From Ignavibacteriota bacterium (GTDB lineage Bacteria; Bacteroidota; Ignavibacteria; UBA10030), in the NCBI GenBank assembly GCA_963727825.1, contig CAVSHO010000011.1, positions 320,001 to 384,000 of the forward strand: a stretch of DNA of 64,000 nt, read 5' to 3'. The translations under genes and the position numbers were made by a program. The number at the start of each line of letters is the position of its first letter. Position 1 is the first letter of the stretch. Below, piece after piece: positions 1 through 64,000 of this stretch. The notes below the pieces were generated by a model. It worked only from the letters and a program-made list of their open reading frames with translations. It did no database searches and was not told where the DNA came from.

Positions 1-176
1 TGTTGCTGTTGTGACAGCGTCGAATCCGACCCAGCAACGAATTGATATACCTCGTCATTCGCTGCGGACGTATAGTTAGATGCTTCAGTTGGCATCTGGC
101 AGAAAAAAACCAGAGCGAACAGCGCACTACTCCACCATACACTTCCTATCCGAATAATGAATTTATGCGGAACCAC
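1..176 (-). CDS. Partial hypothetical exported protein (N-terminus only; runs off the left edge)
   Basis: Read manually. GTG at 176 follows an in-frame TAA and the frame is open to base 1: MVPHKFIIRIGSVWWSSALFALVFFCQMPTEAS..., a signal-peptide-like hydrophobic N-terminus. Confidence 0.45.
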   Translation of the reverse strand, partial: MVPHKFIIRIGSVWWSSALFALVFFCQMPTEASNYTSAANDEVYQFVAGSDSTLSQQQ

Positions 177-403
177 GAGCGCTCGTTAATCGTTCAATTA
201 ATAGATATTACTATTTAACAGCCAGTTCAGAATGGTCGCAACCGTTCGATATGGCTCCGGGAGGGTTTTAAATGAGGGTATATAAAAAAACCGATATTCA
301 TGATGCTAAATGCATTTTCTAATAGACATACTACTTAGCAAAAATTTAGCGAAAAGAAGTCGAAATTGCAAGCCCTGTTTAAGAACAAAATGACAATATT
401 TTG

Positions 404-772
404 CTATTGTTTACTTTGCTTGAACGCAAGCAGTATTGTTTTAACGTTCTCATATTCATTCTCTATTTCCGCCACACTGCTGCCTTCTGGGATCGATTTG
501 CCTGCACGTCCTATTTCTTCTAATTTCAGACAAAGTGCGCCTAGTTCTTTGGCACCAAGATTCAAACTGCTTCCTTTAAGCGTGTGTGCGGCAATCATCA
601 AAGCGGGGAAGGCTTGTGTAGTCAACGCCGATGCAATTGCCTGAATTTGTTTCGGTGTTTCATTTATATATATATCTATCAATTCAATAACAAATTCCGA
701 ATCTGTTTCCTGTTCCAATTCCTGCAGTCGTGTAAGAAGAGGATTCGAAGGTGTTGTGTCTGTTGTGGGCAT
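404..772 (-). CDS. Histidine phosphotransfer (HPt) domain protein
   Basis: AAHTLKGSSLNLGA is the canonical HPt motif; 122 aa, directly downstream of a hybrid kinase. Confidence 0.92.
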   Translation of the reverse strand: MPTTDTTPSNPLLTRLQELEQETDSEFVIELIDIYINETPKQIQAIASALTTQAFPALMIAAHTLKGSSLNLGAKELGALCLKLEEIGRAGKSIPEGSSVAEIENEYENVKTILLAFKQSKQ

Positions 773-784
773 ATTATTCTTTCG

Positions 785-3700
785 TTAGGATTGACCGTGA
801 ATTGTTTCATACCATTTTTTTATAATGCGTCTGACTTCATCGATAAGAATTGGTTTGCTCATATAGTCATTCATTCCAACTTCTATGCATTTTTCACGAT
901 CGCCCAGTATTGCATTCGCTGTCATCGCAATGATAATAGGTTGATTTGTCTTTGAAACATCAGTGCGGATACGCCGCGTCGCCTCATATCCATCCATCTC
1001 GGGCATTTGGATATCCATTAATACTATATCGTATTTCTTCTTGAGTGCTGCATTTAACGCTTCCAATCCATTATTCGCTATATCAACTTCCTCGCCAAGA
1101 ATTTTTAATACACGTACTATTAGTTTCTGATTAATGATATTGTCCTCCGCGATTAGGATATTCATTGGTGGGAGGGCAAGGCGCTTCTCCGGCGATGCAC
1201 CAATGACAGACGACGATAATGGCACACCCGTCAATTGTTTCACTATTGCAGCAAGCGCTTCGTATAATACACGGTGCCGAACGGGTTTTAGAACCACATG
1301 AAGAATTTCATTATTAGTTCTGACGATTTGGTCGCGTTTCGCTCGTAGAGCTAAAATAATGAACGCAACATCAGACTTTCCGTTTGCTCTGCGTATTTTT
1401 TCTTTTAAATGCATCCCGCTGTAATCTGTTGGTGTTTGCTCTGCAACCACGACATCGAACGACTGATTATCTTTAATGAAGGAAAGAGCTTCCTCTACCG
1501 TTGCAGCAGAACGTGTAATAAATCCCCATTCTAACAACAAGTTTTCTATTATTTGACGGCATGTTTTATTGTCATCGATAACTAATGCTTTCTTTGTTTT
1601 GTTGATCAAAGGCGGACACAAATTCTGTTCTTGCAAATCTTTGGTGTATTCAGATACGTTGATCGTAAAGCGGAATGTGCTGCCTTCCGTGGATTTGCTT
1701 TCAACCCAGATATGGCCATCGAGCAAAGCGACAGCGCGTGCACAGATAGCAAGTCCAAGTCCTGATCCGCCATATTTTCTAGTAGAAGACGAATCGATTT
1801 GAGAAAACGGTCTGAATAGTTTGTGAATTCGATCAGATGGAATGCCGATACCAGTGTCCTGTACAGAGAAAAGAAGTTCAACTTTACCGTCTTTCTCTGA
1901 GACCTTCGATACATTGATGTATATTTCGCCGTGTTCAGTAAATTTAACGGCATTGCTAACGAGATTTACAAGCACCTGCCGTAATCGTGTTGCATCAACC
2001 ACGACTACTTGCGGTATTTTTTCATCAATCCAATATACGAGATCAATGTTTTTTTGATCTGCTTGAATGGCATACAGATCAAAAGTTTCCTCGATACAGG
2101 TTTCAATGCGGAATGGATGTTCTTCCAATTCAATTTCGTTCGACTCAATTTTCGAGAAATCAAGAATATCGTTTATGACATTAAGCAAAGCATCTCCGCT
2201 CAATCGTATAGTTTCTACATATTCTTGTTGCTCGGCTGTGAGTTGAGTTTCAGCCAGTAGACTGATCGTTCCAATAATACCATTCATCGGTGTTCGTATT
2301 TCGTGACTCATATTGGCAAGAAATTCGCTTTTTGCTTTATTTGCAATTTCTGCCGCTTCCTTTGCTTGCCGAAGCTCTTCATGAGCCCGTTTGGATTCTG
2401 TAATATCTTGTGCAACAATTAACATCGCGCTGTGATCGTCAAAATCCAAATTATGCCAAGATAGATGAACATCAATTACGGTGCCATCTTTGAGGCAATG
2501 TTTACGTTCCGCTGTATCGGACTCTCTTGTTTTAATTGTTTTAAGTGCTTCCTGCAAACTATCGATATCTTCTGGAGAACTGAGATCCATTATGTTCATT
2601 GCAAGAAATTCTTCCCTTGAATATCCATAATGATTGATGGCTGCGTTATTCACTTCCAGAAATTTGTAGGATTCAAGATCAACTACCCCAGTGGGTATCG
2701 GATTGTTTTCGAAAAAAATACGGAATCGTTTTGCACTTGAGCGTATTGCCTGTTCCGCTTTCTTGTGTTCCGTAATATCACGGTAAGCACTAAGAATCAT
2801 TTTCCGATCATTATATTTTATCAATGAAGAAGACATTAAGAGAATTTTCTTCTCGCCGGATTTTGAACGAATCGTTATTTCAGATTCGAGACCTCTGTTG
2901 GCAATTAACAATTCTTTCTGATTAGAGAGTATCCTTCGATATTCGTCTTCAGTTGAAGAAAGTAACCTGTTGAAATCAGGATTGTCGTTTGCTTCATTCA
3001 AGGAATAGCCGGTGAGTTCTTCCATGCGATGATTAAATACTTCGAAGAATCCACTTTCATCGCTCAATGTAATTCCTTCATTTACCGTGTTGATAATAGT
3101 CAATAATTTACGTTCACTTTCAGCAACACGTTCATCAATACGTTTTTTTTCGGTGATGTCGCGAGCCACGACAGAAAATCCTGTAATCTTTTCGCTTTGA
3201 AACAGCAAGTACACATTCTGCCCGAGCCAAACAATACTGCCATCTTTTGCCAGAGCTGGAACTTCATGAGATGTTATCGGTATCCTTTTGAGAAACTGTA
3301 CACTATAATATTTTTCAACAGACTTACGATACGACGGATGAACCAACTCACGGTAGTGATGACCAATGAGCTCGTTTTGATCATATTTAAGCAACCGGGT
3401 TGCAGCAGGATTGAAGAATGTGATAAAACCGTCTTTGTCTGTCCGATAAATGAGTTCATTTGCAGAATCAATAATATGTTTATATTCTTGCTGGCTGTTC
3501 CGCAACTCTTGCTCAATGCGTTTATTTTCTGCCAATTTTTTTCCCAACGTGCGAACATTACGGCGCAATTCAAGCTGCGATACTACAAGATGGCTCAATT
3601 CTTTAAGAGCAGACTGTTGTTTCTCTGTCAATGTACGAGGCTTTGTATCTAAGATACAAAGTGTGCCAAGTATATTTCCTTGTGGACTTATAAGCGGTGC

Positions 3701-4024
3701 CCCGGCATAAAAACGAAACTTTGGACATTGCATTACAATCGGTAAAGACGAGAAGCGATCATCTTTTTCCGTATTCTCAATAAGAAATAATTCTTTTTGT
3801 TTTATCGCTTCATCACAGAACGATTGACTGCGCTGCATTTCTTGTCCATCAAATCCTATTTTCGATTTGAACCACACTCTTTCCGCATCCACGAGGCTGA
3901 TAAGTGCAATTGGCACAGCACAAATTTGCGACGCAATAGATGTTATCGTATCAAATTCAGCTTCAGGTTGAGTATCAAGAATTTCATAGTCGTGAAGTTC
4001 TTGAAGTCGCTCTTTTTCGTTCAT
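785..4024 (-). CDS. Hybrid sensor histidine kinase GAF-3xPAS-HisKA-HATPase-REC(degenerate)-REC
   Basis: N-terminal GAF (ILDT...FYAGAPL), three PAS/PAC units, H-box FLANMSHEIRTPMNG, N-box NLVSNAVKFT, G-boxes DTGIG and GSGLGL, terminal receiver IVLMDIQMPEMDG. Confidence 0.95.
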   Translation of the reverse strand: MNEKERLQELHDYEILDTQPEAEFDTITSIASQICAVPIALISLVDAERVWFKSKIGFDGQEMQRSQSFCDEAIKQKELFLIENTEKDDRFSSLPIVMQCPKFRFYAGAPLISPQGNILGTLCILDTKPRTLTEKQQSALKELSHLVVSQLELRRNVRTLGKKLAENKRIEQELRNSQQEYKHIIDSANELIYRTDKDGFITFFNPAATRLLKYDQNELIGHHYRELVHPSYRKSVEKYYSVQFLKRIPITSHEVPALAKDGSIVWLGQNVYLLFQSEKITGFSVVARDITEKKRIDERVAESERKLLTIINTVNEGITLSDESGFFEVFNHRMEELTGYSLNEANDNPDFNRLLSSTEDEYRRILSNQKELLIANRGLESEITIRSKSGEKKILLMSSSLIKYNDRKMILSAYRDITEHKKAEQAIRSSAKRFRIFFENNPIPTGVVDLESYKFLEVNNAAINHYGYSREEFLAMNIMDLSSPEDIDSLQEALKTIKTRESDTAERKHCLKDGTVIDVHLSWHNLDFDDHSAMLIVAQDITESKRAHEELRQAKEAAEIANKAKSEFLANMSHEIRTPMNGIIGTISLLAETQLTAEQQEYVETIRLSGDALLNVINDILDFSKIESNEIELEEHPFRIETCIEETFDLYAIQADQKNIDLVYWIDEKIPQVVVVDATRLRQVLVNLVSNAVKFTEHGEIYINVSKVSEKDGKVELLFSVQDTGIGIPSDRIHKLFRPFSQIDSSSTRKYGGSGLGLAICARAVALLDGHIWVESKSTEGSTFRFTINVSEYTKDLQEQNLCPPLINKTKKALVIDDNKTCRQIIENLLLEWGFITRSAATVEEALSFIKDNQSFDVVVAEQTPTDYSGMHLKEKIRRANGKSDVAFIILALRAKRDQIVRTNNEILHVVLKPVRHRVLYEALAAIVKQLTGVPLSSSVIGASPEKRLALPPMNILIAEDNIINQKLIVRVLKILGEEVDIANNGLEALNAALKKKYDIVLMDIQMPEMDGYEATRRIRTDVSKTNQPIIIAMTANAILGDREKCIEVGMNDYMSKPILIDEVRRIIKKWYETIHGQS

Positions 4025-4122
4025 TTTTTTAATTATTTTTTTCTGTCATCAAGTAATCTCTTGACAATGGCCACTGGAATAAAGTGTCAAGAGTTGATTC
4101 TCTGCATTTTAGCGATATTGAT

Positions 4123-6507
4123 TCAATGTCGACGTTTATTATTTCTTTGACCTTTTGGTACCGCTATTCCTTTGATCATTCCAGCCCGCTTCTTTGGTGT
4201 AATATCGCGTTGTGTTCCCCAAACACGCACAAGTTTTTCTCTTTCAACAACACCGATCATATTATTCAACAAATATTTCGATTTTCCTTCCTTGTCAATT
4301 TTGTGAGAAGTAGCATCGACAAGCCGATAATTCGAGCGAATAAACGAGCGTAAATATTCAATATTTGCCGGATCTGACGGATCAAGCAGATCTTTCACTT
4401 TCGTTCCGAGAAGCTGTTCGGCAGATTCAAGACCATACATTCTTGCCATCATATCGTTACATTCTGTTAAATAACCAGTTTCCATTAAGTATTTAATTTG
4501 TCTTTCTTCGGATAAACTGATAGGCATCGGCTCAGGCGATTCAAAGCACCAGATTGCCTCGGCACTTTGTTCGATAAATGCACGGAACCGTTCTTCACTG
4601 ATTCGCAATGCTTCCTGCACATTCTTCAATTCTGTGATATCTGTAATCGTTCCTTCATAATATAGAATATCACCAAGTCGGCTCCGGACTACTCGTGCAT
4701 TTTCTAATACATCGATGATTTGACCATCTTTCCGCCGGAGTTTAAACTCAGCGTTTTTAATCCGTTCCCCCTTATTGAGAAGTTCTAAGTACCGCCGCCG
4801 TTCTTCTGAATCAACGAAGAGCTCTTTCTCAATATTGAGAAGCAACAAATCGATTTCAGATTCGTACCCAAGCATTCGAGCCAATGCAGGATTTGCTGTT
4901 AATATTTCCCCATCTGGAGTAGTTTGATAGACGCCGTCTAACACGTTTTCTATCAACGTTCGGTATTTTGCTTCCGAACCACGAATGGCTTGTTCTGCTT
5001 TAATTCGCTCCGTTACATCTCGCAGTACAACTTGAATAGCGAATTTTCCTTGCCACAAAAATGGCATCGCTGCGACCTCTGCTTCAAATGTTGTCCCATC
5101 CAACCGGATAAATTTCTCTTCAATAGTTGGTACACGTTTTCCCTGCTTTGACATTTGCAGGATCCGATCTTTAACAATGACACGATAATCTGGATGAACC
5201 ATTTCTACGACTGACCGCCCAACCAAATCGTCCGGTGACTTGCCCGCAAATATTTGTACCGCGGCAGTGTTGACAAATACTAACTTGCCGCCGGTATGAA
5301 CAATAATTGGGTCGGGTGAGAGTTCAACAAGTGTACGGTATCGTTCCTCGCTCTCGCGTAATGCTTGTTCAGCGCGATTTTTTTCTGTAATATCACGCGA
5401 TACTCCCATTACACCGATCATGTCACCTTTTGCATTTCTTAGAACGGAAGCCGATAGTAAACTCCGGAATAACTCGCCATTTTTTCGTTTGTTCACGACT
5501 TCCTGAACGCAGCGACCTTGTTCCACCGTCGTTTTGTGTACCTTATTGCTTTCCTCAGGATTAGCAAATAAGATGCTTATATGTTTTCCTAAAACTTCTT
5601 TGATACTATAACCGAACGTCTCTTCAGCGGCTTTATTAAACTCGATAATATTACGATTTTTATCATTTGCAATAATCATATCGAGTGAACTGTTGATAAT
5701 ATTTTGTGCGTATTCCTGCGATGTTTTCAGCGCTTCTTGAACTCGTTTTCGTTCCGTAACATCCTGAAAAACTAGCACAACCCCAACTATCTTTCCAAGT
5801 TCATCTATAATTGGTGATGCACTCTCATCAATTGGAATTTCTTTCCCTTCGCGCGAGATAAGTGTTGCATGGTTTTTCAATACCGCAGTAATTCTATTCT
5901 TTAAAATTTGGTCTACCGGGTTTGTAAAGTTAAGCTCAATTGATTTTTCTGCAGTACGGAATACTTTCAGCAAATCTTTTCCAAGTGATTCGTTAATTTT
6001 CCAACCAGTAAGATTTTCCGCTGCAGTATTCATAAACTTGATTGTGCCCGACGTATCTGTAGAAATGACAGCTTCGCCAATACTTCGTAGCGTTGTACCG
6101 TACCAAGTTTCATTCTCTTTGAACTTCCGTTCTAATTCCCTTCTGTAGAGAGCCATCTCGATAGTCGTATGAAGTTCTCTCTCTTCAAATGGTTTAAGGA
6201 GGTATCCGAACGGTTCTATTGTACTGGCACGCTTGAGTGAATCGTTATCTGCATATGCACTAATGAAGACAACTGCAATTCCGTGTTGAAACCGAAGTGC
6301 TGAAGCCGTTTCAATTCCATCCATCCCGCCCTTCAATCGGAGATCCATTAATACTAAATCAGGTGATGTAGCAATTGCTTTCTTAACTGCTTCTTCACCT
6401 GTCGAAACGATATCCACAATGTTATATCCAAGATTCACTAATCGTTTCTGAATATCTTTCGCAACGATGTTTTCATCTTCAACGATTAATATTTTAGGAT
6501 TCACCAT
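4123..6507 (-). CDS. Response regulator receiver plus five PAS domains, no output domain
   Basis: ILIVEDE...LVLMDLRL receiver, then five PAS/PAC repeats each closing in DIT/DVT; ends about 20 aa after the last PAC. Confidence 0.88.
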   Translation of the reverse strand: MVNPKILIVEDENIVAKDIQKRLVNLGYNIVDIVSTGEEAVKKAIATSPDLVLMDLRLKGGMDGIETASALRFQHGIAVVFISAYADNDSLKRASTIEPFGYLLKPFEERELHTTIEMALYRRELERKFKENETWYGTTLRSIGEAVISTDTSGTIKFMNTAAENLTGWKINESLGKDLLKVFRTAEKSIELNFTNPVDQILKNRITAVLKNHATLISREGKEIPIDESASPIIDELGKIVGVVLVFQDVTERKRVQEALKTSQEYAQNIINSSLDMIIANDKNRNIIEFNKAAEETFGYSIKEVLGKHISILFANPEESNKVHKTTVEQGRCVQEVVNKRKNGELFRSLLSASVLRNAKGDMIGVMGVSRDITEKNRAEQALRESEERYRTLVELSPDPIIVHTGGKLVFVNTAAVQIFAGKSPDDLVGRSVVEMVHPDYRVIVKDRILQMSKQGKRVPTIEEKFIRLDGTTFEAEVAAMPFLWQGKFAIQVVLRDVTERIKAEQAIRGSEAKYRTLIENVLDGVYQTTPDGEILTANPALARMLGYESEIDLLLLNIEKELFVDSEERRRYLELLNKGERIKNAEFKLRRKDGQIIDVLENARVVRSRLGDILYYEGTITDITELKNVQEALRISEERFRAFIEQSAEAIWCFESPEPMPISLSEERQIKYLMETGYLTECNDMMARMYGLESAEQLLGTKVKDLLDPSDPANIEYLRSFIRSNYRLVDATSHKIDKEGKSKYLLNNMIGVVEREKLVRVWGTQRDITPKKRAGMIKGIAVPKGQRNNKRRH

Positions 6508-6737
6508 TATTTATGCCGTCCTTCTCATAGTGCCACGAGTTCAACCTTTATATATCTTGGAATTGAGTGTCGAGATGATTTGCTGTTGCGCAATAAATGA
6601 GCTTACAATCACAAGTACTTCAGTGCGATTCTTAATCATTATAATTCATTTTCGAGCAAGGAATACCTCTACAGCACAACTACCCTATACATTTGAAATA
6701 TACTTACCATCAAGGGCAAAGGCAATATATAAGAAAC

Positions 6738-6766
6738 TTGTAAAGAGCAGACATTCTCGTTATATT
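6738..6766 (+). promoter_or_regulatory. Putative sigma70 promoter of lptF-lptG
   Basis: TTGTAA (6738-6743), 17 nt, TATATT (6761-6766); ATG follows 8 nt later. Confidence 0.5.
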
Positions 6767-6774
6767 TCGATTAG

Positions 6775-8145
6775 ATGTTTATATTATGGCGACATATCCT
6801 CCGTGTGCACATCGGACCATTTATCTTTTCCGTAGTCTTGATGATGTGTATATTTCTGCTCCAATTCCTTATGAAATTCCTCGACCAGTTAACTGGAAAA
6901 GGATTAAGTGCAGCAGTTATTGCTGAATTAATTACACTCAACCTGGCATGGATGCTTGTATTAGCAGTACCGATGGGTGTGCTTGTAGCGACATTAATGG
7001 CATTTGGAGGATTAGCATCTACAAGCCAGATTACCGCAATGCGGGCAAGCGGTGTAAGTCTTTATCGAATGATTGCGCCGATAATTTGCGCTTCCGTTGT
7101 AATTTGTCTTCTTCTGATCAGCTTCAATAACGATGTATTACCCGATGCCAATCACCGCACGAAAGTATTAACAAACGATATTTCTCATAAGAAACCAACC
7201 TTGACTTTAGTACCCGGAATGTTCATCCAATTAGTGCAAGGACACAGTATTTTAGTCAGAAAAACATTCGAGCATTCCAACGATCTTGAAGGTGTAACAA
7301 TTCTCGACTACTCCGATCCAATGATGACTTCCACTATTACAGCGCACCATGGAACGATTTCCTTCTCCACCGATTATCGAAAACTTGTAATGGATTTATC
7401 GGACGGTGAAATTCATCAAGTTAATAATCAAATCAAAAGCCAGTATCGCGTTATCCGATTTCAAAAACATAGAATTGTAATGGATGCAGAGGGATTCAAC
7501 TTCCAGCGTTCGCGCGAAACAGATATTTCGCGTGGTGGCCGTGAGATGAGCGTACAAATGATGTCGCATTATGTGGACAGCATTCGAACATTACAAGTTA
7601 ATACAGAACATCATTTATATGAACTCACAGGCAAGCGGCAGGAGGATATTCTAAATGTCAAGAACTCCATTGAGCCCTCCGTGATTTTTACGTCACCCCT
7701 TAATGGAATAAAGGCAGATCCATCGAAACAAGCTGCAATTCGTTCTGATCTTTTTAATATTAATATTTATGAGCGGATAATTCGTTCATATTTAGTAGAA
7801 ATTCATAAAAAATTTTCTATTCCATTTGCTTGTATAATTTTTGTATTTATTGGTGCACCTCTTGGTATTATGTCGCGGCGTGGAACATTCGGCATGAGTG
7901 CAAGTCTTAGTTTGGGGTTTTTTACATTTTATTGGGCGTGCCTGAGGGGGGGCGAGAATCTCGCTGACCGGGGCTACTTTGATCCTTGGGTCGGAATGTG
8001 GGTCGCAAATATTGTTTTGGGGATCATTGGATTGTACCTGACTGTGCGAACAGCAAGAGAGAACCCCACTATTGATTGGTCGCGACTCGCCCGATTGGTT
8101 CCAAAATCGTGGCGATCAGACTCTCGCTCACCGGAGGAAACATGA
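6775..8145 (+). CDS. lptF: LptF/LptG family LPS export permease
   Basis: 3+3 TM layout, QITAMRASGVSL motif, EIHKKFSIPFAC; paired with a second family member. The F versus G assignment is by gene order. Confidence 0.88.
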   Translation: MFILWRHILRVHIGPFIFSVVLMMCIFLLQFLMKFLDQLTGKGLSAAVIAELITLNLAWMLVLAVPMGVLVATLMAFGGLASTSQITAMRASGVSLYRMIAPIICASVVICLLLISFNNDVLPDANHRTKVLTNDISHKKPTLTLVPGMFIQLVQGHSILVRKTFEHSNDLEGVTILDYSDPMMTSTITAHHGTISFSTDYRKLVMDLSDGEIHQVNNQIKSQYRVIRFQKHRIVMDAEGFNFQRSRETDISRGGREMSVQMMSHYVDSIRTLQVNTEHHLYELTGKRQEDILNVKNSIEPSVIFTSPLNGIKADPSKQAAIRSDLFNINIYERIIRSYLVEIHKKFSIPFACIIFVFIGAPLGIMSRRGTFGMSASLSLGFFTFYWACLRGGENLADRGYFDPWVGMWVANIVLGIIGLYLTVRTARENPTIDWSRLARLVPKSWRSDSRSPEET

Positions 8146-9245
8146 AGATACTCGACCGATACATCATTCGGCAGTTTCTTGTAGTATTTCTTTTCGGTTT
8201 ACTGGCATTCATTTGTATTTTCATTATTATAGATATGATGGAGAAGTTGGATGACTTCATTGACGCACAAGCTCCAACGAGTATTGTTGTTCAGTACTAC
8301 ATTGCATCAATTCCTGATATTGTCAAACTGATGATTCCTGTCGCCGTACTACTTTCGGTATTGTTTGTAACTGGCAGACTTTCTAGCCAGAACGAACTTG
8401 CTGCAATCAAATCCAGCGGAACCAGTTTGTATCGAATCATGGCACCTTTCCTAGTTGTAACACTTATCATTTGTTTTGCTTCCATCTACCTCAGCGGGTG
8501 GGCAGTTCCATATGCCAATCAGAAAAAATTCTATATTGAACGAACTCACTTGAACCGTTCCAAACAAGCAAATGTACGATACAATATTCTTTTTCAAGAA
8601 GGCAGAACACGCATCGTTTCAATCAATAACTACGATACACAAGCCAAATGCGCACGACTGATTAGCATCCAGGATTTCGACAGCAATGATATAACAATCT
8701 TACGGCATAGATACGATGCACTTCAAATGCAATGGATACAACCCAGCGGAGATGATGTACAAAAAGGGGACTGGGTTCTACTCCATGGAACTACACGTAG
8801 TTTCTCTGATTCCACACAGACTCTTGAGTCATTCGACAGTTTGATGGTTGGGAAGCTCTCGTTAACACCTTCCGATATAGAAAAAAAGCAACGGACGCCT
8901 GATGAAATGGATTATTATGAATTGCGGGAATTTATTGCAAATCAGCAACGTGCAGGACAGGATGTAGCACGGTGGTTAGTAGAGTATCATTTCAAGCTCG
9001 CATTCCCATTTGCAAATATTATTATGGTGCTCTTCGGTGTTCCGTTTGCAGCAAGCAGGCCCCGTACTGGTGCTGCACTTGGATTCGGAATTGCTACAGC
9101 AGTTACTTTTATTTACCTAGGGTTTATGAAAGCTAGTCAAGTATTTGGTTATAACGGCGATCTCAACCCCCTTTTTACTGCTTGGTTAGCAAATATCATT
9201 TTTCTTGCAGCTGGCATCGCTAATCTCTTTAGAATTCAAAAATAG
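8142..9245 (+). CDS. lptG: LptF/LptG family LPS export permease
   Basis: Start refined to ATG 8142 (ATGA overlap with upstream stop, GGAGG RBS); MKILDRYI, NELAAIKSSGTSL, KLAFPFA, AWLANIIF. Confidence 0.88.
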   Translation: MKILDRYIIRQFLVVFLFGLLAFICIFIIIDMMEKLDDFIDAQAPTSIVVQYYIASIPDIVKLMIPVAVLLSVLFVTGRLSSQNELAAIKSSGTSLYRIMAPFLVVTLIICFASIYLSGWAVPYANQKKFYIERTHLNRSKQANVRYNILFQEGRTRIVSINNYDTQAKCARLISIQDFDSNDITILRHRYDALQMQWIQPSGDDVQKGDWVLLHGTTRSFSDSTQTLESFDSLMVGKLSLTPSDIEKKQRTPDEMDYYELREFIANQQRAGQDVARWLVEYHFKLAFPFANIIMVLFGVPFAASRPRTGAALGFGIATAVTFIYLGFMKASQVFGYNGDLNPLFTAWLANIIFLAAGIANLFRIQK

Positions 9246-9316
9246 CTTTTATCTCTGAAGAATAATTATGAACGCATATTTATTATCTTTTACTATCCTC
9301 TGAATTCTTGCCTCTT

Positions 9317-9718
9317 CTATTTCAATCTTTTTTTCCGCGCTTGATGTTTGTTATACGCTTGTTCTACCATTACAGGAAGTCGCAGGGAATCCAACTCACC
9401 TTTAACGAAATATTCTGATGCTCCCCATTTATACGCTTCTTCATAAACCTCTTCCGACCCATAGCCAGTTATTAGAATTACGGGAACATCCATTTTTTTC
9501 CCATACATCCACTGTAAGACATTAATACCGCTCGTGCCCTCCATTTTATAATCTAAGAGTATAATATCGAATTGTTCCTTTTGCAAGTGAGAAAACGTTT
9601 TCTCTGCTGACTCGCAAATAACTACAGAATGTCCGCGTACGGTAAGAGCTTTTTTTAGGAGGGCGCTATAGGGGTGATCATCATCCACTACAAGTATATG
9701 AAGTGATTGTGTATTCAT
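9317..9718 (-). CDS. Single-domain response regulator
   Basis: ILVVDDD, IILLDYKM, ITGYG, YFVK receiver motifs; no output domain. Confidence 0.9.
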   Translation of the reverse strand: MNTQSLHILVVDDDHPYSALLKKALTVRGHSVVICESAEKTFSHLQKEQFDIILLDYKMEGTSGINVLQWMYGKKMDVPVILITGYGSEEVYEEAYKWGASEYFVKGELDSLRLPVMVEQAYNKHQARKKRLK

Positions 9719-9910
9719 AGCTACATTAATGACCGAAGGTAAATATGCACTTATTTATATTTAATAGTGTGCGATAAACCAAGGAAAACGCTAATTCATT
9801 TTCGTTAAGATATTTCACCGTGTCGAATTTATATATCTGGTGCTCAGCGCGATATCAAGCACATAGCACTTGGGTAAAAAAAAGAGGATAATATCTTGGA
9901 TAATACTAGT

Positions 9911-10315
9911 TTATTCTGATCTTCGTTGACGTTCTGAGCTTACCTGTTTATATACTTTAAGGACAAGTTCTGGAAGCTGAGACATATCTGACTTTCCTTT
10001 TACAAAATAATCCTTTGCTCCCCATTTCCAAGCTTCAAGAGCAATTTCTTCCGAACCATAGCCTGTAATAATTATTACCGGAATATCCATTTTCATTCCG
10101 TACATCCATTGCAGTACATTGATACCGCTTGTTCCAGGCATTTTATAATCAAGAAGCACAACATCATACTTATTCTTTTGGAGCAGACTAATCGCATCAT
10201 CTCCTGTCTCGCAAGATTCAGTGTTATGTCCACATCCTTTTAGCGTTTGTGTGAGAACAATTCGATATGTAGGTTCATCATCTACAATAAGCACATTTAA
10301 TAATTGTTCGGTCAT
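9911..10315 (-). CDS. Single-domain response regulator (paralog of neighbour)
   Basis: Start refined to ATG 10315 (GGAG upstream); VLIVDDE, VLLDYKMP, ITGYG, YFVK. Confidence 0.9.
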   Translation of the reverse strand: MTEQLLNVLIVDDEPTYRIVLTQTLKGCGHNTESCETGDDAISLLQKNKYDVVLLDYKMPGTSGINVLQWMYGMKMDIPVIIITGYGSEEIALEAWKWGAKDYFVKGKSDMSQLPELVLKVYKQVSSERQRRSE

Positions 10316-10571
10316 GCCGACTCCAAAATATATGTATGATAAAAGACCTGCTTGGAAACTTTGATAAAATAACAAATCCTATCGTTGATGTTTATAAACG
10401 AATTCATAAACGGATGAAAATTAGCGAACTCATAATTCATATGCAATCTAACGATATAAAAATATTAAAATTGGATATCCTGTAAAATACACTGTCCGGA
10501 CAATGTCGTCTGATGTAAAATCCGCGTGAGGAACTATTTTATTCTTCATTGAAGCGAACACTGTTTAACAA

Positions 10572-11852
10572 TCATTCTTTTTGAGTCGTTTTTGGTCCCT
10601 TTCGGAAAACCCATACACCAACAATCGCTACTAGAAGGACACCTAATACTATCAATATATACGTCAGCCACTTTGCTCCCGGCATTACAGAGGCATGCCA
10701 TTTTTCAAATTTTGATTCAATATCTTTTTTCTGTGTATCAGAAATTTTATGCAACTCGGTTAGAGCTGGCAGCCATGTTGCATTTAGATCGGGTTGCCAT
10801 AAACTTTCATTAAAGTTCGCAAAAAGTTTATAACGTGTGTCATCGGTTTCCTTATTCACATTTTGAGTTTGCTCATCGAAGAAAGCGATAAAGTTGGCTA
10901 TAAATTCGTCACCGTTTTTAAACTCCTTTACTGCAAAACCTTTCTCTTTGAACAACAAGCTGAGTGAGCGCCACATCGCACCATCAACCTTGTCTTGCCA
11001 TATTGTGAGCATTGAATCGACTATGCCGACTTCGCTCATCTTCGATTTCCTGCTCAGATAGAGTGAAGTAAGTTTCGGTGCTAACCCAGTCCACTGTGAT
11101 TGAAATCTTTCCTGTTGTCGCACAATTGTTACAAGATCACTTCCCCTAAGTTGTGTCGATTCAAGGAAGGCAATATTATCTATAATAGATCGTTTCACAT
11201 TTCCAATGATACCGTGACGATCGAACTTGCCTATAAGCCCCTGTTTCTCAATATCCTTCATATCACCAACATTTTTGTCATATTGCATAAAAAGACTATC
11301 TGTAAGAGCGAAAACAAGCGCATCGCGTTCTTGCAGCCCTTGGCGTAGTTTTACTATCATGTTACGGAGTGAATCTATTGGTGTCTTAGAATTAAAGAGA
11401 TCGCCTGAAAGTTTTTTAACGTTTTCTGTAAGTTGCTGCACTTCAGCCATCAATGCTGCGTTTTGGTTTGTTAATTTCATTAATTGATCCGACAGCTCAC
11501 GGATTTTTACTTCCAATTCTGTGATGCGCACAATTTGACTTTCAATTACACCAAGATCCCTTTGCCGAATAAGTAGTTTGCCTCGAAGTTGTTCTATTGT
11601 TTTATCATATCCATCCGGATAATTTGCTTTATTGATGAATATTTTATCACTGCCAAATTCTTTTTCTATCTCATCAATTGAAGTACTTGCTTCAGCACAC
11701 TCTTGCATTGTCTTTGCCTGATCAATATTTTTCTCAATGGATTTAGTTAAGGTCTGAAAATGCTGAACAATAGCATAATCCGATTTTTGCTGTGCAGCAA
11801 GTATAAGATTCAAGGCTACCAGCAAAGCAATAAGTCGAATGATAGTCTTCAT
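10572..11852 (-). CDS. Hypothetical exported coiled-coil protein with C-terminal membrane anchor
   Basis: Signal peptide, long heptad-rich helical segment, C-terminal WLTYILIVLGVLLVAIVGVWVF followed by basic residues. Confidence 0.8.
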   Translation of the reverse strand: MKTIIRLIALLVALNLILAAQQKSDYAIVQHFQTLTKSIEKNIDQAKTMQECAEASTSIDEIEKEFGSDKIFINKANYPDGYDKTIEQLRGKLLIRQRDLGVIESQIVRITELEVKIRELSDQLMKLTNQNAALMAEVQQLTENVKKLSGDLFNSKTPIDSLRNMIVKLRQGLQERDALVFALTDSLFMQYDKNVGDMKDIEKQGLIGKFDRHGIIGNVKRSIIDNIAFLESTQLRGSDLVTIVRQQERFQSQWTGLAPKLTSLYLSRKSKMSEVGIVDSMLTIWQDKVDGAMWRSLSLLFKEKGFAVKEFKNGDEFIANFIAFFDEQTQNVNKETDDTRYKLFANFNESLWQPDLNATWLPALTELHKISDTQKKDIESKFEKWHASVMPGAKWLTYILIVLGVLLVAIVGVWVFRKGPKTTQKE

Positions 11853-12307
11853 TTTCTTTCTCCTTCAAAGACTCCATCTTCTGTTAGTAAAATGGTCTGA
11901 TTTTGTCCATTCACAAGTTGGATATACGGTACTCGCTGGTTAAATGCCGGTTCACTTAATCCATTCTCCGCTACAAAAATTTTGTTTTTGAGCTTCAAAC
12001 CACCCTTTGCCTGTTCAAATACATATACATTCTGAAATTGCGCCGCCGTAATAAAGTAAAAACCCTTCACATCGCGAATCATCCGCAAAGTCATCTTTGA
12101 GACATTAACAGAATCCTTTGTTTCGACAAAGAGGAGTTCTTTAACATTGAGTGAGAAGCTGTAACGTTCGCTCTGCACATTACCTTGACTATCCACGTTT
12201 AGGAGAGACTCGACGGGCCATGCAAAATCACCTGGTTTCAAAATCATTGATGAACAACCAGCTAAGAAAAAAATACTTAGAATTATTGGAATCAATGTCG
12301 CTTTCAT
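11849..12307 (-). CDS. Hypothetical lipoprotein
   Basis: Start refined to ATG 12307 (GGAGG RBS); lipobox LAGC; ATGA overlap with the next gene. Confidence 0.8.
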   Translation of the reverse strand: MKATLIPIILSIFFLAGCSSMILKPGDFAWPVESLLNVDSQGNVQSERYSFSLNVKELLFVETKDSVNVSKMTLRMIRDVKGFYFITAAQFQNVYVFEQAKGGLKLKNKIFVAENGLSEPAFNQRVPYIQLVNGQNQTILLTEDGVFEGERK

Positions 12308-12520
12308 ACTACCTCCAAGATGGTTATTCAAGAGGAAATTCGCCAAATTATGCTGCACCAATGTATAAAAGGAAATTGTTGGATTCAAGTGTTATACTCT
12401 AAAAATTAACCAAATTAGCAGTATTGCTTTTCTCGTTCAGGCAAAGTACAGTTGTTGATAAAAAGAAAATGAAATCTGTGGAAGTATGATATGATCGATT
12501 ATTAGTTAATGTATTTAAGT

Positions 12521-14128
12521 TCACTTTACTTTTTCCTGCTTCCACCAGCGTGTGACAACCTCAGCAATTTTTGTTTTAGCATCACTTTGTTTCCATTTCT
12601 CATAAAATCTGATATCGCTACTATCAGGCTCCGGATTAGGATAATCGATCTGCACACGCAAAGGCATAGAGATTGCTTCGCCTACAATAAGCGCTTCGCC
12701 GACTTTAAGCGACGGTAAAACATCGGTAAGACTTGCAAATGTATCTGGCACCAACCGCTTTATGTAGTTCTGATCAAGCGGGTTCGTTAATCGCAAAACG
12801 ATATAATTGTTGCATTGCGAAAGAATTGTTTCTGAAACTTCTACTGGACGTTGACTGACTATCATACAACTAACGCCGTATTTCCTTCCTTCTTTTGCAA
12901 TACGCTCTACTGTTTTTCGGGCAGAGGCCGTAACGGTGCCTGTGCTTGGCAAATAATTGTGCGCCTCTTCAAATACCAATAGAATTGGAAAATCGCGTCG
13001 ATTTGGATTCCAAAAATTGAAATCAAATATCAAACGCGCAAGAAGTGATACTATCGTATTAACAATATCAAATGGTACGCCGCTCATATCTAGAATTGTT
13101 ACTTGCGCGCTGCCATCTGCGCCCAATATCTTCGATAATAAATCGTTTATAGCTATAGATTGAACATATTCTTTTAGGCGGAACATAAATGCGTACCGAG
13201 GATCGTTCAATTTACCATCCAACCGGACAAGGAATCTTGCAAATTTACCGTAGAAAGGCCCCTCTTTCACCGTCGCGCCCATAGTTATTTTTTCACTGTC
13301 CATGAATTGTAACTTGGCACGGATCTCGCTTAAATCATAATACACCGGAGTGTCTACTGTGATCATCATTGACATTTCCGGATTCTTTCCTTTTTTTGAC
13401 ATAATGACAAGATCTTTTAGTACAGTAATTTGGCTTGATGCATTTTCGTCTTTATCATCAATAAACATTTCACGCAGTTCGTCAAAGTTCATTAACCAAT
13501 AAGGCAATTCAAATTCTCCAATGTCGAGATGATTGCAGTTTCCCTCGAATGCCTTATAATATTCATTGTGGATATCAAGGATGATGATGTTTGTATCTGG
13601 ATACTTTGAAACTTTCTGTAAGATAGAAGCAACAGCGCATGATTTTCCGGCACCACTAGAACCAAGCACTGCGATATGCTTACCAAAAAACTTATTAGCA
13701 TCAAGAAAGGCGCGTTGGTTTTCAAACAGCGAAATCTGTCCGACAGAAAATCCATATCGCTGATACACTGCAAATGCTACAGCAAGGTCGGCATCCTCTG
13801 CAAAAAAAACTGGCATGTCAACCACAGGAAAGATAGATATGCCGCGTTCAAATCGGCCGCCTTTTACCGTGCCTACCATCGAAGCAAGAAGAATATATCG
13901 CTGCTGCGCTTGCCCATTAACATTTACGTCTTCTTTCTTCAAATCCGATACCATCCCAAGCAGTACCAATGTTCCCATAGGAATTAAGATGTAAGTTCCG
14001 ATTTGTCCGATATAATATGTTTTACCGTTAACCTCTCTTTTTAGTGAAGTGGTTTTGGGATCGAGAAGGATGGAAATAATCCCGCTATTCACCGATGCGA
14101 CGACACCGATATATTTTTGTTCCACCAT
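12521..14128 (-). CDS. HerA/FtsK-superfamily ATPase (HAS-barrel plus DUF87-type)
   Basis: N-terminal barrel, KHIAVLGSSGAGKS Walker A, LDIHNEY, LVFEEAH Walker B, AKEGRKYGV, SQRP. Confidence 0.88.
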   Translation of the reverse strand: MVEQKYIGVVASVNSGIISILLDPKTTSLKREVNGKTYYIGQIGTYILIPMGTLVLLGMVSDLKKEDVNVNGQAQQRYILLASMVGTVKGGRFERGISIFPVVDMPVFFAEDADLAVAFAVYQRYGFSVGQISLFENQRAFLDANKFFGKHIAVLGSSGAGKSCAVASILQKVSKYPDTNIIILDIHNEYYKAFEGNCNHLDIGEFELPYWLMNFDELREMFIDDKDENASSQITVLKDLVIMSKKGKNPEMSMMITVDTPVYYDLSEIRAKLQFMDSEKITMGATVKEGPFYGKFARFLVRLDGKLNDPRYAFMFRLKEYVQSIAINDLLSKILGADGSAQVTILDMSGVPFDIVNTIVSLLARLIFDFNFWNPNRRDFPILLVFEEAHNYLPSTGTVTASARKTVERIAKEGRKYGVSCMIVSQRPVEVSETILSQCNNYIVLRLTNPLDQNYIKRLVPDTFASLTDVLPSLKVGEALIVGEAISMPLRVQIDYPNPEPDSSDIRFYEKWKQSDAKTKIAEVVTRWWKQEKVK

Positions 14129-14157
14129 AGTTCAACCTTTCTCGTGCAAGATTTGTT

Positions 14158-15390
14158 TCAACTGACTCGTTTAATAACGACGATAGTTCGATCGTCGGTA
14201 TACTCTGCGCCTTCAGCAAAAAGTTCAACATCTTCAATTAATGATTTGCAAATCTCCTTTGCTCCTTTAGCCGCATACTTTTGAATATTTTCAGCAAAGC
14301 GCTTTTCTCCATAAGGCATACCGTCGCTACGAAGTGCTTCAGTAATACCATCGGTATAGATTACTGCAACATCCCCTTTTTTCAACATCGTGCTTTCCAC
14401 TCGATAATTGCCGCGAGGGAACGGACCAAGAATTAGTCCTGTCGGTTCTAACAATTCGATGCTTTTATCTTGCGTATGATAAACCATCGGACTATTGTGC
14501 CCCGCGTTAGCATATAGCATCAGGCCTTTTACACCATCTGTGAGCTCGGCGTAGAACATCGAAACAAATTGTTCTTCAGCAAATGAACGATTCACAATTT
14601 TATTGATTCCAGACATCAATGCGGCAGTTTTAGTTTGATGCGCAATTCCCATCCGCAAGGCGCCAACAACATACAACGCTTGTGCAGCAGCGCGGAATCC
14701 TTTACTCGCAGCATCGCCAACGACAATCATCAAACGATCTTTTACCTCATCTGCAAAAAGATAATCAAAGAAATCTCCGCCAACGATCCTGTCCGGCACG
14801 GAAATTCCATAAATATCGTAAAAATAGAAATGAAGAAATGGATTTGGTAAAATGCCTAATTGAATTTCCCGTGCTTTGTCAATATCCTGTTCAAGCAATC
14901 GAGCTTTTTGTTCGATACGTTTGCTACGAAGAACAGATGTGACTGCAAGACTGATAACGTTTAGATTAGGAAGAAGATCCTGATCGATAAAATCTGAATT
15001 GAATGCTAAAACATATTGGAAAACAGTTTCATTGCGGTAAGATACTTTATCTCCAATGCCTGTTGCAGAATATTTGATAATTCCTTTATTCCTAAGATAT
15101 CTATCTGTTTCATTGGCAATGATGGAACGTTGTTCAACAAGGTGCTTGAACATCGGATATCGAGCAACTTGAATGCGATAACCCGAGTCCAGTCGTTCAA
15201 TTTGTCCAATCTGGTGAATAAGGCGATATGATTCGGTCAATGGTTCGTATTGCCAAAGTCGTCCACCTTTAAGAAGAATGTCTTCGCTCTTGACAATTTC
15301 ATTGAGAACATGCTTGAGCAAATCTTTTTCTGTTCTAAATTGTTCAAGAGCAAAGCTTTCTATAGTGCGATATAATCGTCGTTGATTCAT
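14158..15390 (-). CDS. PP2C/SpoIIE (RsbU-like) Ser/Thr phosphatase with N-terminal GAF-like region
   Basis: VGGDFFD, GDAASKG, NAGH, YTDGITEA, DDRTIVVI. Confidence 0.9.
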   Translation of the reverse strand: MNQRRLYRTIESFALEQFRTEKDLLKHVLNEIVKSEDILLKGGRLWQYEPLTESYRLIHQIGQIERLDSGYRIQVARYPMFKHLVEQRSIIANETDRYLRNKGIIKYSATGIGDKVSYRNETVFQYVLAFNSDFIDQDLLPNLNVISLAVTSVLRSKRIEQKARLLEQDIDKAREIQLGILPNPFLHFYFYDIYGISVPDRIVGGDFFDYLFADEVKDRLMIVVGDAASKGFRAAAQALYVVGALRMGIAHQTKTAALMSGINKIVNRSFAEEQFVSMFYAELTDGVKGLMLYANAGHNSPMVYHTQDKSIELLEPTGLILGPFPRGNYRVESTMLKKGDVAVIYTDGITEALRSDGMPYGEKRFAENIQKYAAKGAKEICKSLIEDVELFAEGAEYTDDRTIVVIKRVS

Positions 15391-15599
15391 ACTGTACCTG
15401 AACTTAAAAGCAGGATTTCCTTATTAATCAATTTCTCGTTCTCCTTCAATCTTTCTGCTCCAAGAATATATTCAAATTCTTCCCGATATACATTAAACAA
15501 TGTCAATAGACAATCCGTAACTATGTTTCAACACTGCCGCTGATTCATAAAATCAGATCCATACGTTGTCAGTGTGAGTCCATTTATCTGTGTCATTTC

Positions 15600-18216
15600 T
15601 TAATCCTTCTTTTCAAGTTTACTCTTTAGCGCTGCCAGCGTTTGCATCGCCTCCAGTGGAGTCATATGTTCGATATCGAGATTAAGTAGTTCAGCGCGCA
15701 ACCTGTCGTCTTTCACTTCAAACATCGTTAATTGCACACTCTTCTTGTCGATTCTCACCTCTTGCAACCTTTTTTTCTTTTGTTCTAACTACCAATTCCG
15801 AGCTTTCCAGATTCTTCAACACTTGCTTTGCACGTTCTGTTACTTCTTCTGGCAAACCCGCCATTTGTGCAACTTGAATTCCGTACGAGTGATCGGCAAA
15901 GCCCGGCATCACTTTATGAAGAAAGATTACTTTATCTCCATATTCACGTACATCGACCTTGTAATTTTTGATGCGTGAAAAAACATCAGCAAGTTCATTT
16001 AATTCGTGATAGTGCGTTGCAAAAAGCGTCTTGGCGCCGATTCGTTCATGCAAATACTCTGTTAACGCCCAGGCAATGCTTATACCGTCGAACGTGCTTG
16101 TTCCACGTCCAATTTCATCGAGGAGAATTAGACTGTGCTCTGTCGCCGTGTTGACAATGTTCGCCGCTTCGTGCATTTCTACTAAGAAAGTACTTTCACC
16201 GGATGCAATATTGTCGCTCGCACCTACGCGTGTGTAAATTCTATCCACAATTCCAATACGCGCCGATGCAGCTGGAACAAAACTTCCAATCTGAGCAAGT
16301 AAAACATTCAAACCAATCTGTCGCAAGTAACTCGATTTGCCGCTCATATTCGGACCGGTGATAATTAGAATCTGATCCGATGCTGTATCAAGCAGTGTAT
16401 TATTCGGTGTATAATGCTCACCCGGTGGCAATAGTTTTTCTATAACCGGATGCCGCCCATCCTTGATTTCTATAAACAACGAATTATCCACAATTGGACA
16501 AGTATATTTATTCTCAACCGCTACATCGGCAAGCGATATAAAGCAGTCCAATGATGCAATTGCATAAGCATTAGTTTGAATTGTGCTTGCGTTTTCTGCA
16601 ATCTTTTGACGTAGTTCATTAAAAAGACGTGTTTCGAGCGTAAGAATTCTTTCTTCCGCGTGGAGAATTTTTTCTTCATATTCTTTCAATTCCGGAGTCA
16701 CAAAACGCTCGGCATTTGCCAGCGTTTGTTTGCGGATGTAATTATCCGGCACCTTGTCTTTGTGCGTATTCGTCACTTCAATATAATAACCAAACACATT
16801 ATTGAAACTGATCTTTAACGATGAAATGCCAGTGCGTTCCCGTTCTGACTGCTGATGTTTAGCCACCCAATCTTTAGCGCCAAATGCCAACGCGCGAATT
16901 TCATCCAGCTCTGTGTTATAACCATTCTTTATTACACCGCCATCCACAAAAGCCATTGGCGGATCATCGGTAATTGCTTTATCAATTGCTAAGACAAGAT
17001 CAGAGAGAGAATCAAGGTTCTTGTTGAGCGCTGTTAGCGTTTGACTTTTCAGATTTGAAATTTGGGATTTGAGATTTGGAATCAATTCCAGCATCGCTTT
17101 TAGTTGATTCACTTCGCGCGGATTTGCTCTGCCGGTTGCAATTTTTGCAATCAATCGTTCCAAATCGCCGATATGTCCTAACTCTTCCCGAATTTTACGA
17201 CGTGTTGACTCGTTCGTTACCAATTCCTGCACTGCATCAAGCCGCGCTTGGATTGGTTCTAATCGCTTCAATGGACGATTGATCCACTGTTTCAACATTC
17301 TCCCGCCCATCGGAGTAAGTGTACGATCAATGATTGAATAAAGTGTGCCTTCAGGTTGACCGGAGATATTGGCTGTAATTTCGAGATTACGTTTCGTCGA
17401 AGCATCCAGAACCATATATTCACTCACATCATGCGGAACAATTTTTTTTATATGCGGAATGTTCAACTTTTGAGTTTCCTGCAAATAATTCATTATTGCG
17501 CCGGCTGCAATTGTACCAATGCGCATTTCTTCAATACCAAAACCTTTTAGCGACTGTGTTTTGAAATGATTAATGAGCAACTCGTAAGCATAATCGGCGT
17601 TGAAGACCCAATCGTCCACTTTCGTATAGAGCACATGAAAATATTCGCCAATCAAAGTTTTTATCGTTTCCAAATCACGTTTCTGCACAAGTAATTCTTG
17701 CGGCTGTAGACTACTCGCCTGCTCAAAAAGTTGCTTCAACGGAAATTCACTCAGTCCGAATTCTCCAGTTGAGACATCAATAAATGCGAATCCGATCCGA
17801 TCCTCACTTGTTGCCAACGGAGACGGCAACGCCACCGCGGCTAGATAGTTATTTTGTTTTTGTTCTAACACTTTATCTGAGAACGCTACCCCTGGCGACA
17901 TAACTTCAACCACATCACGCTTGACAATGCCTTTTGCAAATTTTGGATCTTCTAACTGTTCACAAATGGCAACACGATATCCCGCGCGAAGAAGCTTGGG
18001 AAGATACAAATCAAGTGCATGATGAGGAAATCCGGCGAGAGGTGTTTCACCGGAGGTACCATTGCCTCGTTTAGTCAGCACAATCCCTAATACTTTAGAT
18101 GTTATCTTTGCATCTTCATCGAATGTTTCGAAAAAGTCGCCCATTCTGAAGAGAAGTATCGTATCAGGATATTTCGCCTTCACCTGCTGGTATTGTTTCA
18201 TTAATGGTGTCGACAT
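15600..18216 (-). CDS. mutS: DNA mismatch repair protein MutS (main ORF stops at 15718; the conserved C-terminal tail continues in the +1 frame to 15600)
   Basis: TPLMKQY, GDFFETF, TGPNMSGKS, STFLVEM, DEIGRGTS, FATHYHEL; tail QLTMF...DIEHMTPLEAM lies in the shifted frame. Confidence 0.95.
17050..17077. repeat. Four tandem heptamers inside mutS
   Basis: CAGATTT GAAATTT GGGATTT GAGATTT, translated as part of PNLKSQISNLKSQ. Confidence 0.65.
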
Positions 18217-18326
18217 AGAAGCAATGTAAAATAAAATAATTAATAATTATAAATGGAGAGATGTTTTCAGAAGTGAATGATTAGTTATCAGTGTTCCATG
18301 CGGCGCACTTTGTTACTTTCCGCTTC

Positions 18327-19109
18327 CTACTTAATCTTTCCTATTCCCCACTTCTTCATTGTTTCAAACATTTTATAATCTGTTAGATCGTATTGAATAG
18401 GCGTGACAGAAATATAATTACTGCGTACTGCGGCTTCATCAAATTCTAAATCTGTATCAACTTTTTCTAATCCGCCGGTAAGCCAATAGTACTCACGATT
18501 ATTTGGATCTCGCCTATGATCGAATGTATCATTCCACACTGCTTTGCCTTGCCGAGTAATAAGTACACCTTTAATCTCTTTGGAATTCAAAGGAGGAACA
18601 TTGACATTTAGCAGAGTACTTGACGGAAGTCCGTGTTTGCCGATTAGTAAAACGAGTTTTCTTGCAAACTTTGCCGCATATCGAAAATCCGCCGGTGCGT
18701 AAGTGGTCAAAGAAACTGCGATGGACGGAATACCAAGTATCGTTCCTTCAGTCGCAGCTGAAACTGTACCAGAATATATGATGCTTATTGCCGTGTTGGA
18801 ACCATGATTGATACCGGAAACAACTAAATCTGGCTCGCGTTTAAGAATAGCGCGTACTGCAAGCTTTACACAATCAGCAGGTGTGCCTTGTACAGCATAA
18901 CCAAAGAACTTTCCATCTTTCTTAAATTCTTTGACACGCAGCGGATAATTCATCGTTATAGCATGACCGACGGCGCTTTGCTGCTTGTCCGGCGCTACTA
19001 CTGTCACGATCCCGATCTTTTTCATTTCTTGCACAAGCGCATAAATACCCGGTGCATCAATGCCATCATCGTTTGAGACAAGAATACTGAGCTTTCGTTT
19101 TGATTTCAT
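18327..19109 (-). CDS. surE: 5'/3'-nucleotidase SurE
   Basis: ILVSNDDG, GTPADCV, SGINHGSN, YSGTVSAA. Confidence 0.96.
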   Translation of the reverse strand: MKSKRKLSILVSNDDGIDAPGIYALVQEMKKIGIVTVVAPDKQQSAVGHAITMNYPLRVKEFKKDGKFFGYAVQGTPADCVKLAVRAILKREPDLVVSGINHGSNTAISIIYSGTVSAATEGTILGIPSIAVSLTTYAPADFRYAAKFARKLVLLIGKHGLPSSTLLNVNVPPLNSKEIKGVLITRQGKAVWNDTFDHRRDPNNREYYWLTGGLEKVDTDLEFDEAAVRSNYISVTPIQYDLTDYKMFETMKKWGIGKIK

Positions 19110-19189
19110 AATTTATTTTAATACTGGTAAAATCGCAAAGATATAGGGTGCCTTTACTTGCATACTTTTACGGTTTTATCTTGCTTAGT

Positions 19190-20014
19190 TTAATAGCTTT
19201 CTTTTTGCGTTGGAAATTTTTCTTCTTTAACATCTTTTACATACCCGCTAACACTTAGGCGAATCGTTTCAGCAAGATGCGTATAATACCTAACAAAGCG
19301 CGGATGGAAATCTTCGTTCAACCCTAGCATATCAGATACCACAAGAATCTGCCCATCGCAATGCAAGCCGGCACCAATACCTATGGTCGGAATCTTAAGT
19401 GACTTTGTTACTTTGGCAGCAAGCTCGGATGGAATTTTCTCGAGTACAATGCCAAATGCTCCGGCTTCTTCTAAAATCTTCGCATCTTTAAGCAATTGCT
19501 TTGCCTCAGAAGGTGTTGTACCGCGTGGAGTAAAACCGCCGAATTGATGAATTGATTGCGGCGTCAATCCTAGGTGCCCCATTACCGGAATTCCTGCACG
19601 AACCATTATATGCACTAAATTGGCAGAACGCTCACCGCCTTCAAGTTTCACACCGCCAGCACCTGTTTCCTTCATTATGCGGCCAGCATTGCGAAACCCT
19701 TCTTCATCATTCGCCTGGTAAGACATAAATGGCATATCAATTATCACCATCGCCCGATCTACACCGCGGACAACTGTCTTCGCATGATAAATCATTTCAT
19801 CAAGTGTAACTGGCAGTGTCGTTTCTTGTCCCTGAAAAACATTTGCGAGTGAATCACCTACAAGAATAAGATCAATTCCTGATTGATCGAGCAAATGAGC
19901 AGTGATATAATCGTACGCTGTCAGGCAGGCGATTCGTGAACCGTTTTTTTTCATTGCTGCAATAACTTTTGTCGTAATTTTCTTCGGGCCTGATGTCGTG
20001 GATGAATTTTTCAT
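19190..20014 (-). CDS. panB: 3-methyl-2-oxobutanoate hydroxymethyltransferase
   Basis: LTAYD, LVGDSL, DMPFMSY, VKLEGG, GHLGLTPQS, IGIGAG. Confidence 0.97.
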   Translation of the reverse strand: MKNSSTTSGPKKITTKVIAAMKKNGSRIACLTAYDYITAHLLDQSGIDLILVGDSLANVFQGQETTLPVTLDEMIYHAKTVVRGVDRAMVIIDMPFMSYQANDEEGFRNAGRIMKETGAGGVKLEGGERSANLVHIMVRAGIPVMGHLGLTPQSIHQFGGFTPRGTTPSEAKQLLKDAKILEEAGAFGIVLEKIPSELAAKVTKSLKIPTIGIGAGLHCDGQILVVSDMLGLNEDFHPRFVRYYTHLAETIRLSVSGYVKDVKEEKFPTQKESY

Positions 20015-20787
20015 ATTGTCACCTTTTGTTCTTCATCATTTAAATTTACAACTTCCGGAGAAATCGACCATGCATTCCGGAATCCATGCAGAATTGCTTT
20101 TGCGATCTCATCGAATTTTACTATTCGATTTAAAACCGTTGATAGATCGGTTGTCTTTTCATCAAGTTCCTGCTTCAAAGAGACACGGTGTTCTTCCGAT
20201 GGAAGATTTAGAAAATCCACTATTTGCTTGTGTTCGGAACCAAGCAGAATAGAACCATGTTGCAATACCACTTCTTCGCCATTAACAGCGTTATAGCGCC
20301 GTTGAGCACTACCAACAAGCTTTTTACCGTAACATTTAATTTCATATCGTCCAGTGCTCGAGAAGCATGCCACTGCAGAAGCAGCTCGATAGAGCGACGG
20401 AAAATGCGGCTGACTCTTCTCGATAGCCACAGGTGCGCCAAGCTCCTGCAATCCGGCAATAAGAGCTCGGCTGATATCTTCATAAACAGTTAGAACATTT
20501 TTATCCTTCACCTGCATAACGACACTATATGTCATTTCATTTGCATGCAAAATTGCTCGTCCACCTGTGGGACGACGAACCACGTCGATACCTGCTATCG
20601 ATGTTTTGTTGAGATCAATTTCATCTATCGATTGATTCCAACCGAGTGAAATGGCAACCGGTTGCCAGCCATACACTCGAATAGTGGAATTACCATTACC
20701 ATCGATGAGGGCTCGGGCAAGAGCTTCGTCATACTCCATATTAAAAACACCAGAACGAGTGCCGGTGTTTTCAAATCGCCAATTCAT
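20011..20787 (-). CDS. Lipoate-protein ligase family protein (LipM/LplA-like)
   Basis: NMEYDEAL, VVRRPTGGRAILH, KKLVGSAQRR, LQHGSI. Confidence 0.88.
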   Translation of the reverse strand: MNWRFENTGTRSGVFNMEYDEALARALIDGNGNSTIRVYGWQPVAISLGWNQSIDEIDLNKTSIAGIDVVRRPTGGRAILHANEMTYSVVMQVKDKNVLTVYEDISRALIAGLQELGAPVAIEKSQPHFPSLYRAASAVACFSSTGRYEIKCYGKKLVGSAQRRYNAVNGEEVVLQHGSILLGSEHKQIVDFLNLPSEEHRVSLKQELDEKTTDLSTVLNRIVKFDEIAKAILHGFRNAWSISPEVVNLNDEEQKVTI

Positions 20788-20794
20788 ATTCTTT

Positions 20795-21586
20795 CTAGTG
20801 ATGACAAGGACCCGGAATAATACCGCGCCTACTGCTTGCTATGAAATCAATAATGTTTTGAATCTCAGGTGATTGTTCCAATTCTTCCTTGATGCGTACA
20901 ACTGCCTGTGAAACATTCAAGTTGGATTGATAGATAAGAATGTACGCTTTGTCTATTAAATCTATTGCTTCCCGATTAAAACCGCGACGGCGGAGTCCGA
21001 TAGAATTTAATCCTTCAAACACCATCGGCTCTCGGCCTGACCGAATGTAAGGCGGAATATCTTTTGCAGCCCGATACCCGCCGCCAACCATCGTATGATC
21101 TCCGATGTGAACGAATTGATGAACTGGTGTCAACCCACCAATAATCACCCAGTTATCAAGAGTGACATGACCCGCTAATGCCACGCTGTTCGCCAAAATG
21201 CAATTATCACCAACAATGCAATCATGCCCTACGTGTGCATTAACCATAAACATACAATTGCTGCCTATGATAGTCTTCCCTGTTTCAATTGTTCCACGGT
21301 TCAACGTGACATATTCACGAATATCGCACTTGTCACCAATTTCTATAAGTGTCGGCTCGCCTTTAAATTTTAAATCTTGCGGTGGGCCACCGATGACTGA
21401 GAACGAAGCGATTTTGCATCCTTTGCCAATACGCGCTCCGTCCTGAATAATTGCATAGGGTGCAATAGTTGAGTTATCTCCAATGATAACATCATCGCCA
21501 AGAATCGCCGAAGGACCAATTGTAACATTCTCGCCAAGCTGTGCTTTTTTCCCAACCAACGCCAAAGGATGAATATTAACACCCAT
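20795..21586 (-). CDS. lpxA: UDP-N-acetylglucosamine acyltransferase
   Basis: Hexapeptide repeats, PQDLKF, HVGHDC, LAGHV, VHQF, GLNSIGLRRRGF. Confidence 0.97.
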   Translation of the reverse strand: MGVNIHPLALVGKKAQLGENVTIGPSAILGDDVIIGDNSTIAPYAIIQDGARIGKGCKIASFSVIGGPPQDLKFKGEPTLIEIGDKCDIREYVTLNRGTIETGKTIIGSNCMFMVNAHVGHDCIVGDNCILANSVALAGHVTLDNWVIIGGLTPVHQFVHIGDHTMVGGGYRAAKDIPPYIRSGREPMVFEGLNSIGLRRRGFNREAIDLIDKAYILIYQSNLNVSQAVVRIKEELEQSPEIQNIIDFIASSRRGIIPGPCHH

Positions 21587-21612
21587 ATTTTTTTCTCATT
21601 ATATTTTTAAAA

Positions 21613-23025
21613 TCATTTTGCTTTTGCTTCTTCACGATCAACGAGTGCCGCGGTAAAATCACCTTCTGCTACCACTATACCGTCCACCAGAGCTTCACCG
21701 CGAATCTGGATTACTTTAGAACGACGGCTCACCATTTTAACATCAAGGATCAGTTGATCGCCGGGCACAACCGGTTTACGGAACTTCACATTATTGATCG
21801 CCATAAAGAATACTAATTTGTTGCCGGTATTTTCAGTACCGTTCAGCATCAGAACACCGCCTGCCTGCGCGAGTGCTTCCACGATCAACACACCAGGCAT
21901 AATCGGCTTGTCCGGAAAGTGACCTTGAAAGAACTGTTCGTTCATCGTCACATTTTTAACGCCAACAGCATGTTCATCCATCTGAAAATCAATAATTTTA
22001 TCAACAAGAAGGAATGGATAACGATGCGGCAATATACGCTGGATGGCATTAACATCAAAAATTACACCTTCTTTTTTCTCATGCTGATACTTACGCACGA
22101 TTTTATTTTGTTGATACAGCTTTCGAACCTTACGGGCAAATTCAATATTAGCTGCATGACCGGGGCGGGCAGCAAGTATTTGTGCTTTAATTGGTGCACC
22201 AATGAGCGCGAGATCACCAATCATGTCTAACAATTTATGCCGTGCCGGTTCATTGCGATAAAGAAGTTTTTTATCGTTCAATACACCAGAAGAGCCAAGA
22301 ATTACCGAATGATCGAGACCCAATTTATGCACTAATTTTTTAATTTGATCGTCGGATAGGTCGCTATCAACGATGACGACGGCATTATCAAGATTTCCCC
22401 CTTTAATCAAGCCTTGATCATACAACATTTCAACTTCATGGAGGAAGCAAAACGTGCGTGCCGAGGAAAATTCAGAGACAAACTCTTTTTCAAGATTGAA
22501 TAAACCTGTGTGCTGACTTCCTAATGCTGGATTGTTATAGTCAATCATTACTGTGACACGAAAATCATCTGTCGGCAACGCAACGATTTCGACGCCGCGA
22601 ACAGGATCCTGATAATGGATAACTTGATCTATGATGAGATAATCTTTCGGTGCTTCCTGATCTTCTAAACCTGCCTCAAGCAGCATATCTACAAACGGTT
22701 TCGAGCTGCCATCACGTATAGGAGGTTCGATGTTGTTGAGTTCAATAACTATATTATCAACCTGTAATCCGGCAATAGCGGCAAGAACATGCTCAACAGT
22801 ATGCACTCTTGTATTACCGATTCCTAAGGTTGTTCCGCGTTGAAGATCAACTACGTGGTCAACATCGGCTGGAATTTCCGGCGAATCCTGTAGATCAACT
22901 CGGCGAAATCGGATGCCATAATTTTCGGGAGCAGGTTTGAAAGTCATCGTTGTTGTCACGCCTGTATGAAGTCCTATACCAGACATAGAGACAGGTTTCT
23001 TAATAGTCATTTGCTGAACAAGCAT
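21613..23025 (-). CDS. lpxC/fabZ: Bifunctional LpxC deacetylase / FabZ dehydratase
   Basis: GIGLHTG, TVEHVLAA, ARTF, HKLLDMIGDL, then LPHRYPFLLVD and FFQGHFP..PIMPGVL. Confidence 0.96.
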   Translation of the reverse strand: MLVQQMTIKKPVSMSGIGLHTGVTTTMTFKPAPENYGIRFRRVDLQDSPEIPADVDHVVDLQRGTTLGIGNTRVHTVEHVLAAIAGLQVDNIVIELNNIEPPIRDGSSKPFVDMLLEAGLEDQEAPKDYLIIDQVIHYQDPVRGVEIVALPTDDFRVTVMIDYNNPALGSQHTGLFNLEKEFVSEFSSARTFCFLHEVEMLYDQGLIKGGNLDNAVVIVDSDLSDDQIKKLVHKLGLDHSVILGSSGVLNDKKLLYRNEPARHKLLDMIGDLALIGAPIKAQILAARPGHAANIEFARKVRKLYQQNKIVRKYQHEKKEGVIFDVNAIQRILPHRYPFLLVDKIIDFQMDEHAVGVKNVTMNEQFFQGHFPDKPIMPGVLIVEALAQAGGVLMLNGTENTGNKLVFFMAINNVKFRKPVVPGDQLILDVKMVSRRSKVIQIRGEALVDGIVVAEGDFTAALVDREEAKAK

Positions 23026-23045
23026 GCTTTCTACCTCTCCTTTTT

Positions 23046-24110
23046 TTATTTTTTTAAAAGCTTTTGTTCGAGATCAGCAACTTTTTTCTTTAGCGCTGTA
23101 AATTCGTGCAGTATATCCGGCAACATCTTCATTGCTATGTATGCACGCTGTGCTTTTCTTGCTTCATCGGCAGGAGTTCCGAAAAAGGATTTGCCTGGTT
23201 CATTAATGTTATCATGAACACCTGATTGCGCCATAATAACCGTGTGGTCTGCTATCTCGATATGGCCTGCTAATCCTACCTGTCCGCCGATCATGCAATA
23301 CTTGCCAATTTTCGTACTGCCACTTATTCCTGTCTGTGCAGCTATTACTGTGTTCTCACCGACATCAACATTGTGCGCAATCTGAACAAGGTTGTCTATC
23401 TTCACGCCACGGTGGATATGAGTATCACCCATCACCGCACGATCGATGGTGGTGTTGGCACCAACCTCTACATCGTCCTCGATGGTAACAATACCAAGCT
23501 GGGGAATCTTTTCGTATGTGCCGCCTGGTTTCGGTGCAAACCCAAATCCATCCGACCCGATCACCGCACCAGAATGAAGAACGACTCTATTCCCTATTAT
23601 GCATTGATGATAAACAACAACATTAGGATAGAGCATACAATCTGCTCCAACTTGCGCTTGTACTCCGATTATGCAACCTTCGCCGATCTTTGTGCTACTA
23701 CCTACAACTGCATTTGCACCAACTACAGCATACGCTCCTATCGATACATTCTTTCCCAATGTTGCATTAGATGAAATAACAGCGGTTGGATGGATACTGG
23801 AGATAAATGGATCGATCGTAGGTGTTAAGCGTTTCAATACATGCAGAAACGCAATATACGGGTCGTCAACACGGATAAATATAATTGAAGCTCGACTTTC
23901 AATTTTCTTTAGGTCGAGCTTTCTAGATATTAGTACTGCCGTTGCATTGGTGGCGCCGAGGTGCTTTTGATACTTCGGGTTAGCTAAAAAAGTGAGACTG
24001 CCAGATGTTGCTTCTTCAATTTTTGCAACATGGTCGATCTCTGGCTCACCTTCAATATTGCCGCCCACGATTTCACCGCCAAGCCACTCCGCAATTTCAC
24101 GAATGGTCAT
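23046..24110 (-). CDS. lpxD: UDP-3-O-acylglucosamine N-acyltransferase
   Basis: [40 protein letters not shown]. Confidence 0.96.
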
Positions 24111-24124
24111 AAGTCGTGGCCGCG

Positions 24125-24667
24125 TTATTTTGTGACAGACGGAGTTGTTGTAGTCACTTTAAGCTTGGAAAAGATTTTTTGTGTCAGGTCGTACTTTTCA
24201 TTTGCGTACATCAATAAGATATCACCGCTTTTATCAAATACGTAATCATATCCATCTTCGCGCGCCACATCCTGTACAGCTTTGAATACGCGGTCCTGCA
24301 CCGGCTTCATCAATTCATTTTGCTTGTTGAACAACTCGCCGTTTTGTCCAAACTTTTGTGTGCGGAAATCGACTATTTTCTGATCCATATCCCGCAATTC
24401 ACGTTCAGCTTCTGCACGACGTTGTTCAGTCATAATAAGTTTCCGTTTATCGTAATCATCAAACTTCTTTTTCCACTCATCCTGCATCTTGTTCAACTCT
24501 TGCTGCCAATCGGCAACGAATTGATCAAGCTGCTTCTGAGCGTCCTGTGCATCCGGAAGTTGCTTCATGATCGCTTCAGAATTAAAGTAAGCAATCTTCA
24601 TTTGTGCGCTTGTTTTTATCGCAAATAATAACGATAAGAATGCAACCAAAGCTAATATTTTCTTCAT
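24125..24667 (-). CDS. skp: OmpH/Skp periplasmic chaperone
   Basis: Start refined to ATG 24667; signal peptide, KIAYFNS, coiled coil, [12 protein letters not shown]. Confidence 0.9.
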
Positions 24668-24709
24668 GTCCTCTTTCTCCATCAATCATTCATTGGGAGA
24701 CATAACAAA

Positions 24710-25273
24710 TCATTTAACTTCTTTCGACTTTGTTGTCGCTGGAGCTGCTGAGCCTCTCTTTAATTGATCGATCACTTTATAAGTAAGATCAAACTTTGCA
24801 TCTGCATAAAGCAGATTAGTAGCCGTTTCCAGCTTGTCAAACACATAATTGAATCCATCTTCTTTTGCTACTTTTTCTATGACTTTCATTACACGTTCCT
24901 GAATAGGCGCAAACTTCTTTTCACGTAGCTTTACTGCTTCACCATTTTGTTGATCAAACTTCTGGTATTGATACTCACGTGCTTTCTGTTGAAGGTCCTG
25001 CAAGTCTTTTTCTTTATCAGCTTTTGCTTTCGGATCGAGCAGCGCTTGCTTTTTCTGATAATCTTCTAAATTATCTTGAAGCTCTTTACTCATACGTTCT
25101 AGTTCGTCCTGCCATACTTTGATCGTGGTTTCAAGCTCTTTTTTCACCTGTTGAGCTTCGGGAAGTTCACGCAGAATAATCTCAGAATTAACGTATGCAA
25201 TCTTGGCTGCCTGTGCTGTGCTGATGGATGCAACCAAAACGACCATCGCAGCAATTAAAATGATTTTTTTCAA
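24710..25273 (-). CDS. skp: OmpH/Skp periplasmic chaperone (second copy)
   Basis: TTG start; KIAYVNS, GFNYVFDK, FDLT; lies between bamA and lpxD. Confidence 0.9.
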   Translation of the reverse strand: MKKIILIAAMVVLVASISTAQAAKIAYVNSEIILRELPEAQQVKKELETTIKVWQDELERMSKELQDNLEDYQKKQALLDPKAKADKEKDLQDLQQKAREYQYQKFDQQNGEAVKLREKKFAPIQERVMKVIEKVAKEDGFNYVFDKLETATNLLYADAKFDLTYKVIDQLKRGSAAPATTKSKEVK

Positions 25274-25322
25274 GGGACCCTCGTTTAATTAAGTTAATGA
25301 ATGTTTAATTGCAATTAATAAT

Positions 25323-27719
25323 TTACATAGATTTTCCGAATTGAAAATGGAATTTCCAACCGGGAGCGGCAGCGTTCGGTGTTGCCCCATCATAACCATA
25401 GCCATAATCAAATCCGATCAAACCAACTGGATTTACTAATAGACGAACACCAAATCCCGCTGACCGGCGAAGATCAAGCATGTCCATAACAGAAGGATCG
25501 AGCCACACATTCCCCGCCTCGGCAAATAAAAGTGTGTAAATCGGGATTGGATTTACTGTCAGTGCAAAGCGTAATTCTGCTGTATACTTTGCCATTGCTT
25601 TACCGCCAATGCCTTTTGTGGAATAAGGCCCGATACTGTTATCATCATATCCGCGTAATGGAGTCACAGATATCTGTCCAAGTCCTGTACCGCCCATATA
25701 AAATAGATCTTGATATGGAACGTTGGGCGTACTACCTATGCCAAAAACAAGTCCAAGCATGTTAGAACTCATCAAAGTAACTTTGTCAGAACTGGATAAA
25801 GGCACATACCAATCAGCATCAAAAATTTGCCTGTAATATCGCGATGCTTTAGTCCCACTGCTTAAGCTTGGACCTCCGTAAATTTCTGTCAATAAGGAAA
25901 AATTGGAGCCGCGAGAAGGAAAAATCGGACTATCAGTACTATTGCGAGAGAGAACCTGAGAAATACCAATTTGTGTTGTTGTACCTGTATAATAATAGGA
26001 ATCATAGTACGTAGATGTTGTACTAAGAGGATTGTATGTAGTCTCCTGGACATGCAATGTCCAGTCGCCGCGGAAATACATATCAGGCCACTTAAAACGC
26101 CGCCCGATACGGACCGATGCGCCATCAGTGTGTAAATCATAATAGTACGATTGATATGTATCGAATATATTAAATCCAAATAAAGTTGGTGTACTGAACA
26201 TCCACGGTTCTGTAAAGCCAATCGAAAACGTTCGATAATAGTTACTTACACCAAATTGATAATCGAATGTCATTGACTGACCGGCGCCGCCCCGTAATGG
26301 TTCACTTAAAGAAAAATTATTAAATGAAACTCCAAGACCACCACTGAAACCAAACGAGCCGCTATATCCAACTGACATATTGAAAGTATCGCTGGATTTT
26401 TCTTCAACAGAATACTCCAACTCAACTGTTTTGTCATCAACCGGCCGGACATCTGGTTTTAATTTTTCCGGATTGAAATAATTTAATTGCTGCAGTTGGC
26501 GCAGACTTCTGAGAATCAGCTGCCTGCTGAAATAATCACCCGGCTTTGTTAGTAACTCACGGCGAATAACTTTTTCGTACGTTTTCGTGTTACCCGAAAT
26601 AAATACACGGCCAAGGCGGAATTGATTCCGTTCGTGGATTTGCATTATAATATCAAGGCTATCAGTACCAACTACCTTTATATCAGGTTCCACCTGAAAG
26701 TAGAGATAGCCGTTGTCAGCATAAAGCGACGTAACATCTGACTCTTCTTCGTTGCGATGCAGATTTTGATCGAATTTTTCTTGATTAAATACATCCCCTT
26801 TTTTGAGTCCTAGCCGAGTACTCAGCACATCGGATGGATATACTGTATTGCCTTCCCAAGAGATATTTCTTATAAAAAATTGCTGTCCTTCTGATAAATA
26901 AATGTTAATTGTCATGTACCTATTTGTATTATCATAAGTCAGCGAGTCAGAAAGAATTTCGGCATCGCGGAATCCATTATTCCGATAAAATGCGAGGATA
27001 AGGTCTTTATCTTCATTATATTTTTTCTTGTCAAATTTATTTGTTGTCCAAAACTTCCACCACCTTCTTTCACTTGTCTCCTTCATCGCACCTTTCAGGT
27101 CGCCATCATCAAACCGTTTATTGCCATGAAAGTGGATGTAGTCTACCTTCACTTTCACCCCCTCATCAATAACAACTTTTAATGCCACACGCCCGGTTGT
27201 GTCGTTCACCGTAACAAGTGTTGGAGTGATATGTGCATTAAGATATCCATCTTCATCGTATTGATGCTTCAGCACGCGGATGACCGTTGAAAGATCCTGC
27301 GGCGTAACAATTTGGCCTTTTACAAGATTTATTTTTTTAAGAATGTCATCCTGATCTAATTCATCATTGCCGGATACTTCAATGCGTTCCAATCTTGGAT
27401 TTTCTTTCACTTTGATTAAAAGATAGACTCCATCCTGTACTCGATTCTCAATGAAGATTTGGACATCATCAAATATACGAAGGTTATGCAATCTCTCAAT
27501 TGCCAATTTCGTTTGCTCACTTGGAATTGTGATTTCCTCGCCTATTTTCAATCCAGTATTTGCGATAATGGCAGAGGGGTCTCCAGATCGTTGCCCTTCC
27601 ACGCTAATACCGAGGATTTTATAAACTTCTGGTTGCGGCTGTTGCTTCTGTCCGAACAAAACTCCAGCTGAGAATGCTACGAAGAGGAAGAGGAAAAAGA
27701 GTTTATGAATTCGTGACAC
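25323..27719 (-). CDS. bamA: Outer membrane protein assembly factor BamA
   Basis: POTRA repeats (GNTKT..VIRREL), LRGY loop, barrel with C-terminal FHFQFG; conserved uppS-bamA-skp context. Confidence 0.95.
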   Translation of the reverse strand: MSRIHKLFFLFLFVAFSAGVLFGQKQQPQPEVYKILGISVEGQRSGDPSAIIANTGLKIGEEITIPSEQTKLAIERLHNLRIFDDVQIFIENRVQDGVYLLIKVKENPRLERIEVSGNDELDQDDILKKINLVKGQIVTPQDLSTVIRVLKHQYDEDGYLNAHITPTLVTVNDTTGRVALKVVIDEGVKVKVDYIHFHGNKRFDDGDLKGAMKETSERRWWKFWTTNKFDKKKYNEDKDLILAFYRNNGFRDAEILSDSLTYDNTNRYMTINIYLSEGQQFFIRNISWEGNTVYPSDVLSTRLGLKKGDVFNQEKFDQNLHRNEEESDVTSLYADNGYLYFQVEPDIKVVGTDSLDIIMQIHERNQFRLGRVFISGNTKTYEKVIRRELLTKPGDYFSRQLILRSLRQLQQLNYFNPEKLKPDVRPVDDKTVELEYSVEEKSSDTFNMSVGYSGSFGFSGGLGVSFNNFSLSEPLRGGAGQSMTFDYQFGVSNYYRTFSIGFTEPWMFSTPTLFGFNIFDTYQSYYYDLHTDGASVRIGRRFKWPDMYFRGDWTLHVQETTYNPLSTTSTYYDSYYYTGTTTQIGISQVLSRNSTDSPIFPSRGSNFSLLTEIYGGPSLSSGTKASRYYRQIFDADWYVPLSSSDKVTLMSSNMLGLVFGIGSTPNVPYQDLFYMGGTGLGQISVTPLRGYDDNSIGPYSTKGIGGKAMAKYTAELRFALTVNPIPIYTLLFAEAGNVWLDPSVMDMLDLRRSAGFGVRLLVNPVGLIGFDYGYGYDGATPNAAAPGWKFHFQFGKSM

Positions 27720-28539
27720 TTTTTTTAAACCTTTCTATAATCCGGGCAGAATGACTTTTTGAGGATGGCTGTACTTGTTCACTTACCATGCCAAATCGAC
27801 GCTCGCGTGTTTGAAAATCCGCAATTGCTTCATACAGATGCTTACGTCGAAACGCAGGCCAATATTCATCTGTAATAACGATCTCTGAATAGGCTGATTG
27901 CCAAAGAAGAAAATTGCTAAGCCGCAGTTCACCGCTCGTCCGGATTAGCAAATCAGGATCAGGAATATCTTTCGTCGAAAGGTACTTCCCGATCATTTCC
28001 TCACTGATCATATCTTTCTTTAACACTCCGGCAAGAATATCAGTATACATTTCCTTAATGGCATTCGTTATATCCCACCTACCGCTGTAACTGAGCGCAA
28101 GTACCAAAGTTAAACCGGAATTCTCCTTCATCATCTCCATCGCATCGCGTAATTCATTAGCGACATCGATAGGAAGCATATAGAATTCTCCTATAACTTT
28201 CAGGCGTACCTCATTCTGGTGAAGTCGATCTCGTTCATCTCGCAATGCCCTCACTAATAAGCGCATCAGCATGGACACTTCATCTTGCGGCCGCTTCCAG
28301 TTCTCAGTGGAGAATGTATAAAGCGTAAGATATTTTATATCAAGCTGTGCACATGCCTCAATAATATCCCGAACAGAATTGACACCTTCGTTATGACCGG
28401 CAATTCGCGGTAATCCCCGGCGTTTCGCCCATCGCCCATTCCCATCCATAATGATGGCAATATGTTTGGGCAATGGACCGTATGCGATAAGCTGTTCTTG
28501 ATGCTTTTTATCGATTCCCGTTGCCTTTACTAACGGCAC
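27703..28539 (-). CDS. uppS: Undecaprenyl diphosphate synthase
   Basis: HIAIIMDGNGRWA, FSTENWKRP, DLLIRTSGELRLSNFLLWQ, RERRFG. Confidence 0.97.
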   Translation of the reverse strand: MPLVKATGIDKKHQEQLIAYGPLPKHIAIIMDGNGRWAKRRGLPRIAGHNEGVNSVRDIIEACAQLDIKYLTLYTFSTENWKRPQDEVSMLMRLLVRALRDERDRLHQNEVRLKVIGEFYMLPIDVANELRDAMEMMKENSGLTLVLALSYSGRWDITNAIKEMYTDILAGVLKKDMISEEMIGKYLSTKDIPDPDLLIRTSGELRLSNFLLWQSAYSEIVITDEYWPAFRRKHLYEAIADFQTRERRFGMVSEQVQPSSKSHSARIIERFKKSVTNS

Positions 28540-28665
28540 AATTTCTCCAAATTTCTAATTATTACTTGTACGTGTTTATAAATTTAACCTTTTTTGGAAC
28601 GATAGTCAAAAAAAAGCATCTAAAAGAGTGATAAGCCGCAGATACGGGAGTCGATTTTCGTTTTC

Positions 28666-28694
28666 TTGACTGACCCTGTAAAAATGGTTATATT
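28666..28694 (+). promoter_or_regulatory. Putative sigma70 promoter of clpC
   Basis: TTGACT, 17 nt, TATATT in the divergent uppS/clpC gap. Confidence 0.6.
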
Positions 28695-28787
28695 GGTAAG
28701 GAAACTTTATTTCTTCTAGAACGGTTCATGATATAGGAATTAAGACGTTTTATTGAGATAGTTGGTTCCGTTATTAAGGGAAAATAT

Positions 28788-31295
28788 ATGGAAGGAAATT
28801 TTTCAAATAGAGTACAAGACGTAATACGACTAAGCCGTGATGAAGCATTACGGCTTGGGCATGATTATATTGGAACAGAGCACTTGCTCTTAGGTGTCAT
28901 TCGTGAAGGTGAAGGTATAGCGGTGAAGATTCTCCGCAATCTCGGTGTAGATTTGTACAAGTTGAAGAAAACAATTGAAGATACGGTTCGTGCTGCAGGT
29001 GGAACGCTCACAATTGGCAATATACCGTTGACAAAGCAGGCAGAAAAAGTCCTTAAAATCACTTATTTGGAAGCAAAGCTCTACAAATCTGATGTAATCG
29101 GCACAGAACATTTATTGCTGTCACTCCTGCGTGATGACGACAATATAGCCGCACAGATAATGCATCAATTTAATGTTCACTATGATGTAGTTCGAAATGA
29201 ATTGGATAATATTATTTCTGGCAAGCCATCCTCGCCTCCCAGTCAACAACATACTCAAACAGAAAAAAAACAGGAACGCTCAAAAACACCTGTGTTGGAT
29301 AACTTCGGTCGCGATCTTACAAAACTTGCGATCGAAGATAAGCTTGACCCCATAGTCGGACGTGAAAAAGAAATCGAGCGCGTTGCTCAAGTTCTGAGTA
29401 GACGGAAGAAAAATAACCCTGTACTAATAGGCGAGCCGGGCGTTGGAAAATCTGCTATTGCAGAAGGTCTTGCACTCCGCATAGTTCAAAAGAAAGTCTC
29501 TCGTGTTCTACATGATAAACGCGTCGTAACACTCGACCTTGCAGCATTAGTAGCTGGCACGAAATACCGCGGTCAGTTTGAAGAAAGAATGAAAGCAGTA
29601 ATGAACGAACTAGAGAAATCTAAAGATGTCATCCTTTTCATCGACGAATTGCATACAATCGTCGGTGCAGGCGGTGCAAGCGGCTCATTAGATGCATCTA
29701 ATATGTTCAAACCTGCGTTGGCTCGTGGCGATCTCCAATGCATTGGTGCAACCACCCTTGATGAATACCGGCAATATATTGAAAAAGATGGAGCACTTGA
29801 CCGTCGGTTCCAGAAGATCATGGTAAACCCGACTACAGTTGATGAAACAATCCAGATTCTTGAGAATATAAAGCATAAGTACGAAGAACACCATGGCGTT
29901 CTCTATTCCGAGCCTGCCATACAAGCAGCAGTGCGTCTAAGCGATAGGTACATAACCGATCGGTACCTGCCAGATAAAGCTATCGATGTAATGGACGAAG
30001 CTGGCGCCCGCGTGCACTTAGCTAATATAAAGGTGCCAAAAGAAATTCTCCAACTTGAAGATGAGATTGAAAAAATTCGGCAATCAAAGAACCAGGTTGT
30101 AAAAAACCAAAATTTCGAGGAAGCAGCACGCCTACGTGATTTGGAGAAAAAACTTTTAAGCGATTTGGAAATTGCAAAACGCGAATGGGATTTGAAGGCA
30201 CGGGATATGATTTACGATGTCAATGAGGAAGATTGTGCCGCCGTTGTCTCGATGATGACAAATATTCCTGTACAAAAAGTTGCGCAAAGCGAATCCGAGA
30301 AATTACTTAAGATGGAATCAGCGCTTGCCGAGATGGTAGTTGGACAAGATGAAGCCATTTCCAAACTGACAAAGGCAATTCGGCGTACTCGTGCCGGTCT
30401 AAAAGATCCAAAACGTCCTATCGGTTCCTTCATTTTTCTCGGTCCTACAGGTGTCGGCAAGACAGAGATGGCAAAAGCGCTTGCGCGTTACCTGTTCGAT
30501 TCTGATGAAGCCCTTATTCGCATAGATATGAGCGAGTATATGGAAAAATTTGCAGTCTCGCGCCTTGTCGGTGCACCTCCAGGCTATGTTGGATATGAAG
30601 AAGGCGGTCAATTAACTGAAAAAGTTCGGCGGAAGCCTTATTCTGTAGTTTTATTAGATGAAATTGAAAAAGCACATCCGGATGTCTTTAACATTTTATT
30701 GCAAGTATTGGACGATGGAGTACTAACTGACAGCCTCGGCCGTCGTATTGATTTTAAAAATACGATTTTGATAATGACTTCAAATCTTGGTTCGCGAGAC
30801 ATTAAAGTTACTGGCGGATTAGGATTCGGGACAAATACGCATCAGGATAACTACAAGACAATGAAGTCTAGCATCGAAGATGCGCTCAAGCGGGTTTTCA
30901 ATCCAGAGTTTCTGAATCGCGTCGATGATACGATTATTTTTCATCAGCTCGAACGTTCGCACATATATAAGATTATCGATATTGCAACCAAGGAACTCTT
31001 TGGTCGCATGATATCGCTTGGAATTACAATCGAGCTAAGTCAAGAAGCAAAAGATTTTCTTGTTGAAAAAGGATACGATCCTTCGTTTGGCGCGCGGCCA
31101 CTTCGCAGAGCGGTTATGAAATATATCGAAGATCCATGCGCTGAAGAAATTCTGAAAGGTACTTACCCGCAGGGAAGTACTATACTTGCAAATTTTAATA
31201 AAGAGAAAGAAGAGCTTGTGTTTGTGTATACCCCAAAAGGAATCGAAGATAATCAAATAGAAAAACACGATGAAGAAATAATCGATACTAAGTAA
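28788..31295 (+). CDS. clpC: ATP-dependent Clp protease ATP-binding subunit ClpC
   Basis: Two Clp-N repeats, [11 protein letters not shown] coil (FEEAARLRD), [11 protein letters not shown] ClpP-docking loop. Confidence 0.95.
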
Positions 31296-31318
31296 TCGGT
31301 ATCATTTTAGAAATTTAG

Positions 31319-31352
31319 AATCCCTCGGCAAATACCGGGGGATTTTTATTTT
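31319..31352 (+). terminator. Intrinsic terminator after clpC
   Basis: AATCCCTCGG/CCGGGGGATT stem followed by a T-rich tract. Confidence 0.75.
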
Positions 31353-31386
31353 CATCAGAAATAACGAATATTTATAAATCTCTTAT

Positions 31387-32004
31387 ATGGTCTCGTCAGA
31401 AATTTCTGTGAATTCAAACAGAAAATCATATATCCTCTTTTACAAACCGTATGGCGTTCTGTCACAATTTACACGGGAGGCAGGATATTTATCGTTAGCC
31501 GATTTTGGGCCATTTCCCAAAAACATTTATTCGGCCGGCAGATTAGATGCAGACAGTGAGGGTCTCCTGCTACTAACCAATGACAATATTATTAAACACC
31601 GCATTACCGATCCAAAGTTCGAACACGCTCGAACGTATTTTGTTCAGGTGGAGGGACTTCCTGATGAAAACGATATAAAGCAATTACAGAATGGAGTTGT
31701 GATTGAAGGGAAACGCACGAAGCCAACAAAGGTAAAATTGTTAACCCGTGAGCCAAGCTTGCCGCCGCGCGCTGTGCCAATTCGCTTCAGAAAAAACACT
31801 CCGACATCGTGGATGGAAATTATATTGCGCGAGGGGCGCAACAGACAGGTAAGGAAAATGACTGCTGCTATTGGTCATCCAACATTAAGACTTGTGCGTA
31901 CATCTATCACATTCCTTAGCATACACGGACTAAAGCCAGGGATGTATCGAGAAATGAATCATAAGGAAATTGATAAATTGCTCAGGCTGTTAATAATTTC
32001 CTGA
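31387..32004 (+). CDS. rluE: rRNA pseudouridine synthase (RsuA family, RluE-like, no S4 domain)
   Basis: FYKPYGVLSQF, AGRLDADSEGLLLLT, PIRFRK, EGRNRQVRKMTA. Confidence 0.85.
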   Translation: MVSSEISVNSNRKSYILFYKPYGVLSQFTREAGYLSLADFGPFPKNIYSAGRLDADSEGLLLLTNDNIIKHRITDPKFEHARTYFVQVEGLPDENDIKQLQNGVVIEGKRTKPTKVKLLTREPSLPPRAVPIRFRKNTPTSWMEIILREGRNRQVRKMTAAIGHPTLRLVRTSITFLSIHGLKPGMYREMNHKEIDKLLRLLIIS

Positions 32005-32058
32005 ACGCGCTTTTCACAATTTTTGGCTTAACTTCGATAAAATTTGTGCACTGCAAAG

Positions 32059-32097
32059 TAAACAAAACCCCTGACGCACTACCAAACGCCAGGGGTT
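32059..32097 (-). terminator. Intrinsic terminator for a minus-strand transcript
   Basis: Minus strand AACCCCTGGCG-loop-CGTCAGGGGTT then TTGTTT; the single stem imperfection is a G-U pair only on the minus strand. Confidence 0.7.
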
Positions 32098-32188
32098 AGG
32101 GAGGCTATCGAACCAGCTGCCATGGGGAATGGCGAGAAGGTTCAACGATAATAACGATGCAAGTCAATAAAAGGTTCCCTTCGAAAAA
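32059..32188 (-). ncRNA. Candidate small RNA (unassigned family)
   Basis: Extended -10 TGATATTAT (32203-32195), long hairpin 32106-32150 with UCCCC loop, CCUCCC linker and terminator; no credible minus-strand CDS. Confidence 0.4.
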
Positions 32189-32357
32189 GTGTAGATAATA
32201 TCATCAAATAACTCGCTTTTGATGGGTAAGAGATGATTTTCAAATCCAAAGTAAAAAGATCGCACGTGCACGCCAAATGTAATACGGAAGCGACAAATAC
32301 AACTATGTAGCTATAAACCAAATAAATTATTAGCTTAATTGTTGATAGAAATTCCTT

Positions 32358-33152
32358 ATGAAAATTATCCTCAACAATGTTGCACTCAACTACGACGAAC
32401 GCGGTAGGCCTCAAGGTTTGCCGGTTGTGTTCATTCATGGTTTTCCTTTCAGTCATGAGTTGTGGGAGCCACAAATGAATGTAATGCCAAACGATATTCA
32501 CGCTATTGCTTATGATTTACGTGGTCATGGCATCAGCGATGTCGGTGATGGGCAATTTACTATAGAACTATTCGTAGACGATTTGATCGCGTTGATCGAC
32601 CATCTTTTCATCGAAAAAGCGATTCTTTGCGGAATCTCAATGGGAGGATACATCGCACTACGTGCTTTCGAGAGACATCCGGATCGAGTACACGGCTTAA
32701 TTCTATGCGACACGAAAAGCGAATCTGACACGAATGCCGCAAAAATAAAACGTGCCGCTACTATGAAGGTAGTAAAGACAGCCGGTGTTAGTACATTTGC
32801 TGAAGACTTTGTGAGAGATATTTTCTGGGAAAAAACCTTTGAGAGTAATCCGAGCGTTATTGCATTCATCAAACAAATAATTTGTGCAAACTCACAGCGT
32901 GGTATTTGCGGAACCTTACTTGCGCTTGCCGCGCGCACCGACACAACACCTGTTCTTTCTTCTATCAATGTTCCCACATGCATTATTGTTGGGGAACATG
33001 ACAAGTTAACGCCCCCCTCCAATGCACAAACTATGCATACGACGATTGTCGGATCAGAATTGCACATCCTGCCTAATGCCGCTCACATAAGCAACTTGGA
33101 AAACGTTCAAGAATTTAACGCTCAGCTTATCGCTTTTTTAAAGAAGCAATAA
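32358..33152 (+). CDS. Alpha/beta fold hydrolase (enol-lactonase-like)
   Basis: FIHGFP, DLRGHG, GISMGG nucleophile elbow, GEHD, AAH. Confidence 0.9.
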   Translation: MKIILNNVALNYDERGRPQGLPVVFIHGFPFSHELWEPQMNVMPNDIHAIAYDLRGHGISDVGDGQFTIELFVDDLIALIDHLFIEKAILCGISMGGYIALRAFERHPDRVHGLILCDTKSESDTNAAKIKRAATMKVVKTAGVSTFAEDFVRDIFWEKTFESNPSVIAFIKQIICANSQRGICGTLLALAARTDTTPVLSSINVPTCIIVGEHDKLTPPSNAQTMHTTIVGSELHILPNAAHISNLENVQEFNAQLIAFLKKQ

Positions 33153-33276
33153 CGGTTGGCATCATTGACCTTCTATCTTCCTTCACCTATATTATAGCAA
33201 CAGAATGTTAATATATATGGCAGTTTCAATTGGAAAGTGAAGATAGGGAAAAAGTAATTTTGAGAGAAAACATTCT

Positions 33277-34596
33277 ATGCAACGACGAATCTTAATACGA
33301 CGATTCAAATTCAAATCGACAAAATCCAACAAATTATTTGCTAAAGCTCAAACCATTATCCCAGGTGGTGTAAATTCTCCGATACGTGCATTCAAGTCAG
33401 TAGGACGAACCCCGCTCTTTATTAAGCGAGCAAGCGCTGCATACATTTGGGATGAAGATCGGAACAAATATATCGATTATGTAGGCTCGTGGGGACCAAT
33501 GCTTCTCGGCCATGCAAATCCTGCAATACTCAAAGCTGTTCGGGCAGCTGTAAAACGCGGCACAAGTTTCGGAGCACCAACAAGACTTGAAGTTAAGATG
33601 GCAGAGCTTATCACTAAGATCGTCCCATCCATCGAGATGATACGGATGGTGAACTCCGGTGCCGAAGCAACAATGAGCGCCATCCGTTTAGCACGCGCAT
33701 TCACTAGCAAGGATAAGATTATTAAGTTCGAAGGATGTCACCACGGACACGGCGATTCTTTTTTGATTAAAGCCGGTTCAGGTGCAATGGCGCTTGGTGT
33801 TCCCGATAGCCCCGGTGTTCCGACAATGATTGCGATGAACACGCTGACAGCTCGTTACAACGATCTCACTTCAGTACGAACATTGTTTGAAGAAAACAAA
33901 GATCAAATTGCAGCAATTATTGTAGAACCTGTAGCAGGCAATATGGGCTGTGTGCCCCCTGCTGAAGGATTTCTGCAGGGATTGCGTTCTATATGCAACG
34001 AGTTTAATGCATTGCTAATTTTTGATGAGGTGATGACAGGATTTCGAGTCGCAATTGGCGGAGCACAAGCATTATATGGCGTTCAACCAGACTTAACTAC
34101 GCTTGGCAAGATTATAGGAGGCGGACTTCCTGTTGGTGCATACGGCGGGAAAAAAGAAATTATGCAGATGGTAGCGCCAGCTGGACCAATGTACCAAGCC
34201 GGAACACTTTCCGGTAATCCGCTTGCAATGGCGGCAGGATTTACGATACTGCGGATTCTCCATGCCAACAAGATGATCTACAAACAACTTGAACAGCGAT
34301 CGGTACAACTCGAGGAAGGATTAAAAGAAAATCTACAAAAATTGGGATTGGGCTATACATTTAATCGAGTTGGATCTATATTCACACTTTTCTTTACCTC
34401 AAGACCGGTAATTGACTACGACTCCGCTTTAACTTCAGACACTGTAAAATTCTCGAAGTATTTTAATGCTATGCTAGAACAGGGAATTTATCTTCCGCCT
34501 TCTCAGTTCGAAGCAGCGTTTATAACCACTGCGCATACAGAACGGCTCATCGAGAAGACAATTAAGACAAGCTACAAAGCACTGCAGAAGATTTGA
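33277..34596 (+). CDS. hemL: Glutamate-1-semialdehyde 2,1-aminomutase
   Basis: [56 protein letters not shown]. Confidence 0.95.
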
Positions 34597-34631
34597 AGAT
34601 GCATACATGATTTGTTGAAGCATTATAAATA

Positions 34632-34661
34632 AAGCCCCAATTCTTTATAGAATTGGGGCTT
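34632..34661. terminator. Likely bidirectional terminator between convergent genes
   Basis: Perfect 13-bp stem AAGCCCCAATTCT/AGAATTGGGGCTT with a 4-nt loop. Confidence 0.75.
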
Positions 34662-34723
34662 AGTGTTTATTAACTCCTTCAATCAATAGACTGTTATTTT
34701 ATTTTCCTTCCTAGGGGGAATTG

Positions 34724-37700
34724 CTAAAACAAAGTTACAGGAATTGCTACAGTTACCGAACCTAGACCCGGTACAGTTATAGTAATCTTACAGGTTGTAG
34801 AACTTACAACAGTTGTAGAATTATCCGTAATACCAAATAAGAATTTAGTAGTTCCCCACCCAGGGTACCGTGCCCAACCTGCATCTGACATCGTTACCGG
34901 TATAGCGCCATATGTGTCGAAAGCAACACCACTCTCTCCTGCCGGAATCACAAAAGCAGCTGTAATTGTAGTGCCATCACATAATGGGTTCCCATTAAAA
35001 TCCGTAACTTCAAGTGTGTCCAGAGTAGAACTACCAAAATGAGGCATTGATATTGCGGTTGGTACTTGTACTACAACTATCGGCCCTAAGTTCATAATAA
35101 CAAGTGCACTATCACTTACCCATTTCCCATTACGACCTTGTGTTTGTGCGGTAACCCAGAAACCTCCAGGCCTACCTGATAATGCGTTCGGATCGAAATA
35201 TTGGGAACCACCACCAACTGGTAGTGGAAAGGGCAATGGATTCTGCGTTATAAGGCTCACAACAGCAAAACCGTGAATATCAGTGTAGGCGAGATCGGGA
35301 GTCTGATTTCCCGTTACAACTATCCCCGCTTGTGAATGGAAATAGAGTGCCGTTCCTTGCGAAACCGGATTGCTAAATGTATCTCCGACTGCAACCAAGA
35401 ACTTTGGATAATCTGCTATACTGTTGCTGATAATTTGAGGAAAAACGTATCTATATGGAGTGATTGTAAAGTGTGCCTGATCTGGGAAACCAGCATGCAC
35501 AGTAATCTTCACTGGATCTGAACTAACAATCTTTCCACTGCTAAGTGTGATTTGAGCAACAAGTTCAATAACGCCAGCCTCTGTGCCACTGGCAACAGAA
35601 GCATGAAGTTGACCTTGAGTATTTGTACTATCAGATGTGGGTGTAACTGTAGGAGCTGTTCCTCCACCGATTGTACTATTGGGGAACCATTGTATACTGA
35701 AGTTTGCCATATATGTCGGAGTACTTGCAATCGGAGAACCATAAGCATCGAGTACTTGATAAGTGATGGTTGCTGTTTCCAGACCACCGACACCACTAAT
35801 AAAAATATCAGTCGCCGAAGAAGCAAATGTAAAATGATCAGGTGGTTTGGGGGCTGAAGTAATGATCGTTCCAGCGGCCAATAATATTCCATGGAATAAT
35901 CTTGTCTTAGTTCCATTAGGTCCATTGACGGTAATAGTTATATCAAAATTACCGCTAATACCGCCGTTTGGGACAGCGTCCGTAAGTCGTACTCGATAAG
36001 TAATACTATTATTACTGGTATTATTAAAATCAACTACGCCGGAAGTTACGTTAGATGCGTTGGTTAATGCAATACCTGATGCGGCATAACCCGAAACACT
36101 CACTTGAATAGAATTACCACTTGCCAGCGGATTACCATTTGCATCTGCAACTGTATAATTTACATCATAAAAACCTGAATCATATATAACAATTGTATCG
36201 GATGATGGAACATTCAACGTCGTTATAACCGGTGCGCCTGAAAAAAGAAAAGGAGTTTTGCGTGTTACAGTCCCACCGCCATGTACTTTAAGAATAGCAG
36301 ATACATTTCCAAACCCATTAATTGGATCTGCCGGTACTTTACCACCGTACAATCCGGTCGAAGCGCTCCCGTTCACATCTGTTACTGCAGCAATTGGACT
36401 AATGACTCCCCCGGAAGTGCTGAATTGAACAAACTCTGGCGCCGGAAAATTGCCATTGACATCAACAAGATTGACCTTAAGCGTGCCGACTAAATTTCCC
36501 TGATTATTAAACATGTTTTGCGGTAAACTTACAAATATTTGATTTGAGTCGGGTAATCCATGGGCAACTTGTATAGGCATTGATAACGCCGAAAAGAAAT
36601 TCCCCAATCCATCAGTCGTCCTTGCAACAATTTGTGCAATGCCCGGTACATTCCCGGCACTAATAGTTACACTCACAGCTCCACCTGCTCCAGTTGAATC
36701 CTGATTAGTGGAAAGATGTGTGCCACTTGGAGCTTGAAATAGAGAAAACATAACCAGAGCTTTTCTTGTTACGCTAATCGGAGTGCCACTTCCATCTTTT
36801 ACTATAAATGAAATAATTGTACTTGTATCTGGTAATTGTGTTTCAGATAAGTATAATTGTCGTATAGATGAATCTGCCAACGCAATACTCGCAGGCACTC
36901 CATAGAATCCTCCACTACTGGTAGCACCACGCATAAATCCTGTAAACCAGGTTTGATCTACAATTGGATAGTTGCCATTCGGACTTGTAATATTAATTTT
37001 GAAAGTTATTACACCCGAGAGGCTATCCTTAACTTTATCAATAACCCATATTCGAAAATGCGTTTGATTAGTGTCCTTCGTATCGGGCATTGTAATCTGA
37101 TTACCTGTCATCTGCAAGGTACTCTGTAATGCGGAAGTGGCTGCAGTAACCGTTACATTAATTGTAGTTCCTGCTACTAATGGTTTTCCGTTATCATCAG
37201 AGACTGTAAAATCGAAATAGTTCATATCTCCATCTGGGACTTCAAAATTTATAGTGTTAGAACTGCGGGTTACAGTAGTTGGTCCCGAGAAAAGAATTTG
37301 AATCGTTCTTACAATAGAACTATCCGCTTTACGGACAGAAGTATCACCTTTCGCTTCAGCGGTAACTGTTACCAGGCCTCCGATTGGCGGATTTCCACCA
37401 CCGCTTGTTAATGTAGCAGTAGCAATACCATTGCTCGTAAACGCATTACTGGTTATTCCACCTCCATTTGTAACAAAGACTACTGGTGTCCCATCATTAA
37501 CAGGATTACCAAATTGATCGTTTAAGGTCATCGTTATCGTTGTGCTTAAGCCATCATAAACACGGCCAGCAATATTATACTTTGAAGCAGCAATAGAGAC
37601 ATGGTTACCGTCAGGTAATCCGGTACCTTCAGTTAATCCCGCAGTTGCAGCAATTTTACGAGTCGGATCAATCACCTGTGCAGTCACAAGAATGGCATTG

Positions 37701-38335
37701 GGTTTTGTACCGCTAAAAACTGTTGTCGAAACTTGGCCGGTCGCTGGATCGGTTTGACCCGTATCCGGTTTAATAGATTCTCCACTCGGATTTGATACAC
37801 TGATTGAGAATTTTACTTTACATTTATTTGATCCTGTGACAGGACGATTTATGGAATCCACAACCAAAAATGTTAAAGTGCAAGATTGATTAATACCGCC
37901 TTTGAGTAAAATTGATTTTGTTGACTGACTAAATAATCCAATGCTTGTTGGTCGTCCCGAGTTACCATTAACAATTTTACTTGAATCTGTCACGATCATA
38001 TGAATATTCTTGCCTGATAGCGTGTCTCCCGGTGATAGACTTACACTAAGCGTATCAGATGCGTATCCAGATAGAATTGCATATATAGATGTAGTATAAT
38101 TGCTGGACAATTCCATCGTAAGTTTATATGAACCATCCGTCTGCGAAGTGTCGACTTTCGCTATAGATCCTCTATCGATAACGCGAGCCAGCGCAAGAGG
38201 ATTATTCCCCGCATCAAGCACTGTTCCACTCACTGTAGATGTTTTTGTTGCGGTTGGTTCTGTTGGGTTTTGCTGACATCCGGCATTTAATAATAATAGC
38301 GCTATACTTAAAAAAGCAAAAATCCGCAAATTCAT
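34724..38335 (-). CDS. Large lipoprotein with tandem Ig-like (Big_1/invasin-like) domains
   Basis: Lipobox LNAGC; Thr/Gly/Ser-rich beta-type sequence with DxxGNP motifs (DQFGNPVNDGTPVVF, DANGNPLASG); three internal super-repeats. Confidence 0.8.
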   Translation of the reverse strand: MNLRIFAFLSIALLLLNAGCQQNPTEPTATKTSTVSGTVLDAGNNPLALARVIDRGSIAKVDTSQTDGSYKLTMELSSNYTTSIYAILSGYASDTLSVSLSPGDTLSGKNIHMIVTDSSKIVNGNSGRPTSIGLFSQSTKSILLKGGINQSCTLTFLVVDSINRPVTGSNKCKVKFSISVSNPSGESIKPDTGQTDPATGQVSTTVFSGTKPNAILVTAQVIDPTRKIAATAGLTEGTGLPDGNHVSIAASKYNIAGRVYDGLSTTITMTLNDQFGNPVNDGTPVVFVTNGGGITSNAFTSNGIATATLTSGGGNPPIGGLVTVTAEAKGDTSVRKADSSIVRTIQILFSGPTTVTRSSNTINFEVPDGDMNYFDFTVSDDNGKPLVAGTTINVTVTAATSALQSTLQMTGNQITMPDTKDTNQTHFRIWVIDKVKDSLSGVITFKINITSPNGNYPIVDQTWFTGFMRGATSSGGFYGVPASIALADSSIRQLYLSETQLPDTSTIISFIVKDGSGTPISVTRKALVMFSLFQAPSGTHLSTNQDSTGAGGAVSVTISAGNVPGIAQIVARTTDGLGNFFSALSMPIQVAHGLPDSNQIFVSLPQNMFNNQGNLVGTLKVNLVDVNGNFPAPEFVQFSTSGGVISPIAAVTDVNGSASTGLYGGKVPADPINGFGNVSAILKVHGGGTVTRKTPFLFSGAPVITTLNVPSSDTIVIYDSGFYDVNYTVADANGNPLASGNSIQVSVSGYAASGIALTNASNVTSGVVDFNNTSNNSITYRVRLTDAVPNGGISGNFDITITVNGPNGTKTRLFHGILLAAGTIITSAPKPPDHFTFASSATDIFISGVGGLETATITYQVLDAYGSPIASTPTYMANFSIQWFPNSTIGGGTAPTVTPTSDSTNTQGQLHASVASGTEAGVIELVAQITLSSGKIVSSDPVKITVHAGFPDQAHFTITPYRYVFPQIISNSIADYPKFLVAVGDTFSNPVSQGTALYFHSQAGIVVTGNQTPDLAYTDIHGFAVVSLITQNPLPFPLPVGGGSQYFDPNALSGRPGGFWVTAQTQGRNGKWVSDSALVIMNLGPIVVVQVPTAISMPHFGSSTLDTLEVTDFNGNPLCDGTTITAAFVIPAGESGVAFDTYGAIPVTMSDAGWARYPGWGTTKFLFGITDNSTTVVSSTTCKITITVPGLGSVTVAIPVTLF

Positions 38336-38376
38336 ACCTGACTCCTCAGGGAAAAATCCCTGCTATCAAAATAAAA

Positions 38377-39798
38377 TTATTTTACTTCCGAGTTATTATT
38401 AAGATTTTTTTCCATTTCCTGCTTTTTTTCCTGAATTAAATTTTTGGGTGCAGGTAGTTTTGCTGCACGTTCTTCTAATGACGGAAGGATCTCGGCTTTA
38501 ATAAGAACAATTAATTCCCGTTTAATAGCTTCTTTCGAATCATAACCAAAGAGATAACGTAATCCAAAAACCCACCAGGGTAAATCTTTTAACAGCGGCA
38601 CTCCTTCGCGAACGATCTCGTTATCATTGGAATACATTCCACCAATATATCCTTCTTCACCATTGAGAAGTGTCAAAGAACCTGTCGCTTGTGTTTTATT
38701 AATGATTGAAGTTGTGGTGCCGGTTGTGAAAGTACTTTTCTCAACCTTGTACTGAACATCAATAAACTCCATATCTCCAACTTTGTAAATCTTGGGCCTG
38801 ACTGTCAAGATTGTTCCCGTCGGATAAAAATGCTGCACCGTGTTTCCGGAGAAATCTTTTTCTAATACGGAAAAATCCTGCCCTATTTGGATTGTTTGAG
38901 TCGAACCTGAGCGAACCGTAATCTCAGGCCTTGCTATAACTTCACCAAGCTGATCGCTCTCGAACATTGCGATAGCCGCATTGATATCTACTCCTATGTT
39001 TCCAGTTGGACTCATGGCAGCGCTGAAGGCTTGATCTGTCAACCTACTTGCAGTTTGAGTTGTAGATGTTCCAGTATTCGTCGATGTTCCAGTAATCGTT
39101 GTTGTTCCGCCAGATATAGATGTTCCATTAGTCGAAGATGTTCCAGTAGTTCCTGTAGTTGTTGCACTAGTCGCACCATGAAAATTCACTCCGAGATTCA
39201 TGTTGCTTCCGCGGAAAATAGAAAAATCCATTCCACTCTGAGCCAATTTTGTTTTATTAAGATCGAAGAATACACTTGAGATGGAAACCTCACGAAGCTT
39301 TGAATAATATTCACTGGAATCGACGACGACCGCAGGCGCCGTAGTGACAGCCGGTGTAGGTGTAAATGACGGTGTTTGAGATAAACTTCTAGATTGATTT
39401 TCTTTTTGCGCTTGTTCACCGGCTTGTTTGCCTATATCCTCTAATGAAAGAATTTCTAAATACTCCGGGTAATCATTGTACCATAATTGATTACTCCGTA
39501 ATATTAGTTCCAAAGCATCTTTCCAATACATCGATTCGATATTAATGCCGATGGTTTTATCTTTCCCTTGTAAAGGAGATCGGTCTATTATCAATTTTCC
39601 ATCTATTTTCTTACTCAACTCTCCAAGCGATTGAATTGCCTTAGAATACGAAACATCGGCACTATACGAGACCAACTCATCCTGATTGACAACCTTTCCC
39701 TGTGCCGCACGACGTACTGCTTGTTCCGTTTGAGCTTGCGTCAATCCTGCAATACCGACGACAAATAGGAAAATAAAAAGCAAAGAGTGTATCCTCAT
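38377..39798 (-). CDS. Secretin (PilQ/GspD family)
   Basis: Signal peptide, WKDALELIL N-domain, IARPEITV, TGTILTVRP, GVPLLKDLP..LRYLFG, RELIVLIK. Confidence 0.88.
   Translation of the reverse strand: MRIHSLLFIFLFVVGIAGLTQAQTEQAVRRAAQGKVVNQDELVSYSADVSYSKAIQSLGELSKKIDGKLIIDRSPLQGKDKTIGINIESMYWKDALELILRSNQLWYNDYPEYLEILSLEDIGKQAGEQAQKENQSRSLSQTPSFTPTPAVTTAPAVVVDSSEYYSKLREVSISSVFFDLNKTKLAQSGMDFSIFRGSNMNLGVNFHGATSATTTGTTGTSSTNGTSISGGTTTITGTSTNTGTSTTQTASRLTDQAFSAAMSPTGNIGVDINAAIAMFESDQLGEVIARPEITVRSGSTQTIQIGQDFSVLEKDFSGNTVQHFYPTGTILTVRPKIYKVGDMEFIDVQYKVEKSTFTTGTTTSIINKTQATGSLTLLNGEEGYIGGMYSNDNEIVREGVPLLKDLPWWVFGLRYLFGYDSKEAIKRELIVLIKAEILPSLEERAAKLPAPKNLIQEKKQEMEKNLNNNSEVK
39062..39151. repeat. Five imperfect 18-nt tandem repeats within the secretin gene
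   Basis: gtagatgttccagtattc, gtcgatgttccagtaatc, gttgttgttccgccagat, atagatgttccattagtc, gaagatgttccagtagtt. Confidence 0.7.
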
Positions 39799-39812
39799 AG
39801 GTCCCTCATTCT

Positions 39813-40697
39813 CTATCGTTTATCAAACAATATTTTCTTTGTCAGCTTTCGGATGACTCCGCCTTCATCCAATGTAAACTCCACAGCGCTTTCAGCTGGA
39901 TTCACTCGCGTCACATTTCCGCGCCACACTTTATCGCCAAGGTGCAATACAATCAGAGCTTTATCTGTAAGAACAAATGCTTTTCCTGGCAAGACAGCTT
40001 TTACTATTAACTGATCTGCGTTGATTTCCCCCTCCGGCATTTCTGTAGCCAACGTCTGTGTAATCATACTGCGGAATGGATCGTAGGGAGATGGAATCAT
40101 AGTCAGCGATTGGGCAGCTAGCGATGTACTAAGTTCAGGAACATTACGCACGAAATAAGCATGAATTTCCATATTATAGGAAATATACTTTGTGACATCT
40201 TTTGTTTCCGGATCAATTACCTCTTTCTGTTCAAGTTGCATCGAAGCAATCTTGTACAAACGCCGTCCATTTTCTAAAAAGTATACAAACTTAAAAAGAT
40301 TTTCGAATTGTGCTTCCCCATTATATAAACTATAAGAATTGTATCCCCAGCTTGCTTTTTCATTCGTCCCTAAAAATTTCATGTCAAACTTTAAAAATCC
40401 GGCTTCATCAATGCCTTGGCTCATATAGCCGTATGTTTGCGATGAGATATCAAATTGAGGAATTTCCTTGCTACGGGAATCATATCGTCGCTTGATATCC
40501 TGATATTGAGCAGTCAAACGCTGAACATCATCCGTTAATCCCGGCAGATCTTCTAATTTTTTATTGACATCTCGAGTTTCTTTATTGATTTGTTTAATCT
40601 GGCGAGGCTGCACAACCATCCACACAATTACACCAATTATTATTATAACAAGCTCCACAGCAGCAAGGGCAAGCGTATTTCTAAGTTTATAGGTCAC
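39813..40697 (-). CDS. PilO-like protein, possibly fused to a PilP-like C-terminus
   Basis: N-terminal TM plus coiled coil, FENLFKFVYFLE, later YDPF and LHLGDKVWRGNV; lies between the PilMN-like gene and the secretin. Confidence 0.6.
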   Translation of the reverse strand: MTYKLRNTLALAAVELVIIIIGVIVWMVVQPRQIKQINKETRDVNKKLEDLPGLTDDVQRLTAQYQDIKRRYDSRSKEIPQFDISSQTYGYMSQGIDEAGFLKFDMKFLGTNEKASWGYNSYSLYNGEAQFENLFKFVYFLENGRRLYKIASMQLEQKEVIDPETKDVTKYISYNMEIHAYFVRNVPELSTSLAAQSLTMIPSPYDPFRSMITQTLATEMPEGEINADQLIVKAVLPGKAFVLTDKALIVLHLGDKVWRGNVTRVNPAESAVEFTLDEGGVIRKLTKKILFDKR

Positions 40698-40712
40698 GGT
40701 TCTCTCGTCCCT

Positions 40713-42299
40713 CTATCTTGTGTTGGGTTCGGGAATATCGAACTTGTCCACACGCTCGATCACAATATCAAATTCGTATAAAATCTTTTTCCGTATTGTG
40801 ATGGTGCGTACTTCTCTCAATGTTGCCTTTTCGAATATACTTGCGATACGCGGGATACGTGTGCGATAAATTGATCGACCTGATATGATAATATTTTTTC
40901 CGTCTGGCTTAAGGCTGTATATCCATAATGAATTAAGATCCTCTACGCTATTTGCGAGATAGTGTAGAATACGACTCCAGCGATCGCTTCCTGGTGCAAC
41001 TGAATCGTAAATACTCGTTGCATTACTATAACGGCTAATATCGGAAGACAATGTTGCTCTACGCTGCCTAAAAACATCTAATTCAGTCAGTTTTTGTTGT
41101 TTTTGTACAAGTTCCCCCTTGAGCCGACGGATTTCAGTTTGACGGTCCATATACGAAAGGATAAAAAAAGGAATGGTTACAGTGACTAATATCCCCATCA
41201 GTATTCCATGCCAAGCGAGTGCAAGTGTCCGCTGACCTTCTAAAATAAAATGCGGGATAAGATTAATATCATAAAATCCCTGAAGCTTTGGCTGAAGCGA
41301 ACGCCATGCAGTCATAATTGGGATAATATATTCTGATATCGCCTCACCAACTGATTCTTCAAATTCACCAAGGTCTAAAGTAGGTGCCTTTATATATTCA
41401 ACAAGAGCACTTGAGAATTGTGGGGCAAGAGTATCCAATAAATTCACTTTATGACTTTCCCCAGCGAGAAGTATTCTATCGATCCGCGTAAGGGCAATAT
41501 TGTCTTGTTCAAGAAGAATCCGACTATAAATTGTGTTTTCAATGTTGGGTGATTCATATCCTTCGCTGATAATTGGGGCAAAGTGGAGATAATGTTCGCC
41601 CTGCATAAACACGAGACGACTAAAATCATGGCCTACATAGACAATCACCGAAACTTCTTCTTCTTGTGGTTCATACTGGGTACGCACCATCTCCATCAAT
41701 GCAGTGTCTGCACTATCCATTAGTTTGATAAGAGGTACACGCCCGCCCATAAATGGTTTGACTTCAGAAAGAAGCTCATAGACGTGTAAGCCATCTTCAC
41801 GTATTAATGATAGTAAACCGCCAGACGCTGATGGAATAATATCAATTGCATCTAATGCCGGAGCAGAAGCACGCATAGTAGAGAGCTCTTGTGAGATTTT
41901 TTTCTTCAGCCTCTCACCTTTCAATCCGAAATTACTCTCGAATTCCTGATATGTTACGGCTGGTTCTGAGATTGCGTAAGAGAGTGTATATTTTTTTGGG
42001 GAACCGACTTCGTTCAATAATCCGAGCAATACAGATGCATTCGTGCTTCCTTCATCGGCTGGAGATTCTATTGCACCCGCAGATGCGAACGAATCCCCCG
42101 ATGAAATATCCCCGAATGCCGTTCCTTCGCTTTCTTCTGGGGCTGCTTCCTTTTCTTCAAACTTGTGTACTAACGCAACCGTTTTAAAATCCCGGAGCGT
42201 AACCTTGTTCCCCTTTGAAGAAAGGCGGACAAATTTAAGTTCTAGCCCGTCCACAAATACGGCAACTGCTGTTTTTCCCTCTCCTGCTTGAATGGGCAT
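40713..42299 (-). CDS. PilM-like/PilN-like fusion protein
   Basis: Cytoplasmic actin-like region (LKFVRL, YVGHDFS, RILLAGES), TM, coiled coil, then PilN-like WSRILHYL...LWI...IIISGRS. Confidence 0.62.
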   Translation of the reverse strand: MPIQAGEGKTAVAVFVDGLELKFVRLSSKGNKVTLRDFKTVALVHKFEEKEAAPEESEGTAFGDISSGDSFASAGAIESPADEGSTNASVLLGLLNEVGSPKKYTLSYAISEPAVTYQEFESNFGLKGERLKKKISQELSTMRASAPALDAIDIIPSASGGLLSLIREDGLHVYELLSEVKPFMGGRVPLIKLMDSADTALMEMVRTQYEPQEEEVSVIVYVGHDFSRLVFMQGEHYLHFAPIISEGYESPNIENTIYSRILLEQDNIALTRIDRILLAGESHKVNLLDTLAPQFSSALVEYIKAPTLDLGEFEESVGEAISEYIIPIMTAWRSLQPKLQGFYDINLIPHFILEGQRTLALAWHGILMGILVTVTIPFFILSYMDRQTEIRRLKGELVQKQQKLTELDVFRQRRATLSSDISRYSNATSIYDSVAPGSDRWSRILHYLANSVEDLNSLWIYSLKPDGKNIIISGRSIYRTRIPRIASIFEKATLREVRTITIRKKILYEFDIVIERVDKFDIPEPNTR

Positions 42300-42386
42300 G
42301 AGTTGGTATATCCTCTTTATGTTAAGTTTACTTTAACTAGCTTTGTCCGTCGATTTTCACTGCATCGCGCACTAGCCATGAGAACA

Positions 42387-43691
42387 TCATTCCGTTGGTT
42401 GCAACTGTAAAAGCTGTTGAAGACGACGTTTGTTATTAGCAAAGTTCATAGCATTTTCCAAAGATATTTTCTTCTGCAAGTACAAGCGTTTAAGATCCTG
42501 TTCCATGCTTGTCATTCCAAGTTCTGTACCTTCAGAGATCATTTGGTAAATCTCGCTAATATTATTATTCTTGATGGCTGCACGAACCGAAGGAGTCCCG
42601 AGCATAATTTCCTTGGCAAGGACACGTCTTCCATCCAAGCTTGGTACAAGTTTTTGTGAAATAACACATCGGAGTAAGTCTGCCAAACGATTGCGAACCC
42701 GTTCCTGTTCAATTGGTGGTGTCTCACCAATTATCCGGTCAATACTCTCAACTGCTGCAGCCGTATGTAATGTCGAAAATACCTTATGACCTGAATCTGT
42801 AATTTCCAATGCTGTCAAAATTGTTTCAGGATCCCGTAATTCACCAAGCATAATAATATCTGGGTCTTGACGCAGCGCTTGCACCGCACCTTCTTTGAAT
42901 GAAAGCACATCTCTCCCCACCTCTCTATGTCTGATAATGCATTTATCTGACTTGTGAACATACTCGATGGGTGAAGCAATGATAACTATGTGCCCTTCTA
43001 TACTGTGATTGTTTGCATCAATGATGGCATCTAGTGTAGAACTTTTCCCCGAGCCAGTAATTCCAGTTATAAGGCAAAGCCCTTCCTTCGTGTGAGCCAA
43101 ACTTAATACCTTCGTAACATTAACATGCAATTCCAGCTCTTTATAAGGGCGGACAATATTGTTAATTGCACGCATATTTAATGCAAGCTGATCCAGATCA
43201 AAATATGCATCTGCACGAAATCTCCTAAAATCTAGATTATCCCCATATAACATATGAGAGAAATCAAGATTTCTATTCTCAAAAAGAAACGCTCTTTGAC
43301 GCTCTCCTATTACGCTTTGAATAAGGATATTAATTTCGTCCTGTGAATATTTTCCAAATGATGCATCCGGTTTTTTTGATCCATAGACTCGATACCAGAT
43401 ATATCCTTGTGAACCATATCCCCCCATATCAATATCGGATGCATGCAATGTGAACATACGTGAGAGGAAGTGATTGACTAAAGCCAGGAGTTTCATTTTA
43501 GTCGTCTCATCCGTACGTGTCATTACATCGCTAATCATCATTTGTCGCTCAAGTCCCGTAACCGATTTGGGCAGCTGAGATGCCATTTCTTTCAAAATTC
43601 TTATTGCATCAATAACAAATGGCGGTAATTCCGATGGTGAGGATACAGCAGGTGATTCTTTTGGAGAAGGCAATGGTGGTTGGGGCGTCAT
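42387..43691 (-). CDS. pilT: PilT/PilU-family retraction ATPase
   Basis: GITGSGKS, REVGRD, ALRQDPDIIMLGELRDPET, GHKVFSTLHT, GMTSMEQDL. Confidence 0.85.
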   Translation of the reverse strand: MTPQPPLPSPKESPAVSSPSELPPFVIDAIRILKEMASQLPKSVTGLERQMMISDVMTRTDETTKMKLLALVNHFLSRMFTLHASDIDMGGYGSQGYIWYRVYGSKKPDASFGKYSQDEINILIQSVIGERQRAFLFENRNLDFSHMLYGDNLDFRRFRADAYFDLDQLALNMRAINNIVRPYKELELHVNVTKVLSLAHTKEGLCLITGITGSGKSSTLDAIIDANNHSIEGHIVIIASPIEYVHKSDKCIIRHREVGRDVLSFKEGAVQALRQDPDIIMLGELRDPETILTALEITDSGHKVFSTLHTAAAVESIDRIIGETPPIEQERVRNRLADLLRCVISQKLVPSLDGRRVLAKEIMLGTPSVRAAIKNNNISEIYQMISEGTELGMTSMEQDLKRLYLQKKISLENAMNFANNKRRLQQLLQLQPTE

Positions 43692-43768
43692 TTAAATATT
43701 TTTATTGTTAAATAAGGAACATTCTTGTCAAAATATTTTAGATAAATTATATGCCCTTGTTCAACTAA

Positions 43769-43797
43769 ATAATAAGAAACTCCAACTGAAAAAGCAA
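43769..43797 (-). promoter_or_regulatory. Putative sigma70 promoter upstream of pilT
   Basis: Minus strand TTGCTT, 17 nt, TATTAT in an AT-rich gap. Confidence 0.4.
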
Positions 43798-43966
43798 TAG
43801 ATATAAAGGGTTTTTTTAAGTGAAAGCACCTTTCCCCTTGTGTAGAAATCACATACACGTTTTATGGGTTCAATAATTCCAAAAATTTTATGGTTTTCAA
43901 AATAAAAAGGATGTTTTATAATTTAGTACATTTACTCAGTTCCATATAATTAAATTTTCAAAAAGT

Positions 43967-45760
43967 TTAATCTTCTTCAGTAGTGGTTGCTACGATTTCT
44001 TCGAGTGTTGTAGATCCTTCCTTCATACGCTCCATACCAGACCGGCGCAATGTCCACATGCCATCTTTCGAAGCCTGTTCTCGAATAGCATTTTCATCTA
44101 CTTTTTCACCAGCATTAAGAATGATGTCCTTGATGGCTTTTGTAAAATACAGAGCTTCATGAATAGCAGCTCGACCTTTATAGCCACCGCTGCATTTTTC
44201 GCATCCCACAGCTTGATAGAACGTATGTGTGGCAACATCCTCTTCGGTAAAACCGAATTTTAACAAATCGTTTTTTTCGCTGATATCCATCGGTTGTTTA
44301 CATACTTTACAAAGAGTTCGGATCAAGCGTTGGGCAACGATGACATTGATTGCATACGCAAGCAAAAAGGGTTCAATACCCATTTTATAGAGACGGGCAA
44401 TCGCACTCGGCGCGTCATTTGTATGTAAGGTGGAAAATACTAAATGGCCTGTATTTGCCATCTTCACGGCAGTTTCCGCGGTAATTTTATCGCGCATTTC
44501 GCCTACCAGCACAATATCCGGATCGTGACGGAGGATGCCACGAATAGCTTCCTCAAATCCCATTTTGGGGCCAATTTTTAGCTGACGTGCACCTTTAATA
44601 ATATATTCAACCGGCTCTTCAATCGTCAGTACATTTACTGTAGGGTCAATAACCTGATATAATGCTGCAATCAGGGTAGTTGATTTACCAGAACCCGTAG
44701 GACCTGTGAGGATAATAATACCTTGAGGCTTATTTATTGCCTTGTAGAAAAAGCCACGTGCTGGTCCCTGTAAACCAAGCTTTTCGAGATCGGTGATTAC
44801 TTTTCGGTCATCTAAAATACGTATTACAATACTTTCAAATTTGTGTTTAAATTCCGTTGTCACAATCGGCATAATTGAGACACGAAATCGCATTTGATGT
44901 CCGTCGATGACACGTTGGATGAATCCATCTTGAGTCATTTCACGTTCGAATCTATCTACATTTTTTGTGCGATCCTTGACAACAGCAAGCACTGCCTCCG
45001 GCAATGTGTTTTCCTGAATATGCCAGACTCTGAGATCGCCATCGATTCGAAATAAAAAGTTAGTCCGATTCCCCTCTGCTGCAACGATATGTACGTCACT
45101 CACGTCTTTTCGAACTGCTTCAACCAAACAACCTTCAAACAAATTCACCAGAGCACTTTTGCTAATCTCTGCTTCGAGGGCCTGTTCATCTAGTTCCCCT
45201 TCTTCTCCGCCACCGCTTTCATCAACAGTAATTTTATTGTCATCGAGGAGTTTTAGGAATTCATTTTGTGCTGGCGCTACCTTATCCATCAACGATTGCA
45301 AGTCTTTCAAGCGTACATAGCAAATTTCATATTTCTTCACATTGAAACTGCGAGCTACAATTGGCAAATTGCGATCTGTGGGATCTGCAGCAATAATAAT
45401 GAGCTTGTCCGGTTGTCGCTCGTCAAACTTGAATGGCAGCATCTTTGATTGGATCATCATTTCCCGCTGCTGATCTGAAAGTTGTTCAATGTACTTCTTC
45501 ACAAAAGCGATTCGTGCTTCTTCAACTTTTTCATCATTGAGAAATATTTCACGAAACGCATAGAGGTTCGCTACTTCGCGAAAGACAGCATCATGGTCTG
45601 CACCAAATTCTGTTACAAGAATCTGCCCCAGATTCTTTCGATTTTTCTTGTTATCCTCGGAATCCTTCATCTTGAGCGATTTCTCAAGCGTCTCAAAATC
45701 TATGATACCTTTCTTAAGCAGCGTATATCCGATTTTATCAGTTATATCTATTTCAGGCAT
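43967..45760 (-). CDS. pilB: PilB/GspE assembly ATPase
   Basis: SDVHI, FRIDG, GPTGSGKSTTL, LRHDPDIVLVGEMRD, TGHLVFSTLHTND, CKVC/CEKC zinc motif, MshEN-like N-terminus. Confidence 0.92.
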   Translation of the reverse strand: MPEIDITDKIGYTLLKKGIIDFETLEKSLKMKDSEDNKKNRKNLGQILVTEFGADHDAVFREVANLYAFREIFLNDEKVEEARIAFVKKYIEQLSDQQREMMIQSKMLPFKFDERQPDKLIIIAADPTDRNLPIVARSFNVKKYEICYVRLKDLQSLMDKVAPAQNEFLKLLDDNKITVDESGGGEEGELDEQALEAEISKSALVNLFEGCLVEAVRKDVSDVHIVAAEGNRTNFLFRIDGDLRVWHIQENTLPEAVLAVVKDRTKNVDRFEREMTQDGFIQRVIDGHQMRFRVSIMPIVTTEFKHKFESIVIRILDDRKVITDLEKLGLQGPARGFFYKAINKPQGIIILTGPTGSGKSTTLIAALYQVIDPTVNVLTIEEPVEYIIKGARQLKIGPKMGFEEAIRGILRHDPDIVLVGEMRDKITAETAVKMANTGHLVFSTLHTNDAPSAIARLYKMGIEPFLLAYAINVIVAQRLIRTLCKVCKQPMDISEKNDLLKFGFTEEDVATHTFYQAVGCEKCSGGYKGRAAIHEALYFTKAIKDIILNAGEKVDENAIREQASKDGMWTLRRSGMERMKEGSTTLEEIVATTTEED

Positions 45761-45795
45761 GGTTCCGTTCCTCTATATAAATAACTTCCTTATAT

Positions 45796-47172
45796 TCATG
45801 GAAGTAAAAAACGCAATGGTAAGAGCATATGCGATCCTGGAGTTTCTGGCTTTACTAACGCTGTTTCCGAAGAAACAAGGGTTAACGCTGTCAGTACTAT
45901 CATCATAATCATCGATACAGCTAATTGAATAGCTTCAATTGCATTCTTCATCCTATAAGATGTTTCTTTTTCATAATATTCCGCTAATTGAAGAGCTGTC
46001 GCTTTCACAGTTCCTGTTTCTGCCCCTGATGCGAACCTAGAAATAGCCGTTTTAGTGAATACGCCGGTTGCTTCAAATGCTTCTGTCAAACCTTTTCCAC
46101 GTTCGAGCATCATAGGAATGGCGATCGTTTTAATCTGTTGTTCCATATATCTATTGCCACATGCCTCTGCTGCCATTCGGATAATTTCAATATTTTCACC
46201 TGATCCGCTATATAGCGCATAAAACACTCGACAAAATATTTCGATTGCAGTTTTATGAAACATAGGACCTAAAACTGGAATTCTGATCATATACTTATCC
46301 ATTAAAAATTTTCCTCTTTCTGTGCTCATGAAGCGCCCAAAAACGACACTTGGCACACCGAATAGAATTACAAGAACGATTGCATGTTCAGTCATCCAAT
46401 CGCTCGCTTTCAATGTCGCTGCTGTCATTGGAGGAAGCTTGATGTGAAATTTAACAAACATTTCTGCTGTCTTAGGGAAAATATAATAAACATAAAATAA
46501 GCAGGCTAGGAACAACACAAATAGAGTGATCAAGGGAGTAATAAGAGCACTTCGAAGATTTTTTTTAAATTCCATATTGCGTTCCATAAATTTTGCGGCG
46601 CTTTCATAAATCTCTGCCATATTCCCGCTCTTCGAAGCAAGACCAAGCATTTGCGCTGTGAATTTACCAATCACCGGCGCTTGTTTCATAAACACTTTTT
46701 CACTGTCTTTACCTTGCTTTAGTTCTGTATTGATTTCTTTAATCGCATCGCGTAATCCTGCATTGGGAATGTCATTGATTAACAATTGCATCACTTCATT
46801 AAATGGAAGTTTTTGTCTCATTAAGTCTGTACTTACTCTTACAAAAGAGATAACATCAACCCCTGGAGCGGCATGTTGTTTGTTCCCAAATAATTTCTTT
46901 CGAACATAAAGAACATTAAATCCCATTTTTTCCAGCGCTACTCGAACTTCGTCAGAAGTAAACGCTTTCTGTTCGCCGTCGATCGGTTTGTCAGTTCCTT
47001 TTCTCACTCGATAGATGAATGTCACACGTTCGTGAATGCCTGTCACTTTAAACTTTTTTTCACGCGAAAGTTCTGCTGCTTTACTTTTGGCAATACCTTT
47101 ATTGTCAGCTGTGATAGAACCGGAAACCACTTTTCCAGCAAGCGATACACCATCAACACGATATTCAGGCAT
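45796..47172 (-). CDS. pilC: PilC/GspF inner-membrane platform protein
   Basis: Two T2SS-F repeats, LPPMT, DKYMIRIPVLG, GAETG. Confidence 0.88.
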   Translation of the reverse strand: MPEYRVDGVSLAGKVVSGSITADNKGIAKSKAAELSREKKFKVTGIHERVTFIYRVRKGTDKPIDGEQKAFTSDEVRVALEKMGFNVLYVRKKLFGNKQHAAPGVDVISFVRVSTDLMRQKLPFNEVMQLLINDIPNAGLRDAIKEINTELKQGKDSEKVFMKQAPVIGKFTAQMLGLASKSGNMAEIYESAAKFMERNMEFKKNLRSALITPLITLFVLFLACLFYVYYIFPKTAEMFVKFHIKLPPMTAATLKASDWMTEHAIVLVILFGVPSVVFGRFMSTERGKFLMDKYMIRIPVLGPMFHKTAIEIFCRVFYALYSGSGENIEIIRMAAEACGNRYMEQQIKTIAIPMMLERGKGLTEAFEATGVFTKTAISRFASGAETGTVKATALQLAEYYEKETSYRMKNAIEAIQLAVSMIMMIVLTALTLVSSETALVKPETPGSHMLLPLRFLLP

Positions 47173-47222
47173 AAGCTATTTCTCTAAATGTGATTGTTGG
47201 TTATTCAAATTACATGTATACG

Positions 47223-47251
47223 ATAATACACTTTTTCGCTCTTTGTGTCAA
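47223..47251 (-). promoter_or_regulatory. Near-consensus sigma70 promoter of pilC-pilB
   Basis: Minus strand TTGACA, 17 nt, TATTAT, about 50 nt upstream of the pilC start. Confidence 0.75.
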
Positions 47252-47332
47252 GAACTGATGACCCGACCCGCCGCAATTAAAACGAAACTCTGCTGAAACG
47301 AGATTTTAATATTGAATTAGATAAATATGCCT

Positions 47333-48538
47333 CTATTTAAGTTTAAATGAACCAATAAATGCTAATGGGAACGCAGCATACCAGGCAGATGCTTTGACAA
47401 GATGGTCCACTGGAATGTGTTCTGTTGCCATATGTGCATAAATTTCATTGCCAGGACCGAAGCCTATGCACGGAATTCCATATTGACCCATCACTGCTAC
47501 ACCATTCGTACTGAACACCCAACGACTAACTTTCGGTTTCTCATTAAACAATCCTTCATAAGATTTAATACCGTACGTCAAGATTGGATGGTTCTCCGGT
47601 AATAGCCATGTTGGATAGTATTTCTTCGTAGGATATGTTAATCCGCGCCAGCTTGGAACTGTATAGTCCAGTACTACAACTTCGGCTTCTGCTTTCTTCA
47701 CACTTGGCAATTCTTGAATCTCGCGTACCGCTGACTCCATTGTGTCAGTTGCAGCAAGCCGCCTATCTAAATGAATTGTTGACGAATCTGCCACAGCACA
47801 AAGCGAGGGCGATGTGGAACGAATTTCCGCGATTGTTACAGTCCCTTTGCCAAGAAATGGTTCACCGCTTAATCGTTCATTCAACTTTTCGATATCTTCA
47901 ACAATCGGCGCCATTTTGTACACCGCATTCACACCACGCTCGGGTGCAGAGCCGTGGCATGAAATTCCTTTTGTGTGTACTTCAATTTCCATACGACCGC
48001 GATGGCCACGATAGATAGCAAGATTCGTCGGCTCGGCAATAACAACAACTTCAGGTCGTAACTTATCTTCTTTAATGATGTACTGCCAACAGAGCCCATC
48101 GCAATCTTCTTCTTGCACGCTGCCGACAATATAAAGCGTATAGTCATCTTCCAATCCAAGTTCTTTAATAATCTTTCCGCCATAAATAATCGATGCAAGC
48201 GCACCTTTCATATCGCATGCGCCTCTTCCATAGATGATACCATCCTTCTCAGTTCCTTTGAATGGATCGATTGTCCAGTTTGCCGGATTGCCGACATCGA
48301 CCGTATCTACATGCGCATCCAATGCGATTAGATGTTTTCCATGTCCGATGCGTCCAAGAATATTGCCCATCGGGTCAATTGTGATTTCATCATATTCGCA
48401 TTTTTCCATTTCTTGTTTTATACGATAGATGACTTGTTCTTCTTGTGAACTCAACGATTTTATCGCAATCAATTCTCGCAGGAATTGTGCTACCTGACGT
48501 TCGTTCTTTTGTGCGGTTTTCAGGATTTCTTTGAACAT
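47333..48538 (-). CDS. ygeY: YgeY-family M20 metallohydrolase
   Basis: DAHVDTV, GRGACDMKG, QEEDCDGLCWQYI, RGHRGRMEI, SCHGSAPERG, FSTNGV. Confidence 0.9.
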   Translation of the reverse strand: MFKEILKTAQKNERQVAQFLRELIAIKSLSSQEEQVIYRIKQEMEKCEYDEITIDPMGNILGRIGHGKHLIALDAHVDTVDVGNPANWTIDPFKGTEKDGIIYGRGACDMKGALASIIYGGKIIKELGLEDDYTLYIVGSVQEEDCDGLCWQYIIKEDKLRPEVVVIAEPTNLAIYRGHRGRMEIEVHTKGISCHGSAPERGVNAVYKMAPIVEDIEKLNERLSGEPFLGKGTVTIAEIRSTSPSLCAVADSSTIHLDRRLAATDTMESAVREIQELPSVKKAEAEVVVLDYTVPSWRGLTYPTKKYYPTWLLPENHPILTYGIKSYEGLFNEKPKVSRWVFSTNGVAVMGQYGIPCIGFGPGNEIYAHMATEHIPVDHLVKASAWYAAFPLAFIGSFKLK

Positions 48539-48553
48539 AACTTCCTCTTAGGC

Positions 48554-48610
48554 AACCTTGTCAAAGTTTAGTATGCCCGCCGTCTTAGTGGCGGGAACTT
48601 TGACAAGGTT
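48554..48610. repeat. Nested palindromic (REP-like) element
   Basis: Perfect 15-bp inverted repeat AACCTTGTCAAAGTT/AACTTTGACAAGGTT enclosing CCCGCC-N8-GGCGGG. Confidence 0.75.
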
Positions 48611-48612
48611 AA

Positions 48613-50065
48613 TTACTTTGCCAATTCATTAAACTCTGTGATCAACTTATCGAAATATCCGACTTCGTCTTCAAACAGACTTCGCCAATATTCCGGCTCC
48701 CATTGCTGTCGGAGTTCATCGGACAATTTCCCCTGCTGTTCAACCCAAGTAAAATACTTTAAATTATGTATTGCCTTGCGCTCATAATAAGTCAGCTCTT
48801 TATAATAATCGATGCTCTGGTGCATTAATGGTCCAGCGTGATCCTTTGCTGCTTCGATTTGTGAATACATACCGCGTTCACGTTTCAATTCCTCCACTCG
48901 AGATCGATACATATCTGCAGAATCAGTGAAAATAGTCAGTAAAACATCCGATGCGCCATATTCAAAATACTTTGCTGTTTTAATTGCAGAGAGCATGTTT
49001 GATATGCTGGAAATTCCCAGAAGTTTCAAACTTTCAACTTGTGCATCCGTCACGCCAAGCGACTTCAGATATTTCTGTCCTTCCGATTCATTGAATAATC
49101 GCAGGACGCGCATGCAATCTTCATCGTCCACCGCAGAAACGGTATCTGTATTCCGGACATTATGAACCCACGGTACGTGTTTGTCACCAATACCTTCAAT
49201 GCGATGCTCGCCAAAGCCATTCATTAGTAATGTCGGACACTGCAATGCTTCACTTGCGACTATCTTCAAATGTGGATGATAGTTTCTTCAGATAATCACC
49301 AGCCGCAATTGTTCCGGCAGAACCTGTTGCCGAAATATACGCCGCTGCATTTCCATTCTTCATACCGAGTGCAAGAAACATTTCTTCCAATGCCGGTCCA
49401 GTTACATTGTAATGCCAAATCGGATTTCCAAATTCTTCAAATTGATTGAAGATGATGTTGAGCGAATCCTTTTTCAATTCCCAGCATTTATCGTAAATTT
49501 CCTTCACGTTGGATTCGGTGCCGGGCGTCGTAATGACTTCCGCACCGATTTCTTTTAGCCACACAAAACGTTCTTTCGACATCCCTTCGGGAAGAATCGC
49601 AACTGCCGTACAATCCAACAGGGCACAATCGAATGCGCCCCCGCGGCAATAATTTCCCGTCGATGGCCACACTGCTTTATGCTTATCGGGGTTAAACTCG
49701 CCGCTCACAAGGCGCGGAACCAAACATCCAAATGCTGCGCCGACTTTGTGCGCGCCCGTCGGAAAATATTTTCCAATAAGGCCGACAATATGTGTATCCA
49801 CACCGCTGATGGCTTGGGGAATTTCAAAATAATTTACATCGCCAAAACTGCCCGTCTTCAAATCGTTCTTCCATGTGATGCGAAATAAGTTGAGCGGATT
49901 AACATCCCACAAACCGATTGCCGGAAGCTGTTTCTTTATAGCATCAGGGATAAGTTTTGGATCCCGCATTTGCGCAAAGGTCGGAATAGTGATACCATAC
50001 TTTTTGCATCGCGCGGCGGTTTTCTTTACAACCTCATGATTAATATGCTTAATGATTTTCGACAT
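48613..50065 (-). pseudogene. PLP-dependent fold-type II enzyme (cysteine synthase-like), split by a +1 frameshift into 49250-50065 and 48613-49269
   Basis: FPTGAHKVGA (PLP lysine), PSTGNY and ATGSAGT lie in part 1; LKIVASEALQCPTL and IEGIGDKH in part 2; about 483 aa if joined. May be an assembly error. Confidence 0.8.
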
Positions 50066-50076
50066 ATTTTACTCCT

Positions 50077-51267
50077 TCACACCGATCGTCTTTGATTTCG
50101 GTTAACAATCGCTTGCAGTTTTTCTGAGGGATTTTGGATGCGCATCAAGAACATAATCGCTGCAATAACGAACGGTTTGTAACTCGCTTCTGCGTACGTG
50201 GCAAGACGGTTTTTTTCAAATACACTCTTGGAAACTTCACCTTCTGCACAGCTCACATCAGAAATATCTGCCGGCAGGCAATGCATATACAATGCTTCGC
50301 CGTTCTTCGTCAGTTTCATTTTCTGTTCATCACATTCCCAGTTCTTAAACTTCGCATTATTCGCAAGACATTCTTTTTCTAATTCTTTCAATCCGGGTTT
50401 ATCATTATTATTCAGCAACATCGTACGCCGCCGCATTACATGATATGGCGCCCATGATTTCGGATACACAACGTCGGCATTCTTAAACGCTTCGTCCATA
50501 CTATTTACCACTTCAAACGTACCACCGTGCTGCACCGACTGCTTTTTCGCCAATTCAATAACTTCGGGAATTAATTCATATCCTTCAGGATACGCAAGAG
50601 AGACATTCATTCCGAAACGTGACATCAGTCCTACAATGCCCTGTGGAACAGAGAGCGGTTTGCCGTAACTCGGCGAATATGCCCACGCCATTGCAATTTT
50701 TTTACCACGAAGATTTTCCAACGAACCAAACGTGTTCTTCAACTGCATAAGATCAGCAAGCGTTTGCGTTGGATGATCGATATCGCATTGCAAGTTGACA
50801 ATGTTCGGGCGTTGATGCAATATTCCCTGTTCATATCCTTCCTGTACAGCAGCTCCAAATTCCCGCATATATTTATTACCCTCGCCGAGAAACATATCGT
50901 CACGAATACCGATAATTTCTGCAAGAAACGAGATCATAATTGCTGTTTCACGAACAGTTTCTCCGTGGGTAATCTGCGATTTTTCTTCATCAAGCTCACA
51001 AAGTCCAAATCCCAGCGCATTTGCCGCAGATGCAAAACTGAACCGCGTGCGCGTAGAATTATCGCGGAAGATAGAAATCGCAAGTCCTGTATCGAATGAG
51101 CGGAATGAGATTCCCGCTTTGTGCAGCTCGTTCATCAATTTCGCTACTATGAGCACGACTTTGATTTCATCATAGGTTCGCTCCCATGTTAACAGAAAGT
51201 CTCGGTTATGCATATCCGTTTGCATGTGTTTTAGGAGTTCGAGATTATTTTGAATGACATTCGACAT
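50077..51267 (-). CDS. ygeW: Knotted carbamoyltransferase YgeW
   Basis: FRDNSTRTRFSF, NLQCDIDHPTQ, WAYSPSYGKPLSVPQG, YPKSWAP, MHCLPADI. Confidence 0.95.
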   Translation of the reverse strand: MSNVIQNNLELLKHMQTDMHNRDFLLTWERTYDEIKVVLIVAKLMNELHKAGISFRSFDTGLAISIFRDNSTRTRFSFASAANALGFGLCELDEEKSQITHGETVRETAIMISFLAEIIGIRDDMFLGEGNKYMREFGAAVQEGYEQGILHQRPNIVNLQCDIDHPTQTLADLMQLKNTFGSLENLRGKKIAMAWAYSPSYGKPLSVPQGIVGLMSRFGMNVSLAYPEGYELIPEVIELAKKQSVQHGGTFEVVNSMDEAFKNADVVYPKSWAPYHVMRRRTMLLNNNDKPGLKELEKECLANNAKFKNWECDEQKMKLTKNGEALYMHCLPADISDVSCAEGEVSKSVFEKNRLATYAEASYKPFVIAAIMFLMRIQNPSEKLQAIVNRNQRRSV

Positions 51268-51291
51268 CTTTATTTCTCCATCAATCTTAGT

Positions 51292-52524
51292 TTATTTCCA
51301 CTCCACTATATCGATGCAGCCATCTACCGGACAAACAAATTTACACAGTCCGCACCCAACGCATCGCTCCCAATCAATATGTGCAATGCGATTTTTTCGA
51401 CGGTCAATTGCCATATGGCCGCCGTCTCGGCAAGCGACAAAACAAAGGTCGCAACCAATACACAAATTTTCGTGAATGTGATTGCGCATACGTTTTCTTG
51501 GCAGTTCATCATGCGATACAATATTCGGCAGTGCCTTTCCAACAATTTCTTTTGGTGATGAAAATTTCATCTCATCGAGATAATGCGACAATCCGCTTTT
51601 CAAATCATCAATGACACGGAAGCCGTAATGCATTACCACCGTGCAAAATTCCACCACACTGGCACCAACCGACATAAATTCAACAGCATCACTCCAGGTG
51701 CTTGCGCCGCCTGTCCCCATAATCGGAATATCAACATTGCGCGCTATCTCGGCTATCGTACGAAGCGTGATCGGTTTTATAGCGGGGCCTGTCATACCAC
51801 TATATGTAGACTTGCCACCGAGATTTGGATTGGGAGTAAATGTCTTTATATCAATTCCCATCAATGCTTGAATAGAGTTCGATGCAGTCAACGCATCACA
51901 TCCGCTTCGTTTCACTGCTCTTGCAACTTCAACAATATCTGTTACATGAGGAGTTATTTTGATCGAAATCGGAACTCGCTTCGATGCTTCTTTCACCCAA
52001 CGCGCAGTCAATTCTGTTGCGCTCAAACTTTGCGCCAGCATCTTGCCCGGATCTTCGCCAATATTTCCCTGTGGGCATGAAAAACTGCATTCAATCAAAT
52101 CGACACCGGCATTCTCCAACCTTTCAACGAGACGCTGCCAATCTTCTTTTCTTCCCGCCATAATACTTGCGGCAACCATTTTTTCCGGAAATTCTTTCTT
52201 CAGCATTCGAACATTGTATTCCACTTTGTCGATATGATGTTCGGAGATAAGATCGATATTCCCCATTCCAAACAACTTTCGTCCTTCATAGTCAAATGCG
52301 GACATCATAGGGTAGCAAAGATCAACTTTAGTTCCTTCCACTGATGTTGTCTTGAGAATTGCTCCTGCCCATCCCATCTGAAATCCACGTCGCACCATAT
52401 CCAGATCATCTGTCGAGGGAGCAGCGGCAAGAATAAATGGATTCCCAAAATGGATTTCGAGAAAATCGTACGAAAGATCACGCACTGGATAAATTTCTAT
52501 TTCCTTAAACCTTTTATATTCCAT
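51292..52524 (-). CDS. preA: Dihydropyrimidine dehydrogenase PreA-like subunit (FMN barrel plus 2x[4Fe-4S])
   Basis: NPFILAAAP, GWAGAILKT, NIDLISE, FSCPQG, GPAIKPI, CIGCDLC and CVGCGLC. Confidence 0.82.
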   Translation of the reverse strand: MEYKRFKEIEIYPVRDLSYDFLEIHFGNPFILAAAPSTDDLDMVRRGFQMGWAGAILKTTSVEGTKVDLCYPMMSAFDYEGRKLFGMGNIDLISEHHIDKVEYNVRMLKKEFPEKMVAASIMAGRKEDWQRLVERLENAGVDLIECSFSCPQGNIGEDPGKMLAQSLSATELTARWVKEASKRVPISIKITPHVTDIVEVARAVKRSGCDALTASNSIQALMGIDIKTFTPNPNLGGKSTYSGMTGPAIKPITLRTIAEIARNVDIPIMGTGGASTWSDAVEFMSVGASVVEFCTVVMHYGFRVIDDLKSGLSHYLDEMKFSSPKEIVGKALPNIVSHDELPRKRMRNHIHENLCIGCDLCFVACRDGGHMAIDRRKNRIAHIDWERCVGCGLCKFVCPVDGCIDIVEWK

Positions 52525-52526
52525 GA

Positions 52527-53110
52527 TTAATTTTTCCTATTTCTCTGTCTTCGAGTATGGTAGAGTGCTTGTGGCTCCTTAACACGAAATCCGATTTGAC
52601 GCTTCGGTTTTTCTAATGGAGTCATCAATTGGCGAATTGCATCAAAAACGACTTGAAAATGTTTATCATATTTCTGTTCAAGTTCATCGAGTCTTTGGAC
52701 AGGTTTTTTTGTGAGGCAAGCATTTCTCGAAGCTTTACAAATGTCCGCATAATGGCAATGTTCACTGCTATCGCACGTTCACTATGCAAAACACTCGAGA
52801 GCATTAAGATTCCATGTTCTGTAAAAGCAAAAGGTTGATATTTAATGTTTTCACCTCGTTTCAAGGTCACAATTTGTGACCTTGAACGTCCTACTAGAAC
52901 ATGATTCCACCAAGTCTCCGCTTCATCTGAGGATAATTGGAACATAAAGTCCTCGGGAAATCGTTCTATATTCCTCTTAACCGCTTGATTAAGAACCTTC
53001 GTGGAAACTCTGTATAAATCAGCGAGGTCACGATCCAGCATCACCTTTTGATTACGAATCAAATAAATATGCTGTTCAATAACTTCCGATGGAACCAAAC
53101 TATAGTTCAT
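52527..53110 (-). CDS. ORF6N-domain (KilA-N-like) DNA-binding protein; 0-frame stops at 52625, C-terminus in the -1 frame
   Basis: IRNQKVMLDRDLADLY, LNQAVKRNIERFPEDFMFQL, PFAFTEHGILMLSSVL; -1 frame gives RLDELEQKYDKHFQVVFDAIRQL...KRQIGF. Confidence 0.88.
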
Positions 53111-54387
53111 TTTTTTGAATTTGTTAAATAATGGTGCATCGCATGCGCAGCATGTTTGCCTTGCGCGACAGACTGCACAATCGTTCCTTCACCAGCAATC
53201 ATATCGCCGCCAGCAAAGACCCTATCAATAGAAGTCTGGAAATTTTCATCAACCTTGATATATCCTTTTTCTCGAGCAAATCCCTCAAGCCAATCAGCTA
53301 CAATAGATTGGCCGATGGCGACAATAATATTATCTGTGCCAATGATGAATTCAGCTCCTTTCACTTCAACCGGTATTGGACGTCCCGATTTATCTTTCTG
53401 TTTGCTTAATTTCGTGCGTCTGCATTTCACACCCTGTACTTTTGTTTTACCAATGACAGCAATTGGATTCGTAAGAAATCGAATTTCTACTCCTTTCTTG
53501 CGCGCCTCTTCCAACTCAGCTTTCCAGACACGCATCTCTTTTTCACTGCGTCGATAAATGAGGATAACATTCTCCGCACCAAGCCGTTTTGCAGTTGCCG
53601 CCGCATCCAACGACACATTGCCGCCGCCAATAATGACGACACGCCTTCCGAGTTTCATTTTCTTTGGATTTGCCTTTGCTGCTTCAAGAAATTCTAAAAC
53701 TGGCAACACCCCTTTCATCTTCTCGCCGGGAATTCCAACGGGACGGTCCTTTCCAAGTCCAACCGCAAGAAATGTAGCATCGTATAATTTCTGGATTTGT
53801 GCAAACGTTTTTCCATTTACCATTTTCCTTTTCAGAGAAAAGTATTTCAATAAAAACTTCGTATCCGATTCTAACTCTTTATCTGCAAGACGAAAAGCCG
53901 GAATGCTGTTGCGTGGCACCCCGCCAGGTTTACCTTTATCAAATACATCCACCTTGTAACCAAACTTGGAAAGCTCAAACGCACAACCGAGTCCGGATGG
54001 TCCGGCTCCAACGACAGCAACCTTTTTATTCAATTTTGGAAACAGTTTTGTTTTCGAGAACCCTTGCTTTACTTCTTCCTGTGTTGCAAAAAAATGCAGT
54101 TCGCGGATCTTGATTGGTTCATCCTGCTTGCTTCGCGTACAAACGGATTGACAAAATGTTTCCTCCGGACAAATCTTACCACAGACATTGACGAGTGCGT
54201 TGGAAGTTTTCGCGACTTCGGCTGCTCCGATAATGTTGCCGCTGCGAATCATGCTGATAAATATTGGAATTCTAATATGCGTTGGACACGCCTGCTGACA
54301 GGGCGCATCGAAACATTGGAGGCATCGTTCAGCTTCGATTTTAGCTTGTTGAGATGTCAAGGCTATATCCACTATCTTTCTCCTCAA
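53107..54387 (-). CDS. PreT/GltD-like NAD(P)-dependent Fe-S flavoprotein
   Basis: EAERCLQCFDAPC...CP, CGKICP, GAGPSG, GGGNVSLD, VFAGGD; the true start may be GTG 54372 (GAGGAG upstream). Confidence 0.85.
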   Translation of the reverse strand: MRRKIVDIALTSQQAKIEAERCLQCFDAPCQQACPTHIRIPIFISMIRSGNIIGAAEVAKTSNALVNVCGKICPEETFCQSVCTRSKQDEPIKIRELHFFATQEEVKQGFSKTKLFPKLNKKVAVVGAGPSGLGCAFELSKFGYKVDVFDKGKPGGVPRNSIPAFRLADKELESDTKFLLKYFSLKRKMVNGKTFAQIQKLYDATFLAVGLGKDRPVGIPGEKMKGVLPVLEFLEAAKANPKKMKLGRRVVIIGGGNVSLDAAATAKRLGAENVILIYRRSEKEMRVWKAELEEARKKGVEIRFLTNPIAVIGKTKVQGVKCRRTKLSKQKDKSGRPIPVEVKGAEFIIGTDNIIVAIGQSIVADWLEGFAREKGYIKVDENFQTSIDRVFAGGDMIAGEGTIVQSVAQGKHAAHAMHHYLTNSKK

Positions 54388-54395
54388 TACCTACA

Positions 54396-56336
54396 CTAAT
54401 TCCATACACGCACAGGCAACACGACCATCGAAAGCCCCTGAAATTGAAGCCTGTTCTGGATAGCATTAGCTGTTTCACTGTGAAGAATTCGTTGATACCA
54501 TTTTTGTTTCTGGAAGACGAGTTTTGCTGCAAAGAATACGGACTGTTTAAATTCATGTGATAATTCTAAACAAATTTTTTCTGCTTCTTCTACGGCTTCC
54601 GTTCCGATGGACATTCGTGCTATTGCCGGAATGCCAAGGTTTATTGCCAACTTTACGTAACGATCCAATTCATGTTTCGTGTTTTCTTCGAGACGCTCGA
54701 CTTCGCCTGCTCCTTTAAAGTTGCCTGTGTCCAAGACAGCTACGGATATAAAAACCATCTGCTTGAAGTACCCGGGAAATTGTTTAATAATATTGAGAAG
54801 CGAATGAATTCCAAGTCCGTTGTAGCTTTCAACAAGTAAGATTGCAGTCGGTCGGTTACTTTCAAGTTTTATTTCCGGCTGGACTGTAGAATTTTCAGCA
54901 GGAAGTCCTTCCAGAATATCTGATAGAGAACGAAGTTTCTTATTTACAAGACGATAATGCCGCCGGATTATAACACAAAGCAGGATTAATGCTGACGTAA
55001 CAACGACCGTCATCCATGCTCCTTCTTGGAATTTCTCAATTACAACGATCGTTAAAATTGAAAGACAGAGAACGAGTCCAGTCATATGAACAGGCAGTGA
55101 CTTTTTCCATTCCGGATGTGTTTTCCGTTCTGTGATCCAGAATTTTACCATACCGATTTCGGTGAGCGAGAATGTGAGAAATACGTTTATAGAGTACATT
55201 GTCACAAGTGCATCAATATTTCCTCCTGTGTAAAGTAGAGTAGCAATAGAAGCAGCTCCGATTAGCATGATACCATAGTGCATCGTCAATCGGTCAGACA
55301 ACGAAGCAAAACGGTGAGGTAGCCAGCGATCATTTGCCATATTTGCCATAACACGAGGACCATCGATAAATCCAGTTTGTGCAGCAACGAACAAGAGCGC
55401 AGCTTCCGAAGCAAGAACAAGCACAACAAACCATGGCCCAAAATTAAGTTTTTCTACCATCACAGCATTTAGTGTTTTTCCTGGATGTTCACTTACGCCA
55501 AGCAAAAGATAAATTAAAAGAATGGAGCCAGCGGTTATCGCAAGTGACGTCGCCATATACGCCATCGTGCGTTTGCCTGTCGGAATCCGCGGCTCGCGCA
55601 TAATTTGAATACCATTCGACACGGCTTCTATACCAGTGTATGTTCCTGCACCGCGTGAATATGCACGCGCTAAAATCACAAACATTGCCCAGAAACCGAG
55701 AGTGCTATAACTCGTATGCAGATTTTGTCCAATTTGTGATGCAATTGCAGGAGCTTCATGAAAGTGCTGAATAATTGCACCGCTAAAAAGGATGAGATGT
55801 GCAACAACAAATGTGAGAAATATCGGTACCATAAATTCAATAGACTCTTTAATTCCACGAAGATTTAGAATAACGAGAATAATGATGGCAGTAGCTTCGA
55901 CTGGCACCATCCATCTTTGCCATGAGTATGGAAGGAAACTAAAAATCTGTGCCGCCCCGGATGCAATCGAAACAGTGATTGTCAAAATGTAATCTACAAG
56001 CAATGCACTTCCGGATACAACACCAAACGGTGCACCAAGAAGTTTCGTCGCTACAACATATCCACCACCGCCACTTGGAAAATGTTCAATAATACGGCTA
56101 TATGCATAAGAAATAATAAAGACTGTTAATGCCGTGGCAATAGCAAGAATAACAGCCAGTTCTGTATGTCCAGTTAGTGCACGAAAAGCTTCATCGGGTC
56201 CATAAGCTGAGGAACTTAATCCGTCGGCTCCAAGCCCTACCCACGCCAAAAAAGCGATCAGTGAAATTTTGTGGAAGAGCTTCGGGTCATGAATATCACG
56301 GGGTTTTCCGATGAGTACTTCTTTAATATTTTTCAA
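54396..56336 (-). CDS. APC-superfamily permease (KimA/YdaO-like)
   Basis: GADGLSSSAYGPDE, GGGGYVVA, LLVDYILT, TGIEAVSNG, about 12 TMs plus cytoplasmic C-domain; TTG start with AAGGA RBS. Confidence 0.85.
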   Translation of the reverse strand: MKNIKEVLIGKPRDIHDPKLFHKISLIAFLAWVGLGADGLSSSAYGPDEAFRALTGHTELAVILAIATALTVFIISYAYSRIIEHFPSGGGGYVVATKLLGAPFGVVSGSALLVDYILTITVSIASGAAQIFSFLPYSWQRWMVPVEATAIIILVILNLRGIKESIEFMVPIFLTFVVAHLILFSGAIIQHFHEAPAIASQIGQNLHTSYSTLGFWAMFVILARAYSRGAGTYTGIEAVSNGIQIMREPRIPTGKRTMAYMATSLAITAGSILLIYLLLGVSEHPGKTLNAVMVEKLNFGPWFVVLVLASEAALLFVAAQTGFIDGPRVMANMANDRWLPHRFASLSDRLTMHYGIMLIGAASIATLLYTGGNIDALVTMYSINVFLTFSLTEIGMVKFWITERKTHPEWKKSLPVHMTGLVLCLSILTIVVIEKFQEGAWMTVVVTSALILLCVIIRRHYRLVNKKLRSLSDILEGLPAENSTVQPEIKLESNRPTAILLVESYNGLGIHSLLNIIKQFPGYFKQMVFISVAVLDTGNFKGAGEVERLEENTKHELDRYVKLAINLGIPAIARMSIGTEAVEEAEKICLELSHEFKQSVFFAAKLVFQKQKWYQRILHSETANAIQNRLQFQGLSMVVLPVRVWN

Positions 56337-56816
56337 CTACAATCCTTTCAGTGGTGGAACATTGTTGTTTTTTACAGCATCAACTATTTGCTGGTATCCG
56401 CTGCAACGGCACAAGTTGCCGGAGATAGCGGTTCGGATTTCCTCTTCCGTTGGATTCAAATTATGATCAAGCAAATCTTTTGCGCTCATTAGCATACCAG
56501 GAGTACAGAATCCACAATGTACCGCATCGTGATCCAGAAATGACTCCTGCAGCGGATGAAGTTTGTTTCCAATCGCAAGCCCTTCGACAGTCATTATTTC
56601 TTGTCCATCAATCTGCGGAGCAAGCACAAGGCACGAATTAACAGCTCTACCGTTCATCAGCACAGTGCATGCGCCGCACTCACCGATTTCACAGCCGCAC
56701 TTTGTTCCGGTCAAGCCCAACTCTTCACGTAATAACGAGAGAAGCGTGAGATTTGGTTTGATCTCGAGTTCATATTGTCTATGATTAATCGATGTATTTA
56801 TGGTTACTTTCTTCAT
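56337..56816 (-). CDS. Xanthine dehydrogenase-family [2Fe-2S] subunit
   Basis: GTKCGCEIGECGACTV, HCGFCTPG, GNLCRCSGY. Confidence 0.93.
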   Translation of the reverse strand: MKKVTINTSINHRQYELEIKPNLTLLSLLREELGLTGTKCGCEIGECGACTVLMNGRAVNSCLVLAPQIDGQEIMTVEGLAIGNKLHPLQESFLDHDAVHCGFCTPGMLMSAKDLLDHNLNPTEEEIRTAISGNLCRCSGYQQIVDAVKNNNVPPLKGL

Positions 56817-56823
56817 TTAATTC

Positions 56824-57678
56824 TCATTGGCAAGCTTCCAATGCCCTGCGAACAAGGACAGCGATAACAGGCTCTTTATATTCAGTCGACCAGCGTCTTC
56901 CGGTAAAAGAGATCATTACTTCCGAAACCTCTTGCCCTGCTTTGGCGAACAACTTGCTTGTCGGCTTTTGTCCGATCAATAATTTTTCCGCTTCCGTCAT
57001 TCGCTGCCATTTTGGGAATGCCGCGCCAGGAACAATTCGCGCTTCTTGAATAAGTCCGCTGTCATTCTTCTGCAGGATTGCCGCAACGCTCAAACGAGAA
57101 ATCGCCAGCGCATTTCTTCTTCCAAGTTTGATGAATGCGCTTTTCATCGAGTCGAGTAATTTAGGAAATCGAATCTCGGTGAGGAGCTCATTCTTTGCTG
57201 CTATAGTCTGGTAAGGCTTAACGAAGAAATCGATAATGGGAACAATACGTTTTTCTTCACCCGATTGTAATTTTACAATTGCTCCAAGTGCCATTAATGG
57301 TGGAACAGTATCTGCACAAGCGGCAGCGTTCATAATATTTCCACCAATGGTGCCGCGATTGCGAATTTGCGGAGAACCGATTACATTCGCAGCTATATGC
57401 AACAATCGCGCAAACTTTTTAATGATTGGAGATGAACCTATCTCAGTGTGTGTTGCAAGTGGTTTGATAATAATTTCGGATTCAGTTTCGATAATTCCCT
57501 TTAGCTCGTTCAAACGACTTATGTCGATGATTGCTTTGGGAGATTTGACCGATGCCTTACGCAGTTCTATCAACACATCCGTACCGCCGGCAAGAATTTG
57601 CGCGTCAATATTATAAATCGCTAGCACTTCTAATGCTTCTTGAATAGATTTTGGCAATATAAATTCAAATGGTTTCAT
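56824..57678 (-). CDS. Xanthine dehydrogenase-family FAD-binding subunit
   Basis: ILAGGTD, IGSPQIRNRGTIGGN, KLGRRNALAIS. Confidence 0.93.
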   Translation of the reverse strand: MKPFEFILPKSIQEALEVLAIYNIDAQILAGGTDVLIELRKASVKSPKAIIDISRLNELKGIIETESEIIIKPLATHTEIGSSPIIKKFARLLHIAANVIGSPQIRNRGTIGGNIMNAAACADTVPPLMALGAIVKLQSGEEKRIVPIIDFFVKPYQTIAAKNELLTEIRFPKLLDSMKSAFIKLGRRNALAISRLSVAAILQKNDSGLIQEARIVPGAAFPKWQRMTEAEKLLIGQKPTSKLFAKAGQEVSEVMISFTGRRWSTEYKEPVIAVLVRRALEACQ

Positions 57679-58160
57679 ATTTTTCTTTGCGTGTCTTAGC
57701 GTTCTTTGCGGTTAGAATAAAACCGCGAAGACGCAAAGGTACGCCAAGTTATAAGTGATTTACAACTCTTCTAATTCCATTCTTAATCAAATTGACATTG
57801 AAATTTATCAAGAATCCGAGTTTACATCCTGATAATTTTAGATAAGTTAATATTTGTGCCATATGAGCATCATTCAATATCTCTACTGATTTTATTTCAA
57901 TGATTACCTTATTCTCAATAAGCAAATCAATCCTATAACCGCAATCAAGTTTGACTTCATTGTATACAACAGGTAATGCTTTTTGTGATTCAACATATAA
58001 TCCAGCATCAATTAATTCGAACTTTAAACATGCTTCATAAGTCGATTCGAGCAATCCGGGCACTAGCGCTTTATGTACGTTGAGTGCTCGATCAACAACA
58101 ATTTTCCCAATTTCATTTTCAGTCATATTTCTTCGCGTCGTTTTGCAAACTTTGCGGTTA
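57676..58160 (-). mobile_element. Putative repeat-bracketed GxxExxY insertion cassette
   Basis: Three related 28-29 nt arms: A 57685-57713, B 57721-57748 (inverted), C 58131-58159. A and C are direct repeats, each adjoining an ATG. Mobility is inferred. Confidence 0.5.
57749..58126 (-). CDS. GxxExxY protein (PD-(D/E)XK nuclease-like fold)
   Basis: VHKALVPGLLESTYEACL, YRIDLLIENKVIIEIKSV, AQILTYLK, GFLINFN. Confidence 0.93.
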   Translation of the reverse strand: MTENEIGKIVVDRALNVHKALVPGLLESTYEACLKFELIDAGLYVESQKALPVVYNEVKLDCGYRIDLLIENKVIIEIKSVEILNDAHMAQILTYLKLSGCKLGFLINFNVNLIKNGIRRVVNHL

Positions 58161-58199
58161 TATTTAAGATTTTATTTTGAATGAATCTATTCCTTGTAT

Positions 58200-60510
58200 T
58201 TACTTTTCTTCCGAACCGCGTTTTCCGGTGCGAGTGAGTTTATGACCGAGCAGCACTCGTTCAAGGTTTGCAGGAATTTCGTATAAGCGTTTTCCAGTTG
58301 CGTTGTAAATCGCATTTACAATCGCCGGGGCTGCTATTTCATTGGTCGGCTCGCCGACCGATTTTGCTCCAAACGGTCCAGTGGAATCTTCATTCTCTAC
58401 TATAATTGCCTTGATGCGCGGCACATCCGTAGAAGTCGGAATTAAATATTCGTCAAAGTTGACCTGTTTTGGAATGCCGTCCTCGATTTCAAACTCTTCC
58501 AGTAAGCCATAACCAATCCCCATCGCTACACCACCGTAAATCTGTGCTTCTACCATTCCTTTGTTGATCGCCTTGCCAACATCGTGCACAGAAACAAAAT
58601 CGAGAACATCAACTTTGCCTGTTTCGATATCAACTTCGATTTCTGCAACATTGGCGCCATACACAAATGTAAAATATGCATCACCTTGTCCCTGCTTTTC
58701 ATCCCAAGAAGTCTTTGGCGAATGATGCCACCCAAGTCCGGTCATAGGCTTACCTTTGTTAAAGCATGCGGTTGCAAGCTCATTGAATGATGCCAGACCG
58801 CTCTTTTGTTTTTATATTGATGAGATAGTTGTCGAGAAGATCTAGATCGCTCACTGCAGCGTTTATTATTTCTGCACCGATTTCGAGCAACGTAGCACGC
58901 ACTTTTTCTGCAGCATTCTTCGCCGCTGAGCCGCCCATAATTGTTCCGCGCGATGCGACTGTTGCACCGGAATCTGCAACACGACTTGTATTTGTATTCA
59001 GAAATTGAATCCGGTCCATAGAAATACCAAGCACCTCAGCGGTAATTTGCGACATTTGCGTTTGTGCGCCTTGTCCCATATCTGTGATCCCTGAAGAGAC
59101 GATTACGCTGCCGTCTGTTTGCACGGAGACGACGGTTTCTGCCGCATCTGTTCCCTCTGCGCCAAGTGAAACCCCGCGATAGCTGCATGCAAGCCCAATT
59201 CCGCGTTGCTTTTCGTTAGTCGTTGTTTTACGATTACTTTTCCATTTTTTCTCGAAGTCACTTGCATCGACTGCTTTCGTCAATACTTCTTTCAGACTAA
59301 CATTGTGCGTTAGTTTTTGTCCTGTCGCAGTTGCCGCCCCGGATTCGAATCCATTCTTCATCCGAATCTCAATCGGATTCATTCCAACTTTTTCTGCCAA
59401 CTCATCCATCATCGATTCAATGGCAAAATTGATTTGCGGCGACCCAAATCCACGCATCGCTCCAGTGTAATTATTGTTCGTGTATGCCGCATAGACATCC
59501 GTCTTGATATTCTCACAATAGTAAGGCCCTGTTGCCTGCACAACGGACCGCCACGTAACGAATTGACTCATCGATGCATAAGCACCGCCATCAGCGATGC
59601 ATTTGATCTCCATTGCAGTGATCGAGCCGTCTTTCTTTGCGCCCCACTTATAATAGAGTACATACGGATGACGCTTGTAACTTTCTAGCATCGACTCTTC
59701 GCGCGTGTTAACCATTTTCACCGGTTTGCCGGTTTTTAGCGCAAGCAATGCAGCTCGGCAGCTGATCAATGTCATGGCTTCGTCTTTGCCGCCGAATGAA
59801 CCACCAATTGTTGACTGCACAATTTGCACTTGCGCAAGATCAAGATTCAGCATCGATGCAACTGAGCGACGAGTTGAAAAAAGATTCTGTACACAACCCG
59901 TGACTTTTATTCCGCCTTGTTCTGATGGTTCAGCAAGCACAGCTTCAGGTTCGATGTACGAATGCTCGATGAATTGAGTTTTAAATTTCCGTTCGATGAT
60001 AAAATCAGCTTCAGCAAAACCTTTCGTGACATCGCCCTTTTGAACGTGATGATGCACAAACTCATTTTTATCGTCATGAAGAACCGGTACACCCGGTTTC
60101 ATCGCTTCTTCCGGATCGCTTACGATGGGAAGCGGCTCGTATTCGACTTCGATCAGTGAGATCGCTTGTTCAGCAATTTCCTTCGATACAGCAGCAACAA
60201 TTGCAACACCATCTCCAAGATAGCGGACACGATCTTCCGCAAGAATGGCTTGATTCTTTACAACAACACCGAACACTTTCGCACCGGGGATATCCTTCGC
60301 AGTCAGCACTGCCTCAACACCCGTAAGTTTTTCTGCTTTCGAAATATCAATACGAATAATTTTAGCATGAGGATATTTCGAGCGTAGCACTTTACCAATT
60401 AATTGGTGCGTCACGTTATAATCGTCGGCATACTTCGCTTTTCCAGTGACCTTGCCCCACGCATCCACACGCCGTTCTGACTTGCCGATTATTTTCAATT
60501 CTTTGTTCAT
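58200..60510 (-). pseudogene. Xanthine dehydrogenase-family molybdopterin subunit, split by a +1 frameshift near 58780-58811
   Basis: KVTGKAKY, IGGSFGGK, AMRGFGSPQ, DMGQG and TVASR in part 1; DVGKAIN, QIYGG and GPFGAKSVGE in part 2; about 769 aa if joined. May be an assembly error. Confidence 0.85.
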
Positions 60511-60512
60511 TT

Positions 60513-61811
60513 TTACTTGTTTATTTTCTTCCACAACCTTGCAGCAACTTTCTGTGCTTTTTCCATTACTGCATTTTCATCAATTTCTACGAGCTGGCGG
60601 TTCCATACAATCCAATTACCATCGATCATCACATGCTGAACCATCGAGGAGCTCATTCCAAACAAAAAATGACCGAGAATATTTTGGCGAATAATTGGGG
60701 TCGGAGAATTGTAATCGATTACAACAAGATCCGCTGGTGAATTCTTTACAAGCATTCCAAACGAACGGCCGAAGAATTGCGAGATAAGTTTCTGCCCGTT
60801 GTTTAGCATTCTCGGTAGTCGAAAGAACTCTGCCCGATGATTAGATTCAGCATTACGGAAATAACCGAATCTTGCTTCATCAAACATATCTGCCGGAAAG
60901 CCGTCCGTGCCAAGAGCAGAATGTTCTCCATACCAATTCAAGGGCGCATAACCAACGGCATTGTTCATATTAGAACGCGGATTGTGGACTATCCACGTAC
61001 CGGCTTTTTCGATTCTGTCAAATTGTTCTTGATTTAGATGAACACCGTGGGCAAAGATAGATTTCTTTCGGAGAACACCAAGTTCAGCCAACCGGTTGAT
61101 GATATCAGTATTGTAGTTTTCCATCGAATCCAATACATCAGCTTTATCTTCAGCGATATGAATGTGAACACCACAATCATACATCGATGCCAGTTCTCCA
61201 ATTTTGCGCAATGAATCATTGCATAGTGTGAAAGATGCATGCGCACCGATTGTGCCTCGGAAACGAGCATTATTTGCATTTTCTATAACAAAGCGTTCAT
61301 TCTCTTCCAATCCAAGATCGCGCTTTTTCATTCCACCGCGATCGGTGACTTCGTAGCAAAGGACTCCGCGCAGACCAACCTTCGCCATACCGGCTTTTAT
61401 CAAGTCAAGCGAACCTCGAATATAATTCGGCGATGCGTGGTGATCAATGAGCGTCGTCGTTCCAAACTTGACAGCCTCGATTGCACCAATAAGCGCACTA
61501 TAATAGATGGATTCTTCATCCAGCGCTTCATCCAACTTCCACCACACTTTTTGAAGAATCTCAATGAAGTTCATTGGCGCTTTCTTCGGCGAGGGCATTC
61601 CGCGGGAAAGTGTAGAATAAAGATGCGTATGCGAATTTACTAATCCGGGAAGAATATATTTTCCAGAAAGATCAATAACTTCATCACTCTTCTTTGGTCG
61701 TAGATTCTTCCCGCAATCAGCAATTATACTATCGATGATGCGTATATCGGCTTCGTCGATCTTTGGCGGATCGAGATTAATAATTTCGGCATTCTTTAGG
61801 AGGAAACCCAT
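60513..61811 (-). CDS. ssnA: SsnA-family amidohydrolase
   Basis: NSHTHLYS.L.RGM, WWKLD, TTLIDHHASP, GAHASFT, HIHIAE, HNPRSNMNNAVG, LGTDG. Confidence 0.85.
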   Translation of the reverse strand: MGFLLKNAEIINLDPPKIDEADIRIIDSIIADCGKNLRPKKSDEVIDLSGKYILPGLVNSHTHLYSTLSRGMPSPKKAPMNFIEILQKVWWKLDEALDEESIYYSALIGAIEAVKFGTTTLIDHHASPNYIRGSLDLIKAGMAKVGLRGVLCYEVTDRGGMKKRDLGLEENERFVIENANNARFRGTIGAHASFTLCNDSLRKIGELASMYDCGVHIHIAEDKADVLDSMENYNTDIINRLAELGVLRKKSIFAHGVHLNQEQFDRIEKAGTWIVHNPRSNMNNAVGYAPLNWYGEHSALGTDGFPADMFDEARFGYFRNAESNHRAEFFRLPRMLNNGQKLISQFFGRSFGMLVKNSPADLVVIDYNSPTPIIRQNILGHFLFGMSSSMVQHVMIDGNWIVWNRQLVEIDENAVMEKAQKVAARLWKKINK

Positions 61812-61815
61812 TTTT

Positions 61816-63063
61816 TTAGATGAGAGAAAGATTTCTAAGGTTTTGCTCTAATGTTGATAATTTCGGTTCGATGTCGATTGTCTGCCCTACTGCTTTCTTT
61901 GCAGACGCAATATCTTTCAATCCATTCCCCGTAATAACTGCGACTGCAGATTCATCCGGTTTGGTGACACCTTGCGCAATAGCTTTCTTCAATCCTGCAA
62001 TGCCTGCAACACCAGCCGGTTCGCCAAATACTCCTCCGAGTCGCGCTGTCAATCGCATAGCACTTAAAATTTCTTCATCTGAAACCGCAATCATAGTTCC
62101 ATTCGATAATTTAATTTGCTGAATTGCGCGGCGCCAATTACGCGGCGTTCCGACGGCAATGCTGTCCGCGATTGTATCGGGTTGTGATGGTACCAAATCT
62201 TTCCCCGAAAAGAAAGCATCCATTAACGGCTTTGAACCTTCTGCTTGCACACCAAGCAAACGCGGAACCCGATTTATAAATCCGAGCCGTTTCATTTCTT
62301 GTAATCCTTTTCCGATCCCGCCAATCGTACAACCATCTCCAACTGAAACAACCACCCAATCTGGAATCGCAAAACCAAATTGCTCGCCAATTTCCAATCC
62401 TGCTGTTTTTTTCCCTTCCACTAAAAAAGGATTCGTGCCGCTGTTGCGATTATACCAGCCGAACTTTTCACACGCTTCGCGGCAAAGGTCGAATGCTTGT
62501 TCGTACGTTCCCTGTACACGAATCACTGTCGCGCCAAAAATGAGCAATTGTGTTACTTTTGGTTCCGGGGCACGCTGTGGAACGAAAATGAAATTCCGCA
62601 ATCCAACCGATGCAGATATTCCTGCCAGCGATGATGCTGCATTGCCGGTTGAAGCACAAGCAATTGTTTTGAATCCAAACTCCTGTGCTTTCATTACACC
62701 AACCGAACTTGCGCGATCCTTAAATGAATTCGTCGGATTGCGCCCGTCATCTTTCAGAAACAATTTCGAGATACCGATGGCTTGTGCAATACGCGGTACA
62801 TCATACACAGGAGTCCATCCGACATGCAAATGTGGAAAAGAGATGTCAGGTGAAATGGGAAGCAATTCACGATAACGCCAATGATTAAATTGTCGATTGG
62901 AGATAATGGACTTTAGATTGGGAATTGAGTTATAATTGTATTGGACATCGAGAATGCCCTCAACACCGCAGACCGGACAAGTGAAAACGTTGCCGTAGGT
63001 TACAATTCTGCCGCATACAAGGCAGCGTAGGTTTTTAACAAATTCAGGTTTTCGGACTTCCAT
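61816..63063 (-). CDS. thrC: Threonine synthase-like PLP enzyme
   Basis: CxxC/CxxC N-terminus, NPTNSFKDR, CASTGNAA, EGKKT, ADSIAVG, TGNGLKD; its role in this operon may not be threonine synthesis. Confidence 0.8.
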   Translation of the reverse strand: MEVRKPEFVKNLRCLVCGRIVTYGNVFTCPVCGVEGILDVQYNYNSIPNLKSIISNRQFNHWRYRELLPISPDISFPHLHVGWTPVYDVPRIAQAIGISKLFLKDDGRNPTNSFKDRASSVGVMKAQEFGFKTIACASTGNAASSLAGISASVGLRNFIFVPQRAPEPKVTQLLIFGATVIRVQGTYEQAFDLCREACEKFGWYNRNSGTNPFLVEGKKTAGLEIGEQFGFAIPDWVVVSVGDGCTIGGIGKGLQEMKRLGFINRVPRLLGVQAEGSKPLMDAFFSGKDLVPSQPDTIADSIAVGTPRNWRRAIQQIKLSNGTMIAVSDEEILSAMRLTARLGGVFGEPAGVAGIAGLKKAIAQGVTKPDESAVAVITGNGLKDIASAKKAVGQTIDIEPKLSTLEQNLRNLSLI

Positions 63064-63305
63064 TTATTCCTCTAATTTTCAAGCAGCAATATGTCTTCCA
63101 GATTATATATTAATATAGTGCGCTTTCTAATAGAAATCGAGAGGAAGTTTTTGGACTATTACAAATTCGAGTAAATTTGCCGCTTGCTTATTTTATAATT
63201 CAATAAAAAGCGTCGTCTAATTAACTAATCACCGTTACAAGCAAATAACTTGCGTTTTGAAATTTAAAAGTATATTCTCTTCACAGCATAGGGAAGAGAT
63301 AATAA

Positions 63306-64000
63306 ATGTCAATCCTCATTAAAGATGGACTTATAGTTACGACAGACGGCGTAATAAATGTAGATATTTTTATCGAAAACGAGACAATCAAACGAATCGA
63401 ACCGCATCTTGATATAAACACAAATAGAATCATCGACGCATCTGGAAAATTTGTCATTCCTGGGGGCATTGATGTTCATACACACATGAGCCTGCCTATG
63501 GGTAAGACTATTTCGAGTGATGACTTTGAAACCGGAACTCGTGCAGCAGCTTTTGGCGGCACAACAACTATCATAGACTTCGCCCAACAATCAAAAGGAC
63601 ACTCACTTAATGAAGCCCTCGAATCCCGGCTGAAACAAGCAGCAAAATCTGTAATCGATTATGGTTTGCATATGATAATCGTTGACTTACCGGAACGAGG
63701 AGTTGTGGAGATGGATGAAATGATGAAGAAAGGCGTGACGAGTTTCAAACTCTTCACCGCGTATCCAGATCGATTGATGGTGGATGATAATACTATTTTT
63801 AGAATACTACGACAGGCAAAAACAAATGGCGGACTTGTTTGTGTACATGCAGAAGACTCAACAATGATCGAAGCACTCGTCGGGAAGGCATTGATGGAAG
63901 GGAAAACAGAGCCAAAGTATCATGCTGCAACACGCCCGGCCAAGGCAGAGGCAAATGCTGTAAAACGTGTCATCGAACTGGCGCAGCAAGCCGATGCGCC
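63306..64000 (+). CDS. hydA: Dihydropyrimidinase/hydantoinase (partial, runs off the right edge)
   Basis: Read manually from ATG 63306: MSILIKDG...PGGIDVHTH...DDFETGTRAAAFGGTTTIIDF...GVTSFKLF...VHAE. Confidence 0.92.
   Translation, partial: MSILIKDGLIVTTDGVINVDIFIENETIKRIEPHLDINTNRIIDASGKFVIPGGIDVHTHMSLPMGKTISSDDFETGTRAAAFGGTTTIIDFAQQSKGHSLNEALESRLKQAAKSVIDYGLHMIIVDLPERGVVEMDEMMKKGVTSFKLFTAYPDRLMVDDNTIFRILRQAKTNGGLVCVHAEDSTMIEALVGKALMEGKTEPKYHAATRPAKAEANAVKRVIELAQQADA

Follow-up and report, generated by a model that had tools for sequence, protein, structure and literature searches.

A GxxExxY nuclease-like gene between inverted arrays of one seven-nucleotide word: a candidate insertable cassette in a xanthine-dehydrogenase-type operon

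Integron gene cassettes carry a promoter-less small open reading frame (ORF) and an imperfect hairpin, the attC site, and depend on an outside promoter. Free-standing homing endonuclease genes are small nuclease genes that occupy one precise site, with empty alleles in relatives. The GxxExxY (PF13366) and S23p/Avd-like (PF05635) families are very common small proteins to which, to our knowledge, no function has been assigned outside retroelements; a published account gives the function of PDDEXK_3 as 'Unknown'. The intervening sequences (IVS) of 23S rRNA, as found in Leptospira and Coxiella, consist of an ORF for an S23p/four-helix-bundle protein between terminal inverted repeats and are cut by RNase III; they are described as sporadic, with horizontal transfer suggested, and as selfish, and the mechanism of their mobility is given as unknown (PMC4990558).

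The window analysed here, a stretch of 64,000 nucleotides from an Ignavibacteriota bacterium, contains a GxxExxY gene that lies within a xanthine-dehydrogenase-type (purine-breakdown) operon, whose other genes encode Mo-cofactor, FAD and 2Fe-2S subunits. All features described below lie on the minus strand, which corresponds to the mRNA. The Mo-cofactor subunit gene lies upstream (58200-60534, in two ORFs, 58780-60534 and 58200-58745) and the FAD-binding subunit gene downstream (56824-57678; PF00941 and PF03450). The upstream arm (58127-58159) starts with AACC, carries the words CGCAAAG, a degraded TGCAAAA and CGCGAAG followed by an A-rich leader, and, read from 58159 to 58127, abuts the GxxExxY ATG (58126-58124) with no gap. 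The GxxExxY ORF itself (57749-58126; PF13366/TIGR04256) encodes 125 residues and ends with TAA. Immediately 3' of this stop codon, the inverted arm (57721-57748) holds three words as reverse complement and ends in GGTT. An AT-rich loop of 7 nt (57714-57720) separates this GGTT from the AACC that opens the downstream, or third, arm (57679-57713), whose words are CGCAAAG, CGCTAAG and CGCAAAG, and whose A-rich leader abuts the FAD-subunit start codon (ATG, 57678-57676), again with no gap. Re-reading the minus strand bore out the three-arm layout given in a preliminary description of this DNA, including three degenerate units per arm, which are of the CGCNAAG type except for the degraded middle word of the upstream arm. 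The match of the two direct arms at 21 of 29 core positions was also reproduced by a position-by-position count, and a repeat search found a direct repeat of 43 nt with 72% identity (58125-58167 versus 57679-57721). Altogether, eight intact CGCNAAG-type words and one degraded word occur in about 100 nt here, against 0.043 per 60 nt genome-wide.

The terminal inverted repeats (58127-58159 and 57721-57748) enclose the ORF, and their pairing is stronger in the family as a whole than in the window copy, where the score of pairing across the ORF is weak (10.0, no higher than the 95th percentile among 1500 control ORFs). The upstream arm forms the left end of the element: at the G005 locus (L050), which lacks the Mo gene, similarity to the window starts exactly at AACCGC. 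The third arm is a direct repeat of the upstream arm, and the empty spacers of relatives carry a different, G-rich leader; it therefore represents inserted DNA and not ancestral spacer. The whole cassette is window 57679-58159; elements of the family have the ends AACC...GGTT. Logan contigs from four DNA runs, at a depth of 2-5, bridge 57571-57782 (from the start of the FAD gene through the hairpin to the end of the ORF) and 57755-58158 (ORF and upstream arm), with no joints or variant letters in the stretches covered. An Rfam search of 56000-60000 returned two matches only, to a miRNA and a snoRNA model, both far under the gathering scores, and no rRNA; the counts of a promoter/terminator scan were no different from those of shuffled sequences. 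The operon had been presented as intact, which it is not: a +1 frameshift near 58800 disrupts the Mo subunit gene, whose stop codon also comes 14 codons sooner than in relatives. In our reading the window copy is old, with some decay: one word is degraded, a valine stands at a conserved glycine of the protein and the host operon is breaking down. Purifying selection on the window protein persists despite this decay.

The window ORF matches PF13366 PDDEXK_3 (E 3.6e-39, 134.2 bits against a cut-off of 22, residues 5-121) and TIGR04256 GxxExxY (E 1.1e-40, 138.6 bits against a cut-off of 35, residues 7-122), in both cases above the curated cut-off; PF13366 is its only Pfam assignment, with no S23p/PF05635 match. 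The motif that gives the family its name, G24-x-x-E27-x-x-Y30, is present, and G24, E27 and Y30 are invariant across 44 aligned relatives. Of the catalytic-type residues, D67 and K79 likewise do not vary in this alignment and E77 is conserved in at least 90% of sequences, while V22 of the window protein replaces a glycine found in at least 90% of relatives. The AF2 model (pLDDT 95) has a restriction-endonuclease-like alpha/beta fold and places D67, E77 and K79 on strands 65-70 and 74-79. A search of PDB sequences with the window protein gave no match at E up to 1. The top structure matches are all PD-(D/E)XK nucleases (BpuSI, Z 8.4; Cas4 SSO0001, Z 8.3; BglII, Hjc and HsdR); because the Z values are middling, they back the PD-(D/E)XK fold proposed earlier for this protein but no particular subfamily. 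The dN/dS ratio between the window copy (G000) and the G005 copy is 0.07. The window protein thus looks functional, and is predicted to be a minimal PD-(D/E)XK nuclease. Cas4/RecB-type nucleases are among the nearest fold matches (4ic1 and 4r5q, Z 8.3 and 7.1, Foldseek ranks 1-2), Cas4 models give weak HMM matches (E 3e-4) and a D...ExK active site is common to both. However, the GxxExxY protein is half the size and lacks the conserved four-cysteine cluster (no cysteine is found among its conserved columns), and its gene has no CRISPR context. PADLOC assigned the gene to no system beyond this weak Cas4 similarity.

We then asked how the site is occupied in relatives. The operon is held by 59 genomes of the order, 50 of which were examined. 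The preliminary description had supposed that the gene would not be a fixed member of the operon and that empty sites would exist. Both suppositions hold: the spacer is too short for the arms in 42 of the 50 operons, and the cassette is present in two (G000 and G007), to which a protein search adds G005 and G138 at the same site (94% and 82% amino acid identity, G138 belonging to another genus). Five further operons contain ORF-less hairpins or arm remnants (G014, G025, G018, G074 and G081) and one has a different small ORF in the spacer (G043). In an operon tree (624 amino acids), G007, then G014, then G000 adjoin an empty clade formed by G006, G011 and G013, a topology that calls for no fewer than two gains or losses. 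The filled G138 adjoins the empty G126 in a quick tree of 52 Mo C-termini whose inner support is weak. It had also been suggested that recombination between the direct arms would delete the gene cleanly. Such a deletion was not observed; the sole ORF-less allele of this insertion, that of G014 (L006), lacks both the ORF and the upstream arm and is best described as a plain deletion, because the inverted arm is retained. Taken together, the filled and empty alleles suggest that the copy is an insertion into a short Mo-FAD spacer in an ancestor within the genus. The within-genus pattern also fits one old insertion followed by losses. In the cassette-protein tree, the copies from the xdh site form one weakly supported group that also includes a G022 copy from another site; this tree fits descent as well as site preference. 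Invasion, decay and loss are all represented in the material, the last two by a pseudogene in G153 and by the ORF loss in G014.

Outside this site, GxxExxY relatives 75-82% identical occupy other gene contexts; those of 75-81% identity include one that follows a histidine kinase gene and one flanked by glycosyltransferase genes. Other family members sit between atpD and atpC and just ahead of cysS, and the neighbour genes are never the same. G029 harbours two copies at different loci, which share 95.9% identity across 608 nt and have unrelated flanks, as expected of recent copying. Relatives 70-79% identical, with the same word family, have labels that include Cloacimonadia, Balneolaceae, Bacteroidales and an anammox planctomycete, which speaks for horizontal spread. 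The number of GxxExxY copies per genome ranges from 0 to 13 in 41 relatives, and fragments and pseudogenes are numerous. The earlier proposal of an insertable, probably selfish cassette agrees with these copies, contexts and cross-phylum relatives and with the empty sites. Moreover, the expected enrichment of arms beside GxxExxY genes was recovered: flank complementarity exceeded the 99th percentile of 1500 control ORFs at 28 of 49 loci and, in a second set, at 43 of 78, with p-values that are overstated because related genomes are not independent. As for the arm geometry, inverted flanks are general in the family, but the three-arm form belongs to a minority (4 of 120 loci; two arms were seen at 36). 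At least two words were present in a flank at 85 of 108 clade-A loci and at 0 of 14 loci of clades B and C, which carry other words. This link between word and protein clade may partly reflect common descent. Inverted ends of the form (T)AACCRC...GYGGTT(A) recur among loci, and no consistent target-site duplication was seen at the junctions inspected by eye. In G029, the only recent filled pair, the boundaries fall inside an arm and at the ATG of the next gene.

In the present genome there are only two GxxExxY copies, with two word families; the second copy, from a clade with other words, lies at C7:166381-166722. A genome-wide count of solo arms had been suggested; a search allowing up to 8 mismatches found no further arm copy besides one chance-level match. 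A loose word-cluster scan of 3.1 Mb gave nine matches including the window locus, and none of the other eight had the inverted-arm layout; a generic hairpin scan (score of at least 20) gave one hairpin, which is unrelated. With no other word copies and two GxxExxY copies, this genome shows no sign of current cassette activity. As for vectors, the phage collection search and PHROGs gave no match to the GxxExxY protein, and the matches in 8 of 72,556 plasmid records, all below 60% identity and non-mobilizable, identified none.

How does this locus compare with the systems described so far? With the 23S IVS it has in common a small ORF in terminal inverted repeats, a highly transcribed host region and a sporadic distribution (PMC4990558). 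It differs in that the ORF encodes a PD-(D/E)XK protein where the IVS has a four-helix bundle, and in that the cassette lies in a spacer between protein-coding genes, not in rRNA helix 25 or 45. The IVS stem is a near-perfect 28-bp helix, whereas the GxxExxY arms are arrays of 7-nt words with no RNA signature. Around the six PF05635 (four-helix-bundle, 23S-IVS-type) genes of this genome, word-array arms with other words were seen by eye at 4-5, and a blind scan found three. The REP/REPIN elements with RAYT, an HUH Y1 enzyme, likewise place a small gene in inverted palindromic repeats, are intergenic and leave gene-less hairpins in some genomes, according to three reports (PMC2817692, PMC3116915, PMC3337134). 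In contrast, the GxxExxY enzyme has the PD-(D/E)XK and not the HUH Y1 fold, its arms are tandem word arrays adjoining start and stop codons, and its genes are multi-copy, patchy and common to several phyla; this genome has no solo copies of the GxxExxY words, although some relatives hold several hairpins. RAYT-like genes with other hairpins occur elsewhere in this genome, their identity being read from sequence with no HMM. An integron cassette resembles the present one in that a small ORF, which would rely on an outside promoter, precedes an imperfect hairpin, and hairpin-ORF-hairpin arrays do exist in G007, G138 and G029. However, the hairpin ends, GGTT-loop-AACC, appear unlike the attC core sites, the arms are word arrays, and GxxExxY cassettes are single and inside housekeeping operons, with no array around the window copy and no integrase or attI apparent nearby. 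Integron-like attC arrays are present in this genome. Homing endonuclease genes offer another parallel: close relatives have empty alleles, separate clades fill one and the same spacer again, and invasion, decay and loss are seen. In the GxxExxY family, unlike in those genes, close relatives of one protein clade occupy different sites, and we know of no homing endonuclease gene flanked by inverted word arrays.

The word has the 7-nt consensus C-R-C-N-R-A-G and a modal spacing of 9 nt. Single substitutions show that the word is all but invariant at positions 1, 3, 6 and 7, undergoes transitions at positions 2 and 5 and accepts any base at position 4. Arm divergence was below synonymous divergence in 5/5 usable pairs; between G007 and G138, for example, the arms differ by 0.17-0.21 per site, against a pS of 0.76. 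The pair L054/L057 was left out of this comparison, as its ORF starts are misassigned and its frames misaligned. These patterns of substitution suggest that selection preserves the arms for their DNA words, as putative binding sites for a protein, rather than for a stem in RNA. The arrays also look like purine-rich ribosome-binding leaders, and a translational role for them may exist.

We propose that window 57679-58159 is a copy of an insertable GxxExxY cassette family whose arms are read as DNA words, likely by the cassette's own nuclease; we put the probability of this reading at roughly 0.55. In this scenario, inverted arrays of the word, about one every 9 nt, closely enclose a nuclease gene, and the cassette would be read from the operon transcript. 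The third arm with its A-rich leader would have replaced the original leader of the FAD gene. The likeliest reader of the words would be the nuclease, cutting the arm arrays or the hairpin that they form, and this cutting could lead to the cassette being copied or moved into other transcribed spacers. The element had been called transposase-free, which is an assumption: the cassette nuclease may be the mobility enzyme. It need not be, because the unrelated PF05635 family sits in the same kind of arms. A bolder version, which we regard as tentative and rather doubtful, holds that GxxExxY cassettes are a new autonomous class of mobile DNA in which a Cas4-like nuclease reads its own 7-nt word code, the four-helix-bundle cassettes, including the 23S IVS, being a sister class.

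Against our proposal one can set an RNA element similar to the IVS, in which the arms would form double-stranded RNA cut by RNase III, freeing the ORF mRNA, while host messages would keep protective stems and the third arm would tune FAD translation. This is unlikely in our opinion, even though the layout is that of the 23S IVS, an ORF between terminal inverted repeats (PMC4990558), the PF05635 (IVS-type) genes of this genome have such arms, the arms adjoin start codons, and the local hairpin made by the inverted and downstream arms is stable (-26.4 kcal/mol, z -5.6, with 0/200 shuffles equally good). Stem mismatches tell against it: G:U was not in excess over A:C on either strand in an earlier count (72 versus 79), G:U showed no strand bias at 78 loci (142 sense versus 131 antisense, p 0.55), and transversions were the commonest mismatch at these loci (380). 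Among six orthologous hairpins, 0/20 pairs were compensatory and the covariation term was unfavourable; moreover, the register slips because the word order differs between paired arms. The preliminary description had envisaged an RNA switch in which the inverted arm pairs either with the upstream arm, looping out the ORF, or with the downstream arm, occluding the next start. The predicted folds differ from this: in the 506-nt fold the local hairpin is kept and the upstream arm pairs inside the ORF and not with the inverted arm, and in the minimum-energy fold a gap of 6 nt separates the end of the stem from the FAD AUG, which is unpaired. Like the mismatch data, these folds lend no support to the switch.

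We consider quite unlikely the idea of a domesticated accessory gene, immobile, whose nuclease serves the host in repair, defence or RNA turnover and whose word arrays act as operators for the translation of its own and the next gene. It would account for the strong purifying selection that continues even with the host operon destroyed, for words at the position of a ribosome-binding site, for arms more conserved than synonymous sites and for the presence of two copies only in this genome. It sits poorly with the patchy copy number and the many fragments and pseudogenes among relatives, with the recent intragenomic copies of G029, the cross-phylum relatives and the ever-changing neighbours, and with a PADLOC result limited to weak Cas4 similarity. 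Passive cargo is about as unlikely in our view; here REP/MITE-like hairpin repeats would be moved in trans, for example by RAYT-type transposases, with GxxExxY and four-helix-bundle genes carried or trapped. That two unrelated protein families have a common layout would follow naturally, ORF-less hairpins exceed genes in some genomes (nine strict-pattern hairpins versus three clade-A genes in G114, eight versus one in G040), and RAYT-like genes with their own flanking hairpins do occur in this genome. Yet those RAYT hairpins are unrelated in sequence, and the type of word goes with the protein clade, irrespective of host: this one genome contains two word families, the same words accompany the 70-79% relatives in other phyla, and CRCNRAG is absent from all clade B and C loci. 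Finally, arms within a few bases of start and stop codons are unlike those expected around trapped cargo.

A search of the openly available literature on GxxExxY, PDDEXK_3 and IVS proteins with inverted repeats gave no description of such cassettes; the GxxExxY cassette family is apparently widespread and undescribed. Finding GxxExxY (PF13366) and PF05635 inside the same kind of word-array arms ties both to one element type. The origin and mobility of the 23S IVS have been open questions since their discovery, and operon-borne cassettes provide many filled, empty and decayed alleles for testing them, as well as carriers in culture, among them Flavobacterium zepuense and a Dysgonomonas isolate. 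If the autonomous class were real, it would supply a function for two very large orphan protein families, and the cassette would bring a ready-made leader for the downstream gene into transcribed spacers of housekeeping operons. It would also explain the origin of the rRNA IVS, open since the early 1990s according to the dates cited in PMC4990558. Should the cassette nuclease prove to read the 7-nt word, it would be a very small enzyme directed by sequence, and variants of its specificity would exist in nature. Cassettes replace the leader of the next gene, and so could change how host genes are expressed and lead annotation astray. The sites concerned belong to housekeeping operons: purine catabolism here, and atpD-atpC and the spacer before cysS elsewhere.

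The cassette, a GxxExxY ORF with flanking word arrays (arms), lies on the minus strand of an xdh-type operon, between the genes for the Mo-cofactor and FAD-binding subunits, and reading of the sequence confirmed the arrangement of one ORF and three arms claimed in the preliminary description. The C-terminal piece of the Mo-cofactor subunit gene ends at 58200. There follow the 33-nt upstream arm (58159-58127), which starts with AACC and continues with words of CGCAAAG type and an A-rich leader up to the ATG; the ORF of 125 codons (58126-57749), ending in TAA; the 28-nt inverted arm (57748-57721), with reverse-complement words directly after the TAA and GGTT at its end; an AT-rich loop of 7 nt (between 57721 and 57713); and a third arm (57713-57679), oriented like the first, whose A-rich leader enters the ATG of the FAD-binding subunit gene at 57678. 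A repeat search aligned the upstream and third arms as a direct repeat of 43 nt with 72% identity, and a recount by position returned the same 21 matches in 29 reported earlier. The ORF belongs to PF13366 PDDEXK_3 (E 3.6e-39) and TIGR04256 GxxExxY (E 1.1e-40), and its G+C content is 31% against 41% for the genome. Its neighbours encode the Mo-cofactor, FAD and 2Fe-2S subunits, with amidohydrolase, permease and dihydropyrimidine-dehydrogenase-like genes in the wider surroundings; the host locus is a xanthine-dehydrogenase-type purine catabolism cluster. The Mo-cofactor gene is itself broken by a +1 frameshift near 58800 (58745-58811), and its stop at 58200 comes 14 codons early relative to relatives, the missing tail being still legible past the stop; either the operon is decaying or the assembly is in error.

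The product is a conserved nuclease-fold protein under selection. Its AF2 model is confident (pLDDT 95), and the best structural matches are all PD-(D/E)XK nucleases, led by the BpuSI nuclease domain (Z 8.4) and Cas4 SSO0001 (Z 8.3), then BglII, Hjc and HsdR; Foldseek ranks Cas4 at the top, and weak HMM matches to Cas4 models agree. Residues G24, E27, Y30, D67, K79, Q91, Y95, N108 and F109 are invariant in 44 aligned relatives, and E77 is nearly so. The window copy has V22 (codon at 58061-58063) where at least 90% of these relatives, including the 94%-identical copy of genome G005, have Gly; this turns LGPG into LVPG two residues before the GxxExxY motif. Between the copies of G000, the genome carrying the window, and G005, dN/dS is 0.07 at a dS of 0.40.

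Searched with the FAD subunit, 277 genomes of the order yielded the operon in 59, and the Mo-FAD spacer was read in 50 of these (G159, G063, G158, G212, G191, G192, G195, G197 and G198 were left out). In 42 it consists solely of the 14-residue tail belonging to the Mo subunit and a short leader rich in G, with no space for arms. The cassette is present in two, G000 and G007 (78% amino acid identity), and five hold ORF-less hairpins or arm remnants, with CGCAAAG-type words in G014, G025, G074 and G081 and other words in G018. One spacer, that of G043 (locus L082, about 695-900), contains an unlike small insert, HicB-type antitoxin-like by eye and followed by a short remnant, which suggests that small selfish genes of several kinds land in this spacer. 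Two further same-site copies came from a protein search, in G005 (94%) and in G138 (82%), which is of another genus. In G007 and G138 a complete hairpin of inverted arm, loop and direct arm stands on either side of the ORF; the upstream inverted arm is absent from the window and G005 copies. G014 retains five bases from the beginning of the upstream arm, then a few from the ORF end, the inverted arm, the loop and the downstream arm, so that it derives by deletion from the three-arm form seen in the window. Recombination between the direct arms, previously suggested as the deletion route, does not account for this allele, since the inverted arm is retained.

The operon tree of three concatenated proteins (624 aa) is (outgroups,(G007,(G014,(G000,(G006,(G011,G013)))))), with 98% support for the G007 split and a weak G014 node; it allows either a single entry of the cassette with later clean removal in the empty clade, or several entries. 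In a quick tree, G138 pairs with the empty G126 outside the genus. Given the positions of filled and empty genomes, the Mo-FAD spacer has gained or lost an occupant on several occasions. In G005 (L050 1-2843) the intact cassette comes straight after the amidohydrolase gene, nothing of the Mo gene is left, and the FAD gene is cut to about 36 codons and apparently fused onto the end of the 2Fe-2S gene. The Mo-gene deletion stops precisely where the arm begins with AACC, as in an adjacent deletion anchored at an element's end. The cassette gene is under purifying selection there despite the wrecked host operon.

Relatives with 75-81% identity occur elsewhere, after a histidine kinase gene (G121), in two further contexts (G022, G069) and in glycosyltransferase-gene spacers (G149, G151 and G153, the last with an internal stop); more distant members occupy the atpD-atpC spacer (G244) and the spacer before cysS (G238). 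Across 41 related genomes GxxExxY copies number 0 to 13 per genome, many of them fragments, with two in G000. The most direct sign of recent copying is a pair of copies in G029 (L020 on contig C20, L199 on C6), which share 95.9% identity along 608 nt and have flanks that are unrelated. Their shared stretch runs from inside the upstream inverted arm to the next gene's ATG (ATGAAA in both), and upstream of the C6 copy stand approximately the last 12 nt of another ORF and a complete inverted arm, as a tandem insertion, or one longer than a unit, would leave. In a named genome collection, relatives at 70-79% carry Bacteroidota, Ignavibacteriales, Cloacimonadia, Balneolaceae and anammox planctomycete labels, and the same word family is found in their flanks. 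For a protein of 125 aa, such identity across phyla suggests that the gene has moved horizontally along with its arms. Altogether, the ORF and its arms are an inserted, horizontally shared and occasionally copied unit, and the proposal of a selfish cassette is supported by a site polymorphic among operons, by relatives elsewhere and by recent copies.

The arms are conserved as words. They are less diverged than synonymous sites in all five usable close pairs (0.17-0.21 against a pS of 0.76 for G007 and G138; 0.15-0.18 against 0.31 for G000 and G005). In 74 arms, words that differ from CGCAAAG by a single base almost never do so at positions 1, 3, 6 and 7; at positions 2 and 5 the changes are transitions, and position 4 accepts any base. 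The word recurs mostly every 9 nt, and paired arms differ in word order. This is what would be expected of arrays of a putative protein-recognition word, not of a helix. When the best local match between the two flanks, each taken as 120 nt outward from the start or the stop, was scored against 1500 control ORFs of G000, flank complementarity exceeded the 99th control percentile at 28 of 49 loci of the order and 43 of 78 of the named collection. The window copy reaches only the 95th percentile across its ORF because the middle word of its upstream arm is degraded; its local hairpin, at -26.4 kcal/mol (z -5.6), is a strong one.

The RNA switch that had been offered beside the selfish reading is not supported, and three tests tell against a selected RNA stem. 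Arm-pair mismatches at 78 loci include 142 that are G:U-capable on the sense strand and 131 on the antisense (p 0.55; 380 transversions), an earlier locus set gave 72 against 79, and compensatory change was found at none of 20 pairs among six orthologous xdh-site hairpins, with an unfavourable covariation term. A 506-nt fold retains the local hairpin and has the upstream arm paired within the ORF. In the minimum-energy fold of the hairpin, the FAD AUG and its six preceding bases are unpaired, which argues against the supposed occlusion of the downstream start.

The nearest described counterpart is the 23S rRNA IVS with its S23p ORF, presented in PMC4990558 as selfish, bounded by inverted repeats, excised from rRNA by RNase III and of unknown origin and mobility. 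The cassette shares this plan but has neither the rRNA site nor the S23p ORF, two defining features, and is thus not an IVS member. An IVS-like RNA element processed by RNase III would share that plan and has the strong local hairpin beside it; with the G:U-capable mismatches evenly spread over the two strands, we regard it as unlikely. PF05635 also includes Avd, an accessory protein of retroelements (PMC10053308). REP/RAYT has the same gene-between-palindromes layout, whereas its enzyme is HUH (PMC2817692, PMC3116915, PMC3337134). The 2012 superfamily survey lists PF13366 with function 'Unknown' and 'multiple transfers' (PMC3424549), and the openly accessible literature that was searched yielded no description of GxxExxY cassettes. 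The cassette is a small hairpin-bounded element of the IVS / REP kind.

We propose that the protein would read the words in its own arms and cut there to move or copy the cassette, that the host operon may supply transcription, and that the third arm is probably element DNA that now serves as leader of the FAD gene. The G005 deletion ending at AACC is a supporting detail. Nuclease-driven mobility has against it that the unrelated PF05635 family has the same plan, that no target duplication was seen at the junctions read by eye and that G000 gave no sign of cassette activity. A word census of 120 loci found 36 two-armed, 4 three-armed like the window and 7 with hairpins on both sides; 42 are without the CRCNRAG word family and mostly have other words instead. 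At least two C-R-C-N-R-A-G words stand in a flank at 85 of 108 loci of protein clade A against 0 of 14 in the other two clades, a comparison whose p-value is overstated, related genomes not being independent. Word type follows protein clade. Words serving as operators of a domesticated gene would sit well with purifying selection, strong even beside the ruined operon of G005, but less so with the patchy distribution, the recent copies within one genome and the cross-phylum relatives, and we consider this improbable. A layout shared by two unrelated protein families, and ORF-less hairpins that outnumber the genes in some relatives, recall a REP/MITE-like hairpin with the gene as passive cargo; as word type follows protein clade, we consider this about as improbable.

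Other genes of G000 are built on the same plan as the proposed mobile cassette. The second GxxExxY gene (C7:166381-166722, L002) is 32% identical to the window's over 116 aligned residues, and its arms are quite unlike, with ends GTCTGAACC...GGTTCAGAC and words of GATTAAAGG / AATCATG type, in the order arm, arm-loop-arm', ORF, arm', directly before the next gene's ATG. Six PF05635 genes (23S-IVS-type, four-helix-bundle; L043-L048), among them C5:10361-10744, C1:151171-151524 and C9:172364-172720, follow this plan, yet with other words; arms are legible by eye at four to five of the six, and three were recovered by a blind scan of 12,186 ORFs. The C5 gene fills the spacer before cysS, where G238 has a GxxExxY cassette after the same upstream gene end, so two cassette families use one site. 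Other hits of the scan were integron-like cassettes and RAYT-like genes, the latter with hairpins of their own; their sequences are unrelated to the cassette arms. Found outside the window are three RAYT-like (IS200-type HUH) genes between palindromes of their own (C10:250144-250698, C9:119928-120506, C7:111474-112031) and a small-ORF run with GCCTAAC...GTTAGGC-type hairpins, integron attC-like (C11:2271-4469, C12:73069-73680). In G040, identical ORF-less hairpins (CTTTGTGGTT-loop-AACCACAAAG) occur at C1:440086, 446050 and 451994, C2:797368 and 803427, and C5:563934, spaced about 6 kb, as if within a tandemly repeated unit such as rRNA operons.
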